Below the pieces are notes generated by a model. It was not told where the DNA came from. It did not search any database and saw only the letters and a list, made by a program, of their open reading frames with translations. Position numbers and translations under genes: made by a program. Positions 1-64,000 of a DNA stretch of 64,000 nucleotides are shown here, one piece after another. Origin of the DNA: Nitrospirota bacterium. GTDB taxonomy: Bacteria > Nitrospirota > UBA9217. The stretch lies in NCBI GenBank assembly GCA_963818475.1, contig CAWFSF010000001.1:32001-96000 (forward strand), in the 5' to 3' direction. Positions within the stretch are counted from its first letter, which is position 1. The number at the start of each line of letters is the position of its first letter.

Positions 1-193
1 CGCCCCAGGAGGCGCCGCCCCCGGTGCCGCAGCTCGAATGCTCGCCGCCGGGAGACGAGAACTTGGAGAGCACTTTCTTCGCTTTTTTCTCGTTGCAATA
101 AGGACAGACCGTGTCCTCGGCCTTTGCGGTCATGGACTGCAGCAGCACGAAGTCCTTTCCGCACAGCTCACAGACGTATTCGTAGAACGGCAT
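1..193 (-). CDS. FmdB family zinc-ribbon protein (3' end runs off the window)
   Basis: Manual translation MPFYEYVCELCGKDF...VCPYCNEKKAKKVLSKFS; CxxC...CxxC; GGAG RBS upstream; not in the ORF track. Confidence 0.85.
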   Translation of the reverse strand, partial: MPFYEYVCELCGKDFVLLQSMTAKAEDTVCPYCNEKKAKKVLSKFSSPGGEHSSCGTGGGASWG

Positions 194-221
194 GGTGGAC
201 TCCTTCACTTTCCTGAAAAAA

Positions 222-447
222 CTAGCATTTGCAGCGCTCGCGTGCCCCGAAAGCGTAGAGTATAATACTCATCGGGCAGAAACCTGTCAAGGCAAAAATC
301 GTGAGCATGACGCCCACGAACCCTGAAAAATAGAACCATGCCGGGCTCACCGTGAAGCCCGAGCACCACACTGCCCGCAACGAACACCCCGGCAAGAAGC
401 CGGATCAGCCTTTCCAGATACCATGTCTTTGTGTCTGCGATGTACAT
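222..447 (-). CDS. DUF2892 (YgaP-like) small membrane protein, one indel
   Basis: MYIADTKTWYLERLIRLLAGVFV... continues in another frame as GFVGVMLTIFALTGFCPMSIIL; GFCP motif; AAGGAGG RBS. Confidence 0.8.
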
Positions 448-517
448 CGTTTCCCTCCTTGTTTCTCTAACCGGTTCAAACCGTCCAAGCGGTTTGATCT
501 CGTTCAAGCTGTTTCCT

Positions 518-953
518 TTATAGGCACACGAACGGCGCTTCGCGGTCTTTTTGCGCGAACCGGGCGTAATGCGGCGAGGTGTAGATGTCCATCAGCATGT
601 GTCGGGTGACCACGCCCGCGTATTTGCCGTTGTTCACGATGAGGACCACGGAGCAGCAGTTGTTGTTCAGCATCATCTGGATCAGCTCCTCGGGAGAGGT
701 GCTGATGTCCGCAACGAGCGGAGCCTTTACCATGAAGCGTCGTCGCGGTGACCTGCTCCAGATCGAGCGACTGACGGATCGCACCGAGGATGGCCTGCTC
801 GGTCGCGATTCCCAGCACTTCCTGCGGCTTCGTTCACGAACCGGGAGCGCTGCAACCCCGGAGGAGATCATCTTGAGCGCGATATCCTGCCCTGTGGTCG
901 TCCGGGCTTACGCTGATCTTCTCTTTCATGATGTGCCATGCCTGTATTGCCAT
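518..953 (-). CDS. CBS-domain protein (frameshifted)
   Basis: MAIQAWHIM..., MISSGVAALPV, GIATEQAIL, VNNGKYAGVVTRHMLM spread across frames. Confidence 0.7.
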
Positions 954-1006
954 TGTGCATTCCTTTCTTATTCCGCTCAAGCTTCCGCACTCCGCATTCG
1001 TTACTG

Positions 1007-1752
1007 TCACAGCCTCTCCCACTGGCTGGTATCGGGATTGAACGCCTCACCGAAGGCGGTGACCTCCTGCTCCAGACCGGTCTCGTACCCCTCGCTCAGA
1101 CCGAAGTTCACCAGCATCTTGATCGGCCCGCAGCGAGCTCAGGCTGTTGCCGGCGATCCTGTTGGCCAGCCGGCGAGCCTCTTCGTCCAGCGCATCAGCA
1201 GGCACGATCTTATTGACGAGGCCGATCCGCAGCGCTTCGTCGGCGTCCACGGTCCGGCCGGTGAAGAGAAGCTCCTTTGCCCGCCCCACGCCGATCGTCT
1301 TGTACAACCGCTGGGACGATCCGAAGATGGGCGGCACGCCGAACCGGGCTTCCGGGAACGAGAACACGCGCATCCGAGGATGCGATGCGTGATATCCGCG
1401 GCCAAGGGCGAGGCCCAGGCCCGCTCCGGTCGTCTCGCCCTTGACCGCGGCGATCACCGGGACCGGCAGGCTTTCGATATGCTTGAGCAGATTGTGACCC
1501 ACCTCTGCAACATGCCGAGCCTCGTCCCTGGTCATCTTGACGAACTTCGGTGTAATCGATGCCCGTCGAGAAGTTCCGGCCCTTGGCCGTGAGCAGGACG
1601 ACCCGCAGCTGAGACTGCTCAGCGTAGACCTCGCTCACGGTCCTGTTCAGCTGGGACAGCACCTCCCTGTCCAGCTTGTTGTCCGGCGGATTATCGATCG
1701 TGACCGTGCTGATCCAGTCCTTGCAGTCTATAGTTACGCAGGCGTTTGACAT
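1007..1752 (-). CDS. Enoyl-CoA hydratase/isomerase family protein (frameshifted)
   Basis: VTIDNPPDNKLD, GRNFSTGID, PVPVIAAVKGETTGAGLGLAL, FSFPEARFGVPP, AKELLFTGRTVDADEALRIGLVN. Confidence 0.85.
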
Positions 1753-1852
1753 TGTTCCTCCATTCGAATCGCAGCGATGCGATCATGCTAACCTCTCGCA
1801 CGAAGGGTCTGACAGGCGCTTCTTATTTTGCACTCTGCATTCGCATTCCGCA

Positions 1853-4800
1853 CTAGGCCTTCTCCCAGTGCCTCTTCTCTACCATATAGTAGAACAGCGG
1901 GATCACGATCAGGGTGAGCGCCGTCGATGCGAGCATGCCGAAGATGAGCGCCAGGGCCAGTCCGGACCAGACCGGGTCGGTCACGATCACGGCGGAGCCG
2001 AGAATGGCCGCAGCAGCGGTCAGCACGATGGGCCGGGTCCGGATCGCGCCTGCCTCGATCAGGGCCTGCTCGAGCGGCATCCCCTCCTGCTTCTTGTCCA
2101 GGATGAACTCGAGCAGCACGATCGAGTTCCTGACCACGATGCCGGCCAGGGCGATGACGCCGATCATCGAGGTGGCGCTGAAGTAGACCCCGGTCATGGC
2201 GAAGCCCGGGCATGATGCCGATCATCGAGAGCGGGATCGAGGCCATGATGATCAGCGGGATCGTGAAGGACCGGAAGCGGCCCACGAGCAGCAGGTAGAT
2301 CGCGATCAGGGCCACGCCCATGGCAGCGCCCAGGTCGCGGAACACGTCGAGGGTCAGCTTCATTTCGCCGTCCCACTTGATCCGGTAGCCCTCGGGCAGC
2401 GGCTGCTTCCGGAGATGTTTCATCATGTCCATCACCGCGTACACCTGGCTCCGCGCACCCATCTCGCCGTACACGTACGTGACCGGTTCGAGGTTCTTGT
2501 GATAGATCGCCTTGTCCATCTCGGACGGCACGATCCGTGATGAGCGAGGAGAGCGGCACCTGGCTGCCCTGCCGGCTCATGAGGTAGACCTTGTCCATGT
2601 CGGCAAGCCCCGTCCGCTGGCCCTTGGGCAGCCGCAGCATGATCGATACGGGGTTCTTCGCGTCGGGCCGGTGCAGGGTCGAGACCGCCATGCCGGCTAC
2701 GGACAGCCGGAGCGTCTGCACGATCTGCTCGGTCGAGACGCCGGCGAGGGCGGCCTTTTCCTTGTCCACGATCAGCTGGTACTTGTCCTGCTTCTCCTTC
2801 ACGCTGTCGTCGATGTCCACCACCTGGTCGGTCTTTGCGAAGAGTGCCTTGATGTCCTGAGCGATCCCGCGCTGTTTGTCGTAGTCGGGGCCGTAGATCT
2901 CGGCCACCACCGTCGCCCGTACCGGCGGTCCCGGCGGGTCCTCGACAAGCTTGATGTTCGCTCCGTACTCCTGCGCCATCCGTGTCGATATCCGGCCTGA
3001 TCTTGAGCACCAGCTTCTCGCTCGAGATGCGTCCGCTCCTCCTTGTCCACCAGGTTCACCCGGATGTCGGCAAAATGGCTTGCCTCGCGGAACGCGCCGC
3101 CCCGGAGCAGCCCGTTGAAGTCCATGACCGACCCGGTGCCCGACGAAGGTCTCGTAGTCCTTCACTTCCGGGATCCGGAGCAGGTAGTCGCCCACGGCGC
3201 GCGCCACCCGGTCCGTGTTCTCCATCACCGTGCCCGCGGGCATGTCGATGGATACGAGGAAGGTGTTCTTGTTCGCCTTGGGCAGCATCCGGAACTTGAC
3301 CCACTGGAACAGCGGGAAGCTCATGGTCACGAGAAAGACGACGGCGATGACCGCGAGGAAGAGCCTTGCGCTTGCCGGCGTTCGCGAGCAGCGGCCCCAG
3401 GACCTTCTTGTAGATCCGGTAGATCCTCGTCTCTTCCAGCGACGGACGGATTCCCGTCATGGTGTTCCGCCTTCATCAGGCGATAGCTCGCCCAGGGCGT
3501 CACGATGAACGCGACGAAGAGCGACGTGACCATGGCAACGGGCACGTTGAAGGGGATCGGCATCATATAGGGCCCCATCATGCCGGTCACGAAGGCCATG
3601 GGAATGAAGGCGAGCACCACCGTGAGCGTCGCGAGGATCGTGGGCATGCCGATCTCGTTCACGGCCAGGATCGCGCCCTGGAGCCGGGAATGCTGCTGCA
3701 GCTTGTAATGCCGGTGGATGTTCTCGACCACCACGATGGCGTCGTCCACCAGCAGGCCCGAGCGACAGGATCAGGGCGAACAGCGTGATCCGGTTGATCG
3801 TCTGGCCCGCCACCATGCCGATGCGCGAGGGTGATGAACAGCGTGAGCGGTATGGCGAGCGCCACGATCGCGGCCTCGCGCCAGCCCAGCGTCAGGAACA
3901 GCAGGATGATCACCACGATGATGGAGACCACGAGATGGAACACGAGTTCGTTCACCGCGTCGTTCGCGGTCTTGCCGTCGTTCCGGGTTACCGTCACCGT
4001 GATCCCCGACGGGAGCTGGGTCTTTCTGAGCTCCTCCACCTTGGCGAGGATCTCGTTCGACGATCTTGACGGCGTTCAGCTTCTGCCGCTTCGCAAGCGC
4101 AACGGTCACTGCAGGCTGCTCGGCGCTCTCGGCATCGGTCGTAGACGGCTTCCTTCGCGTGATGCTGCGGATTGAAGGCGATCCGGGTGAGTTTGACCGT
4201 CTCCTCGAACCCGTCGGTCACCTCGGCCACGTCGCCGAGGTACACCGGTTTTCCGTTCGCAACCCCGACGATGGCATTTTTCACATCGCTCGCCTTCTCG
4301 AAGAACCCTCCCGTCTCGAGCGCGAGTTTTTTGCTCCCCTGCTCGAGGTCGCCCGAAAGCAGGTTTGCGTTCGAAACGCGTGATGGCCTGCGAGATCTGG
4401 AGCGGCGACAAGCCGTACCCGGCTATCCGCTGCGGGTCCAGCGTCACCCGCACCTGGCGGCTCCTGCCGCCGATCACCAGGGAGTTGCCCACTCCCGGAA
4501 CCTTTCTGAGCTCGTCCAGCATGTGGTCGGCCACGAGCCTGAGCTGCGCGTCGTCGTAATTCGTTCCCGGTTTTCCCGACAGCGTGAGCGCCACGATCGG
4601 CACATCGTCCACGTCGATGGGCTTCACCAGCGGCTGTGACGCTCCGGGGGGCGCGAAGTCCATGTTGGACATGAGCTTGTCGTAGAGCTTTACGAAGGAG
4701 CGTTCCTTGTCCTGCCCCACGTAAGAACTTGACGGTCACGACCGCCAGGGAGTTCATGGAGACGGAGTAGACATCCTCCACGCCGGGAATCTCCCAGAGC

Positions 4801-5025
4801 TTCGCCTCGAGCCGCTTGGACACCAGCTCTTCCACTTCTTTGGCGCTCGCGCCCGGCAGCTGCACCATGACGTTCGCGGCCGGCACCGTGATCTGCGGGT
4901 TCTCCTCGCGCGGCGTGAACCAGAGCGCAAAGAGCCCGAGCGATGGCCGTTGCCGCCATCAGCAGCACCGTGAGCTGTGAGTTGATGAAGTATTCGGTTA
5001 TTTTTCCGCTGATATTCAGTTTCAT
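1853..5025 (-). CDS. RND efflux transporter permease subunit (AcrB/CusA superfamily), multiple indels
   Basis: [68 protein letters not shown]. Confidence 0.9.
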
Positions 5026-5141
5026 GTTCTACACTTTGAACAGTACTGCGATGCAGATGACGCAGGGTTACTGCGCAAAATAACGTACAAGCTTAAGTCG
5101 TGCATGTTATTCGCCTCCGCATTCCGTGTTCCAGCGCGTCG

Positions 5142-6244
5142 CTACTCGGAAGCTATACTTTGCGCAACAACGACCTTTCTGCCGTCGATCCTGCGCTCAT
5201 GCCTGCTCACGACCACCCGGTCCCCGGCCTTGAGGCCGGTGACCGCTTCGAGCTTATCTCCCTGGACATCGCCGAGCTGGACCATCTGGAACACGGCGTT
5301 CCCTTCGGCAGATACGATGTAGACGCCGGTCAGGCCGCCCATCTCCACGACCGCCGAGCGCGGCACCAGGATGGCTTCGCGCTTGCCCATGCTGAAGAAA
5401 GCCTTGCCGTACATGCCCGGTGATCAGGCCGTCGTCGCGCGGGAATATCGATCTTCACGATGAACGAATGGGTCCTGATATCCGAGGCCGGCACGACCTG
5501 CGCCACGCGGCCCTTGATCTCCTTGTCCGGCAGCGCATCGATCCTGACCGTCACGGCCTGGCCCGGCCGCACGAACCGGAGGTCCTGCTCCTTCACGGTC
5601 ACTTCGAGCCTGCAGATTCCGGTTGTCCTCGATCTTGAGAATCGGCTGGCCCGGAAGCGCCATTTCTCCGAGGTTGATCTTCTTTTCCACGATCTGTCCG
5701 GAGATCGGCGCCGTGATCGTCGTGTAGCTTTCCATGGCCTTTGCCGCGTTCAGACCCGCCTTGGCCGATTCGAGCCCGAGCGTTGCCTGGTCCATCTCCA
5801 TCTGCGTGGCTGCCTTTTCATCGAAGAGGGTCTTGATCCGGTCGAACTGGAGTTTGGCGTTGTTGTAGGCGGCCTGGGCCTGGTAGGCCTGGGCCGCTAT
5901 CTCGCCGCTCTCGATCTTCATCAGCAGTCTGCCCTGGCGCAACGTGGTCTCCTTCGTTCACGGTCAGCTCCACGACCCTGCCCATCACCTTGCTGGACAG
6001 CACCGAGGTGTTGCGCGAGCTGAGGGCGCCCGCAGCCGAGACCATGGCGTCGATCTTCCGGGGCTCGACCGTCATCGCCGATACGGGAGGCGACGCCTCT
6101 TCCTGTGCCGGTTCGGCTCCTGCCGTGACTTTCCCGAAGCTCATGGTGCCGATCCCGAGCAGCAACAGCAACTGCGATCAACGCTCCTGCTATCATCTTC
6201 ATATCCATCTGCATATCTTTTTCTTTTACGGTTTGAATGTTCAT
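5142..6244 (-). CDS. RND periplasmic adaptor (MFP), multiple indels
   Basis: SSKVMGRVVELTVNEGD, TITAPISGQIVEK, VPASDIRTHSFIVKID, ILVPRSAVVEMGGLTGVY. Confidence 0.85.
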
Positions 6245-6331
6245 ACTAGATCTCCTGTATCCAGAACGCAGGCTAAACCCGCTGAGCTGCCTATCTTTGT
6301 ACTGGTTCACTTCCGCACTCCGAACTTCGTA

Positions 6332-7698
6332 CTACAGATGTTCCCGTCGCCAGCTTCAGCTCTGCCAGGGCAAGGTTGTTGTCGTACACCGCCTGCAGCG
6401 CGTTCGTCCGCGCCCGGATCAGGGCGTTCTCGGCTCCCAGCACATCGACGAAGCGTTGTCATGCCCGTTTCGTATCGTTTCTGGATGATCCGCAGGCCTT
6501 CTTCCGCTTCCTGCACCGACGTATGCAGTGGCGGCGATCCGGTCGAGCGACGCCGCGGCCGTGTAATACGCCTGCCGCACCTGGAGCTGCACGCCCTCGC
6601 GGGTCTGCTCCTCCAGGGACTTCATCCGGCTGCTCTGGGCGACCGCCTCCTTGACCTTGGACCGGGTGACCAGTCCGTCGAAAAGGTTCCACTGCAGCAC
6701 GCCCATGACGCGCCCAGCTCTTGGCATCGTCTCCCGCCAGCCTTCGCGCTGTTCCAGTCCACCTGACCCATCAGGTTCAGGGTCGGCAGATAATCCGTCC
6801 TTGCCATGCGTCACCGACTTTTCCGCGTTCTTCCGGTTCAGCTCCATGGCTGCGAGGTCCGGCCTGTTTGCCTGCGCCTCGCCCAGCGACGCGCGGCAAG
6901 GTCTGTCTTGAGCTCCTGCGGGGCCAGGCCTCCTGCGACCTCGTACTCGTTCGCCTGGGGCACTCCCATGGCAAAGTTCAGACCTGCGGCCGCCGAGCAC
7001 GGACCGCGTTTTCCGACCGGGTGACCATCTCCCTCACTTCGGCATACTGGACCTTTGCCCGCAGCAGGTCGGACTGCAGGACCGCGCCGGCCTTGTACCG
7101 GGCTTCGGCCAGCTTGAGGTTCGCGCAGCTGGTCTCGAGGGATTGGAGCAGCCACCCGGTTGTGCGCCTTTGCCAGCAGCAGTCCGTAGTAGGCCTTTGA
7201 TCACGTTGAAGACCGTTTCCTGCCGGGACCGCTCACGCTGACTGATCGCGGCCTCGTGCCCCAGCTTTGCCTGAGCCCTGCCGATGTATTCCCTGCCTCC
7301 GTTGAACAAGGGGCTGCATGACCGAGAGCCGGGTGTTGTAGTTCGAGATCGGCTCCGGATGGTTCATGACCCGGGGATCGAAATCTGAGGGGCCCACGAT
7401 CTCCTGGTTCAATTTCGTTCCCAGCACCATCAGGGGATTGTCGGTCTTGCTCCAGGTCTCCGACAGGTTCACTTTGGGCAGGAAGCCTGAGGCGGACCGA
7501 AGCGCGCTCGCATCGGCGGCCTCGACCTGGGCGTCTGCGGCCTTGAGGCCGGGATTGCTGCGCGAGGGCCAGGGCCACGGCTTGTTCAAGCGTCAAGGTC
7601 TCTGCTGCGTAACTGTAGGATAGCGACCAGCGAGCGTCGAGCAGCACGATCAGCAGTCACGATCGCCGCCGATGATGAGCTCTTTTGCACCGCCTCAT
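6332..7698 (-). CDS. TolC family outer membrane efflux protein, multiple indels
   Basis: AETLTLEQAVALAL, SGFLPKVNLS, ARTDYLPTLNL, GVLQWNLFDG, AEEGLRIIQKRYETG. Confidence 0.85.
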
Positions 7699-7700
7699 GT

Positions 7701-8036
7701 TCACACCCTTGACAGTGCAGCATACCCGGACATGTTCCATAGCATGATCCCGCCTTCGAGATTCTTGACCGATAACCCTGCTGAGCAAGAAATGCGCATG
7801 CATAAGCGCTTCGATTTCCGACCCTGCAATAGACCACGATCTCCTTGTCGCGCGGCAGTTCCTGCAGCCGGTGCCCCAGATCCTGGACCGGAATAAGGTG
7901 GGAATTATCAATGGCCCCTGCAGCGTTCTCCTGAGGTGTCCGCACGTCGAGCAGGAGGAAATCGTTCCCGGACTGCACCATGCGCTCAAGATCCGTCGGT
8001 CCGATGTTCTGGCATCTGTAATGTATTGAAGAACAT
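7701..8036 (-). CDS. Single-domain rhodanese / sulfurtransferase
   Basis: FLLLDVRTPQE, KEIVVYCRVGNRS active-site loop, C-terminal NLEGGIMLW in the adjacent frame; AAGGAGG RBS. Confidence 0.85.
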
Positions 8037-8148
8037 AGCTTGCCTCCTTGCTAGGAAAAGCAGGAACAATGGACACCGCCAGGGGAACCTCCCGGGGAGG
8101 AGGAAGGGGGAATGACAGTGCCCATTGTTCACGCTGTCCTGCATCTAC

Positions 8149-8164
8149 TTCAATTACCGTGCCA
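8149..8164 (-). promoter_or_regulatory. sigma54-like -24/-12 promoter of the rhodanese-RND operon
   Basis: Minus strand TGGCACGGTAATTGAA versus consensus TGGCAC-N5-TTGCW (GA instead of GC at -12). Confidence 0.55.
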
Positions 8165-8219
8165 ATGCTAAACGCCTTGTTTCTGCTGATGGTACGGAAA
8201 TTTATTTGTACATCACTGC

Positions 8220-8342
8220 GGAAATTTTTGTCGAGCAGAACGAGCGGTCATAAACAATGTTGTCGTTTTATTCAGTGTTTTCAGGCGATTTAGCGTTCGA
8301 CATTTTTGTCTCGTCGCTGCAATGGAAACGACACTTTTGTTG
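8220..8342. promoter_or_regulatory. Four copies of a 14-bp palindrome (consensus CGACA-N4-TGTCG), probable activator sites
   Basis: ggaaatttttgtcg (8220), aaacaatgttgtcg (8252), cgacatttttgtct (8298), cgacacttttgttg (8329). Confidence 0.55.
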
Positions 8343-8404
8343 ACATCCTTTAGTCGGCTGTGTTATTGTTCGGTGTACGAAAAAGGGCGCAGAAGGAGGG
8401 AAAT

Positions 8405-8871
8405 ATGAAAAAACTTCTTGTCATTTCATTTGCAGCAGCATTGCTTTGCTCTCGGGGTCCAGTTCGCCACCGCCCAAGAGGAACTCTTTGATACAAAGGC
8501 AGCTGGAGAATATCTGGAAAAGGGACTTGTCCAACTGCGGACCAAGCACGTTGAGGCTGCCATCGACGCGCTCGAGGAATCCGTCGCGATAGCGCCGGAG
8601 GCGGAGGCCTATTATTATCTGGGTTATGCCTACTACCTGAAGGGCAGATCCGGAGACACCGAAAGCGGAAAGCTCTCTATCGAAAGCTTCGAGAAGGCTT
8701 ATGAACTCGACCCGGCATTCACACCGAACACAAATTCAAGCCGGCCGAGGCGGCCATTCCCGCCGAAAAAGGCGGAGCCCGAGCCTAGGCACCGCCCGCA
8801 GAACAAGCTCTGGTCGAGGCAAAAGGATCTGCACCCAGCGAGCAGCAGATAGCTCAACACCAAAAACCGTA
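8405..8871 (+). CDS. Exported TPR protein with Pro/Ala/Gln-rich tail (frameshifted; end approximate)
   Basis: GGAGG RBS, MKKLLV signal peptide, AEAYYYLGYAYYLKG, FEKAYELDP. Confidence 0.7.
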
Positions 8872-9072
8872 ATCCAGCCTGTCCCTCACGCTTGAAAAAT
8901 ACCATATACCCGGCGGCTGTCCCGCCGGCTCGCCGGCATTTCTATCTCGTTCTATGCTCTTTTCTTTCCTCTCTTTAGTATCACCGTCTTTTCGCTCAAT
9001 TGACTGCTCCTTTCAGTTGTGCTATGAAAGGTATAGCGACTTTTAGCATACTTATCACAGGAGTGCAGCCGT

Positions 9073-10432
9073 ATGACTCAAATTTTGCATCATTGCGGTT
9101 CAAGATTTCATTTTTCATCATAATCTTGCTCGTTGTAACAGCGCCTCCTGTTCACTGTCCTGAGCGATGCAGGCAATGAACCGGCAGATCATGAACGAGA
9201 TCGATCAAAAGGGCCGAGACGGTGGGCAAGAGCATGGCTTCCTCGGCTGCTTACAGCATGCTCGACGGGGATCTGTCTGGCACTGGACAAGCTCGGCTGG
9301 AAGGTCAAGGAGTCGAACAGCGACATCGTGTATGCCGCAGTAACGGACACCGCGATGAGAGTTGCTCACCCATACGGAGCTGAACCAGGCGGGAACCGTT
9401 CTGAACTATCGCGTCCGCGGAACCAGCCGTCAAGGACAAACGCCGGACGCGGATCTACCGGATACGCGACGATAGACGGCCTCCTTCGAGGTCCTGGTTC
9501 CCATGTTCTTCAACAGGAAACAGATCGGAAACATCATCGTGAAGGTCGATCGCTACCGCTATGCTCCATGCCCGTTCCGAAACCTGAAGCAGATCGTCAT
9601 CGGCCTGGTCATTGTCGTGCTGCTTGGCATCGGCTGCGTTCTCGTCCTCTCCTCTCTCATCACCAAGCCGATCAAGGAGCTGGCCACGAGGCGTCGACGA
9701 GCTCAAGCTCGGCATCCGGCCGAAACTTAAGGTCTAATCCCGGGACGAAATCGGCAGGCTGACTGCCAGCTTCAACCATATGAGCGAGCTGACGACAAGA
9801 CAGCAGGACCGCCTTCGCAGCTACGCCCATCAGCTCGAAGATTCCTATCTTTCCACGGTCAAAGTACTGACGGCAGCCATCGATGCCCGAGACCCGTATA
9901 CCCTCGGCCATTCCACGCGGGTGGCAAAACTTGCAACTCAGGATCGGAGAGGCTGTCGGCCTCTCACGACAGGAACTGGAGGACCTTGAGATAGCGAGTC
10001 TCTTCCACGATGTGGGCAAACTCAAGACGCCGGACTATGTTCTCTTGAAGGACGGACCCCTGGATGACGACGAGCACCGGCAGATCGTGAGCCATTGCGA
10101 GCATGGCGCCGCCATCCTGAGCAGGGCGGCTTCCCTGCACAAGTACATCCCCGCTGTCAGGCATCATCATGAATGGTTCAACGGCGAGGGATATCCGGAC
10201 GGACTGCGGGGCGACGACATTCCTCTTCATGCCTCGATCATTGCAGTTGCCGATGCATTTGACGCCATGACCTCGGTGCGGCCCTACAAACAGTCCTTCA
10301 GCCGGGAAGATGCGCTCCTCGAACTCGTCTCGCTTCTCGGGCAGGCAGTTCAACCCCTGGCTGGTAGACGTATTCCAGACAGCGCTGGAAGCAGATCCGC
10401 TGCTCGCGGAGCAGTTTTCCGGGAGAGGCTAG
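9073..10432 (+). CDS. Membrane HAMP + HD-GYP c-di-GMP phosphodiesterase (frameshifted)
   Basis: AIDARDPYTLGHSTRVA, LFHDVGK, RHHHEWFNGEGYPDGL, IAVADAFDAMTSVRPY. Confidence 0.85.
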
Positions 10433-10439
10433 GAACCAA

Positions 10440-10995
10440 ATGTTCCTGCTTCGCTTCAGTTCCCCTTTGTCCTCTCGCTCTCGTTGTGCGTCATTACGCT
10501 GGCTGCATGTGTGTCTGCACCTTCCCGTCCTGATTCACGGTCCATCACCGAAGAAAGCCGGGGTCTTCTCGCTGGCAATGCCCACGTTGATGCGCTCGCC
10601 CTGTTCGATGACGAACTACCCGGCAGTCCGGGAAGGCGAGCTCCTTGAGGCCTTCCGGGAAACCGTGCGCGCATGCCAAAATCGCCGCCGACCAGGCGCT
10701 TCAGCGGATGGACTTTGCCAGGGCAGGAGCTCTTTATCGTGCTCTTCAGGAGAGTGCGTTTTCAGGGAAACGGGAGGTCAGCTTTGGATGGAGCCGCATG
10801 GGTTGGAAAAACAGATCAGGGAATGCTCGAGGGTCCTGACGGAGCGGGGACTTAGAAAAATACCGCGGGGAAAACCTGGGAGACGGCATCGCGCTGTGGG
10901 GAAAGGTCCTTCTCTTTGATCCGAACAACCGTGCGGTGTTGAAGGCGATCGACACCGCAAGCAGGCAACGGAAGCGGCTCCAGACCATCAACTGA
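10440..10995 (+). CDS. Putative lipoprotein with TPR-like C-terminus (frameshifted)
   Basis: Lipobox-like LAGC; GLEKYRGENLGDGIALWGKVLLFDPNN. Confidence 0.5.
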
Positions 10996-11005
10996 GGCAG
11001 CCGTC

Positions 11006-11729
11006 CTAGAACGTCCCGTTCAGATAGTTTTATCCTTTATTTTTCGGGCAGGCGTTCGATGGCATAACGCAACATGGTTCGCGGCATCGACCTGTAATGG
11101 CGCATGAGAAATGCCTCCTCGGCCTGCATGTCCTTTTTACCTGCCTCCCGCAACATCCACCCGACCGCCTTATGGATAAGATCGTGTTCGTCGTCCAGCA
11201 GAATCGCCGCTATCTTGAACGTCGCGCTTACATCGTTTGCCCTTATGAAGAACAGGGTGGCTACTATGGCTATGCGCCGTTCCCACAGCACCTTTGATCC
11301 GGCCAATGCATAGAGCGGCAGGCGCGACCTTTCCGCGAGATGGGCACCGACGATGTTAGGCGCGGACAGGTCCACGAGATCCCAGTTATTGACAAAGCGG
11401 GTATTCTTCAGGTAGTGCTCGTAAATTCTGCTCTTCATCGCGCGGTCGCCCCTGGTAAAACGGCTGATGAGCAGAAACAGCGCAAGCAGCCTCTCCTCAT
11501 GGATGGGCGATCGCAGCAGCCGGAGCGCGTCGGTCACCCCGGTTTCCCTGCACTCCTTTGCCAGCTTCCTCAGGATCGGAACCGTTACTCCGAGGAAGAT
11601 ATCGCCTTCACCATACTCGCCCGGTCCCGTCTTAAAAAAGCCTCTCAGGACTTTCGCCTTTTCCTTGTTCGCCAGCGCTGCCAGTCTTTCCCGGACCCGC
11701 TCCGCGTCCATACCAGCCACCTTAATCAT
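11006..11729 (-). CDS. alkD: DNA alkylation repair protein (AlkD family)
   Basis: FFKTGPGEYGEGDIFLGVTVP, VNNWDLVD, WERRIAIV, DLIHKAVGWMLRE, MPRTMLRYAIE; ORF stops at 11037 but a NYLNGTF* tail in another frame suggests the true end is about 11006. Confidence 0.88.
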
Positions 11730-12090
11730 TCAATCCAACGGCAAAGTCTTCTATTTTTTCCAGAACGAAGGAGCGCACGGCAGGATCGATTCCTACACTC
11801 CGTTTCATGAAGCTATCTGCGATAACGGCTACCGGGCATTTGCCGTCAGGGACAAGGATAGGTGACTGGTTTTTTTCGGGGCTCCCTTCCCCATCGTCGA
11901 TCCTTTCGTGGCTGAATCCCCTGTCTGCGAACCACGTCACCGCACGTTCATTCCCCCGCTTGTCGTAGCACAACTGGAACCCCTTGACGCTGTCGTTCTC
12001 GATCCAAACGATGAGATCGAAATAATCATCGGAGAACCATCTTCGGTTCTCTTTGTCCGGATATGTTCTCGCTGTAAGTTCGTTCAGCAT
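11722..12090 (-). CDS. Hypothetical protein
   Basis: RRWFSDDYFDLIVW, GFQLCYDK, IDDGE, PILVPDG; intact ORF overlapping the alkD start. Confidence 0.7.
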   Translation of the reverse strand: MLNELTARTYPDKENRRWFSDDYFDLIVWIENDSVKGFQLCYDKRGNERAVTWFADRGFSHERIDDGEGSPEKNQSPILVPDGKCPVAVIADSFMKRSVGIDPAVRSFVLEKIEDFAVGLND

Positions 12091-12239
12091 AAGGGTCCGC
12101 CTGGTGATTGCTCCAACTATCGGGAATATAGCACAGGAATTGCCGGTTTTTAAAGTCATTTCTTTGGCAGGAAGCTGGGGAAGATCGCCCTTGTGTGGAA
12201 TGCCGGGGTCAGGCCTGCGCCTGATCCCCGAAGTTATCA

Positions 12240-13040
12240 CTATTCAAAAATCTTGTGCAGAAATTTCTGCATTTCTGCCCACGATTCCTTGTCGGCTTTT
12301 TCATTGTACGCCAGCGGCAAATTGAATTTCTTTCCCAGCTCGGTTGCATCGGGATTCGTAAAGCTGTGCATAGCGTCAGGGTAAACGATGAATCGGTAGT
12401 CCGCGCCGGCCCTCTTTAATTGGTTTTTAAATTTTTCGATCTGGTCCGGAGTGGCAAACTTGTCGCTCCCTCCGTGAAGCACAAGTATCTTCGCCTTGAC
12501 GTCGCCAGGACGGGGTGGTTGCGCCAGCGAGAGGCTGCCGTGGAAGCTGACTACGCCCCTCAAGTCCGCTCCCTGCGCAGCCATGTTCAGTACGATGCCT
12601 CCGCCGAAGCAGTAACCGACGGCAGCAATGCGCCGCGGATCGACGTTCGGCTGTTTTTTCAGATACTGTTCTGCTGCTTGGAAGCGTGCCTTTGCCGCAG
12701 GGAAATTTTCCATCAGGTCCGATGAGAATTTGCCGGCCTCATCCGGATGTGCCGCCGTTTTACCATCTCCGTACATGTCCAGCGCTAACGCAATGTACCC
12801 GAGGTCGGCCAGCATATCTGCACGTTTTCTGGCGTAGTCGTTCAAGCCCCACCACTCGTGCACGACCAGAACTCCCGGTTGCTTGTTTTTCACCGCATCG
12901 TCATAGGCAAGGTACCCTTTCATGACCGTTCCCTGGACCGAATATTCAACCGCCTTCCCGACAACTTTTGCGTCGACCGTAGCAATTGCCGACCAGAGCA
13001 GTGCCATTGCGAATACGGCTGCAAAAGCAATTTTTTTCAT
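12240..13040 (-). CDS. Dienelactone hydrolase family protein, signal peptide
   Basis: PGVLVVHEWWGLN, GYCFGG nucleophile motif, HSFTNP. Confidence 0.92.
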   Translation of the reverse strand: MKKIAFAAVFAMALLWSAIATVDAKVVGKAVEYSVQGTVMKGYLAYDDAVKNKQPGVLVVHEWWGLNDYARKRADMLADLGYIALALDMYGDGKTAAHPDEAGKFSSDLMENFPAAKARFQAAEQYLKKQPNVDPRRIAAVGYCFGGGIVLNMAAQGADLRGVVSFHGSLSLAQPPRPGDVKAKILVLHGGSDKFATPDQIEKFKNQLKRAGADYRFIVYPDAMHSFTNPDATELGKKFNLPLAYNEKADKESWAEMQKFLHKIFE

Positions 13041-13613
13041 GGTAACCCCCTTGGTATTAAAAATGATAGCTACACCCGTTGACTTTGTTCAAGTTTAGCA
13101 AAAGGCGACGAGGGAATAGCAAGAGGAATGAAAATTACGGTGATCTGGGGAGGTCGCGAATTGCGGTTACAGGTTGATGAATGCTAAAGATTGAAGAGCC
13201 CTGGCCTTACCAGGTGAGAGCAGGACGTCCAATGAACTGAAACTCTAAGGAGTTATGGTTGGTGCCGGTAGGATCAGGAGCATCCGGCTCCTGCACCATC
13301 TCCAGATAAAAAGTCTTCGGCTGAAGCGGTTGGAGGCTTGGGCAACTGGAAGCACAAACAGTCTTACCGAGTCACCAGTCGAGGATCCTGGAACAACCAA
13401 AGAAGTGACCGCAGACCAATAGAGCACTCTTGTACGGCAACCAGCCGACCAATCAGGGCCGTAACTGCCAAGGCCGGGAAGCCAATGAAAACATTCAATG
13501 ATGGCCGAGGACTTTATCAGAAGTGTGTCCACGACGAAGCAGCGGTAGCTGTGTAGAATAGGGACCTCACCGGAAGGCAAACTGTCAATGGGGATAGTGA
13601 CTATCGCAGTTTA

Positions 13614-14081
13614 TCAACGGTTGCGTTCCTTTACTGCACGCTCCACTTCCCGCTTCGATTCTTTTTCCTTAATGGTGTCCCGCTTATCGTAGGCTTTTTT
13701 GCCCTTGGCAAGACCGATCAGCACTTTAGCCTTGCCACGAACAAAGTAGATCTTAAGCGGAATGAGCGTAAATCCTTTTTGCGTTATCTTCCCGATCAGC
13801 CTGCGTATCTCTTCCTTGTGCAAAAGCAGTTTGCGGGTGCGAAGCGGGTCATGGTTCATTATGTTGCCGTAGGGATAAGGACTTATGGTGGCATTGAACA
13901 GGAAGACTTCGTTGTTCTTTACAATGGCGTAGCTGTCGGTAAGATTGGCGAGACCGTGGCGAAGAGATTTAACCTCGGTTCCCTGAAGCGCAATGCCCGC
14001 TTCGAAGGTCTCTTCGACAAAATAATCGTGATAGGCCTTTCTGTTGGTCGTAACTGCGGTCTCGGTCTTGTTTTCCGTCAT
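13614..14081 (-). CDS. smpB: SsrA-binding protein SmpB
   Basis: [45 protein letters not shown]. Confidence 0.97.
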
Positions 14082-14207
14082 GAGTTCATCTCGTCCGATC
14101 GCTTTCAATGATACACATACACGACTGAACAGGCAAGCAGTATCACGCTCCAATATTGGCGCATGCCAGACGCTGAGAGCGTAACAGCCAGTATCAATAA
14201 AAATGAT

Positions 14208-14240
14208 AAAAAAAAGCCCATCATCGTATGATGATGGGCT
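14208..14240 (-). terminator. Rho-independent terminator of the rRNA operon
   Basis: 11-bp stem AGCCCATCATC/GATGATGGGCT followed by a T-run on the minus strand. Confidence 0.85.
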
Positions 14241-14251
14241 CGAAAAATATT

Positions 14252-14368
<117 letters not shown>

Positions 14369-14444
14369 AACCTTATAAACAGGTTTGACACTGAATACGC
14401 AAGTATACTAAAAAAGCCGAATTTGTCAGAAGCAGAAAATTTAG

Positions 14445-17446
<3,002 letters not shown>

Positions 17447-17636
17447 CCAAATCTGCTTCTGGCAGATTCGGCGTTTTTCTTGATTGTTCGCCTCAGCTTT
17501 TCTTGTATCTTGCGTATTCAGTTGTCAAAGAACAGTCAGAAACGCATCACTGCGTGTCTGAAACTGGTAATTCAAAATTCAAGATTCAATATTCAAATGT
17601 TGAATGCTGAATTTTAAATTTTGAATTTATTTAAAT

Positions 17637-17712
17637 TGGTGGAGCTGAGCGGGATCGAACCGCTGACCCCCTGCTTGCAAAGCAGGTGCTCTCCCAGCTG
17701 AGCTACAGCCCC
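17637..17712 (-). tRNA. tRNA-Ala(TGC)
   Basis: GGGGCTGTAGCTCAGCTGGGAGAGCACCTGCTTTGCAAGCAGG...CTCCACCA. Confidence 0.97.
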
Positions 17713-17765
17713 TGATTAATTGCAAATCCGAATTTCGAAATTTAGGATTTCGAATTTGTTTTTAC

Positions 17766-17842
<77 letters not shown>

Positions 17843-17995
17843 GTCTTGATGACTTTCATCAGGCTCAGGACTTTTCCCGTGGGTTAAGCTCCGAGCCCAT
17901 GCCTATAGCCCTGAGCAATGCTCATGGTCCTTCAAAACTAAATAGGTGCTTGGCGAACGACCTAGGATGTGAGCCACCGAAGTGACTCCAAATTC

Positions 17996-19565
<1,570 letters not shown>

Positions 19566-19711
19566 AAATCTGATCCTATGCAATGTTACTCAAGGTAACT
19601 TGACTAATTTGTTTCTCAAAACCCGCCACTTCCAAAGGCGTGAGCCCTTAGAAGTTTATGCACCTATTTAGTTTTCAAAGACCATGCTCTGCGTCCGCTC
19701 GCAGAATACCG

Positions 19712-19864
19712 ATATTAACAAACTGCTTTTACTTTGTCAAGAACTTTTTTCTACTGCTTCTCTTTTTCTTGTTGCTCACTTCACTTGAAACCCTTGATCT
19801 TCGCCCGGTCATATTGTTCCTTCAAGCGAGGGCGCAATGTAACACAAGTGATTTTCAGTGTCAA
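19712..19864 (-). promoter_or_regulatory. Two tandem sigma70 rrn promoters
   Basis: TTGACA-17-TACATT (19864-19836) with GC-rich discriminator; TTGACA-17-TAATAT (19740-19712). Confidence 0.85.
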
Positions 19865-19938
19865 GATCTTTTTTAACTTTGTTTGCTTTTTTACGGCAAC
19901 TGCGCGGTTGGTTTTTTACAACTTCGAGGTTTTGCCCG

Positions 19939-20196
19939 ATACGTATTGCTACGTACTTCTCGTTCGACTTGCATGTGTTAAGCACGCCGCCAGCGTTCGT
20001 TCTGAGCCAGGATCAAACTCTCCAAAAAAAGCTGATCCTTTTTGCAAAGTTACCCGAAGGTAACTGAACTAATTTGTTTCTTTGGTACTCGCCATTCAAG
20101 GTCACTTGCGCGACCCTGAATTCTACACCTATTTAGTTTTCAAAGACCATGTTCTGCCTGTTCTGCAGAATTATAAAACTCTATAAACTTGCCAAG
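19939..20196 (-). pseudogene. Second, diverged rrn leader plus the first ~90 nt of 16S rRNA
   Basis: 19939-20030 nearly identical to 19476-19568; processing-stem/boxA arm 20126-20151 identical to 19661-19686. Confidence 0.85.
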
Positions 20197-20303
20197 AACT
20201 TTATGAGCTTCTTTTGTTATTTAGTTTACATCTTGATGTGCTCATTTGGTAGTTATAGAACTTCGAGGTAGTACCCGAGGTTTTTACCTATGAACGAAGG
20301 CGT

Positions 20304-20441
20304 AATGTATCAGAATGCTTAACACCTGTCAAGACTTTTTCTACTATCAACGTACTATTTCTGCTGCAAAAAAGCTGTTCGAGTAAGCTGCGGTTCCATC
20401 GAACGAGGGCGCAATTTATCAGAAAGCATTACCACTGTCAA
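20304..20441 (-). promoter_or_regulatory. Two further sigma70 rrn-type promoters upstream of the 16S stub
   Basis: TTGACA-17-TAAATT (20441-20413) and TTGACA-17-TACATT (20332-20304). Confidence 0.8.
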
Positions 20442-20469
20442 GATTTAATTTCATACTGTTTCATTATTT

Positions 20470-21684
20470 TCACTTTTGAGCAGCTACCCTTACAAAACGC
20501 TTCTTCCCTACCTTCAGCACATACTCTCCAGCCGGCAGTTCCATGTCGATTTCCCGGACCGGTGATTCGTTCATCTCTACCGCGCCCTGCTGAATGAGCC
20601 TGCGCGCCTCGGAATTACTTTTGGCAACTCCCGCGAGCGCCATGAGCTTTGCGAGCTTCATAGTCGCGCCTTCCCATATGATCTCGACTGAAGGGATCTC
20701 GTCCGGCATCGCGTTCCTGCTGAAAACGCTCTCGAACTCTGCACGGGCCTTCGCTCCCTCACTCATGCCGCAAAACCGGTCTGCCAGTTCCTCGGCAAGC
20801 CGCTTCTTTGCCTCCATCGGATGAAGCACACCGGATTTCACATCCGCCTTGATCTTTTCAAGTTCTCCCAGCGACACGGAGCTCACGAGTTCGTAGAACC
20901 TGAACATAAGATCATCGCTTGCGGACATGACCTTGCCGAAGATTTCTTTCGCCGGCTCGGTAATGCCGATGTAATTGCCGAGACTTTTGCTCATTTTGTT
21001 AACGCCGTCCAAGCCTTCGAGAAGCGGCATCATAACGATTGACTGCGGCGCCTGGCCGTATTCCTTTTGAAGCTCACGGCCCACCAGAAGGTTAAATTTC
21101 TGGTCCGTTCCGCCCAGCTCCACATCGGCCTTGAGCGCTACGGAATCATACCCCTGGATAAGCGGGTAAAGGAACTCATGGATGCTGATCGGCAGCTCCG
21201 ATTGATAGCGCTTTTTGAAGTCTTCACGCTCAAGCATCCTGGCCACGGTATGCTTGGCAGCAAGCTGGATCAGATCGCCGGCGGTCATTTTCGACATCCA
21301 CTCGCTGTTGAAGGCTATCTTTGTTTTTGCCGGATCGAGTATTTTGTATATTTGTGACTGGTAGGTCTTTGCGTTCTCGGCAACTTCCTCTTTCGTGAGG
21401 TGTTTTCTGGTCTCGGACTTGCCGGTCGGATCGCCGATCATGCCCGTGAAATCGCCGATAAGAAAAATGACCTCATGCCCCAGTTCCTGGAACTGACGCA
21501 TTTTATTCAGGAGCACCGTGTGGCCAAGATGAATGTCCGGGGCCGTGGGATCGAATCCCGCCTTCACCCGGAGCGGCTGCCCTTTCACAACAGACTTCTC
21601 AATCCTCTTCAAGAGATCGTCTTCTACGATGATCTCCACTGCTCCGCGCTTTATGATATCAAGTTGTTCTTTGGCTGATAGCAT
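20470..21684 (-). CDS. tyrS: Tyrosine--tRNA ligase
   Basis: [28 protein letters not shown]-terminal S4 domain. Confidence 0.97.
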
Positions 21685-21778
21685 GGATCCTTTTTCCTGC
21701 GGCTGAAGACCAGGATAACCATATCCTGCCGTGTTCTGCCGTCATGTGCAAGCGCTTTGTATTGTACGGTGCGGCAGG

Positions 21779-22144
21779 TTATTCCGCTTTTTTGATCAGA
21801 TCGGCAATAATGTCAACCATGAAGGGGTGCCCCCCGACGTAATCGGTTACCACGATCTCAAGATGGGGGTGTTTTTTTTTCACGGTCCTCACCAGTGCAG
21901 GTACATCTGCAGAAACATGCGCCCCGGACTGCATAAAGAACGGGACGATGACCACCTTCTCGACCTGCAGCCTGATACAATTCTCCAACACCTCACGCAA
22001 GCCGGGAGAAGCATGCTGCAGGAAGGCATGCGCGACCACGTCATAGCCGCCGCTATTGCTGATCCTGGCCGCTGCCTGCCGGATGGAGTCATCAGCGCCC
22101 TCGCTTCGGCTTCCATGCCCCAGGATGACGATCGCTGTCTTCAC
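21779..22144 (-). CDS. cbiX: Short CbiX/SirB-type sirohydrochlorin chelatase
   Basis: VILGHGSR, AFLQHASP, VPFFMQSGAHVSADVP. Confidence 0.85.
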   Translation of the reverse strand: MKTAIVILGHGSRSEGADDSIRQAAARISNSGGYDVVAHAFLQHASPGLREVLENCIRLQVEKVVIVPFFMQSGAHVSADVPALVRTVKKKHPHLEIVVTDYVGGHPFMVDIIADLIKKAE

Positions 22145-22370
22145 ATGATCTCCAATTGGTACCGTAAGCTGATTTTTTTATCACAGGCCATGATAAAAGT
22201 CAATGTAATAGTAGGGATGCGCACCATGAGCAGAACCATATAATTTTCATAAAATCAAACAGATGAGGCTCCGGATGACAAGAAGGGTCCTTTCCCAGTG
22301 CGGGAATAGGGTTTTGCAGAAGGATCGAATTCGACACTAGGAACTGCAAATGAACTCAGCATGCGCGACA

Positions 22371-22402
22371 CAAAAAAAATCGGCGGGCTGCTTAGCCCGC
22401 CG
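22371..22402 (-). terminator. Rho-independent terminator after the small basic peptide gene
   Basis: CGGCGGGCT-aagc-AGCCCGCCG then ATTTTTTTT on the minus strand. Confidence 0.8.
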
Positions 22403-22409
22403 GAGAGCA

Positions 22410-22475
22410 CTATTTTTTCTTTGTTGTTTTTTTCTTGGCAGTCGCTTTTGTACCGCACTTTTTCCCACAAGCCAT
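22410..22475 (-). CDS. 21-aa Lys-rich, two-Cys micro-protein MACGKKCGTKATAKKKTTKKK
   Basis: Strong SD GAGGAGGTG before the ATG; terminator directly after TAG. Confidence 0.7.
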   Translation of the reverse strand: MACGKKCGTKATAKKKTTKKK

Positions 22476-22734
22476 CGGTTTCACCTCCTCAAATCAAAAT
22501 AGCCGCTTATGTACGCCGTTCATTCTGGCGGACAGGGCAAAAACCATCGCAACTGAAAACAACACTTTTTTTTGCCATACCAGTTAAGTATTGACTCCGC
22601 CTGCATCTCTATCATATAATATCACTACTAAAAAATAAAGCCTGTAACATTTCCGTTAAGCTGCATGACCATCTTGCGATAGCTGGCAAATCCCGGGCCG
22701 GCCAGCCGCGCCCTGTTCGCGCGAAAGAGTACAG

Positions 22735-25605
22735 ATGACCACATACGAAATCATCGGCTTCTCCCTGCTGTTCATCGGCACGCTGGAACTGTTCCTCGGC
22801 ATTATCCTCCTTCGCAACAATCCCCGTCAAAGCCCGGTCCAAAAGGCCGCTACAGCACTGGCCTTGTTCTCGGCCGCCTTTTCCCTCACCTCGGGATCCA
22901 TGTATCTTCGCGCCACGCTCGGTCTGTCGATCGACCTCGTTGCCCGCTTCAACTGGATCGGCTGGTTCACCGTCCCTGCTGCGCTGCAGGTCCTTTTTTT
23001 CCTAAAGGATGACCGGGGTCGTTTCGGGCGCATCATCGGCATCGTCCTCTATCCCCTCTGGGTGGTCATTCTCGGCCTGTGCCTGTTCACCGACCTGATC
23101 GTGGCCCCCGGCTATTCCGTGATCCCTTTTGTCAACCATTATGGCCCGCTGGAGCATGCCGGAAGATTATTCGGGACCTTGCTGGCCTTCTGGCTTGTAT
23201 ATGAGTGCGTACGCCTGAAAAAAAGCATAGTTGGCATAAGAAGGGCCCAGTTCAATTACTTTTTCTATGGCTTGCTGATCTTCGGCAGCGGAGCGTCGTT
23301 CACCGCCGGATTCCTGCAGCTGTTAGGCGGCATCGCCTTTGAACCGGGCCTTGCGTCTTTTTTCAGTTTGCCCTGGGTCATCCTGACTTTTTACGCCTGC
23401 ATCCGCTACAGCTTATTCGACATCCGTACCATTGTCTCGCGCACACTCACCATCATTTTTCTGTTCATCTTCGTCGCGCTGATACATCTCGGCACCATAG
23501 CACTCCTCAGCCCCTTCCTGGGAAATCTCGCTTCAGACCTCATCTCGCTCTCGCTCATCGGCTTTATTTTTTACGGAACACCTCTCAGAACGACCGTTCA
23601 GAAATGGATCGAGAGCATTGTTCTTAAAGGCAAATATGATTACCAGCAGCTCCTGAAGGAATCGACAAATGCGCTTGTTACGATTCTGGACCTCGATGAT
23701 CTGCTTGCCTATATCATCAGCAGTATCAGCAAGGGATTGAGGACCGAGAAAATCCACTTGTTCCTCAAAGGAATGGATTGCACATACCGCATCCAGCATA
23801 GCCACGGCATGGCGCCGGTTCCTCCGGTCAGCGACGACACCATCCGCTGGTTGGAGCAGACCCGCCAGGTCCTGATCAGACAGGAACTCGAGATGGCAAC
23901 TTTCACCGAGGAATCAGGCCGGCTTTACCGCAGCATTTCCCAGACCGATATTGAACTGATCGTCCCCCTGGTATATAAAGGGCAGATCTGCGGCTTCATG
24001 ACCGTTGGGAAAAAAGGGAGCGGAGAGCCCTATGTCCAGAGCGACATAGACCTCCTCGTGTCCATGGCCAGCCATGCAGCAGTTGCGATCGAGAATGCAC
24101 GGCTCTTCGAAGAAGCACTCCGCATGAACAGGTCCTTCCAGGAAAGCGAGGAAAAATTCCGCACGCTGGCCGATACGGCGGCAGTCGCCATCTTTATCCA
24201 CCAGGGTGGCAACTTTCTCTATACGAACCGCACTGCCGAGCTTGTCGGCGGATATGCGCCTCATGAATATCTGACCATGAATTTTATGAGCCTTGCGCAT
24301 CCCGATTACGTGGACATGATCAAAGCGCGCGCCCGTGAACGTCTGGCCGGCAACGCCGCGCCGCCGCAGTATGAGTTCAAGATCATACGAAAGGATGGCG
24401 AGCACCGGTGGGTGCTCATGACCGCAGGCATCACGACCTACGAAGGGAAGCCGGCGGTCATCGGCACCCTGATCGATATTTCAGCCCGCAAACAGGCGGA
24501 AGAAGAGCGGGAGCGATACTATCAGGAACTTCAGCAGGCACTCCTGTCCCTGAAAGAAAGCGAAGCAAAGTTCCGCACCCTGGCCGAGACAACCGCCGCC
24601 GGGATCGTGATCCATCAGGGCGAACACCTGATCTACGTGAACCCTGCAATTGAAAAAATTTCCGGCCACCCCCGTGAGTTTCTTCTCACGCTCGATTTCT
24701 GGGAGGTCATCCACCCCGACGACCGCGCTCTGATGAAGGAACGTATAGCGGCGCGCCTGCGCGGGGAAATCGTTACTGATGACTATGAATACCGGATCAT
24801 CTCGAATAACGGCGATATGCGCTGGGTGAACATAACAGCAGGCATCATCGAGTATCAGGGAAAACCGGCGACAATCGGGACCATTTTTGACATTACCGAC
24901 CGCAAGGAAGCCGAAGCGTCAACGATCCGGTTCTACGAAGAAAGCGTCAAGCAGTATGAGGACCGGATCGGGGAGGAAAAGCGGCACCTGGCAGAAAAAG
25001 AAAAGCTCCTCAAGGACCTGCATGACGGGATCGGCGGCATTACTACGAACATCAGCATGCTGGCAGAAATGGCAAAGAACTCTGACGCCATGCCTGACAT
25101 CAAAAGAACGCTTTCAACAATATCAGAGCTTTCGCGGGAAGGTTTGTCCGAGATCAGGAACTTTATGAACAGCCTCGATACCCGCGACATGAACTGGCAG
25201 ACTTTGCTGGCCGAGTTCAGGAATCAGGGCAATGCCATGATCGGGCCCCACGGAATGTCGTTTGGCCTGACGTCCTCTATCGAAGATACCGATGACGAGC
25301 CGGGAAGCCTGCTTTGTTTAAACCTCTTCAAGATCTACCGCGAAGCGCTCACGAACATTATCAAGCATTCTCAGGCGACAACGGTAAAAGCAGAGATTTC
25401 CATCAACAGGAGCAGGTTGAGGCTGGCCATCCAGGATGACGGCGTGGGCGTGGGCAACGGCAGGATTGGCGGACGCGGCCTGACCAACATGCAGGCACGG
25501 GCCAGGGACCTCGGCGGGGAGATCACGCTGACCGCGCAGTGCGGGACCTGCGTCACCCTGGAGATTCCCCTGCCCCTGCAGGACCCGTTCAGGAACGCAC
25601 CATGA
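22735..25605 (+). CDS. Multi-TM, GAF, 2xPAS sensor histidine kinase (HisKA_3 type)
   Basis: Hydrophobic N-terminus, AAVAIENARLF, two ESExKFRTLA-PAS repeats, KDLHDGIG H-box, EALTNIIKHS, DDGVG. Confidence 0.92.
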   Translation: MTTYEIIGFSLLFIGTLELFLGIILLRNNPRQSPVQKAATALALFSAAFSLTSGSMYLRATLGLSIDLVARFNWIGWFTVPAALQVLFFLKDDRGRFGRIIGIVLYPLWVVILGLCLFTDLIVAPGYSVIPFVNHYGPLEHAGRLFGTLLAFWLVYECVRLKKSIVGIRRAQFNYFFYGLLIFGSGASFTAGFLQLLGGIAFEPGLASFFSLPWVILTFYACIRYSLFDIRTIVSRTLTIIFLFIFVALIHLGTIALLSPFLGNLASDLISLSLIGFIFYGTPLRTTVQKWIESIVLKGKYDYQQLLKESTNALVTILDLDDLLAYIISSISKGLRTEKIHLFLKGMDCTYRIQHSHGMAPVPPVSDDTIRWLEQTRQVLIRQELEMATFTEESGRLYRSISQTDIELIVPLVYKGQICGFMTVGKKGSGEPYVQSDIDLLVSMASHAAVAIENARLFEEALRMNRSFQESEEKFRTLADTAAVAIFIHQGGNFLYTNRTAELVGGYAPHEYLTMNFMSLAHPDYVDMIKARARERLAGNAAPPQYEFKIIRKDGEHRWVLMTAGITTYEGKPAVIGTLIDISARKQAEEERERYYQELQQALLSLKESEAKFRTLAETTAAGIVIHQGEHLIYVNPAIEKISGHPREFLLTLDFWEVIHPDDRALMKERIAARLRGEIVTDDYEYRIISNNGDMRWVNITAGIIEYQGKPATIGTIFDITDRKEAEASTIRFYEESVKQYEDRIGEEKRHLAEKEKLLKDLHDGIGGITTNISMLAEMAKNSDAMPDIKRTLSTISELSREGLSEIRNFMNSLDTRDMNWQTLLAEFRNQGNAMIGPHGMSFGLTSSIEDTDDEPGSLLCLNLFKIYREALTNIIKHSQATTVKAEISINRSRLRLAIQDDGVGVGNGRIGGRGLTNMQARARDLGGEITLTAQCGTCVTLEIPLPLQDPFRNAP

Positions 25606-25639
25606 ACGGCTATTCCCGACGAACAGAAGGATCCCACCT

Positions 25640-26263
25640 ATGCGACTGGTCATCATCGAAGACGATCCCATGCAGCGCGAAAACCTGAAGCTGCTGCTCG
25701 GTGGGGAACCCGGTATTACCGTTACCGGGGTATATCCATCGGCAGAAGAGGCGCTGCGAGGAATTAAAAAAGCAATACCTGAAGTGATTTTGTGCGATCT
25801 CGGCCTCCCCGGGATGTCGGGGATAGAGCTCATCAAAACGCTCAAGAAAAGCATGCCTGCCATCGAGTTCATGGCACATACGGTTTTCGATGACCGGGAA
25901 AATGTTTTTTCGGCCATCAAAGCAGGCGCCTCCGGCTACCTCTTGAAGGGAAGCAGCCCCCGAGAGATCATTGAGGCGCTCTACGAGCTTTATAAGGGCG
26001 GTTCCCCTATGAGCCCCAAGATCGCTCGGAGGGTCATCCATGAGTTTCAGGATGATAATATCAGTGAACAGTTCATTCTAAGCCAGCGGGAAAAAGCGAT
26101 CATCAAGTGCGTGGAGCACGGCATGACCTATAAGGAGATCGCCGTAGAGCTGTCCATCAGCGCACATACGGTACATTCACATATCAAGAGGATCTATGAG
26201 AAACTCCATGCAAAGGACCGGGGAGAAGCCTTGAATAATGCAAGAAAGACCGGCGTGATCTGA
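25640..26263 (+). CDS. NarL/LuxR family response regulator
   Basis: IIEDD, DLGLPGMSG, AGASGYLLK, TYKEIA...TVHSHIKRIYEKL. Confidence 0.95.
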   Translation: MRLVIIEDDPMQRENLKLLLGGEPGITVTGVYPSAEEALRGIKKAIPEVILCDLGLPGMSGIELIKTLKKSMPAIEFMAHTVFDDRENVFSAIKAGASGYLLKGSSPREIIEALYELYKGGSPMSPKIARRVIHEFQDDNISEQFILSQREKAIIKCVEHGMTYKEIAVELSISAHTVHSHIKRIYEKLHAKDRGEALNNARKTGVI

Positions 26264-26362
26264 CCATCCCTTCTTTCCGTTGCGCCGGACCGCCTCACCC
26301 TGTCCTTTTCCAGCTGTTCCCGTGCTGAAGCGCAAAACCTTCCCTCCCGTTCATTACCCCGA

Positions 26363-26410
26363 AAATCACCCGGCCGGGTGATTTACTTTAGGTGCCTGAG
26401 CCGCTATAGT
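26363..26410 (+). promoter_or_regulatory. 22-bp perfect palindrome overlapping a weak -35 (TTTACT-17-TATAGT)
   Basis: AAATCACCCGGCCGGGTGATTT at 26363-26384; -10 at 26405-26410. Confidence 0.6.
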
Positions 26411-26523
26411 GGAAACATCCTGAGCATCAGGTGAGGTAGGTAATGTTCTGAGCAGGGGATGCTCCGGAAACACCTGCGACCAGACAGCGCAAACATCAGA
26501 CTGAACCGTCGAAGGAAATAACC

Positions 26524-26760
26524 ATGGAAAAAAATCATAACGAAGAGCAGTCAGGCTTGGAACAGCGAAGCAAGATTCCGAGTTTTGACGAATACTTCAG
26601 CATGAATGAACAGGAAAAAGACCGCTCCATCGAACGATCGGTCGCCCGCCTGCAGAACCGCATCCTCCAGATCATGTATCTCGTGGAACAAGAGAGCAAC
26701 TCCTCTGTCAAACCGACCCCTGTAACGCAGCCAAACGATCAAACCCGCGACACAAACTAA
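26524..26760 (+). CDS. Hypothetical protein (78 aa)
   Basis: ORF with AAGGA RBS, coiled-coil-like core. Confidence 0.55.
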   Translation: MEKNHNEEQSGLEQRSKIPSFDEYFSMNEQEKDRSIERSVARLQNRILQIMYLVEQESNSSVKPTPVTQPNDQTRDTN

Positions 26761-26936
26761 CTAAATCCTGGCGCAGTAACCTTCGCTGCCATTCCCGCTG
26801 CCGATCGATCTTTCATTCGAACAACGAACAGAACCTTCCTCCTCTATCCATGGCCATACAAGCAGTTTGCGAAATGATCGTTGATGAAGTACGTCAGAAG
26901 AAAACTCCGGCTGGAAAAATACTTTTCGGGGATTTG

Positions 26937-27861
26937 TTACTGCGCCAGGACCTGCATGGCTTCTTCGACGTCCTTGCGGATCTGGCGCACGAGGGAATCA
27001 ACATCAGAGAATTTTTCTTCACCGCGCAGGCGTTTCACGAACTGAACTTCCATCTGCCGGCCGTAGAGGTCTCCTTCGAATCCGAACAAATAAACCTCGA
27101 TGGAGACCGGGCCGGCGTCGAAGGTCGGCCGGATGCCGATGGATGCCACACCCTGAAAGCGGCGCCCTCCTGCATCGGCATGGACGGCGTAGACACCAAA
27201 AGCGGGCAGGACCTCGTTGGCAGTATGCAGATTGGCTGTGGGGAACCCGATCGTCTGGCCCCGATGGGCGCCATGCACGACCTCGCCCTCGATCGTATAG
27301 TGCCGGCCGAGCAGCTTTGACGCCTCCTCGATCTTGCCGCTCGAGATCAGGTCTCGAAGGATGGAACTGCTGACAACGACATTGTCGATGCGGACCGGCT
27401 CGATGACGCCCACCTCGAATCCGTAGGTCTTCCCCATCCGTTTGAGAGACTCGATGCTCCCTTCGCGGCCTTTGCCGAAGGCATAGTCGTAGCCGACATA
27501 CACCTCTCTGACGCCGATCGTCTTGTGCAGCACCTCCCGTGCAAAATCCTCGGGGTTCTGGTCGGCGAAGGAACGGGTGAAGTTGGCGCAGATGACCACG
27601 TCGAGGCCGGCAACCTCAAGGAGCCGCATTTTCCCGTGAAAGGTGTTCAGCAGGCGGGGGGAACGCTCCGGGAGCAAGCACTTTGAGCGGATGCGGTTCG
27701 AAGGTAAAGGCTACGCTGGTCCCTCCGATCTCCCGGGCGCGCTCGATCACTTTTTCGAAGATCGCCTGGTGTCCCAGATGCACGCCGTCAAAGTTTCCGA
27801 GGGTCAAAACCGGGTTCGGAAGCCGTTCAGATAAGTTTTTTATACCGCGGATAATTCTCAT
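26937..27861 (-). CDS. ribF: Bifunctional riboflavin kinase/FAD synthetase (one indel)
   Basis: LGNFDGVHLGHQ, FTFEPHP, VGYDYAFGKGREG, VSSSILR, IGFPTAN, RLRGEEKF. Confidence 0.95.
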
Positions 27862-28016
27862 GTGCGCAGGGATAATCGCACAATAGTATAAAATTGTCAA
27901 CATCCGGTTGCGCAAAATGTATTGACAATAAATCAGGCGCTATGATATAAAGGAAGTCTTTTGAAGCACTTAATCCTGCATGGCTGGCTGCGGGAGCTTG
28001 AACAAAGGATCGATCG

Positions 28017-29343
28017 ATGGCGACCATTACCCCCTTCCGGGGCATCATATATAACACTGAAAAAGCAGGCAAAATTACCGACCTTGTCTGTCCTCCCTAC
28101 GACATCATATCGCCGGCAGGCCAGCAGGAGCTGTATCGGAAGAGTCCGAATAACGTGATCCGGCTCGAATACGGGCTGGCGAGCCCAGGAGATACAGAGG
28201 AAGACAACCGGTATACCCGTGCGGCTGCTGTTCTGGAGGACTGGACCCGCAACACGATCGTGAAGCAGGAGCAGATTCCCGCCTTCTATATATACGAAAT
28301 GGAGTACAAGGCAAAGGGAGCCACGAAGAAGCTCCGGGGACTTATCTGCCTGGTCCGGCTCGAAGATTATGACTCCGGCATTGTGAAACCCCACGAAACA
28401 ACACTCTCAGGACCAAAAACGGACCGGCTCAACCTGCTCCGCGCGTGTAAAACGAGCTTCAGCCAGATATTCTCGCTCTTCTCGGACCCCCAGGCAAAGG
28501 TCGCAGGCGTCCTCGCCCGGACGACAGGCAAACCGGATATGGAAGTGAAAAGCAGCGACGGCGTGACCCACCGTATCTGGTCCTGGACCGATCGCCCGGG
28601 ATATCGAGTTCATTGTCCGCGAAATGGCTGACAAGCCTGTCTTCATAGCCGACGGCCATCACCGTTACGATACGGCGCTCAACTACCGAAATGAGCGGCG
28701 CAAAGCTGCAGGCTCGTTCACCGGCGAGGAAGGCTACAATTATGTGGCCATGTTCCTGGCCCGTTTGGAAGATCCGGGGCTTACGGTGCTCCCCGCCCAC
28801 CGCGCGCTGTTCAACCTGGCCGACTTTCATCCCCGGCGCTTCGAGGATGACCTGAACCAGTATTTCAATATCGAGCGCATCGACTTCGACAAACAGTCGG
28901 AGACCAAGGACCTGCTCACGGTCCTGGACACCATGGCGCACCGCGCCGACCATGCGCATATCTTCGGCATGCGGATCAAAGGCGAGCACAGCTACTACCT
29001 GCTGACGCTGCGGAACGAGGCGGACATGGATGCCCTGCTCCCGGCCAAGTCGCCCGCGTACCGGAGGCTGGACGTCTCGATCCTGCACCACCTGATCATC
29101 GACAAGCTGCTCGGGATCAAAATGGAGACCCACAAGCTCGGACTGAACATCGAATACATCAAGGACGCTGCTGAGGCGGACAAGCGGATACACGACAACG
29201 CCGCGGAGATCGTCTTCTTCATGAACCCGACGAAGGTGCGGGAGGTCAAGGAAGTGGCGGCAGCGGGCGAGCGCATGCCGCAGAAGGCAACGTACTTCTT
29301 TCCCAAGCTCCTGACGGGGCTGGTGATGCATAAGATAGAATAA
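28017..29343 (+). CDS. DUF1015 family protein (one indel near 28.6 kb)
   Basis: ITPFRGIIY, PPYDII, KPHETT, FIADGHHRY, MPQKATYFFPKLLTGL. Confidence 0.9.
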
Positions 29344-29346
29344 AGA

Positions 29347-29416
29347 AGGGTGCAGGGCACAGGGTTTACAGGAAATGCTGTTATTGCTTTTCCTGATCCC
29401 TGACCCCTGGACCCTG
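29347..29416. repeat. Heptamer-period inverted repeat (AGGGTNC / GANCCCT type)
   Basis: agggtgc agggcac agggttt acagg ... cctgatc cctgacc cctggac cctg. Confidence 0.7.
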
Positions 29417-29450
29417 TGGTTATTAATTTGACCCTCAAGGAGGCAATACC

Positions 29451-30459
<1,009 letters not shown>

Positions 30460-30591
30460 ACGATTCCAAGGACAAGTACCAAATACTAAGTCCAGGACCA
30501 AGCGTCAATTTCAAACGTTTCGAACATTGAAATTTGAACTTGATGTATCTGAGATTTGTGCTTTGGATTTGGATTTTCACCAAAGGTGACT

Positions 30592-31788
30592 ATGGATAAA
30601 AAGACCATCGAGAAGGTCGACCTGAAGGGCAAGCGGGTCTTCATCCGCGCTGACTTCAACGTGCCCTTCGACGAGAACGGCAACATCACCGACGACGGCA
30701 GGATCCGCTCCACGCTCCCGACGATCAATTACGCCCTCGACGCCGGCGCCAAGGTGATCCTCGCGTCGCACCTCGGCCGACCCAAGGGCAAACCGAACCC
30801 GAAGTACAGCCTGGCTCCGGTGGCGCTGCGGCTGAACCGGCTCCTGAACAAAGAAGTGAAGTTCGCCAAGGACTGCATCGGCCCTGATGTGGAGCATCTG
30901 GTCCAGGGCATGCGGCCCGGCGATGTCCTGCTGCTCGAGAACCTCCGGTTCCATGCAGAGGAAGAGAAGAACGACGAGGGCTTTTCCAAGGCCCTTGCCG
31001 CGTTCACCGATGTGTACGTGAACGACGCTTTCGGCACGGCCCACCGCGCCCATGCCTCCACCTACGGCATCACCAAGCACGTGAAGCAATCCGTGGCCGG
31101 GTTCCTGATGAAGAAGGAGATCGACTATCTCCAGAAGACCGTGGCGAATCCGGTACGGCCCTTCGTGGCGATCCTCGGCGGGGCCAAGGTCTCGGGCAAG
31201 ATCGGCGTGATCGAGAACCTCCAGAACAAGGTGCGACAAGATCATCGTCGGCGGCGCCATGGCCTTCACCTTCATCAAGGCGCGCGGCCAGGAAGTGGGC
31301 AATTCGCTCGTCGAACCGGAAATGCTCGAGATGGCCGCAGCGGATCCGCAAGAGCGCTCCGCGAAAGCAACGTCAAATTCTACCTGCCCGTCGATTTCGT
31401 CGTTGCCGAGAACATGAACGACGGCGCGACGACCAAGATCGTGACGTCCCAGGAGATCCCGAAGGGCTGGGTCGGGCTCGACATCGGCCCGGCAACGACC
31501 CGTCTCTTCGCAGAAGCGATCCAGGACGCCAAGACCATCATCTGGAACGGCCCCATGGGCATGTTCGAGAAGGACGCCTATTCGCGCGGCACCTTCGCCA
31601 TCGCGCGCTCGGTGGCAGACGCCTACGCGACCACCATCGTGGGCGGCGGCGATACGGACGTGGCCGTGCACAAGGCGGGCGTCTCCGACAGCATCACCTT
31701 CATCTCCACCGGCGGCGGCGCTTCGCTGGAGCTGCTCGAAGGCAAGGAACTCCCGGGACTTGCAGCGCTGACGGATGACAAGGAGTAG
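30592..31788 (+). CDS. pgk: Phosphoglycerate kinase (compensating indels mid-gene)
   Basis: [47 protein letters not shown]. Confidence 0.97.
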
Positions 31789-31903
31789 AACAAATACTCT
31801 CGGACACTGAAGGACACTGATTGTCTATGATGGACACCAATAGGAACACCGAAAAATTTCATCATACTAAATCAGTGTGAATCAGTGTCAAAAAGGAATT
31901 TCT

Positions 31904-32665
31904 ATGAACCCCAAACGCAGACCCATCATCGCCGGCAACTGGAAGATGAACAAGACTGCCGCCGAGGCGCGTGACCTGGCGAGCAAGCTCATCCCGCTCG
32001 TGTCAGGCGTCAAGGACCGGGATATCGTGCTGGCTCCGACCTTCACGTCGCTCCAGACCGTGGCCGAGACCATCAAGGGAACGAACATGGCCCTCGCGGC
32101 CCAGAACCTGTTCTGGGAGGACAAGGGCGCCTTTACCGGCGAGATCTCGGCTGAAATGCTGTTGGATTTGGGATGCAAGTATGTTATTATAGGCCACAGC
32201 GAACGGCGGCAGTACTTCGGCGAGACCGATGAGACCGTGAACAAGAAGGTCCGCCAGGCCCTGAACAAGGGGCTGTTGCCCATCGTCTGCGTCGGAGAGC
32301 TGCTGAGCGAGCGCGAGGCCGGCAAGGCGAACGACGTGATCGACCGCCAGGTGACGGGCGCGCTCAAGGGCGTGACCGCCGCCGAGATGCAGAAGATCGT
32401 CATTGCCTACGAGCCCGTCTGGGCCATCGGCACGGGCAAGACCGCAACACCGGACCAGGCGAACGAGATCCATGCCTTTATCCGCCAGAAGGTGAAGGCG
32501 ATGTACACTGCCGAGGTCGCGGAATCGCTCCGCATCCAGTACGGCGGCAGCGTCACCCCGGACAATGTATCGCAGCTCATGGCCATGCCGGATATTGACG
32601 GCGCCCTGGTCGGCGGTGCCAGCTTGAAGCCGGAATCGTTCGCAGCGCTGGTGACTTTCAAATAA
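31904..32665 (+). CDS. tpiA: Triosephosphate isomerase
   Basis: AGNWKMN, GHSERR, AYEPVWAIGTG, YGGSV, LVGGASL. Confidence 0.98.
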   Translation: MNPKRRPIIAGNWKMNKTAAEARDLASKLIPLVSGVKDRDIVLAPTFTSLQTVAETIKGTNMALAAQNLFWEDKGAFTGEISAEMLLDLGCKYVIIGHSERRQYFGETDETVNKKVRQALNKGLLPIVCVGELLSEREAGKANDVIDRQVTGALKGVTAAEMQKIVIAYEPVWAIGTGKTATPDQANEIHAFIRQKVKAMYTAEVAESLRIQYGGSVTPDNVSQLMAMPDIDGALVGGASLKPESFAALVTFK

Positions 32666-32712
32666 TCAAAGATTCAGGAAATTGTTCGGTTGTTAAAACT
32701 AAGGAGGCTTTC

Positions 32713-33040
32713 ATGGTTACAGCATTACTCACAACACTTCACGTCCTGGTGGCGACCATTCTGATCTTCATGGTCCTGCTCCAGAAGGGCAAGGGAGCGG
32801 ACATCGGAGCTGCTTTCGGCGGCGCATCGCAGACCATTTTCGGACCGCGGGGCGCACAGAGCTTCATGGCCAAGATCACGACCGGGGCAGCCGTTATTTT
32901 CATGATCACGTCGCTCACCCTCGCAATCAGCTCGTCCAAGAAAAGCTCGGTCATGCAGGGTATGCAGCCGGCAGAGCAATCGATGCCCTCAGCTGCGCCG
33001 CTTCGCTCCGGCACCTGCGCCGGCACCGGCCTCCAAATAG
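32713..33040 (+). CDS. secG: Preprotein translocase subunit SecG (indel in tail)
   Basis: VLLQKGKGADIGAAFGGASQTIFG. Confidence 0.93.
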
Positions 33041-33130
33041 TCGGGGAGCAGAAAGCGTCGATCGTACGTACCTATTCAGGGTAGGCCTTGCCTACCCTTT
33101 TATTTTATGTGCCGTGCATTTGAGACCCCG

Positions 33131-34710
33131 ATGACCAGACTGTACCTTTCCATACTTGCCTCCATGCTGCTCCTTTCAGCCTGCGGCCAGAAGACGGAAC
33201 GGACCCCCAATACCTTCGTCGAAAGCTCCATCGGCGACGCGCGCCGCCTGAACCCCGTTATCGCCAACGATTCGGCATCAGGCACGATCAACGACCAGGT
33301 CTTCACCGGACTCGTGAAATACGACAAGGACATCAAGCTCGATCGGCGACCTCGCCGAAAAATGGACGGTCTCGAACGGCGGCAAGACCATCACCTTCCA
33401 TCTCCGGAAGGGCGTAAAATGGCACGACGGCGTTGAATTCACTGCTGAAGACTGTTTGTTCACCTACAAAAAGTTCATCGACCCCAATGTTGCCACGCCC
33501 TACAGCAGCTCCTACATGGATGTGTCAAAAGCCGAGGTCCTCGGCAAGTACACCTTCCGGGTCACCTACAAGGAGCCCTTCTCTCCTGCCCTCGAAAGCT
33601 GGGCCGTGGGGATCATTCCCAAACATCTGCTCGAAGGCAAGGACATCAACACCGATCCGTTCAACAGGCACCCCATCGGCACCGGCCCCTATAAGTTCAA
33701 GGAATGGATCTCGGGCCAGAAGATCGTGCTCGATGCCAATCCCGATTACTACGAGGGCAGGCCGAACATCGACCAGTTCATCTACCGGATCATCCCCGAC
33801 AGTTCCACCATGTTCCAGGAACTGCTGTCCGGCGGGGTCGATTTCATGGGACTGAACCCGCTCCAGTATTTAAGGAAAAGCGAGACCCGCAGGATCCGCG
33901 AGAACTACCGCAAGTTCCGGTATCCGGCCAATGCGTTTACCTACCTGGGATACAACCTGACGAGCCCCCTGTTCGACAGCATCAGCGTGCGCCAGGCGCT
34001 GTCCTACGCCATCAACCGCCAGAGCATCATCGACGGCATCGTGCTCGGCATCGGCAGACCCTGCACCGGGCCCTACGCGCACGTGTCCTGGGCGTACAAC
34101 CCGAACGCCAGGAGCTATGACTACGACCCCGAGCGCGCACGCCGCATGCTTGCCGAGGCAGGATGGAGCGATCAGAACAACGACGGCATTCTCGAAAAGG
34201 ACGGCAGGCCCTTCCGGTTCACGATCATCACCAACCAGGGGAACAACGAACGCATCAGGACCGCCGAGATCATCCAGCAGAACCTGAAAGCGGTCGGTGT
34301 CGACGCGAACATCAGGGTCATGGAATGGCAGGCCTTTCTGGAGCAGATCGACAAACGGTCCTTTGACGCCATCATCCTGGGCTGGAGCCTGAGCCGCGAT
34401 CCGGACCTCTACGACATCTGGCACTCGAGCAAAACGAAAAAGGGCGAATACAACTTCATCGGGTACAAGAACGCAGAGGTGGACCGTCTTCTGGTGCGAG
34501 GGCCGCCGCACCTTTGACGTCGAAAAGCGCAAAAAGATATACTACCGGATCCACGAGATCCTGGCCGAGGAGCAGCCCTATGCGTTCCTCTACGTGCCGG
34601 ACGCAACCCCGATCGTGCACAAACGGTTCAAGGGCATCGAGCCCGCGCCGCTCGGCATCACCTACAATTTCATCAAGTGGTATGTGCCGAAGGATAGGAT
34701 GGAGTGGTAA
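33131..34710 (+). CDS. Peptide ABC transporter substrate-binding lipoprotein (family 5), indels
   Basis: LSAC lipobox, LRKGVKWHDG, PIGTGPYKFKEW, VRQALSYAINR. Confidence 0.9.
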
Positions 34711-34724
34711 TTCGAGTTTTTTTG

Positions 34725-34824
34725 GGACACGGATTTACACGGAAGGACCGGATAAGGCTTTAACCCTTAAAATATTCTGACCCATTACCTTTTTTATCCG
34801 CCTTTTCCGTGCACATCCGTGTCC
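34725..34824. repeat. Empty ACACGGAT-type inverted-repeat element
   Basis: ggacacggatttacacggaaggaccggataa ... ttatccgccttttccgtgcacatccgtgtcc. Confidence 0.85.
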
Positions 34825-34849
34825 AAAATGATTTTGCCTGTGCTTTCTT

Positions 34850-35833
34850 ATGCCTATAATTCAAGTCCATAATCTATCAAAGCATTTCAAGTCCCTCAAG
34901 GCCGTCGACGACATCTCCTTCACCGTGAACGAAGGCGAGGTCTTCGGGTTTCTCGGACCGAACGGCGCAGGCAAGACCACGACGATCAACATCCTCTGCA
35001 CGCTCCTGTCGCCCACGGCCGGCGCTGCCTCGATCGCGGGATACGACTGCGCCAAGAATCCCGATGAGGTCCGGACCGCCATCGGCATCATCTTTCAGGA
35101 CACGACCCTCGACACCGGCCTCACGGCGTACGAGAACCTGAAGTTCCACGCCTATCTTTATAACCTCGACCGTGCGCTTACGGAGCGCCGGATCGACGAG
35201 ATGCTGGACGTGGTCGAGCTCCAGAGCCGGAAGCACGACCTCATCAAGAACTTTTCGGGCGGCATGAAGCGCAGGCTCGAGATCGCCCGGGGGCTTCTCC
35301 ACTATCCGCGCGTGCTTGTTCCTGGACGAACCGACCATCGGCCTGGATCCGCAGACACGGAACACCATCTGGGACTTCATCAACACGCTCAGGAAAAAAG
35401 AAAAGATCACCGTGTTCATGACCACGCATTACATGGAGGAGGCGGAGAACTGCGACCGCATCGCCATCATGGACCACGGCAGGATCATTGCCATGGACAC
35501 GCCTGCCCGGCTCAAGGAAATGGTGCATGGCGATGTGATCACGCTCGTGACCTCGGACAACGAACTGGCCGGCAGGAGATCCAAAAGACCTTCGGCATGG
35601 AAGCCCGGGTGGAGAACGGCACGCTGTCGCTGGAGGCTGAAAAAGGCGATGAGCTCATTCCCAGGCTGATTCACGGGCTGTCCGTCACAACCCTCTCCGT
35701 GGGGCTCAAAAAACCGACGTTGAACGACGTCTTTCTCAGGCTCACGGGCAGGACCATCAGGGACGAAGGACCCCGGGACAACAAAGAGGTCACCAGGGAA
35801 TTCGTCCGCAGCCACCGGAGGGCCCAGCGATGA
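34850..35833 (+). CDS. ABC exporter ATP-binding protein (DrrA-like), indels
   Basis: GPNGAGKTT, FSGGMKRRLEIARG, FLDEPTIGLDP, TTHYMEEAE. Confidence 0.92.
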   Translation: MPIIQVHNLSKHFKSLKAVDDISFTVNEGEVFGFLGPNGAGKTTTINILCTLLSPTAGAASIAGYDCAKNPDEVRTAIGIIFQDTTLDTGLTAYENLKFHAYLYNLDRALTERRIDEMLDVVELQSRKHDLIKNFSGGMKRRLEIARGLLHYPRVLVPGRTDHRPGSADTEHHLGLHQHAQEKRKDHRVHDHALHGGGGELRPHRHHGPRQDHCHGHACPAQGNGAWRCDHARDLGQRTGRQEIQKTFGMEARVENGTLSLEAEKGDELIPRLIHGLSVTTLSVGLKKPTLNDVFLRLTGRTIRDEGPRDNKEVTREFVRSHRRAQR

Positions 35834-36599
35834 TCCAGTGGCGCCCGATCTACGTCATCTGTTTGCGGGAGTTCAAAAAGTTCTTCCGCGAAAAAAGCCG
35901 CCTCCTCGGCACCCTGGCCCGGCCCGTGCTCTGGCTCTTCGTGGTCGGCAACGGCATGAACTCGCTCATCAGGCCCCAGGCGGGGTTTTCCTATCTTCAG
36001 TTCATCTTCCCCGGCATGATCGGCATGACCATCCTCTTCTCGTCGATCTTCTCGTCCATCTCGATCGTCTGGGACCGGGAATTCGGGTTCATGAAGGAAA
36101 TGCTCGTGGCGCCCATCTCGCGCCTGTCGATCGTCATCGGCAAGGCCATCTCGGGCACGCTGATCTCCGTGGCCCAGGCGGTCATCATCCTGGTCCTCAT
36201 CCCCTTTCTCGGCATTCATCTGACCGTCCTGCAGTTCATCGAGGTCGTGGCCGTGGCCCTGCTCGTCTCGTTCTGCATCACCTCCTGGGCATCCTGATCG
36301 CCGCGCGGCTCACCTCCTTTGACGGCTTCAACATCATCATGAACTTTCTCGTCATGCCCATGCTCTTCCTGTCCGGCGCCATGTACCCGGTCATCGTCCA
36401 TGCCGCCTGCGCTCCGGCACCTGACCCATGATCAATCCGCTCACCTACGGCATCGACGCCTTCAAGCACGTCCTGCTCCGGAACGGTGCTCCGCCGCTCG
36501 GCCCGGAGTTTCCGCTCGCTCTCGACCTGTTGATCGTGACGGCGGTTTCGATCGTGCATGCTCACGCTTGCTGCGTTTTCGTTCAGAAGAAAGGAATGA
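35830..36599 (+). CDS. ABC-2 type permease (DrrB-like), indels
   Basis: YLQFIFPG, WDREFGFMKEMLVAP, PMLFLSGAMYP, NPLTYGIDAFK. Confidence 0.9.
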
Positions 36600-36878
36600 T
36601 CATGTCCCAATAATTGACAAAGGCAAATGATATGACGATAGCGATCTTGTTTATATCTCTCTCGAAGGACGATATAAGCCTAGCATCAATGCCGTTTCCA
36701 ATCCTACCATGAAAAAGTTATTTCGCTTGACAACTGCCCCCCATGCTATATTCGCCAAGTTATTGAACTTTCAAATTAAAAAATAATGAATGCTATCGGT
36801 TTGCTGTTTGATTTGGCCGCCGGTGATCTTTGCTCTCAAGGAACACTCACAGCAAGGCATTTTACACGATGATATTGT

Positions 36879-36933
36879 AAGGCTGTGGTTCGCACGACCC
36901 TGGTTTATGTGATGAATCACGGCCTTTTTATTT
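36879..36933 (+). terminator. Long hairpin plus U-tract, terminator/attenuator-like
   Basis: ggctgtggttcgcac pairs with gtgatgaatcacggcc, followed by tttttattt. Confidence 0.6.
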
Positions 36934-37013
36934 GCCTCGCGCGGAAAGCCCGTCCAGAGTCTGCACTTTTCTGTCCGTGGTCGCCCGTGCAGTTTATTAA
37001 TGCTGACCGTTTA

Positions 37014-37152
37014 TTGACTTTCGATAAAATAAGTAATACTATGTGTTAGTATTACCTCCGGAGGGACGCCATTGTTCATCAAGGAATTTGAATGGGACGA
37101 GGGCAATGTCGTGCATATTGAGCGTGGTCATGGCGTAAAGCCCGACATATAG
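37014..37152 (+). pseudogene. Truncated BrnT-family toxin with promoter and palindromic operator
   Basis: 37072-37152 LFIKEFEWDEGNVVHIERGHGVKPDI*; TTGACT-17-TACTAT; operator GTAATACTA-N5-TAGTATTAC (37033-37055). Confidence 0.7.
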
Positions 37153-37224
37153 GCTCGTTGAAAATGGCTACTTTTGGTACGATACATTTTGAAAACCAGT
37201 AGCTTATCGTGGTCTGACCCGTAC

Positions 37225-37397
37225 CCAGGAGATTAATTTACGGTCCCGATCGCTGCCGAAGACGCGGGCGAGTACGTGCCGACCGTGAACATTCCCGAGC
37301 TTATTGCAACGCTCAAAAGCAGATGCGCGCGTCGGCATGAGCACAGGACTTCGAAACTGCCGCAAAACTGCGTGACAAGATCAGTCTCTGAAACAGA
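37225..37397 (+). pseudogene. Degraded 3' fragment of uvrB (UVR domain)
   Basis: FTVPIAAEDAGEY..IPELIATL / KQMRASA* / DFETAAKLRDKI across frames. Confidence 0.65.
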
Positions 37398-37429
37398 ACG
37401 GCCATATGCGTGAAGGTTGGAGTGATGAA

Positions 37430-38002
37430 ATGAGGCTTCTCATCGTATTGATCGCAATCGTTCTTCTTACCGGAACTTCCTTTTCGCGGAACAGCGCATG
37501 GCAGACTGATGCACTACTCTGGGGAGATGCACTGTTAAAGTCGCCGATGAAATCACGAGTGCACCATAATTTAGGGATGGACTACAGCACCCGGGAAATG
37601 CTGGATCAAGCCGCGGAGCACTATTTGATAGCGATAAGGTTAAAGCCTGATTTTGCCGACAGTCATAAAAATCTCGGTAACGTTTATCTTGCTCTAAAGA
37701 GGATTGATGAGGCTAGGCATGAATTTGAATTAGCCCTTCAACTCAACCCTACCCTGACCTTCGTGAATTTCATCCTGGGCGAAATATATTCGGGCAGTGG
37801 CCGGCTACAGGAAGCGGAGAAACACTACCTCGCAGCCCTCAAACTCAAGCCATCCTCGCCCTATATCCATAACAGTCTCGGTTTACTCTATGAGAAACAG
37901 CAGAGGCCCAATGCCGCCATCAGGGAGTTTGAAACAGCGGTAGCAATCTTCCCTGATTATCGTGAAGCAATAGAAAATTTTCACCGAGTTCGAGGAAAAT
38001 AG
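37430..38002 (+). CDS. TPR protein matching the last TM + TPR module of TMTC-like proteins
   Basis: TM helix then RNSAWQTDALLWGDALLKSP..RVHHNLG and about 4 TPRs; parallels RNNVW..LWQDTVHKSP in 42048-43793. Confidence 0.8.
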   Translation: MRLLIVLIAIVLLTGTSFSRNSAWQTDALLWGDALLKSPMKSRVHHNLGMDYSTREMLDQAAEHYLIAIRLKPDFADSHKNLGNVYLALKRIDEARHEFELALQLNPTLTFVNFILGEIYSGSGRLQEAEKHYLAALKLKPSSPYIHNSLGLLYEKQQRPNAAIREFETAVAIFPDYREAIENFHRVRGK

Positions 38003-38004
38003 TA

Positions 38005-38122
38005 CTAGTACACCGTCAACTTAATTGTTGATGGCTTCACACCGTCATTCTGGCTTAAATCGTGCCGGGTTGACGAGAAAAATGGCACAATACCATCAAA
38101 AACTACATTTACGGTGTACTAG
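38005..38122. mobile_element. 118-bp MITE-like element with 30-bp imperfect terminal inverted repeats beginning CTAG
   Basis: ctagtacaccgtcaacttaattgttgatgg ... ccatcaaaaactacatttacggtgtactag. Confidence 0.7.
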
Positions 38123-38171
38123 CTAGTTATTTCGTGCAGAACAAAAATCCCCGTGCCCTTAACAATAGCCC

Positions 38172-38803
38172 ATGCGTAAACTGAACGGCGTGTATACCTA
38201 GCTCTTCAACAAATGGCAGGCAGGACCGGTCATCTATTCCAGGGTAGGTACAAGCCCATCCTCATCGAGAAGACAGCCATCTTCTTGAACTATGCAGGTA
38301 CGTGGTACTGAATCCCATGCGCGCAAAGATGATCGAAAAACCGAACGGAAATGGTCCAGCTATCTCGCAACCGCAGGGAAGGCCAAACCCATCCGAGCCT
38401 GACGACAATTGGGTGTTGGAACAATTTAGCCGGAAACGAGGCAAGGCGGAGCAGGAGTATCGGCAGTTTGTCCCTTGGGGGATAGGCAGAAGACCATCTG
38501 GACCGAAGTGCGTGGACAGTCGCTCTTAAGGGAACAGCTTTATAGTTAAACTTACCGATCACCTCAAGAAGCACAAGGACATCCCCGAGATACCACGGAG
38601 CCGCGATATGCGTCGAGGCCGTCGCTTGCGGTTCTGTTGCCTGAGGGATTGCGCAGAACCAGAAGAGACTCAAGAGGCGATTATCTGAAGGGGTGGAACA
38701 ATATGGCTATCGCCAAAGCGAGCTTGCCCGTCATGTAGCGGTGCACTACTCGACAGTCAGCCGTTGGCTTCGCGAGCATGAAAATACACGGAGAAAGACT
38801 TGA
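38172..38803 (+). pseudogene. REP-associated / IS200-like Y1 transposase remnant with C-terminal HTH, 5'-truncated, stops and frameshifts
   Basis: MRKLNGVYT*, GHLFQGRYKPILIE, LLELCRYVVLNPMRA, YGYRQSELARHVAVHYSTVSR. Confidence 0.8.
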
Positions 38804-38849
38804 CCTAACGACCACCCGGCAATGGTAAACAAATTGATAACCGCATAAA

Positions 38850-38882
38850 CTGTGGCGAGAAAATTTCACTTTCTCGCCACAG
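38850..38882. repeat. 13-bp-stem palindrome downstream of the transposase remnant
   Basis: CTGTGGCGAGAAA-N7-TTTCTCGCCACAG. Confidence 0.6.
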
Positions 38883-39410
38883 GATGGGCTTTTTCATTTG
38901 ACGGGCGCCTTCAAATTGGTGACCCTTTTTTAATTTTTTCTTGACAATTAAAATGCCACTATGTTACAGTCACATCTGATAAAAAGATTTCTCTCCATCT
39001 GCTATCCGGGAACGAATCTATACCTTCGCATTTCAGAATTCCTACGCATCCGCCTCCGCGCCTCTAATAGGACAGCATTACTTACTACATTCAAATTTTC
39101 ATACTTCTCTATTGTGATAGCACAACGAAGCCTTCACGGTCCGCAGGGGCCGACCAGTTACGTATTGAAATGTGAATCGCGTGACGCTCGGAACGCGCTT
39201 TTTGCGTTGTGCGAAATACACATAAACTCGTGAGCTGAAAAAACGAATGGACGGTTTGATGAGGGAGAGCTGGTCAAGTGAAACGTTCTACCCTATTTAA
39301 CAAGCAGGTGACAATTTCCGCGGCAAGCAAATATAGCACCAGGTTCGCTAGGCTGCGACTTTCAGAGGCTATCAGAACAGACCGATACAAATAAAGCCAG
39401 GAGGTATGGA

Positions 39411-41066
39411 ATGATCATGAAGAAGCTAGCAGTAGTGTTCACCGCAATCAGTTTGATGTTCGTTTCAATCACAGCCACGATGGTTTATGCCGCGCCAGCC
39501 GAGTTACCTAAAACCGGCCAGACAACGGTATATTCCGCAGGCGATGATGGAAGTCTCCAGATCGGCGCTGCCTGGCCCAGTCCACGGTTCATTGTGGCAA
39601 GCAGCGGCACCGGTACTGTGGTCACAGATGGGCTAACCGGCTTGATGTGGCCCCAAGACGGCGGCGGCGCTGGCTATCGGCCCTGGCAGAGCGCGCTTGA
39701 TTATGTCGCGGATTTGAATACAAATAATTACCTCGGCCACAACGACTGGCGGCTGCCTGATTTGAACGAGCTTGACAGCCTGTTAAATCAAAGTGAGCCG
39801 GATACCGCCGTCTGGCTGAATTCACAGGGATTTACTAACGTACATGCTAACGCGGCCTATTGGTCGTCCACTACGAATGGACTCAACACAACGACCGCAT
39901 GGGTATTTAATGTGTCCTACGGCTCCTGGTGGACGGCCGATAAGGTTAATAATGGTGCACATACCTGGCCTGTACGAGGCGGACATAATGAATACCCTTC
40001 AATCATCAATTTGCCGAAAACCGGGCAAACGACGGTTTATGCAGCGGGAGATAACGGCGATTTGCAAAAAGGCATTGCCTGGCCGAGTCCGCGGTTTACT
40101 CCGATAAGCGCGGTCAGCGGTACAGTGATGGCTGACCAGCTGACGGGACTTGTATGGAGCCAGGACGGCAACACCCCCGGCCCAGGTGTCTGCGGACCGG
40201 CTACAACCAAAACCTGGCAGGAAGCTCTGAACTACGTGGCCTGTCTTAATACGAACAGCTATCTTGGTTATGATGATTGGCGTTTGCCGAACAGGAGAGA
40301 GATTCGAAGTCTCGTAAACTATGGCGAATCAAATGTCGCCGCATGGCTAAACTCTCAGGGATTTACAAACGCACAGGCCGACATGTATTGGTCGTCCTCT
40401 ACGTATGCTTCTAGCTCGTTCGCACCGATTGTTAATATGAGTGATGGCTATATGACCATTAGCCAATACAGTGGCTCTTTCAACGTGTGGCCTATGCGAG
40501 GCGGGCAGTCTGAATCATTTGCTTATTTGACCATTTCGAAATCCGGCGCAGGCACAGGAACCGTCATTGCGGACAAAGGATTCATACTATGGTCCGGTGT
40601 TACGGGTACAGCTTCTTATGGTACGGCCATGACCGTGAATATCACAGCTGTGCCGGACCCGGGATGGGCTTTCGACGGCTGGTCTGGTGACTGCACGGGC
40701 ACAAGCACGTGCCAGGTGACCATGAATACTAGTCATTCCGTCACTGCTATCTTTGGCGTTCAACATACAATTACGGTAACAACACCGAATGGAGGCGAGA
40801 ATTGGACCAGGGGAACCACGCAAACCATAATGTGGTCATATACAGGCAATATTGGTTCCAGTGTGATGATTGAACTTCTGAAGGGAGGAGTGCTCGAAAG
40901 AACGATAGCATCGAGTACTTCGGTGGGGAGTAACGGTTACGGCTCATTCGCATGGACAATTACGAACGGGCAAACGGTGGGAAGCGATTATACGATTAGG
41001 GTTACAAGTATTTCTGAACTTACAACCACTGATAGCAGCGACGGGAATTTTACGATTTCAAAGTAG
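39411..41066 (+). CDS. Secreted protein: 2x DUF1566 (Lcl C-terminal-like), a beta-grasp bacterial repeat and a Ser/Thr-rich Ig-like C-terminal domain
   Basis: Signal peptide; repeated LPKTGQT..GD.G.LQ.G.AWPSPRF, D.LTGL.W, YLG..DWRLP, YWSS, WP.RGG; FDGWSGDCTG; PNGGENW. Confidence 0.88.
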   Translation: MIMKKLAVVFTAISLMFVSITATMVYAAPAELPKTGQTTVYSAGDDGSLQIGAAWPSPRFIVASSGTGTVVTDGLTGLMWPQDGGGAGYRPWQSALDYVADLNTNNYLGHNDWRLPDLNELDSLLNQSEPDTAVWLNSQGFTNVHANAAYWSSTTNGLNTTTAWVFNVSYGSWWTADKVNNGAHTWPVRGGHNEYPSIINLPKTGQTTVYAAGDNGDLQKGIAWPSPRFTPISAVSGTVMADQLTGLVWSQDGNTPGPGVCGPATTKTWQEALNYVACLNTNSYLGYDDWRLPNRREIRSLVNYGESNVAAWLNSQGFTNAQADMYWSSSTYASSSFAPIVNMSDGYMTISQYSGSFNVWPMRGGQSESFAYLTISKSGAGTGTVIADKGFILWSGVTGTASYGTAMTVNITAVPDPGWAFDGWSGDCTGTSTCQVTMNTSHSVTAIFGVQHTITVTTPNGGENWTRGTTQTIMWSYTGNIGSSVMIELLKGGVLERTIASSTSVGSNGYGSFAWTITNGQTVGSDYTIRVTSISELTTTDSSDGNFTISK

Positions 41067-41145
41067 CCCGTAAGTTGGGGGTAAGCGAGCGCAATTAATG
41101 GCATTTGCCGGGTCCGTGACGCTCTGATAATCTCAAACTTGATAG

Positions 41146-41188
41146 ACAGAAAAGGGGCAGATAGTTATCTGCCCCTTTTCTGTTTTTC
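41146..41188 (+). terminator. Rho-independent (probably bidirectional) terminator
   Basis: acagaaaaggggcagata-gt-tatctgccccttttctgt followed by Ts. Confidence 0.85.
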
Positions 41189-41289
41189 TGTCTTCCGCTG
41201 GTTTAAAGGAGATCCTTAGTGCTAAGTTAACAGTTTAGCCCTTTTAAAATGATAGAGCCAGACAGCGGATAGAAAACACAGCTCCTGTC

Positions 41290-41796
41290 TTGCAGTACAC
41301 TCCCTTAAATGGACAACCGCCGCATTTGGCTGTTAGTTTGAACCACACGTTCTACGACGCATACAACAGCCTGGGCGTGCTCTATTTTCAGCGCGGCGAT
41401 TACGATCAAGCATTAGATAGTTATGCAAAGTCCATTATTTCGAATCCCAATTTTTCACCAGCCTATAACAATCGCGGAATCATTTATTCCGGAAGAAAGC
41501 AGTATGAGGCTGCCGCCGGAGAGTATCGAACGGCCGTGGCGCTAGACCCGTTTTTTGTCGAAGCATACAACAATCTGGGAAATGCATACGATCTGATGGG
41601 AAAGACAGACCTTGCCATGGAAGAATATAATAACGCGCTCATGATAAATTCAAACTATGCAGATGCATATTTTAACAGGGGCCTGGTTTATTCACGAATG
41701 AATAAAGCCGGCCAAGCACAGCTCGATTTTCAAAGGGCGTGTGTTCTGGGATCTGCTAATGCTTGCCTGGCTTTAGAAAAAATCGTGATCCCCTAA
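41290..41796 (+). pseudogene. TPR-only ORF, probably the 5'-truncated tail of a TMTC-like gene
   Basis: AYNSLG, AYNNRG, AYNNLG, AYFNRG TPRs ending DFQRACVLG..AC; no convincing start or RBS. Confidence 0.65.
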
Positions 41797-41846
41797 CGTA
41801 GTCGTTGGATTGAATAAGACCAACAAGGATCAGAGGGTAGAGTAGT

Positions 41847-41990
41847 GATGCATTCGTAAAAAGTCTTTTAAGCGCTCTTTGCGAGCGTAGCGAGGCAATC
41901 TCGTAGTTCGTATCTATCTGTTAAGACGAGATTGCCGCGTCGCTCCGCGCCTCGCAATGACAGCACGGGAGACTTCTTTACGAATTCATC
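41847..41990. mobile_element. Nested palindromic MITE-like element flanked by 6-bp direct repeats (AGTAGT)
   Basis: Outer IR gatgcattcgtaaaaagtct / agacttctttacgaattcatc; inner ttgcgag..ggcaatctcgt / acgagattgcc..ctcgcaa; agtagt at 41841-41846 and 41991-41996. Confidence 0.8.
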
Positions 41991-42047
41991 AGTAGTACAC
42001 GTTTTATCTGAATAGTTGTCCGTTTTTTAGACTTACTATATGAAGGG

Positions 42048-43793
42048 CTAACGTCTATCGGGGGATTTATTGATTCCCCGATTTTTATTAATTACCGCAT
42101 TTAGTAAATCAAGCTGTTCCCGCGCTTCGACAAAATTAGGGTAATAGGTCAAAGCTGTCGTATAAGCGCGCACGGCTTCCTTAATACGACCCTGTTTAAC
42201 GTAAATATTTCCAAGTAACTGATACGCATAGGGAGAATTTTGCTTAAGTTGTATTGAGAAAAACAATGAACGTTCAGCATCCTCCAATCGTCCTTGTTCA
42301 TAATATATAGTCCCAAGATGATAATGAGGTAATGGAGATGCAAATGGCTCTAGTGAGACGGATGTCTCGAATTCCCTAACCGCTTCATCGTTATGATCCA
42401 GGTTGTAATATAGCAACCCCAGTTGATAATGTGGTAGGGCCTTGTTCGGGCTTTTATGGACCGTGTCTTGCCATAACGCCAACTCGGATTTCCACACGTT
42501 ATTTCTGGCAACAGTCGCAACAAATGCGCCGATAACAACCGTAATCATTATCAGTGTAATAAATCGATTTATGTGTGTGTACCTGCCCCATCGTGCTTGA
42601 ATTAATCCGAAACCACCGGCCATGGCGGTAAAAAAACCTATCGAAGGAAGATAGACCCGATGCTCAAATATGACGTCTTGAATTGGTATGATGCTTGATT
42701 CTACCGATAGTGTGATAAAAAACCAAAAAATTCCAAACGAGATCAAGCGGAACCAAAGCCTATTCAGAGGATCTCCCGCCGCTAATTCCAAGCGAGAACG
42801 AAATGCCAGATAGATGCCAACTGAAAAAATCGACAACAAAAGCAAAAACCGGGAAAAAACCTGAGGGTCAAGGAATGACGTAAAGGTAGGGTAATCGTAA
42901 TAAACGTTCTGATTCACAGGGAATATCAGCAATCTGATATAGGTCACAATGACACTAAGCTGAGTGAAAAGATAATGCTGGCGCGGCAGTGTCGTTTGGA
43001 GCCGGGATGCCTCATCCAAGGAGCGCAGCAAATTGCCTGAAGTGCCATAAATGGAAAGAAGCGCGAGCGGAATGATGAGCATGGCAAGAAAAAATGGGGT
43101 GAGATATAAAAATCTCTTATTGGGTTTCCCTTCAAAAAAAAGGAATTCGTAAGTGGCTATCACCAGCGGGAAGGTAAATGCCATTTCTTTTGTTTTCATG
43201 GAAAAAATGCTTGCGACGATAGCGATCAGATAATAAACAATAGCTTTTTTTCGCGACACGCGGCCTATCAATCTCGCCTGTACATAAGCCACGAGTGAAA
43301 GTAGGCACAATAGCGTGGCCAGTGATGTTAGTCTTTGTATAATATAGGTAACTGCCTGTGTCTGCACTGGATGGCTGACGAATAGAAGCGCAGCAAACGA
43401 CGCAGTAACAAGTCTGAGGCGCATTATAAAAGGATCGTCCGACAAGGCGAAGCCGGAGAAATACGGCGTTCTAAAGGTGAGCATCATGAGCCAGTATATC
43501 AAAATGGCATTCCCAAGGTGGATCACAAGATTAAAGACATGAAATCCGACAACAGTGAAACCGTGCAGTGAATAATTTAAAGCGAATGAGAGATAACCGA
43601 TAAAACGGTTATTTGTTCCAGCGGAATTAAATAGCAGTTGGGGATCTGATACCAATGGATTCATCAAAAGGCTCGACACATCGTCAAGCTGAAAAGGGAC
43701 GGTAAACGAGTTAGCGTATGATAAAAAGCCTATTACGACAATGAACGTCATTTGTACGAGGGGGCGGCTGAGAGAAGCTATAACTTTATTCAT
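42048..43793 (-). CDS. TMTC-like GT-C glycosyltransferase (putative protein O-mannosyltransferase) with C-terminal TPRs
   Basis: FQLDD, GFHVFNLVIH, LFVSHPVQTQAVTYIIQR, KTKEMA, EHRVYLPS, RNNVW then TPRs; many TM helices. Confidence 0.88.
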   Translation of the reverse strand: MNKVIASLSRPLVQMTFIVVIGFLSYANSFTVPFQLDDVSSLLMNPLVSDPQLLFNSAGTNNRFIGYLSFALNYSLHGFTVVGFHVFNLVIHLGNAILIYWLMMLTFRTPYFSGFALSDDPFIMRLRLVTASFAALLFVSHPVQTQAVTYIIQRLTSLATLLCLLSLVAYVQARLIGRVSRKKAIVYYLIAIVASIFSMKTKEMAFTFPLVIATYEFLFFEGKPNKRFLYLTPFFLAMLIIPLALLSIYGTSGNLLRSLDEASRLQTTLPRQHYLFTQLSVIVTYIRLLIFPVNQNVYYDYPTFTSFLDPQVFSRFLLLLSIFSVGIYLAFRSRLELAAGDPLNRLWFRLISFGIFWFFITLSVESSIIPIQDVIFEHRVYLPSIGFFTAMAGGFGLIQARWGRYTHINRFITLIMITVVIGAFVATVARNNVWKSELALWQDTVHKSPNKALPHYQLGLLYYNLDHNDEAVREFETSVSLEPFASPLPHYHLGTIYYEQGRLEDAERSLFFSIQLKQNSPYAYQLLGNIYVKQGRIKEAVRAYTTALTYYPNFVEAREQLDLLNAVINKNRGINKSPDRR

Positions 43794-44134
43794 TCCCGCT
43801 CATCCTCCTGCAAGGGAATCCCTGAAAATTCATACTTGTTGAAAGTGGTGCGATCATTTTGTGGGTCGCTCTGTAGGGTCCTCGTCTCGCCCTTCCTTTT
43901 ACGGTTCAAAGCAACGCAGCCATCCCGAGTTCCCAGGCTGCATGCCTTGTCCAGGAACGTATGAGTATGACAATAGCCGTGCCGGAGTTAAGAGGAACTG
44001 CATCCGATGCCAGGGGGGTTGATCTTATGGACAGTGAATCTCCGATATTTTGCGCGTGTCGTAATGAAACATTATCTCTTATTCCAGCGAATTGTGTCAA
44101 GAAAATTCAAATTTATTGAGCACTTTTAGCATAT

Positions 44135-44360
44135 CGTCGTGCCCATGTTTTTCCTCTCCGGCGCCATGTATCCGGTCTCATCCATGCCGCCTGCGCTCCG
44201 GCAGCTGCCTCATGTTAATCCGCTCACCTATGGCATCGACGAATGATATCCGGCGTTTCTTAGGTTGAAGTAACCTCTCAAGATAAGGCATTTTGCACGC
44301 CATTGCAAGAATGTAGATCGCACGACCCTGGGTTTTGTGATGAAACCTTTCTTTTAATTT
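44135..44360 (+). repeat. Diverged direct-repeat copy of the permease 3' region (36350-36458) and of the downstream motif (36854-36916)
   Basis: 44135-44241 reads VVPMFFLSGAMYPVSSMPPALRQLPHVNPLTYGID; 44285-44344 shares aaggcatttt..cacg..attg..tcgcacgaccctgg..tgtgatgaa. Confidence 0.85.
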
Positions 44361-44714
44361 GAACAAAGCTCTCCGGCTGTCGGCCCACATGGTCATAAGA
44401 ATTCTCAAAAAAAATTATCCATAGCGCCTTGACAATATCATTTTATCGGCTATATTTTGAACATAATTCTAAAGTTATAGCTTTAAACAATTGATTTATC
44501 ATTCTTTCAACAAGGCGGCGATATTTTCTTGTTATACCCGGAATATTTTACCGGAAATCGTTCATTTATCAATACGATAATGAAAACCAAAAATTTCTTG
44601 ATTCCCGCTTTAATCAGCGTGCCCGCTGTTGTGAAAAAATCTTTATGGCAAGTGGTTAATAAAGTTCCCAATAGTGCGAAATATATAGATCGTAATTCTG
44701 AAATGAGGTGTTCC

Positions 44715-44867
44715 ATGAATAAAATCTTGAATGCATTAATGGCATTGGCGTTCGTGGCAGGGGTGAGTCTGACGATAGTGCTTGGATTGGCCGCGTTTTC
44801 AAATTCTGATTCCCGACCTGCTCACAAACTAAATCCTACAACCGTGAAATGGTCCTATCAGAGATAA
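44715..44867 (+). CDS. 50-aa single-TM or signal-anchored small protein
   Basis: GAGGTG RBS; MNKILNALMALAFVAGVSLTIVLGLAAF... Confidence 0.55.
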   Translation: MNKILNALMALAFVAGVSLTIVLGLAAFSNSDSRPAHKLNPTTVKWSYQR

Positions 44868-45106
44868 CAATGTCATTATTGCTACGGCGGCCACCGAAGT
44901 CGCCGTAAAAGAAGCTTCCCGCCACATAACCATGGCATTCACCCGCAAATGCCAGAAACCCTGCTTACTGATTCCACGAAGAGTAAAAACCGTCCGACCT
45001 GAAAAACACCGCTGCAAAATTCCCTTGAGTTTTAACCGGTAAAATACTATTATGGTGCCTTGCAGCAACGGCATATTTACTTTTCCGCTATCAGAGGAGA
45101 CCATCG

Positions 45107-46138
45107 ATGTCCAGAGCAGACAGGTTTTTAAAAGCATGCAGACGCGAACCCGTTGACTGCACCCCCGTATGGATGATGCGCCAGGCAGGCAGGTATCTGC
45201 CGGAGTACCGCGAGATCCGGGCAAAGCATACCTTCCTCGAAATGTGCAAAACACCCGAGCTCGCCGCCGAGGTGACGGTCCAGCCCGTCCGGCGCTTCGA
45301 GATCGACGCAGCCATCATCTTCGCCGACATCCTGCTGCCGCTCGAACCCATGGGCATCGGCCTGGAGTTCGCCAAGGGCGAGGGACCGGTGATCCATAAC
45401 CCCGTGCGCACCATGGCGGATGTGGAGAAGCTCAAACCGATCGACTCGGCCAAATCCATCGACTACCTCATGACCGCCATCAAGATGGTGCTGAAGGAGC
45501 TGAACGGAAAGGTGCCGCTTATCGGCTTCTCGGGCGCGCCCTTCACCCTCGCCTCGTACATGATCGAAGGCGGCGGATCGCGGAACTACGAGCATGCCAA
45601 GGCCATGATGTTCGCGGAGCCGAAGGCCTGGCACAAGCTCATGGAGCATCTCACCGGCGTTATCATCAATTATATGGACGCCCAGATCGACGCAGGCGTG
45701 CAGGTCGTCCAGCTCTTCGACTCCTGGGTCGGCGCGCTCGGACCGGCCGACTACCGCGAGTTCGTGCTGCCCCACCAGAAGAACGTGATCGCCGGCATCA
45801 AGAAGACCGTGCCGCTCATCCACTTCGCCAATGGCGCAACCCACCTCCTCGAAATGGTGGCCGAGGCAGGCGGCGACGTCATCGGTCTCGACTGGCGCTG
45901 CAACCTTGACGAAGCCTGGAACCGCGTTGGGCACAACAAGGGCGTGCAGGGCAACATCGACCCCATCAGCCTCTTCGGAACAAAAGAGTTCATCCGGAAG
46001 CGCACCAAGGAGATCCTCGACCGGGCAGCAGGCAGGAACGGCCATATCATGAACCTGGGCCACGGCATCCTGCAGCAGACGCAGCTGGACCATGCTGCAG
46101 AGTTCATCAACGCGACGCATGAAATGAGCAAGCGGTAA
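45107..46138 (+). CDS. hemE: Uroporphyrinogen decarboxylase
   Basis: PVWMMRQAGRYLPEYR, AAIIFADIL, IGFSGAPFTLASY, QLFDSW, NLGHGI. Confidence 0.98.
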   Translation: MSRADRFLKACRREPVDCTPVWMMRQAGRYLPEYREIRAKHTFLEMCKTPELAAEVTVQPVRRFEIDAAIIFADILLPLEPMGIGLEFAKGEGPVIHNPVRTMADVEKLKPIDSAKSIDYLMTAIKMVLKELNGKVPLIGFSGAPFTLASYMIEGGGSRNYEHAKAMMFAEPKAWHKLMEHLTGVIINYMDAQIDAGVQVVQLFDSWVGALGPADYREFVLPHQKNVIAGIKKTVPLIHFANGATHLLEMVAEAGGDVIGLDWRCNLDEAWNRVGHNKGVQGNIDPISLFGTKEFIRKRTKEILDRAAGRNGHIMNLGHGILQQTQLDHAAEFINATHEMSKR

Positions 46139-46146
46139 AATCATTT

Positions 46147-46234
46147 GGACACGGATAACATCTGAAAAAGCGGATTTAGACTTACGTTCATGCAGTTCCG
46201 GCTTAATCCGATTTTTTCGTGCAAATCCGTGTCC
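46147..46234. repeat. Empty ACACGGAT-type inverted-repeat element between hemE and hemH
   Basis: ggacacggataacatctgaaaaagcggatt ... aatccgattttttcgtgcaaatccgtgtcc. Confidence 0.85.
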
Positions 46235-46247
46235 CATTTGCATTTCT

Positions 46248-47144
46248 ATGTCGAATCACACGGCAATCATACTCATCGCCCTGGGCGGGCCGCGATCGCT
46301 CGATGAGGTCGGCCCCTTCATGGCCGCCTTCATGGGCCGGCCGGCCCCTCCTCCTGTTGTTGCGGCAGTGATCGAACGCTACAAACTGATCGGCGGCAAG
46401 TCCCCGCTGCCCGAGCTCGTTCAAGCGCAGGCCCATGCCCTGGAAAAAGAACTGGGCAGCGGCTTTCGCGCCTATGAGGGTTTCCGGTACTCGGAACCGA
46501 CCGTTGCCGAATCATTTGATAAGGCCATCACTGACGGCGCACGGCGCGTGATCGCCCTTTCCATGTCCCCCTTCTCGACCGAGGTTACGACCGGCGCGTA
46601 TAAAAGCGCCTGTGACGGATTGGGAAGCGGCGAGACCTGCCCCCTCTTCATCCCCAGCTGGCATGACAATCCCCTCTTCATCGATGCCTGGGTTGAAAAG
46701 GTCGCCGCCGGCCTCGCACTGTTCCCGGCAGCATTACGCGATTCCGTTGTCGTCATCTTCACCAGCCACAGTATCCCTGTCCGCTATATCACTGCCGGAG
46801 ATCCCTATAAGAAGCAGATCGAGGAAACGGTCGGGCTGGTCGCTGCAAAAGCGGGAATACGGGAATGGCGCATTGCATGGCAGAGCAAGGGAGCGCGCGC
46901 GACCGAGCCCTGGATCGAGCCCGAGGTGGAGCCGACCCTGGACAAACTCGCCCAGGAAGGCCACAAAGCGGTCCTTGAAGTTCCGATCGGCTTCACCTGC
47001 GATCACATGGAGACCCTGTACGATATCGACATCGTGCACCGTGCGCACGCGAAAAAGCTGGGGATCGAGTTCGAGCGGGCCGAATCGCTGAACACTTCGC
47101 CGCTCTTTATCAAAGCACTGGCGGATGTAGTGAAAACCCTTTAA
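46248..47144 (+). CDS. hemH: Ferrochelatase
   Basis: RYKLIGGKSPL, FTSHSIP, GDPY, WQS, PIGFTCDHMETLYDID, SLNTSPLFI. Confidence 0.95.
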   Translation: MSNHTAIILIALGGPRSLDEVGPFMAAFMGRPAPPPVVAAVIERYKLIGGKSPLPELVQAQAHALEKELGSGFRAYEGFRYSEPTVAESFDKAITDGARRVIALSMSPFSTEVTTGAYKSACDGLGSGETCPLFIPSWHDNPLFIDAWVEKVAAGLALFPAALRDSVVVIFTSHSIPVRYITAGDPYKKQIEETVGLVAAKAGIREWRIAWQSKGARATEPWIEPEVEPTLDKLAQEGHKAVLEVPIGFTCDHMETLYDIDIVHRAHAKKLGIEFERAESLNTSPLFIKALADVVKTL

Positions 47145-47148
47145 TCTT

Positions 47149-47627
47149 TTGGACACGGATTCACACGGAAGAGGCGGATTTGAATCAAGGGCTTCTCGAT
47201 CATAGTTCAAACGACCTTACTGAGCAGGTATTAAAAGCCTTCTATAAGGTATACAATACTCTCGGGTATGGTTTTCTAGAAAAAGTTTATGTCAATGCGT
47301 TAATCTTAGAACTTAAGAAAATGTCTATTAATGTAGCGCCCCAGCACCCTATTCAGGTCCATTATGATGGCAGCCTTGTTGGGGAATACTACGCCGACCT
47401 CCTGATAAAGGATTGCATCATCGTAGAAGTTAAGGCCACGAAATCTCTCGCATTCGAGAACGAAGCCCAGCTCTTGAATTATCTAAAAGCTACGAACCTC
47501 GAAGTTGGATTGCTGCTGAACTTTGGGCCAAAACCAGAAGTAAGGCGCAAACTGTTTGACAACAACAAGAAATAGAGCTTTGCTTTTTAAATTTGTATCC
47601 GATTTTTCCGTGTTAATCCGTGTCCAA
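47149..47627 (+). mobile_element. Filled ACACGGAT-type inverted-repeat element carrying the GxxExxY gene
   Basis: 31-bp arms 47149-47179 and 47597-47627 match at 27 of 31 positions as inverted repeats; AT-richer interior. Confidence 0.75.
47180..47575 (+). CDS. GxxExxY protein (PD-(D/E)XK nuclease superfamily)
   Basis: LGYGFLEKVY, YYADLLI..IIVEVKA, AQLLNYLKAT, GLLLNFG; TTG start. Confidence 0.93.
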   Translation: MNQGLLDHSSNDLTEQVLKAFYKVYNTLGYGFLEKVYVNALILELKKMSINVAPQHPIQVHYDGSLVGEYYADLLIKDCIIVEVKATKSLAFENEAQLLNYLKATNLEVGLLLNFGPKPEVRRKLFDNNKK

Positions 47628-47643
47628 CAAAGGGGTTGAACTC

Positions 47644-49073
47644 ATGCCAAAAATAATCATCATAGGCGGCGGCATCGCCGGTCTGGCGGCTGCGGTCCAC
47701 TTGAAGGCCGGGGCCAAGGCCTACGACAAGACCGTCGAGGTGCTGCTGCTCGAGAAGAACAACAGGATCGGCGGCAAGATCCTGACCGAAAAGATCGGCA
47801 ACTACCTCGTCGAAGGCGGGCCCGACAGCTTCCTGCCGGAAAAGGTCTGGAGCGTCAACCTTGCGCAGGCACCTCGGCCTGGAACCGGAGATGCTGCCGT
47901 CGAACGACGAGTTCAAGGGGACCTTCATCTATTCTCGGAATAAGCTCCACTCCCTGCCCGAAGGCGTGATGCTCATGGTGCCGACCATGTTCATGCCCAT
48001 GGCGAAATCGAGCCTCATCTCCTGGCCCGGCAAGATGCGCATGGGCATGGAGATCTTCATGCCGAAGCGCAGGAACACGGATGACGAAAGCCTGGCGTCC
48101 TTTGTCACGCGCCGCCTCGGACGGGAATGCCTGGAGAAGATCGCCGAGCCCCTCGTTGCCGGCATCCACACGTCGAACCCCGACAACATGAGCGTGCTCG
48201 CCACGTTCCCGCGCTTTGTCCAGATGGAGCAGAAGAGCGGCAGCCTGATCCACGGCATGATCGCCGCCATGAAGAGCCGTCCCCACGCAACGCTCAGCGG
48301 CCCTCCTCCCAAACCGGGCTCGACGAAGATGACCTATTTCATGAGCTTCAAGAACGGCATGCAGACCCTGTCGCAGGCATGCGCCGAATACATCGGCAGG
48401 GACTCGATCAGGCTCGGGCGCCGGGGTCAAGGCTGTTGAACCGAAGGGAAAAGGCTATACCGTGGTCCTCGAGAACGGCGAGAAGCTCTGGATGCCGATT
48501 ATGTCATGATCGGCGCTGCTGCCTATGATGCTGCGGAAATGGTCAAGGGCTTTGATGCGGACCTTGCCGGGCAGATGAACAAGATCGAATGGTCGTCATC
48601 AGCCACGGTCACGGTCGCATTCAAAAAAGAGGACGTGAAGGTCCCGCTCAAAGGCTTCGGCTTCATCGTCCCCCGCGTCGAAGGCAGAAGGATCAATGCC
48701 TCCACCTACAGCTCCATCAAATGGTCGTACCGCGCACCGGACGATATGGTCACGCTCCGCGTTTTCGTCGGCGGCGGACATCACGAGGAGCTGGTCCATG
48801 AGCTTGATGATGCCGGGATGACCAGGATGGTGCTCGAAGAGCTCGACGTCATCCTCGGCATCAAGGCGAATGCGCAGTTCTCGAAGGTCTACCGGTGGAA
48901 CAAAGGCATGCCCAAGTACACCGTGGGCCACCTCGACCGGATCGCAGCTGCTCGACCGCGTGCTTGCGAAGCATGCCGGGCTGCACCTGATCGGCTGCTC
49001 CTACAAGGGCATCGGCATCGGCGACTGCGTGCACGAGGCACAGATCGCTGCGGAGAGGATACTGAAGAGCTGA
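47644..49073 (+). CDS. hemY: HemY-type protoporphyrinogen/coproporphyrinogen oxidase (indels)
   Basis: IIGGGIAGLAAA, RIGGKI, EGGPDSF, DESLASFVTRRLG, GFGFIVPR, MPKYTVGH, GCSYKGIGIGDCV. Confidence 0.92.
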
Positions 49074-49078
49074 CGCGC

Positions 49079-49471
49079 ATGAACCACTTCATGGAAGTAA
49101 AGATCTACTACGAGGACACGGACTGCGGGGGCGTCGTCTACTACGCCAACTACCTCAAGTACATGGAGCGTGCCCGGACTGAATACCTTGCCAGCCGCGG
49201 CTTCGCGGTCAAAAAACTGATGGACGAGGGCACGATCTTCATGGTGCTTCGCGCCGAGATCGACTACAAATCTCCTGCGCGGTACGGCGATACGATCGTG
49301 ATCGAAACCTGGGTGCGCGATGTGACCAGGGCGACCATGGTCTTCGAACACATCATGAAACACAAGGAAACAGGACGCGTGTTCGTGCAGTGCATGGCAA
49401 AAGCCGTGTTCGTGGACGCCAGCGCCAAACCGAAGCGCCTGTCTGCCGAGTTCGTGGAAAAAGTAAAGTGA
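49079..49471 (+). CDS. YbgC/FadM family acyl-CoA thioesterase
   Basis: KIYYEDTDCGGVVYYANYLKYMERARTE. Confidence 0.9.
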   Translation: MNHFMEVKIYYEDTDCGGVVYYANYLKYMERARTEYLASRGFAVKKLMDEGTIFMVLRAEIDYKSPARYGDTIVIETWVRDVTRATMVFEHIMKHKETGRVFVQCMAKAVFVDASAKPKRLSAEFVEKVK

Positions 49472-50200
49472 CTGCAGTGACCCGCGACAGCATCTCGCTT
49501 CGCAAAGCGGGCATCGTCTACATCACCCAGCAGAAAAAAGGCGTCCGGTTCACCCTGGACAGCCTCCTCCTCGCCGACTTTTGCCGCATCAAACCGCGCG
49601 ACCGGGTCCTTGAACCCGGGGCAGGGACCGGCATCATCTCCCTGCTGCTCGCCAGGAAATTCCCCCAAGCCCGCTTCGTTGCCGATGAGGTTGAGCCGGG
49701 GGCATACGAGCTCCTGCTCCGCAATATCGAAGACAACGGACTGAGTGAGAACATCATCCCTGTTGACCGCGATATCCGCGACCTGAGCAGCTCTATCTCG
49801 CCCCATGCCTTCGATGTCATCGTTGCCAATCCCCCCTATACAAAATCCGGCGCAGGCAGAACAAGCCCCTTTCCCGACCGTCACCTTGCGCGCCAGGGCC
49901 AGACCGCGCCGATCGACCGCATGGCTCGACCTCAAGGACCTGTTAAAGAACAAAGGCAGATACTTCCTCGTCTTCCCCGCGAGCCGGGCAGCGGAGCTCC
50001 TGGCCCTTCTGCGCATGCGGGACCTGGAGCCGAAGCGCCTCCGGTTCGTTCACCCCTACCTGCACAAGCCTGCATCGCTGGTCCTGGTCGAAGCAATGAA
50101 GTCTGCAGGCATTGGCCTTGACGTGCTGCCGCCGTTGATCGTTCACGAACACGGGGGGTATACGGAAGAAGTGAGGAATATCTATGGAACGAGCGTCTAA
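49468..50200 (+). CDS. tRNA1(Val) A37 N6-methyltransferase-like SAM methyltransferase (indel)
   Basis: RFTLDSLLLADF, EPGAGTGII, VANPPY, EPKRLRFVHP. Confidence 0.85.
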
Positions 50201-50214
50201 GGAGCCGGAAAGCC

Positions 50215-50320
50215 AATGCAAAATGCAAAGTGCAAATTTCAAATTGCAAGAATTGAAGTATAGCCTTAGTGTTTCGTTTTCTAAAATTTGCATTTTGCAT
50301 TTTGCATTTTGCACTTTGCA
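50215..50320. repeat. Heptamer-period inverted repeat (AATGCAA / TTTGCAT) between convergent genes
   Basis: aatgcaa aatgcaa agtgcaa atttcaa attgcaa ... tttgcat tttgcat tttgcat tttgcac tttgcag. Confidence 0.85.
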
Positions 50321-50336
50321 GTTTACGTCGCCAACT

Positions 50337-50813
50337 TCACGACGTTCTTTTCTTCTGCTGAAAATTCTTCTCAATGAGCCTGCGCAGGGCCGCACGCGTT
50401 TCCGCATCGTCCAGGTCCTTCACATACCCGTCGATCTGCTTCATTGTTTCGTCATCGAGCTGCACCGGAGCAGGCCGGTAGGCGGCCTCCTTCGTCTGCG
50501 GCAGTTCCACCTCGCCCAGTTTCAGGGTGATGTCCTTGATGGCGTCCCTGCCGAGCAGCTGGTTCACCTTTTCGATGATCTGCGGCTTCATGAGTGACAG
50601 CTGCTGCATCCAGGCAGGACTGTCTACGACCAGCGAAAGCTTGGTGCCGCGCACGGCGAGCGGCCGCGCATGGCGGGCAATGGCCGCTCCCACGGCCTTG
50701 TCCCACTTGCCGAATACCCGGTACTCGCTCAGTTTGCTGCCAAAGCCATAGGATCTGAGCAGTCCGTCGAGGGATGATGACAGTCTTGCGATCTTGCGTG
50801 ACATAATCCGCAT
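50337..50813 (-). CDS. DUF721 / DciA family protein
   Basis: WDKAVGAAIARHARP, LVVDSPAWMQQLSLMKPQIIEKVN. Confidence 0.85.
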   Translation of the reverse strand: MRIMSRKIARLSSSLDGLLRSYGFGSKLSEYRVFGKWDKAVGAAIARHARPLAVRGTKLSLVVDSPAWMQQLSLMKPQIIEKVNQLLGRDAIKDITLKLGEVELPQTKEAAYRPAPVQLDDETMKQIDGYVKDLDDAETRAALRRLIEKNFQQKKRTS

Positions 50814-50909
50814 AATAGCACACCAAGAGTCCTTTTGACAACAGCGGGTAAGACGGATATAATATTGAAATCATGAGTTGTGCGGGCACAATTGTGCAAA
50901 GGAGCTGAT

Positions 50910-51906
50910 ATGCCGGAATTACGAAAAGACCCGATCACCGGCCGATGGGTGATCATTTCATCGGAGCGGGGCAAACGTCCAGTGGAATTCCAGGACCAGC
51001 GCACCAAAAAACGGGGAGGGTTCTGTCCCTTTTGCGGCGGCAACGAGCGCACGACGCCGAACGAGACGCTTGCCTACCGCACCAACGGCCAGCCCAACGG
51101 GCCGGACTGGAGGCTCCGGGCCGTGCCGAACAAGTTCCCGGCGCTCCAGATCGAGGGGGGGCTGAACAAGCAGGGTGAAGGCATCTTTGACAAGATGAAC
51201 GGCATCGGCGCCCACGAAGTGATCATCGAAAGCCCGGACCATAATGCAACGCTGGCCACGCTGCCGCAGAAGGCCGTGGAAGAGGTTCTCTGGGCCTACC
51301 GCGACCGCATGGAGGACCTGAAAAAGGACACCCGGTTCCAGTACACCCTGATCTTCAAGAACGAGGGGCTGGCTGCCGGCGCCACGCTCGAACACTCCCA
51401 TTCGCAGCTCATCGCGCTGCCCATCGTCCCGATCCAGGTGCAGGAGGAGCTCGACGGATGCAGGCGGCATTACGACCTCAAGGAGCGCTGTATCTTCTGC
51501 GATATCATCAGGCAGGAAGTGCAGTCCGGCATACGCGTGGTGCTCGAGTCGCAGCGCTTCATCGCGCTTGCGCCCTATGCGCCGCGGTTCCCCTTCGAGA
51601 CCTGGATCATGCCCAAACAGCACCTCTCGTGCTATTCCTGCTCCACGAACGACGATTATCAGCGACCTGGCGGCGCTCCTGCAGGATGTGCTGCGGCGCA
51701 TCGACCGGGCATTGTCCTTTCCGCCCTACAATTACATCATCCACACCTCCCCCTTCAAGGAAGAGAACAACGACTACTACCACTGGCATATCGAGCTTAT
51801 GCCCAAGCTCAAGAACGTGGCGGGTTTCGAATGGGGATCGGGCTTCTACATCAATCCCACCCCTCCTGAGGAAGCGGCGAAGTTCCTGCGGGACATTAAA
51901 CTGTGA
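50910..51906 (+). CDS. galT: GalT-family nucleotidyltransferase (indel)
   Basis: [60 protein letters not shown]. Confidence 0.92.
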
Positions 51907-53350
51907 AAATCCTGTTCGCGGCATCCGAGGCGGCTCCCTTTGCCAAGACCGGCGGCCTCGCGGACGTCGCCGGAAGCCTCCCGCCCGCCCTGGCAGCGCT
52001 GGGACACGATGTCCGTGTCGTCATCCCTCGATACCGATGCGTTGACCGGGAACGGTTCAAGCTGCGCTCCGTTGCGGCCTTCTATGTGCCGGTCGGGGCA
52101 TGGAAGGAACGCTGCGAGATCCTCACGGGCAGGATGGACAGCCGCGTCAAGGCATACTTCGTTCAAAACGATCGTTACTTCGACCGCCCGGGGCTCTACG
52201 GCACTGCGCAGAGCGACTATGCGGACAATGCCGAGCGGTTCCTCTTTTTCTCACGGGCATCCCTGGAGCTTTGCCGCGCCCTGGATTTCACGCCGGACAT
52301 CGTCCACTGCAACGATTGGCAGACCGGATTCATGCCGCTCTATCTGGACCGGCTCTATCGGAGCGATGCCCGGTTCAGGCATACACGCTCAGTCTTTACG
52401 GTGCATAACCTGGGATATCAGGGGCTGTTCTGGCATTGGGACATGGGACTCACCGGCCTTGGCTGGGAGGAGTTCACGCCCGAGGGCGTCGAGTTCTTCG
52501 GGAAGATCAATTTTATGAAGGCCGGCCTTGTTGCCGCCGACCTGATCACGACCGTGAGCAAGACCTACAGCCGCGAGATCCAGACCGCCGGAGAACGGCC
52601 ACGGCCTGGACGGCGTGCTCGCAAAGCGAGCGACATGACCTTTTCGGCGTCGTGAACGGCATCGACTACCGGTTCTGGGACCCGGCGCATGATCGGGACA
52701 TTCCCCGGACATTCAGCGCGACCCGCCTTGCTGGCAAGACCTTCTGCCGGAAGGAGCTGAAGCGCACCCTTGGCCTTGCCCCCGGCGATGCCCCGCTCAT
52801 CGGCATGGTCACCCGCCTTGCGGCACAGAAGGGGCTGGACATCGTGGCTGACGCCCTGCCGGCGATCATGGCCTCGGGAGCGCAGCTGGTGGTGCTCGGC
52901 ACCGGCGATGAGACCTATCAAAAGCTGCTCACGGATGCAAGCAGGCGTTATCCCGACCGCATGCGCATTCTGCTCCAGTACGACGAAAAGCTTGCAAAGC
53001 AGATCTATGCCGGGTGCGACATGTTCCTCATGCCGTCTCACTACGAACCCTGCGGCCTGAGCCAGATGATCTCCCTGCGCTACGGCACGGTCCCCATCGT
53101 GCGGAAGACCGGCGGGCTGGCCGACACGGTGGAGGACTACCATCCGCGCTCCGGCCGTGGCACCGGATTCGTTTTCGACGAGTACTCGCCAGGCGCGCTT
53201 ATCCGCTGCTTGGACCGGGCGATCGCCGCCTATACCGACGTCGCTGCATGGCATCGCCTGATGCAGGCCGGCATGAAACAGGATTTTTCCTGGCAGCATT
53301 CGGCAAAGGAATATGAGTCGATCTACCGGAAGGCGATGAAAAGAAAATAG
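51903..53350 (+). CDS. glgA: Glycogen synthase (indels)
   Basis: SEAAPFAKTGGLADV, HCNDWQTG, TVHNLGYQG, RLAAQKG, PSHYEPCGLSQ, TGGLADTV. Confidence 0.95.
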
Positions 53351-53464
53351 GGTTCAGCGTACAGGGGTCAGGGTTCAGGTAAAAGAATACGAACATTTCT
53401 CCGGACCCCGCCTCTGGACTCTAACTCTGAACCCTGAACCCTGTACCCCGGACCCTGGACCCTG
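53349..53464. repeat. Heptamer-period inverted repeat (AGGGTTC / GAACCCT) starting in the glgA stop codon
   Basis: agggttc agcgtac aggggtc agggttc ... ctgaacc ctgaacc ctgtacc ccggacc ctggacc. Confidence 0.85.
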
Positions 53465-53470
53465 CCCCTT

Positions 53471-55870
53471 ATGGATACCGTAGAAAAAATAGAACTGAGC
53501 ATCCTGAGCGAGATCAGCAAGATCTCGAACTCCGGCGCCAACCTTTCGCAAAAGCTGCACCGCATCGTCGAAGTGGTAGCGCGGGGCATGGGCAGGGAAG
53601 GCGCTTCGGTCTTCCTCATCGACAGCTCCGGCAAGAACGTTACCCTTGCTGCAGCGATCGGCCTGAACCAGGAGACGGTCGGCAAGCTGAGCTTTCCGGT
53701 CGGCATGGGTATCGCCGGGTGGGTGGCCGAGCAGAAGGTGCCGCTCGCGCTGGAGGACCCCTATTCGGACCCGCGGTTCCAGTACGTCCCTGAATCAGGC
53801 ATTGGACAGTTCAAATCGCTGGTGGCCGCCCCGATCCAGGACGAAGACCGCTGTCTTGGCGTTATCTTCGTCCTGTCGTCCTCGGTCTGGAATGCAACGT
53901 CGTCCGATATCATGCTGCTCACAACCACGGCGAACCAGCTCAGCGGGGTCATCAGAAACGCCCAGCTCTTCCAGAGCATCCAGGAGCGCCTTTCCGAACT
54001 GTCCACCATCTACGAGATCGGCAAAGCGCTCACCTCCACGCTCGATGTAGACCAGCTCCTGTCGCTGATCGCCAAGAACAGCACCCAGGCGCTCCACGCA
54101 AAAAGCTGCGCCATCAGGCTGCTGAACCGGCCCGGGAAAAACGTTCTCTATACGACGCTCTCGTCAGGCCCTGCCGATAACGCGGTCAGGGATATGGATA
54201 CCCGGCTCGGAGATCTGGTGACCGCACAGATCCTTCGGGAGCGGAAACCGCTGCTCGTGAAGGACGTGACGCTGGAGCCCCTCTTCCACGACGTGGCCGG
54301 CCTGACTGTCGGATCTCTCATCGGCGTTCAGCTCATCTTTCACGATTCGGTGATCGGGACCATCACGCTCTACGACAAGCAGGAAGGCCAGCCGTTCGAC
54401 GATGACGACCTTCAGTTCCTGACGACAATCGCAAGCAGCGCTGCCGTGGCAGTCGAGAACGCGGTCATGTACGAGCGAATGGAGGATTATGCTACCGAGG
54501 CGCGGCGCCGCGCCGAGGAGCTCTCGATCCTCTACGACATCGGCACGGCCATGAGCACGACCCTGAACCTCGACCGCCTGCTCCGGATCATCATGACGGC
54601 GGCGACCATGGGCGGCAGCGGACTCGGCTTTAACCGGGCCATCCTGCTCCTGACCAACGAGCGTACGAACACGCTTCAGGGCATGATGGGAGTCGGCCCC
54701 ACCAGCTGGGAAGAGGCCGGGCGCGCATGGGGCGAGGTCGTCGGCAAGCATAAGAGCCTGCTGGAATGGATCCAGACCGGCGAGCTGTTCAACAATCGCG
54801 ATTCCGAGCTGAACACACTTGCGCGCGGCATCCGTGTCCAGCTGACACCCGGGGACAGCGTGCTGGCGCTCACGGTCTTGAACAAGCAGCCCTACAATAT
54901 CGTGGACGCGCCCACGAGCCACATCGTGAACAAGGAACTGCGGGAGCGGCTGAGGGTCCAGAGCTTCGCAACGGTCCCCCTGATCGCCAAGGACCGGGTC
55001 ATCGGCGTCATCTATGTGGACAACATGTTTAACGAGCGGCCGATCACGGACAACGATATCCGCTTCCTGACCATGTTCGCCCATCAGTCAGCTCTAGCCA
55101 TCGAGAATGCGATCATCCACTCGAACCTGGAAACGCTGAACAAGGATCTGCGCTCCATGCATGAACAGCTGGTCCAATCCGAGAAAATGGCCGCCCTCGG
55201 CGCAATGATGGCCGAGATCACCCACGAGATCAGGAATCCCCTGGTCTCGATCGGCGGTTTCACCCGCCGTCTGGCGAAGAAGATCCAGGACCCTGAGGAA
55301 AAAAAGTACATCGATATCATTATGAGCGAGGTGACGCGGCTTGAGGCGATCATCCATGATAACCTTTCTTACATCAAGGAAATGTCCCCTCATCTCAACG
55401 AAGTGGACCTGAACAACCTGGTCGGCGACACGCTGATGCTGTACGAGGACGAACTCGTCCAGCGCGGCATCAAGCTCGAAAGGACGCTCTCACCTTCGCA
55501 TCCGGTCCTCATGCTCGACGCACAGCAGATCAAACAGGCGCTCATCAATATCATCAAGAACGCCATTGAGGCAATGACGAGCGGCGGAGTGCTCAGTATT
55601 ACGACCAGCGACCTTCCTGAAACGCAAGAGGCCGCGCTTGAGATCAGCGACACCGGCCCGGGCATCCCGGAAAAGGTCCGGAATAACATCTTTAATCCAT
55701 ATTATACGACCAAAACGCTCGGCACGGGACTGGGACTGTCGATCACGAACAGGATCATCAAATCGCACCATGGACGGATCGAGGTCAGGAACCGGGAGAG
55801 CGGCGGCGCAGCGTTCACAATCCGGCTGCCGTACCGTCCGAACGAAGAGCTCCATCGCCAGCACGGATAA
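53471..55870 (+). CDS. Cytoplasmic 3xGAF sensor histidine kinase
   Basis: GIAGWVAE, AAVAVENA, SALAIENA, SEKMAALG..EITHEIRNPL, DTGPGI, GTGLGL. Confidence 0.93.
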   Translation: MDTVEKIELSILSEISKISNSGANLSQKLHRIVEVVARGMGREGASVFLIDSSGKNVTLAAAIGLNQETVGKLSFPVGMGIAGWVAEQKVPLALEDPYSDPRFQYVPESGIGQFKSLVAAPIQDEDRCLGVIFVLSSSVWNATSSDIMLLTTTANQLSGVIRNAQLFQSIQERLSELSTIYEIGKALTSTLDVDQLLSLIAKNSTQALHAKSCAIRLLNRPGKNVLYTTLSSGPADNAVRDMDTRLGDLVTAQILRERKPLLVKDVTLEPLFHDVAGLTVGSLIGVQLIFHDSVIGTITLYDKQEGQPFDDDDLQFLTTIASSAAVAVENAVMYERMEDYATEARRRAEELSILYDIGTAMSTTLNLDRLLRIIMTAATMGGSGLGFNRAILLLTNERTNTLQGMMGVGPTSWEEAGRAWGEVVGKHKSLLEWIQTGELFNNRDSELNTLARGIRVQLTPGDSVLALTVLNKQPYNIVDAPTSHIVNKELRERLRVQSFATVPLIAKDRVIGVIYVDNMFNERPITDNDIRFLTMFAHQSALAIENAIIHSNLETLNKDLRSMHEQLVQSEKMAALGAMMAEITHEIRNPLVSIGGFTRRLAKKIQDPEEKKYIDIIMSEVTRLEAIIHDNLSYIKEMSPHLNEVDLNNLVGDTLMLYEDELVQRGIKLERTLSPSHPVLMLDAQQIKQALINIIKNAIEAMTSGGVLSITTSDLPETQEAALEISDTGPGIPEKVRNNIFNPYYTTKTLGTGLGLSITNRIIKSHHGRIEVRNRESGGAAFTIRLPYRPNEELHRQHG

Positions 55871-55944
55871 CGCTTGGACGAAACACCGGCAGCAGCGGTA
55901 TACTAAGAAGGTCGGCAGTTATTCTTTCGACGGAGGAATGGTAC

Positions 55945-56295
55945 ATGAAAAAGATCCTGGTTGTCGATGATGAGGAAAATATCCGCATGCTGTATAAAGA
56001 GGAGCTCGAAGACCTCGGCTATGAGGTCACGGCCGTGGAGGACGGGTCGAAGGCGCTTGAGGCCATGAAGACCACGCGGTTCGACCTGGTCACCCTGGAC
56101 ATGCGCATGAAGGATGTGGACGGCATCGAGACGCTCCGCCGCATGAAGGAAATGGACAGCACCATCCCGGTCATCATCTCCACGGCCTACGAAGAATATA
56201 AACATGATTTCGGCAGCTGGTGCTCCGATGCCTATGTGGTCAAATCCGCCGACATGTCGTCGTTGCGCGATACCATCAAGAAGATCCTGGGATGA
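55945..56295 (+). CDS. Single-domain response regulator
   Basis: ILVVDDE, LDMRM, IPVIISTAY, AYVVKS. Confidence 0.93.
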   Translation: MKKILVVDDEENIRMLYKEELEDLGYEVTAVEDGSKALEAMKTTRFDLVTLDMRMKDVDGIETLRRMKEMDSTIPVIISTAYEEYKHDFGSWCSDAYVVKSADMSSLRDTIKKILG

Positions 56296-57581
56296 GCGAA
56301 CAGGTCGAGGTGGTCATCGAGAAGCTTGTCTACGGCGGCAGCGGGCTGGCCCGTCTCGCCGACGGACAGACGGTATTTGTCCCCGGCGTGCTGCCGGGAG
56401 AACGGGTCCGGGCGAACATCAGGAAAAAACGGAAAGGCGTGCTCGAGGCCGCGCTGGTCGAGGTCCTGACGCCCTCCCGCGACCGCATCGACCCGCCGTG
56501 CGCGGGCGAGCAGCAGTGTACCGGAGCCACCTGGCCGCATATCGCCTACCCCGCGCAGCTCAGACTGAAGGAGGAGATCCTGCTGGACAGCCTGAAGCGG
56601 ACCGGCGGCATGGCGCCGAAGCGGCCGCTTTCCATCCTCCCCTCCCCGCGCCCCGATCACTACCGGCTGCGCACCCAGTTCAATGTCCGCATGAAGGACC
56701 GGAAGCAGCGCATCGGGTTCTTCCGCCAGGGGTCCTATGACCTGATCGAGGTCACCGCACCGTTCCTCATCCATCCCCTCATCGACCGGGTGCTCACCCA
56801 GATGAGGACGATGGTGGAGCGGCTCCCCCTGCTGCAGGAGATCCATATCAACATCAGCCCGGCCAATGAGGCCCATCTCCTTCTGTTCTCGGCGCTGCAG
56901 TCCTATCCTTCCATGGACGGTTTTTTCAATGATCTCCACAAGGCCGTTCCCGAGGTCATCGGCATGACCGGATTCGCCGGCAGAAAAAAGGTCTTTTCCC
57001 TCGGAAAGAACCAGCTGACGCTCGATATGGAAGGAATAACGCTCAAGGCAACCGAGGGGAACTTCTACCAGGTGAACTGGGAGCAGAACCGGAACATGGT
57101 GCGCACGGTGCTGGACTTTGCTGCGGTCACGAGCAGCGACACCGTGCTGGACCTTTACTGCGGCATCGGCAATTTTTCCCTCCCGCTCGCACACCGGGCA
57201 AAGGGTGTCATCGGCATCGAATCGGGCTTCTCCGCCATCGAGGACGCGAAGGCGAATGCAGCGCTGAACCGTATCACGAACACCGAGTTCATCGCTGATG
57301 ATATGGACAAGGGACTGAAGACGCTGCTGGCACGCAAAATACGCGCTGACGTGATCATTCTCGATCCGCCCCGGGCCGGCGCCACGCTCAAGACCCTCGA
57401 ACGGGTCCTGGCGTTCGTGCCCAAAAAGATCATCTACGTCTCGTGCAACCCGTCAACCCTGGCACGGGACCTGAAGTTCTTTCACCTCTTCGGTTTCCGC
57501 CTTGACCGTCTCCAGCCCGTGGACATGTTCCCCTATACCTATCACATCGAATGCGTGGCAGAAATGGTGCGGGAGGAGTAG
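56292..57581 (+). CDS. rlmD: 23S rRNA (uracil-5)-methyltransferase RlmD/TrmA family
   Basis: TRAM domain IEKLVYGG, FYQVN, DLYCGIGNF, LDPPRAG, YVSCNPSTLARD, DMFPYTYHIE. Confidence 0.93.
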   Translation: MSEQVEVVIEKLVYGGSGLARLADGQTVFVPGVLPGERVRANIRKKRKGVLEAALVEVLTPSRDRIDPPCAGEQQCTGATWPHIAYPAQLRLKEEILLDSLKRTGGMAPKRPLSILPSPRPDHYRLRTQFNVRMKDRKQRIGFFRQGSYDLIEVTAPFLIHPLIDRVLTQMRTMVERLPLLQEIHINISPANEAHLLLFSALQSYPSMDGFFNDLHKAVPEVIGMTGFAGRKKVFSLGKNQLTLDMEGITLKATEGNFYQVNWEQNRNMVRTVLDFAAVTSSDTVLDLYCGIGNFSLPLAHRAKGVIGIESGFSAIEDAKANAALNRITNTEFIADDMDKGLKTLLARKIRADVIILDPPRAGATLKTLERVLAFVPKKIIYVSCNPSTLARDLKFFHLFGFRLDRLQPVDMFPYTYHIECVAEMVREE

Positions 57582-57660
57582 AAGCACCCTCCGGCTGGTC
57601 GCTGAAAAAGCGCACCGGAGGTGTCTCCTCCGGTGCTGGAGATATACGACCTTAGTAGTA

Positions 57661-57704
57661 TTGACCTTCCCGCTGCACTCTCCTACACTAATAGTAATAC
57701 TATT
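57661..57704 (+). promoter_or_regulatory. sigma70 promoter with an adjacent palindromic operator, upstream of the cytochrome genes
   Basis: TTGACC-17-TACACT then AATAGTA-A-TACTATT (57690-57704). Confidence 0.65.
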
Positions 57705-57837
57705 TTCCAAATCCATTCCTGAGCGGACTCTGTTGCGGGTCAGGCAACGGTGATACCGTGAAGGGGCACTCAATCCTGGCGCGCAGCAGTCCAGTGTCAT
57801 CCGCGGTTACGGTTGATCCATGCATAAGGGAGAACCG

Positions 57838-58641
57838 ATGAAAAAAATGCTCATGATAGGTTTGCTCATCCTCGCTGTTGCAGGGATCGCACTTGCACAA
57901 ACAGGCATGAAAAAAAAACGGCCGCTCCCCTATGATTACGGCAGGATCGTGCTGAATAATTTTTCGGAGAAAGCCTCGCTTTCGCCGGTGGTCTTCGATC
58001 ACTGGCTGCACCGGGCAAAATTCACCTGCAGGCTTTGCCATGTGGACCTGGCCTTTGCCATGAAAGAGGGCGCCACGGGTATCAAGGCGTCGGACAACAT
58101 GAGCGGATATTATTGTGGAGCCTGCCACGCGGAAAAGGCGATCGCCGGCACCAGGGTGTTCGGGTCCTGCTCGAATAAAAAGATGTCGCCTGATGAAGCC
58201 AGATCATGCGAGCGGTGCCACTCCTATGGAAAGGCTGTTCATCATGAGTACGACTTCAGCCGGTTCACCGCCGCTTTCCCCCGGGAGCGGTTAGGCAACG
58301 GCGTTAACTGGGAAAAGACGGAAGCCGACGGGTTGATACAGCCCATTGACTTCCTCGAGGGGATATCCATGAAGCGTCAATCCCTGACGGCCCAGAAGGA
58401 TTTTGCACTGAGTGCTAAAATGGAAAACATGCCGGACATCATGTTCTCTCATAAAAAACATACGGTCTGGAGCGGATGCGAGCTCTGCCACCCGGAGATC
58501 TTCCTGGGCGTGAAGAAGGGTGCGACAAAATACTCCATGCTGGAGATCTTCGAAGGCAGGTACTGCGGCGTGTGCCACGGCACCGTGGCATTCCCCCTGC
58601 TCGATTGCCAGCGGTGTCACACCAGGCCCGTGCAATCCTAG
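57838..58641 (+). CDS. Periplasmic hexaheme c-type cytochrome (two c7-type triheme domains)
   Basis: Signal peptide; CRLCH, CGACH, CERCH, CELCH, CGVCH, CQRCH; FDHWLH and FSHKKH distal His. Confidence 0.92.
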   Translation: MKKMLMIGLLILAVAGIALAQTGMKKKRPLPYDYGRIVLNNFSEKASLSPVVFDHWLHRAKFTCRLCHVDLAFAMKEGATGIKASDNMSGYYCGACHAEKAIAGTRVFGSCSNKKMSPDEARSCERCHSYGKAVHHEYDFSRFTAAFPRERLGNGVNWEKTEADGLIQPIDFLEGISMKRQSLTAQKDFALSAKMENMPDIMFSHKKHTVWSGCELCHPEIFLGVKKGATKYSMLEIFEGRYCGVCHGTVAFPLLDCQRCHTRPVQS

Positions 58642-58681
58642 AGCATCTCCGGTCTTCCCTGGACCTCAGGAAGGAATGCTG

Positions 58682-59011
58682 ATGAACCGATCGCTGGTTT
58701 TGGCAGTCATATTGTACGCCGCCATGACGCCGTCCCTGTCGCTGGGAGGCGTACCGGATGAAACAGCCGGCGGATCGGCCCCGGCATATGCAGCGGGGGA
58801 ATGGAAGGATGAGTTTGAGGATATCTGTTCCCGGACGCAGGATGCCATGGTGTTCAGCACCGAGGAGCTGAAAAGCCTGATCAGCCGATGTGATGCTCTC
58901 AAGCGGCAGGTGGAGAAGCTCGAGCAGCCGCATCGTAAGATAATGCTCAAAAGGCTCCAGATGTGCCGCGACATGTATTCATACGTGCTTCGTTCCAAGG
59001 AGAGCAACTAG
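58682..59011 (+). CDS. Exported helical protein with three Cys, between the cytochromes
   Basis: Signal peptide; WKDEFEDICSRTQDAM..LISRCD..KRLQMCRDMY. Confidence 0.75.
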   Translation: MNRSLVLAVILYAAMTPSLSLGGVPDETAGGSAPAYAAGEWKDEFEDICSRTQDAMVFSTEELKSLISRCDALKRQVEKLEQPHRKIMLKRLQMCRDMYSYVLRSKESN

Positions 59012-59014
59012 CCG

Positions 59015-59806
59015 ATGCAGCCGAGAGCATGGACAGGAATATTTTTTTGTACCTTCGCTTTTACCCTTACGGCCAGCGCGTGGAACATGCCTGTTCCTCA
59101 GAAGTATGGCAGCGTTGTTATTCGGAACTTTTCCGGAAAAGCGGGTCTCAAACCGGTCAGATTCGAGCACTGGCTCCACCGGTCGCTCTACACCTGCAGG
59201 CTCTGCCATGTAGACATCGGTTTTGCCATGCAGGCCAATGCCACTGAGATCAGCGCGGAAACAAACCAGAAAGGCTTTTATTGCGGCGCCTGCCACAACG
59301 GCACGAGAACGTTCTCCGGAAGGACGATCTTTTCGTCCTGTTCTCTGTCTCCATCGTCGTCAGCAGTCGATACCTGCGACCGGTGCCACTCCGCGGGGAT
59401 GATGAGTACAAAACGCTATGACTATGAAGTCTTTGCGACACGTCTTCCCAAGCGGTTAGGATATCTCATTGACTGGGAAGCGGCCGAAGCCCGGGGGCTC
59501 ATTCGGCCTGTTGATATCCTGGACGGCATTTCCATGCAGCGTACGCCGTTGAGCGCCCAAAAAGACTTTTCCATTACGTCGAAAAGCACCTGGATGCCTG
59601 ACATCATCTTCTCACATAGAAAACACGCTCTCTGGAATGGCTGCGAGGTCTGCCATCCTGAAATATTTCCGAGCACAAAAAAAGGCACGGTAAAATATTC
59701 CATGCTCCAGATCTCCGACGGCCAGTACTGCGGCCTTTGCCACGGCCGAGTTGCGTTTCCGTTGAACGACTGCCAGCAGTGCCACATCGATCCGGTCCGG
59801 CAATAG
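59015..59806 (+). CDS. Second periplasmic hexaheme c7-type cytochrome, paralog of 57838-58641
   Basis: CRLCH, CGACH, CDRCH, CEVCH, CGLCH, CQQCH. Confidence 0.92.
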   Translation: MQPRAWTGIFFCTFAFTLTASAWNMPVPQKYGSVVIRNFSGKAGLKPVRFEHWLHRSLYTCRLCHVDIGFAMQANATEISAETNQKGFYCGACHNGTRTFSGRTIFSSCSLSPSSSAVDTCDRCHSAGMMSTKRYDYEVFATRLPKRLGYLIDWEAAEARGLIRPVDILDGISMQRTPLSAQKDFSITSKSTWMPDIIFSHRKHALWNGCEVCHPEIFPSTKKGTVKYSMLQISDGQYCGLCHGRVAFPLNDCQQCHIDPVRQ

Positions 59807-60036
59807 CACCGTCCGCCACTCAATAGTTCTTCGTATCTTTTATGGCCATCCGTGCCATATTTGAGCAGCACGATCGCATAAAGAAGCCGTATCCTCAGCC
59901 TGCCGCTGGGTAGGGAATCTATTTCTGGAAATTTCATAGCAGGATAAGGTGGCCGGATCGGCCGGGTTACTAAGGAGTGAAGAAGGCAGACGATCTCAAG
60001 AAGTAACTGACGCATGGACCAATGATGAGGGAAGTT

Positions 60037-60847
60037 TTACTGCTGCACCAGATATCCGTACTCTCCCGGCCGCCGCTGCCGTAGGAATCCCCAGGTCTCC
60101 GCTGCTGCAGCGCGCTCTTTCGAGGTCAATATCGGCAAGCACGATAGCCTCCTTGCTGCCGGCCAGTTCAGAGATCATTTCCCCCCAGGGGTCGATGCAA
60201 AAGCTTCTTCCGTAGAAACTGAGCTTGCCGTCCTGTCCCACGCGGTTCACCCGGAAAACAAAGAGGTTGTTCGCGAAGGCATTCGCCGCGATCGCCCGCT
60301 CCCAGAGCGTATGGGTGTTCAGCGCAGCCGCTGTGGGCGCGAACACGATCTCGGCGCCTTTGAGCGCCAGGATGCGGCTGCCTTCGGGAAAGAGGTTGTC
60401 CCAGCACATCTGAATGCCGATCCTGCCCTGCGATGTCTCAAATACGGGAAAACCGGCATCGCCGGAAGAGAAATAGAATTGTTCGTGATAGAGCGGCAGG
60501 TTCAGAACATGGACCTTGCGATAGACGCCGAGAAGCGTGCCCTGGTCGAAGACAGCCGTGCTGTTGTAATATTTGCCTTCAGCAGCTTCGAAAAAAGGGA
60601 CCACCAGCACCGCATTGGCCTTCTTTGAGGCCTCGGCAAAAGGAGCGAGCGTTCCTGACGAAGCAGCCTGGGCAAGAGAGAACGATTCCTTATCCTCCTG
60701 CCCGGGGAACCAGGGGAGAAGGAACAGTTCGGGAAAGGCGATGATCGCAGCGCCCTTCTCAGCCGCCACCTCGATCATGTCCACAGCACGCTGGACGTTT
60801 TTTTGCACATCGACGCCCGCATTCATCTGTATCCCGGCTATTCTCAT
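60037..60847 (-). CDS. Carbon-nitrogen hydrolase (nitrilase/amidase) family, indel near the 3' end
   Basis: FPELF, YRKVH, QMCWD triad, NRVG, FYGRS, WGFLRQRRPGEY*. Confidence 0.9.
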
Positions 60848-60852
60848 AGTTT

Positions 60853-60964
60853 AACGGTGAATGGGTGAATGGGTGAAGCGGTGAGTTGTCTTCGTGCTTT
60901 CCGCTCTATGCATGCCAATTCCCCAATTCCCCCATTCACCTATTCACCGATTTACCGATTTACC
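60853..60964. repeat. Octamer-period inverted repeat (ATGGGTGA / ATTCACCG)
   Basis: aacggtga atgggtga atgggtga agcggtga ... attcccca attccccc attcacct attcaccg atttaccg. Confidence 0.85.
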
Positions 60965-60968
60965 TGCA

Positions 60969-63603
60969 CTACTTCCCGTGGCACTTCTTGTATTTCTTTC
61001 CGCTACCGCAGGGGCAGGGATCGTTGCGCCCCGTCTTCTTCTCGCTATGGACCGGCGCGGGCGCCGCGGCGGCCGCATCGCCGGCGCCGATGAAGTTGAG
61101 CTGCGCCAGCTGGCGCTTCTGCCTGCGCTCGATCTCTTCTTCCTGGCCTTTGGCGGCGCGGACGCGGAAAAGGTTCTCCACGGTCGTTTCGACGATGCGC
61201 AGCTTCATCTCCTCGAACATGTCGAAGCCTTCTTTTTTATACTCGATAAGCGGGTCTTTCTGGCCGTAGCCCCGGAGCCCGATGCCTTCCTTCAGGTGGT
61301 CCATGGCAAGCAGGTGGTCCTTCCACTGCTGGTCCACGGCCTGGAGCATGAACACCTTTTCGAGGTGCTGCATGAGTTCGCGGCCGACCTCCTGCTCCTT
61401 GTCCTCATAGCTCTTCTTCAGCGCGTCCCAGAGCTTGTCGCGGAACTCTTCCCGGGACAGCGTGTGAGGATCGGTGTCGGTCAGGCGATAGGAGAACTTG
61501 GCCGCCAGCGCGTCCCTGAGCCCGGTGATGTCCCAGGTCTCGGCATAGGCGTCCTCGGGGCAGTAAAATCCGATCACGCCATCGAAGAGGTCTTCGGCGA
61601 GGTTCAGCACCTCGTCCTTGAGGTCCGTCCCGGCCAGGATCTGGCGGCGCTGTTCATAGATCACCTTGCGCTGCTGGTTCATCACATCGTCATACTCGAG
61701 GATGTGCTTGCGCATGTCGAAGTTGTGGTCCTCGACCTTCTTCTGGGCGTTCTCGATGGCCCGCGACACCATGCGGTGCTCGATCGGCACATCCTCCTCC
61801 ATGCCGAGCTTGTTCATGAGCCCGGCAATGCGGTCGGACCCGAAGATCCTGAGCAGGTCGTCCTGGAGCGAGAGATAGAACCGGGACGAACCGGGGTCGC
61901 CCTGGCGTCCTGAACGCCCGCGCAGCTGGTTGTCGATCCGGCGGGATTCATGCCGCTCCGTGCCGAGAATATGCAGGCCTCCTGCAGCCAGCACCTTCTC
62001 CCGCTCGACAGCGCATTGCTCCTTGAACTGGGCGAGCGTCTTGTCCCATTCTTCCGGCGTGTACTCCTTCGCCTTCAGCGCCTGCCGTGTAAGGCCTTCG
62101 GCGTTTCCTCCCAGAACGATGTCGGTGCCGCGGCCCGCCATGTTGGTGGCGATCGTGACCTGACCGTACCGTCCTGCCTGGGCAACGATCTCGGCCTCCA
62201 TCTCGTGGTACTTGGCGTTCAGCACCGAGTGCTTGACGCCCTTCTTTTTGAGCAGCGTCGACAGGGTTTCTGACTTGACGATCGAAATGGTCCCGACGAG
62301 CACGGGCTGGCCGCTTTTGTTCCGCTCGGCGATCTCGTTGATCGCCGCCATGAACTTGCCTTCCTCGGTCTTGTAGATGAAATCGGGATTGTCGCCGCGG
62401 ATCATGGTGCGGTGCGTCGGGATGACCATGACATCGAGGTTGTAGATCTTCGAGAACTCCGCCGCCTCGGTCTCGGCCGTACCGGTCATGCCGCCAAGCT
62501 TGTTGTACAGCCGGAAGAAGTTCTGGAACGTGATCGAGGCAAGGGTCTGGTTCTCGTTCTCGATCTTGACGTCTTCCTTCGCCTCAATGGCCTGGTGCAG
62601 CCCGTCGCTCCAGCGCCGTCCCGGCATGAGCCTGCCCGTGAACTCGTCCACGATCATCACCTGGTCTTCCTTGACCACGTAATCCACGTCGCGATGGAAC
62701 AGCGTATGGGCCTTCAGGGCCTGATGCACGTGATGGACCAGGTCGACGTTCGCCGGATCGTAGAGGTTGCCGGCGCCGATCAGCTTCTCGACCTTGACGT
62801 TGCCTTCTTCGGTCAGGGCCACGGTCTTGGTCTTTTCCTCAATGGTGTAGTCGGTTTCCTTTTTCAGGCTGGGAATGATGCGGTTGATCTTGTAGTACTT
62901 GTCCGTGGAGTCTTCGGTGGGCCCGGAAATGATGAGCGGCGTCCGGGCCTCGTCGATCAGGATCGAATCGACCTCGTCGACGATGGCGAAGTTCAGTTCG
63001 CGCTGGGCATAGTCCCTCAGGTCGAACTTCATGTTGTCCCGAAGGTAATCGAAGCCGAACTCGTTGTTCGTGCCGTAGGTCACGTCAGCTCCGTAGGCTA
63101 CCTGACGCTGCTCGTCCGTGAGACCGTGAACGATGACGCCCACGGTCAGGCCCAGGAAGGTATAGACCGGCGACATCCATTGCGAGTCGCGCTTGGCGAG
63201 GTAGTCGTTCACGGTCACGACATGCACGCCCTTTCCCGTGAGCGCGTTCAGGTACACCGGCAGCGTGGCAACGAGGGTCTTGCCTTCACCGGTCTTCATC
63301 TCCGAGATCTTCCCCTGGTGGAGCACGATGCCGCCGATGAGCTGCACATCGAAATGCCGCATGCCGAGCGTCCGCTTCGAGGCCTCACGCACGACGGCAA
63401 AGGCCTCGGTCAAAAGATCGTCGAGCGATGCTCCCGCCTCAAGCCGTTTTTTGAACTCGTCGGTCTTTGCCCGAAGCTCCTGGTCCGTCAGAGCTGGAAA
63501 TGGCAGGCTCATAGGCATTGATCGCATCGACCAGGACCTGAAGGCGCTTCAGTTCCCGTTCGTTCTTGGTTCCCATTATTTTTTTCAGAATTGATCCGAT
63601 CAT
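60969..63603 (-). CDS. secA: Preprotein translocase ATPase SecA (indels near start)
   Basis: [20 protein letters not shown]; [57 protein letters not shown]. Confidence 0.98.
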
Positions 63604-63746
63604 CGACACCACTCTCCGATCCTACAGTAAAAATTGCATTGCACGGGATGGCCAAAGCGCTGATCTGTTGGCCAACCGCAAACACGCCGGTTATAGTATC
63701 ATTTTTATCGTCATAAATTCAAGAGAATTAATAAACCTAAAAAAAG

Positions 63747-63910
63747 CATTTGGACACGGATAAACACGGATAAGAGCCGGATACTGCGAATTATTTATTC
63801 TATATGTGGTTCACCCAATAGATGAACGCTTTGCTTTAGAATTTATCCGTGTCGCTTAGAAGCGCCTACTTCTGGTAATCAGATGTTTCCGATTCTTCCG
63901 TGTCCAAATG
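63747..63910. repeat. Empty ACACGGAT-type inverted-repeat element upstream of secA
   Basis: catttggacacggataaacacggataagagccggat ... tccgtgtccaaatg (14-bp perfect terminal IR). Confidence 0.85.
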
Positions 63911-64000
63911 AAGTTTTTAGGATAAAGGAAGGCAGCACAAGTGACCATCCGGACAGAGCAGGACGTGAGGAGATACGGCATATTAGGGATGCAACAAAAA

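Follow-up and report, generated by a model that had tools for sequence, protein, structure and literature searches.

A GxxExxY nuclease-fold gene between inverted arrays of short units in a hem operon, best read as a member of a family of small selfish cassettes that extends across phyla

ORF-bearing intervening sequences (IVSs) of 23S rRNA genes, such as those of Coxiella and Leptospira, carry an S23p/PF05635 four-helix-bundle ORF. In Coxiella the 5' arm of the IVS is made of three tandem heptamers (GACAGAT), the stem is 28 bp long with an internal ORF, and the element is cut by RNase III in vitro (PMC4990558). A second precedent is the GIY-YIG nuclease Ssn (Chenal et al. 2025, PMC11893778). 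In 42% of homologs the cognate hairpin repeat lies to the left and to the right of the ssn gene, and where a genome has over 200 repeats the gene is present in 81% of cases; Ssn cuts single-stranded DNA at the repeat and modulates transformation. The block examined in this study lies between hemH and a HemY-type gene, and is best read as belonging to a family of small, selfish, gene-bearing cassettes that extends across phyla.

The window is the whole stretch of DNA analysed, 64,000 nt long. A preliminary description had placed in it an AT-richer GxxExxY gene that interrupts a hem operon 4 nt past the hemH stop, within 31-nt inverted-repeat arms complementary at 27 of 31 positions. Each of these points was borne out. 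GC content is 0.418 in the cassette against 0.60 in the hem genes, the left arm begins 4 nt beyond the hemH TAA, and an inverted-repeat search returned the arms at 47149-47179 and 47597-47627 (plus strand), the right one being the reverse complement of the left at 27/31 positions, with 417 nt between them. The four mismatches are C.T, G.T, G.T and G.A; two of them are G-U compatible on the sense strand, as had been claimed. Upstream of the cassette lies ferrochelatase (hemH), preceded by URO-D, and downstream a flavin amine-oxidase (HemY-type) gene. The left arm consists of three inward-facing units, GGACACGGAT, TCACACGGAA and GAGGCGGAT, and includes a Shine-Dalgarno-like stretch, GGAAGAGG, directly 5' of the TTG start of the 131-aa GxxExxY gene (47180-47575, plus strand). 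Following the ORF, at 47577-47586 on the same strand, is the word GCTTTGCTTT, which is common to the inner right part of a gene-less element family.

Complementarity of the arms extends farther outward, to 47135-47142 and 47629-47637, both on the plus strand. The left outer half-stem, AACCCTTT, overlaps the final hemH codons and the stop, and the right one, AAAGGGGTT, overlaps the Shine-Dalgarno region of the HemY-type gene, which has its ATG at 47644; the two pair with each other in the minimum-free-energy RNA structure. The structure predicted for the cassette joins its arms over 13+10+5 bp plus the outer 8 bp (z = -4.2), and none of 100 shuffles was as stable. No sigma-70-like promoter site was found in or near the focal cassette, and its gene is oriented as the surrounding operon. 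Likewise, both flanking genes are co-oriented with the cassette gene in 12/16 cassettes of this genome, and among callable flanks of cassettes in other phyla 31 point in the same direction versus 5 in the opposite one. Co-orientation with operons, the lack of a promoter-like site of their own and the stable predicted fold are all consistent with cassettes that act at the RNA level, an alternative that the preliminary description had raised. The main task of the arms would then be to fold the operon transcript into a long stem for cutting by RNase III, and the cassette RNA would be freed without polarity downstream; DNA mobility and nuclease specificity would be secondary. The Coxiella IVS is built alike (PMC4990558), and this alternative matches its published architecture.

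To our knowledge, GxxExxY/PDDEXK_3 proteins form a large family without an assigned function. The ORF matches PF13366 (3.1e-40, 137.6 bits; curated cut-off 22) and TIGR04256 (8.6e-39, 132.5 bits; curated cut-off 35). Its GxxExxY motif is G31-x-x-E34-x-x-Y37, and D73, E83-x-K85 and Q97 are likewise intact. Conserved columns were judged from alignments of 7 and of 51 sequences; in the latter G31, E34, Y37, E83, K85 and Q97 are invariant and D73 is found in at least 90% of rows. An AF2 model of the protein (pLDDT 89.6) has Cas4 (4ic1) and Hjc (2wiw, 2wcw) as its closest folds and also matched the lambda exonuclease core. A PDB sequence search with the 7-sequence profile returned nothing meaningful, the top match being ribosomal protein L7A at E = 0.5. 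By sequence and predicted fold, the 131-aa product is a PD-(D/E)XK nuclease of minimal size that retains all of its catalytic residues. A scan of the genome collection confirmed 572 relatives of the protein, including loci of the cultured strains Draconibacterium orientale DSM 25947 and Flavobacterium tiangeerense, and this genome has 11 GxxExxY loci. Matches to the focal protein were found in 0 of 50,697 phage records and in 7 of 72,556 plasmids, indicating that carriage by phages or plasmids is not the usual state.

Three or four units of 9-10 nt, pointing inward and sharing the conserved core (G/A)AC-R-C-N-GAT, make up each arm. The unit logo and the spacing were drawn from 403 units at related loci, with units 10 nt apart in 94 cases and 9 nt apart in 55; the 9-bp period claimed earlier is thus right about the periodicity, but the spacing is not strictly 9. 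At cross-phylum loci, the motif upstream of the gene is forward in 200 instances versus reverse in 75, and downstream it is reverse in 212 versus forward in 91. A purine-first orientation of the arms was considered as a strand signal and dropped, being a trivial consequence of inverted repeats. All units within one locus are of the same variant. Inverted repeats, whose enrichment at GxxExxY flanks the preliminary description had proposed to check, proved strongly enriched there: by eye they are present at 10 of the 11 loci in this genome, across phyla at least two units per side occur at 52/77 loci, and in a second, paralogous subfamily (Gx1) arms of the CAC[GA]GAG type (CAC-R-GAG) occur at 51/55 loci. 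GRACRCNGAT arms are present in almost all relatives with 53-66% identity, which come from MAGs that bear the labels of more than 10 phyla. Within this genome there are one or two gene-bearing and several gene-less copies per arm class, and all six strict repeat pairs with arms 400-520 bp apart enclose a gene (GxxExxY in five, PF05635 in one). As judged from these sequences, arm class tracks protein subfamily across phyla. Gene and arms are physically linked, so their shared inheritance is no proof of recognition.

Arms from different loci fall in the same class and can pair across loci.

We compared the variable core positions of the units within and between arms. They match at 0.784 within an arm versus 0.424 between loci, and from arm to arm they match at 0.743 in register and 0.761 out of register. 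The in-register match is no better than the out-of-register one, suggesting that the unit sequence is constrained and not pairing alone; the spacers between units match in register at only 0.47. Mismatches between arms have no G-U wobble bias on the sense strand (120 vs 121), and 365 of 606 are transversions. The lack of wobble bias and of register-specific covariation counts against the intervening-sequence alternative. Unit sequence is conserved across phyla beyond what a stem needs, a role confined to RNA gives no account of the target-site duplications (TSDs) around gene-less copies (see below), and an Rfam search of 30000-64000 at E up to 1 gave only sub-threshold miRNA-like matches on the hairpins. 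A primarily RNA-level role of the arms is, in our estimate, distinctly improbable.

Gene-less elements with the same ends are found elsewhere in the window. Allowing at most one mismatch, GGACACGGAT occurs 19 times where 4.3 are expected, and 0/100 shuffles reach 19; an exact match at 54830, inside coding sequence, is probably chance. The sister elements announced at 34725-34824, 46147-46234 and 63747-63910 were confirmed, as was the GGACACTGA variant at 31802-31889, and every one of them is intergenic. The gene-less hairpin with GGACACGGAT ends at 46147-46234 lies between hemE and hemH, and at the orthologous junction 6 of 16 relatives have the same arm class and 8 have other arm classes. The hairpin at 34725-34824, also with GGACACGGAT ends, was located by a repeat-word search, and alignments to same-genus genomes break there. 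The same search gave the variant hairpin of GGACACTGA units at 31802-31889, and sister genomes have hairpins of other arm classes at this junction. The fourth is a high-copy gene-less element that spans 63736-63921, with outer ends CCTAAAAAAAGCATTT...AAATGAAGTTTTTAGG, and is flanked by a 5-bp ATAAA duplication (63731-63735 and 63922-63926).

This high-copy family has 24 near-identical copies in the genome. A 5-bp direct repeat flanks the gene-less copies exactly in 13 of 22 cases and at four or more of the five positions in 19 of 22, and an inverted one in 0 of 22; permuted flank pairs, used as a control, gave 1.6 on average and never more than 6. The target site of the family is palindromic and AT-rich, W-T-N-A-W. 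TSDs of 5 bp at such a site indicate that the gene-less copies moved as DNA. The earlier statement that no clear TSD is visible therefore holds for the gene-bearing focal copy but not for the gene-less family. Around gene-bearing cassettes a search for TSDs found only inverted extensions of the arms, and the outer flanks of the Gx1 subfamily are inverted, not direct. The focal copy is also without the CCTTAAAAAAGCATTT outer ends (CC...GG) of the active gene-less family. On the other hand, GCTTTGCTTT matches the MITE at 10/10 positions, with a local score reached by 4 of 1000 shuffles. That gene-bearing and gene-less elements constitute one family is supported by the arms and by GCTTTGCTTT, which are common to both.

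Duplications of 5 bp at AT-rich palindromes are a typical mark of DDE transposases, and strand transfer is beyond the chemistry of a nuclease on its own. We weighed a reading in which the hairpins are MITE-like and owe their movement to a conventional transposase acting in trans, one that has been lost, was not assembled or escaped recognition, a DDE enzyme such as that of IS1380 being suggested by the 5-bp TSD; GxxExxY would be mere cargo with an addiction, defence or regulatory role, as would the four-helix-bundle genes. The W-T-N-A-W duplications fit this reading, as do the CC...GG outer ends that are present in the active gene-less family and missing from the gene-bearing copy. The cargo, furthermore, varies. 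Five PF05635 four-helix-bundle genes of this genome are housed in cassettes of this type, with gene-less families of their own, for example with CGGATTK arms, and two long Y1-transposase-like genes lie within periodic arms. As PF05635 is not a nuclease, cargo may be interchangeable and the mobiliser may lie elsewhere. PF01797 (Y1) has 13 matches in the genome, and among the nine longest none has GGACACGGAT arms and the flanks are different.

IS1380 transposases occur in 12 of 41 genomes of the bacterial family, most commonly in G101, G010 and G109, and would be one source of such an enzyme. Against this, the IS1380 transposase model (NF033539) has 0 matches in this 7-contig genome, which is 91% complete, so that a missed transposase is possible. 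The IS1380-rich genomes G101 and G109 have 0 arm matches and 0 PF13366 genes, and the arm-rich genomes G113 and G077 have 0 IS1380 matches. The ends of the IS1380 and DDE_Tnp_1 (PF01609) elements that were examined are unrelated to the arms, and no long pair of gene-less-family ends enclosing a transposase was found in this genome. Carriage as a passenger would also leave unexplained why the unit is conserved with protein subfamily across phyla, and why genomes of the family that have no GxxExxY gene show 0-1 arm matches. Taken together, we hold it to be possible but rather unlikely that the nuclease is cargo of this sort.

To see how gene and arms are distributed, we turned to 151 genomes of the phylum. 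Arms and gene occur together in 23, arms alone in 5 (1-5 matches each), the gene alone in 8 and neither in 115. The four arm-richest genomes (53, 43, 36 and 30 matches) all have a gene at least 57% identical to the focal one; yet G005, G049 and G031 have 14-18 arm matches and GxxExxY genes that are just 38-47% identical. At the hem junction itself, the focal cassette is found at the same position in five genomes of four genera. Comparison of this junction across relatives, which had been suggested at the outset, showed the element to be variable rather than fixed: some relatives have lost it or keep a decayed copy, with pseudogenes in G003 and G009 and a remnant in G006. Judging from its shared position, the focal copy was inserted long ago and owes its distribution at least partly to inheritance. 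A quick protein tree, which left out three rows with stops (L082, L084 and L095), is poorly resolved, with 47 of 82 inner branches open, and does not distinguish inheritance from an independent insertion for the copy at this site in G013. Among environmental contigs (four runs, 85% likeness), those of X1, X2 and X5 bridge the cassette, which is thus carried by close relatives. Neither an empty allele nor a product of excision was observed, and no environmental contig joins across 47149-47627, which is not evidence of absence.

The preliminary description had proposed an autonomous/non-autonomous pair with GxxExxY as the mobilising or processing enzyme. This survives in so far as the elements form one family, the gene-less members are mobile, arms are enriched at GxxExxY genes and the two co-occur over the 151 genomes; what counts against it is that PF05635 cassettes also have gene-less families and that the focal copy is old and lacks both outer ends and a TSD. 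We infer for GxxExxY a candidate role, at most, as the mobilising enzyme.

Another reading takes GxxExxY for a site-specific nuclease that acts on its own repeat, for example on single-stranded DNA hairpins, and modulates DNA uptake, recombination or defence, the repeats spreading otherwise. Ssn provides a published precedent (PMC11893778), and the same genomic signs, flanks of cognate repeat and co-occurrence of gene and repeat, are seen in our data. The fold, however, is PD-(D/E)XK and not GIY-YIG, the cassettes decay as selfish DNA does (the pseudogenes and the remnant above), and four-helix-bundle cassettes have no nuclease. A function of this kind that does not involve transposition is, to our mind, very doubtful.

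The reading that we prefer, with a probability of roughly 0.4, is that the cassette is selfish and that its nuclease recognizes its own unit arrays, as in RAYT/REP or Ssn/SRM, within an architecture like that of the ORF-bearing 23S rRNA IVSs. By analogy with RAYT on REP and the GIY-YIG enzyme Ssn on SRM, the nuclease would recognize and cut its unit arrays. Such recognition would maintain and spread the cassettes, along with the gene-less elements derived from them, probably aided by repair or ligation functions of the host. The arms may pair in the operon transcript, as in ORF-bearing 23S rRNA IVSs, and insertion would thereby probably be tolerated. A bolder version would be a new minimal class of transposon, whose sole protein, a PD-(D/E)XK nuclease of about 130 aa, reads a helically phased unit code in both arms. 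Each subfamily would have its own code (CRCNGAT, CACRGAG, CGCAAAG and others), and nuclease and host repair would cut and paste cassettes and gene-less derivatives at W-T-N-A-W with 5-bp duplications. This version we regard as unlikely.

Whichever holds, GxxExxY/PDDEXK_3 is now tied to a readable DNA feature, namely phased arrays of units whose class follows the protein subfamily. This raises the hypothesis that each GxxExxY protein recognizes its own unit, and a panel of candidate cognate protein/site pairs is available. If the transposon with a unit code were real, its proteins would make up a naturally occurring set of small nucleases, each specific for a sequence that can be predicted. Should the nuclease prove to be the mobilising enzyme, the cassettes would represent a new type of transposon of very small size; otherwise the system resembles Ssn/SRM on another fold. 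The ORF-bearing 23S rRNA IVSs, whose origin is a 30-year-old question, would belong to a broader class of hairpin cassettes that also colonize operon junctions. For annotation, these elements account for much of the intergenic 'palindrome' load in this lineage. No description of the association between a GxxExxY gene and such arms was found in the literature covered, outside subscription journals, and the cassette family is apparently undescribed so far.

How does the locus compare with described systems? Like pairs of MITEs and insertion sequences (families with a 5-bp TSD such as IS1380), it involves a gene-less family that has terminal inverted repeats, targets AT-rich sites, duplicates 5 bp there and has recently multiplied. 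In contrast to such pairs, no transposase-bearing partner with matching ends was found in the 91%-complete genome; the sole gene-bearing relatives encode a 131-aa nuclease, and a TSD is not seen at the focal copy or at copies of the Gx1 subfamily. With REP/REPIN-RAYT the locus shares a single-copy gene flanked by a repeat that is dispersed gene-less in the same genome, one repeat class per paralog, and co-occurrence of gene and repeats across genomes. The enzyme differs, RAYT being a Y1 HUH protein (PF01797) and the one here a PF13366 PD-(D/E)XK protein. A REP is one imperfect palindrome, whereas the arms here are phased arrays of a 7-nt core; unlike REP/REPIN, gene-less copies have 5-bp TSDs, and in this genome different sequences flank the Y1 genes.

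The 23S rRNA IVSs (PMC4990558) resemble the cassette in being inserts of 400-500 nt with one small ORF, terminal inverted repeats of tandem short units and a long stem. They resemble it also in lying within a host transcript, in a GC content below that of the host, in a sporadic distribution and in a decaying ORF (same source). Their site, however, is helix 25 or helix 45 of 23S rRNA and their ORF belongs to PF05635, in contrast to the intergenic ferrochelatase/HemY-type junction of a protein-coding operon and the PF13366 PD-(D/E)XK nuclease of the focal cassette. The high-copy gene-less derivatives with TSDs and the arms without wobble bias likewise set the present elements apart. Ssn/SRM differs in its nuclease superfamily, GIY-YIG, and here it is inverted arrays that enclose the gene. 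The two are alike in having a small nuclease gene between two cognate repeats, many copies of the repeat and co-occurrence across phyla (PMC11893778); specificity that differs from one homolog to another would be a further common trait.

The cassette between hemH (ferrochelatase) and the HemY-type gene is real and non-random, and it is part of a large family. Its arms, at 47149-47179 and 47597-47627, form a 31-nt inverted repeat complementary at 27 of 31 positions, and the sole ORF in the 417 nt between them (47180-47575, TTG start, 131 aa) matches the PF13366 (3.1e-40) and TIGR04256 (8.6e-39) profiles. The window has 19 occurrences of the unit GGACACGGAT at no more than one mismatch, where 4.3 are expected; 0 of 100 shuffles reached 19. 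The arms, enclosed ORF and hem setting claimed in the preliminary description are present in the sequence, and the gene-less sister elements that it listed were found in place.

Genes for URO-D and then ferrochelatase lie 5' of the cassette and a flavin amine-oxidase (HemY-type) gene lies 3'; the left arm starts 4 nt after the ferrochelatase TAA. An outer complementary stretch (47135-47142 with 47629-47637) takes in the end of hemH on one side and the Shine-Dalgarno region of the HemY-type gene on the other. GC content is 41.8% in the cassette versus about 60% in the hem genes. No sigma-70-like site was found in or near the cassette, the nearest being upstream of hemE. As called by a crude frame picker, both flanking frames share the cassette strand in 12 of 16 cassettes of the source genome, with one flank discordant in 4; at two of these 4, the GxxExxY loci Gx6 and Gx9, the flanks examined by eye show, in cassette orientation, an upstream frame that ends in a stop and a downstream one that opens with ATG. 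At 74 cross-phylum loci, where few flanks were callable, upstream frames were on the same strand in 12 cases versus 3 opposite, and downstream frames in 19 versus 2. The left arm often provides the Shine-Dalgarno stretch and even the start codon. The focal copy is an old, predicted co-transcribed passenger of the hem operon.

In a contig of environmental run X1, from one relative, a base is missing at window position 47392, inside the GxxExxY ORF, which would shift the frame there. The HemY-type gene (47644-49471) is itself split over at least three frames in the assembly (ORFs 47620-47943, 47861-48439 and 48506-49471). Compared with it, environmental contigs from close relatives are missing single bases at 47867, 48419, 48479 (2 nt) and 48946/48948, so the frame breaks may come from indels in the assembly and not from a true pseudogene.

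The source genome (4.66 Mb, 7 contigs, 91% complete) has 11 PF13366 loci with 13 matches in all; six loci are intact, one has an in-frame TGA, two are split and two are fragments. PF05635, the four-helix-bundle '23S rRNA IVP', has 7 matches, 5 of them above cut-off. With flanks judged by eye, inverted arrays of a short tandem unit enclose or adjoin all but one of the 11 GxxExxY loci and each of the five strong PF05635 genes. The units are locus-specific: CACGGAG, CGCAAAGG, CACGAAG, CGCGAAT and CGCGGAG at the former, GGTGAGT, GCAAGTA, GAAGTTT and GGATTKC at the latter. A blind strict census, requiring an exact 6-mer three times at 7-11-nt spacing and, no more than 1.5 kb away, the reverse complement repeated in the same manner, returned 49 arm pairs in the whole genome. 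Arms were at most 130 bp apart in 35 (gene-less hairpins), 213 bp in one, 400-520 bp in six and more than 600 bp in seven (neighbouring elements), and all six pairs at 400-520 bp enclose a GxxExxY (5) or PF05635 (1) gene. These distances indicate one or two gene-bearing and several gene-less copies per arm class; GGACACGGAT arms accompany a gene only in the focal cassette.

Five PF05635 genes (L031-L035, e.g. G000:C6:1993527-1994049) each lie within periodic arms of their own unit, and the CGGATTK class also has at least a dozen gene-less copies. A further periodic hairpin with TGCAAAA units (50217-50306) gave sub-threshold matches to Rfam miRNA families.

Are such arms general to these genes? 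A genome-collection scan confirmed 572 relatives of the focal protein, of which the best 80 loci (53-66% identity) were kept, 77 with both flanks; their MAG labels include Nitrospirota, Chloroflexota, Bacteroidota, Planctomycetota, Acidobacteriota, Ignavibacteriota, Thermodesulfobacteriota and others. Almost all of the 77 carry arms of one class, with the unit logo (G/A)A-C-R-C-N-G-A-T facing inward (upstream 200 forward versus 75 reverse, downstream 212 reverse versus 91 forward). Units are spaced by 9 nt in 55 cases and by 10 nt in 94 among the best 80 of 572 relatives, so the 9-bp period first described is correct for part of the units and not strict. At least one unit stands on each side in 66 of the 77 loci and at least two in 52. 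Metagenome relatives of the paralog Gx1 (54-84% identity) have CAC[GA]GAG-type arms with an 8-9-nt period in 51 of 55 loci with both flanks, and the variants CGCRGAG, CACGAAG and CAGTGAG at lower identity. Many GxxExxY genes are therefore flanked by such inverted arrays, and arm class follows protein subfamily.

Some tree proteins are near-identical across phylum labels, L085 and L112 (Thermodesulfobacteriota versus Planctomycetota) and L058 and L064 (Desulfobacteraceae versus Balneolales), reflecting either very recent transfer or binning error.

We compared units in and out of register. Left versus right arm in register, core variable positions gave 0.743 and inter-unit spacers 0.469; out of register the values were 0.761 and 0.387, within one arm 0.784 and 0.356, and between loci 0.424 and 0.360. 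Units of one locus are thus homogenised regardless of pairing partner, and beyond the core left/right complementarity is weak. This suits arrays of sequence-specific sites better than selection for a long perfect helix. That each arm is an array of a unit specific to the protein subfamily, and more than a simple stem, is well supported. A purely RNA-level explanation would make the cassettes intervening sequences of the transcript. In the minimum-free-energy fold the focal arms do still pair, over 13+10+5 bp and the 8 bp of the outer stretch (z = -4.2); none of 100 shuffles folds equally well. Against this explanation, arm mismatches show no wobble bias over 62 cassettes, with 120 G-U-type mismatches on the sense strand, 121 on the antisense and 365 transversions, and we consider it unlikely.

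The history of the focal site was followed in 12 related genomes that yielded both hemH and the beginning of the gene after it. A GxxExxY cassette with GGACRCGGAT-type arms occupies the exact junction in the source genome, G003, G009, G010 and G013, its gene being frameshifted in G003 and interrupted by an in-frame stop in G009. G006 retains a short gene remnant between arms. Hairpins from different arm classes, without a gene, stand there in G004 and G016, and plain spacers of 26-118 bp in G002, G007, G008 and G017. In a quick, poorly resolved protein tree, built after three rows with stops were dropped, the focal protein falls together with the same-site copy of G010 and another Nitrospirota MAG (SH-aLRT 91), and the G013 copy has no supported position. 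Environmental contigs about 93-95% identical span the cassette. The shared junction, the tree and these bridging contigs together make the focal copy an old insertion, inherited at least in part and decaying or lost in some lineages; it is neither recent nor fixed across relatives.

The hemE-hemH junction holds a periodic hairpin in 14 of 16 relatives (6 of the focal arm class, 5 of the GGGTCAGGG class, 3 others), and two further junctions carry quite different arm classes among same-genus genomes. As coding DNA of the latter is 85-92% identical, differing classes at one junction imply that hairpins turn over rapidly or insert repeatedly at these sites. A periodic hairpin was seen at almost all intra-operon junctions examined (window 30455-30600, 31795-31895, 46139-46247; loci L118-L129, L002-L016). 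In G003 (L016) the ferrochelatase frame runs into the left arm and stops at a TGA within it, and in other filled alleles hemH ends ...CTTTAA exactly at the element edge; the element may thus supply the hemH end codons and stop.

Searching with a 41-nt arm and allowing 4 mismatches gives 24 copies of the most abundant gene-less family, nearly the same in sequence over some 150-176 bp; a looser end probe found 28 complete elements. Its outer ends, CCTTAAAAAAGCATTT...AAATGCCGTTTTTAGG, are absent from the gene-bearing copy. Both ends could be set for 22 copies: 13 have identical 5-bp direct repeats on their flanks, 19 agree at 4 or more of the 5 positions and none is inverted; with permuted partners, 5000 trials averaged 1.6 and never exceeded 6. 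Targets share the consensus W-T-N-A-W, with ATAAA duplicated around the copy at 63736-63921. In 9 of the 22 copies the element directly adjoins the stop codon of an open frame 100 or more codons long. Transposition of gene-less members as DNA is well supported. The earlier statement that no clear target-site duplication is visible holds for gene-bearing cassettes, around which none was found, and fails for the gene-less family; in Gx1-subfamily cassettes the outer flanks are inverted arm extensions. Besides the arms, cassette and gene-less family share the word GCTTTGCTTT after the ORF (score reached in 4 of 1000 shuffles), and derivation of the family from a cassette by gene loss fits these data. 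Nine of the 24 copies carry a 23-nt insert, CGCTTAGAAGCGCCTACTTCTGG, at one fixed right-arm place (e.g. 63848-63870), which also occurs within other elements (e.g. G000:C1:233898).

Which enzyme moves them? Arms and a PF13366 gene occur together in 23 of 151 genomes of the phylum, arms only in 5 (1-5 matches each), the gene only in 8 and neither in 115, counts that are suggestive and carry no statistical test because kin are not independent; a reversed-pattern control gave 0-1 matches per genome. Six family genomes without PF13366 have 0, 0, 0, 0, 1 and 1 arm matches, and those with it have 2-53, except G017 with 0. Each of the four genomes richest in arms (53, 43, 36 and 30 matches) has a gene that shares 57% identity or more with the focal one; in some genomes with 14-18 matches, the GxxExxY genes share only 38-47%. 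The protein is predicted by AlphaFold (pLDDT 89.6) to be a minimal PD-(D/E)XK core, with G31, E34, Y37, E83, K85 and Q97 invariant in 51 sequences and D73 nearly so. Its best Foldseek matches (TM-scores 0.4-0.57) are Cas4 SSO0001 (4ic1), the archaeal Holliday-junction resolvase Hjc (2wiw, 2wcw) and lambda exonuclease; a PDB sequence search returned no solved relative. A 2012 survey of the superfamily gives no function for PDDEXK_3 and records multiple transfers (PMC3424549). The nuclease may be the mobilising enzyme, and we tentatively propose, at a probability of about 0.4, that it recognises its own unit arrays and thereby maintains and spreads cassettes and their gene-less derivatives.

Alternatively, GxxExxY would be cargo in elements moved by a conventional transposase, a possibility we regard as doubtful. 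Two long Y1-like genes do lie within periodic arms of other classes; the 9 longest of 13 Y1_Tnp matches have flanks other than the arms discussed here. None of the 6 DDE_Tnp_1 matches in the genome is near such arms, and two delimited insertion sequences have ends unrelated to them. An IS1380-based version is opposed by the lack of any IS1380 match in the source genome (91% complete). In the bacterial family, IS1380 matches occur in 12 of 41 genomes, commonest in G101 (25), G010 (15) and G109 (7); G101 and G109 have no arm matches and no PF13366 gene, and G113 and G077 are arm-rich without IS1380. In four relatives, the clearest inverted pairs around IS1380 genes bear no relation to the arm sequence. 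The Y1_Tnp-like genes in inverted periodic arms, of about 260-290 aa (L036, G000:C6:80629-81414; L037, G000:C3:145705-146583), have units GGAGCAAATAG/GGGTCAG and GCAAGTA, and are a third kind of cargo in this architecture.

In the literature on GxxExxY, PDDEXK_3/PF13366 and TIGR04256/TIGR02436 we found no description of the gene-plus-arms association. In logic, the closest systems are those in which a repeat-specific enzyme has its own repeat on its flanks, as in REP/RAYT and Ssn/SRM. For Ssn/SRM, experiments showed ssDNA cleavage at the repeat; the GIY-YIG gene has its own repeat on both sides in 42% of homologs and is present in 81% of repeat-rich genomes (PMC11893778). An Ssn-like role for GxxExxY, as a repeat-specific nuclease that does not transpose, would share the gene-repeat association and is in our estimate unlikely. 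In architecture, the closest system is the ORF-bearing 23S rRNA intervening sequence. That of Coxiella, as described, has a 5' arm of three tandem heptamers (GACAGAT), a 28-bp stem cut by RNase III and a decaying ORF (S23p, PF05635) (PMC4990558).
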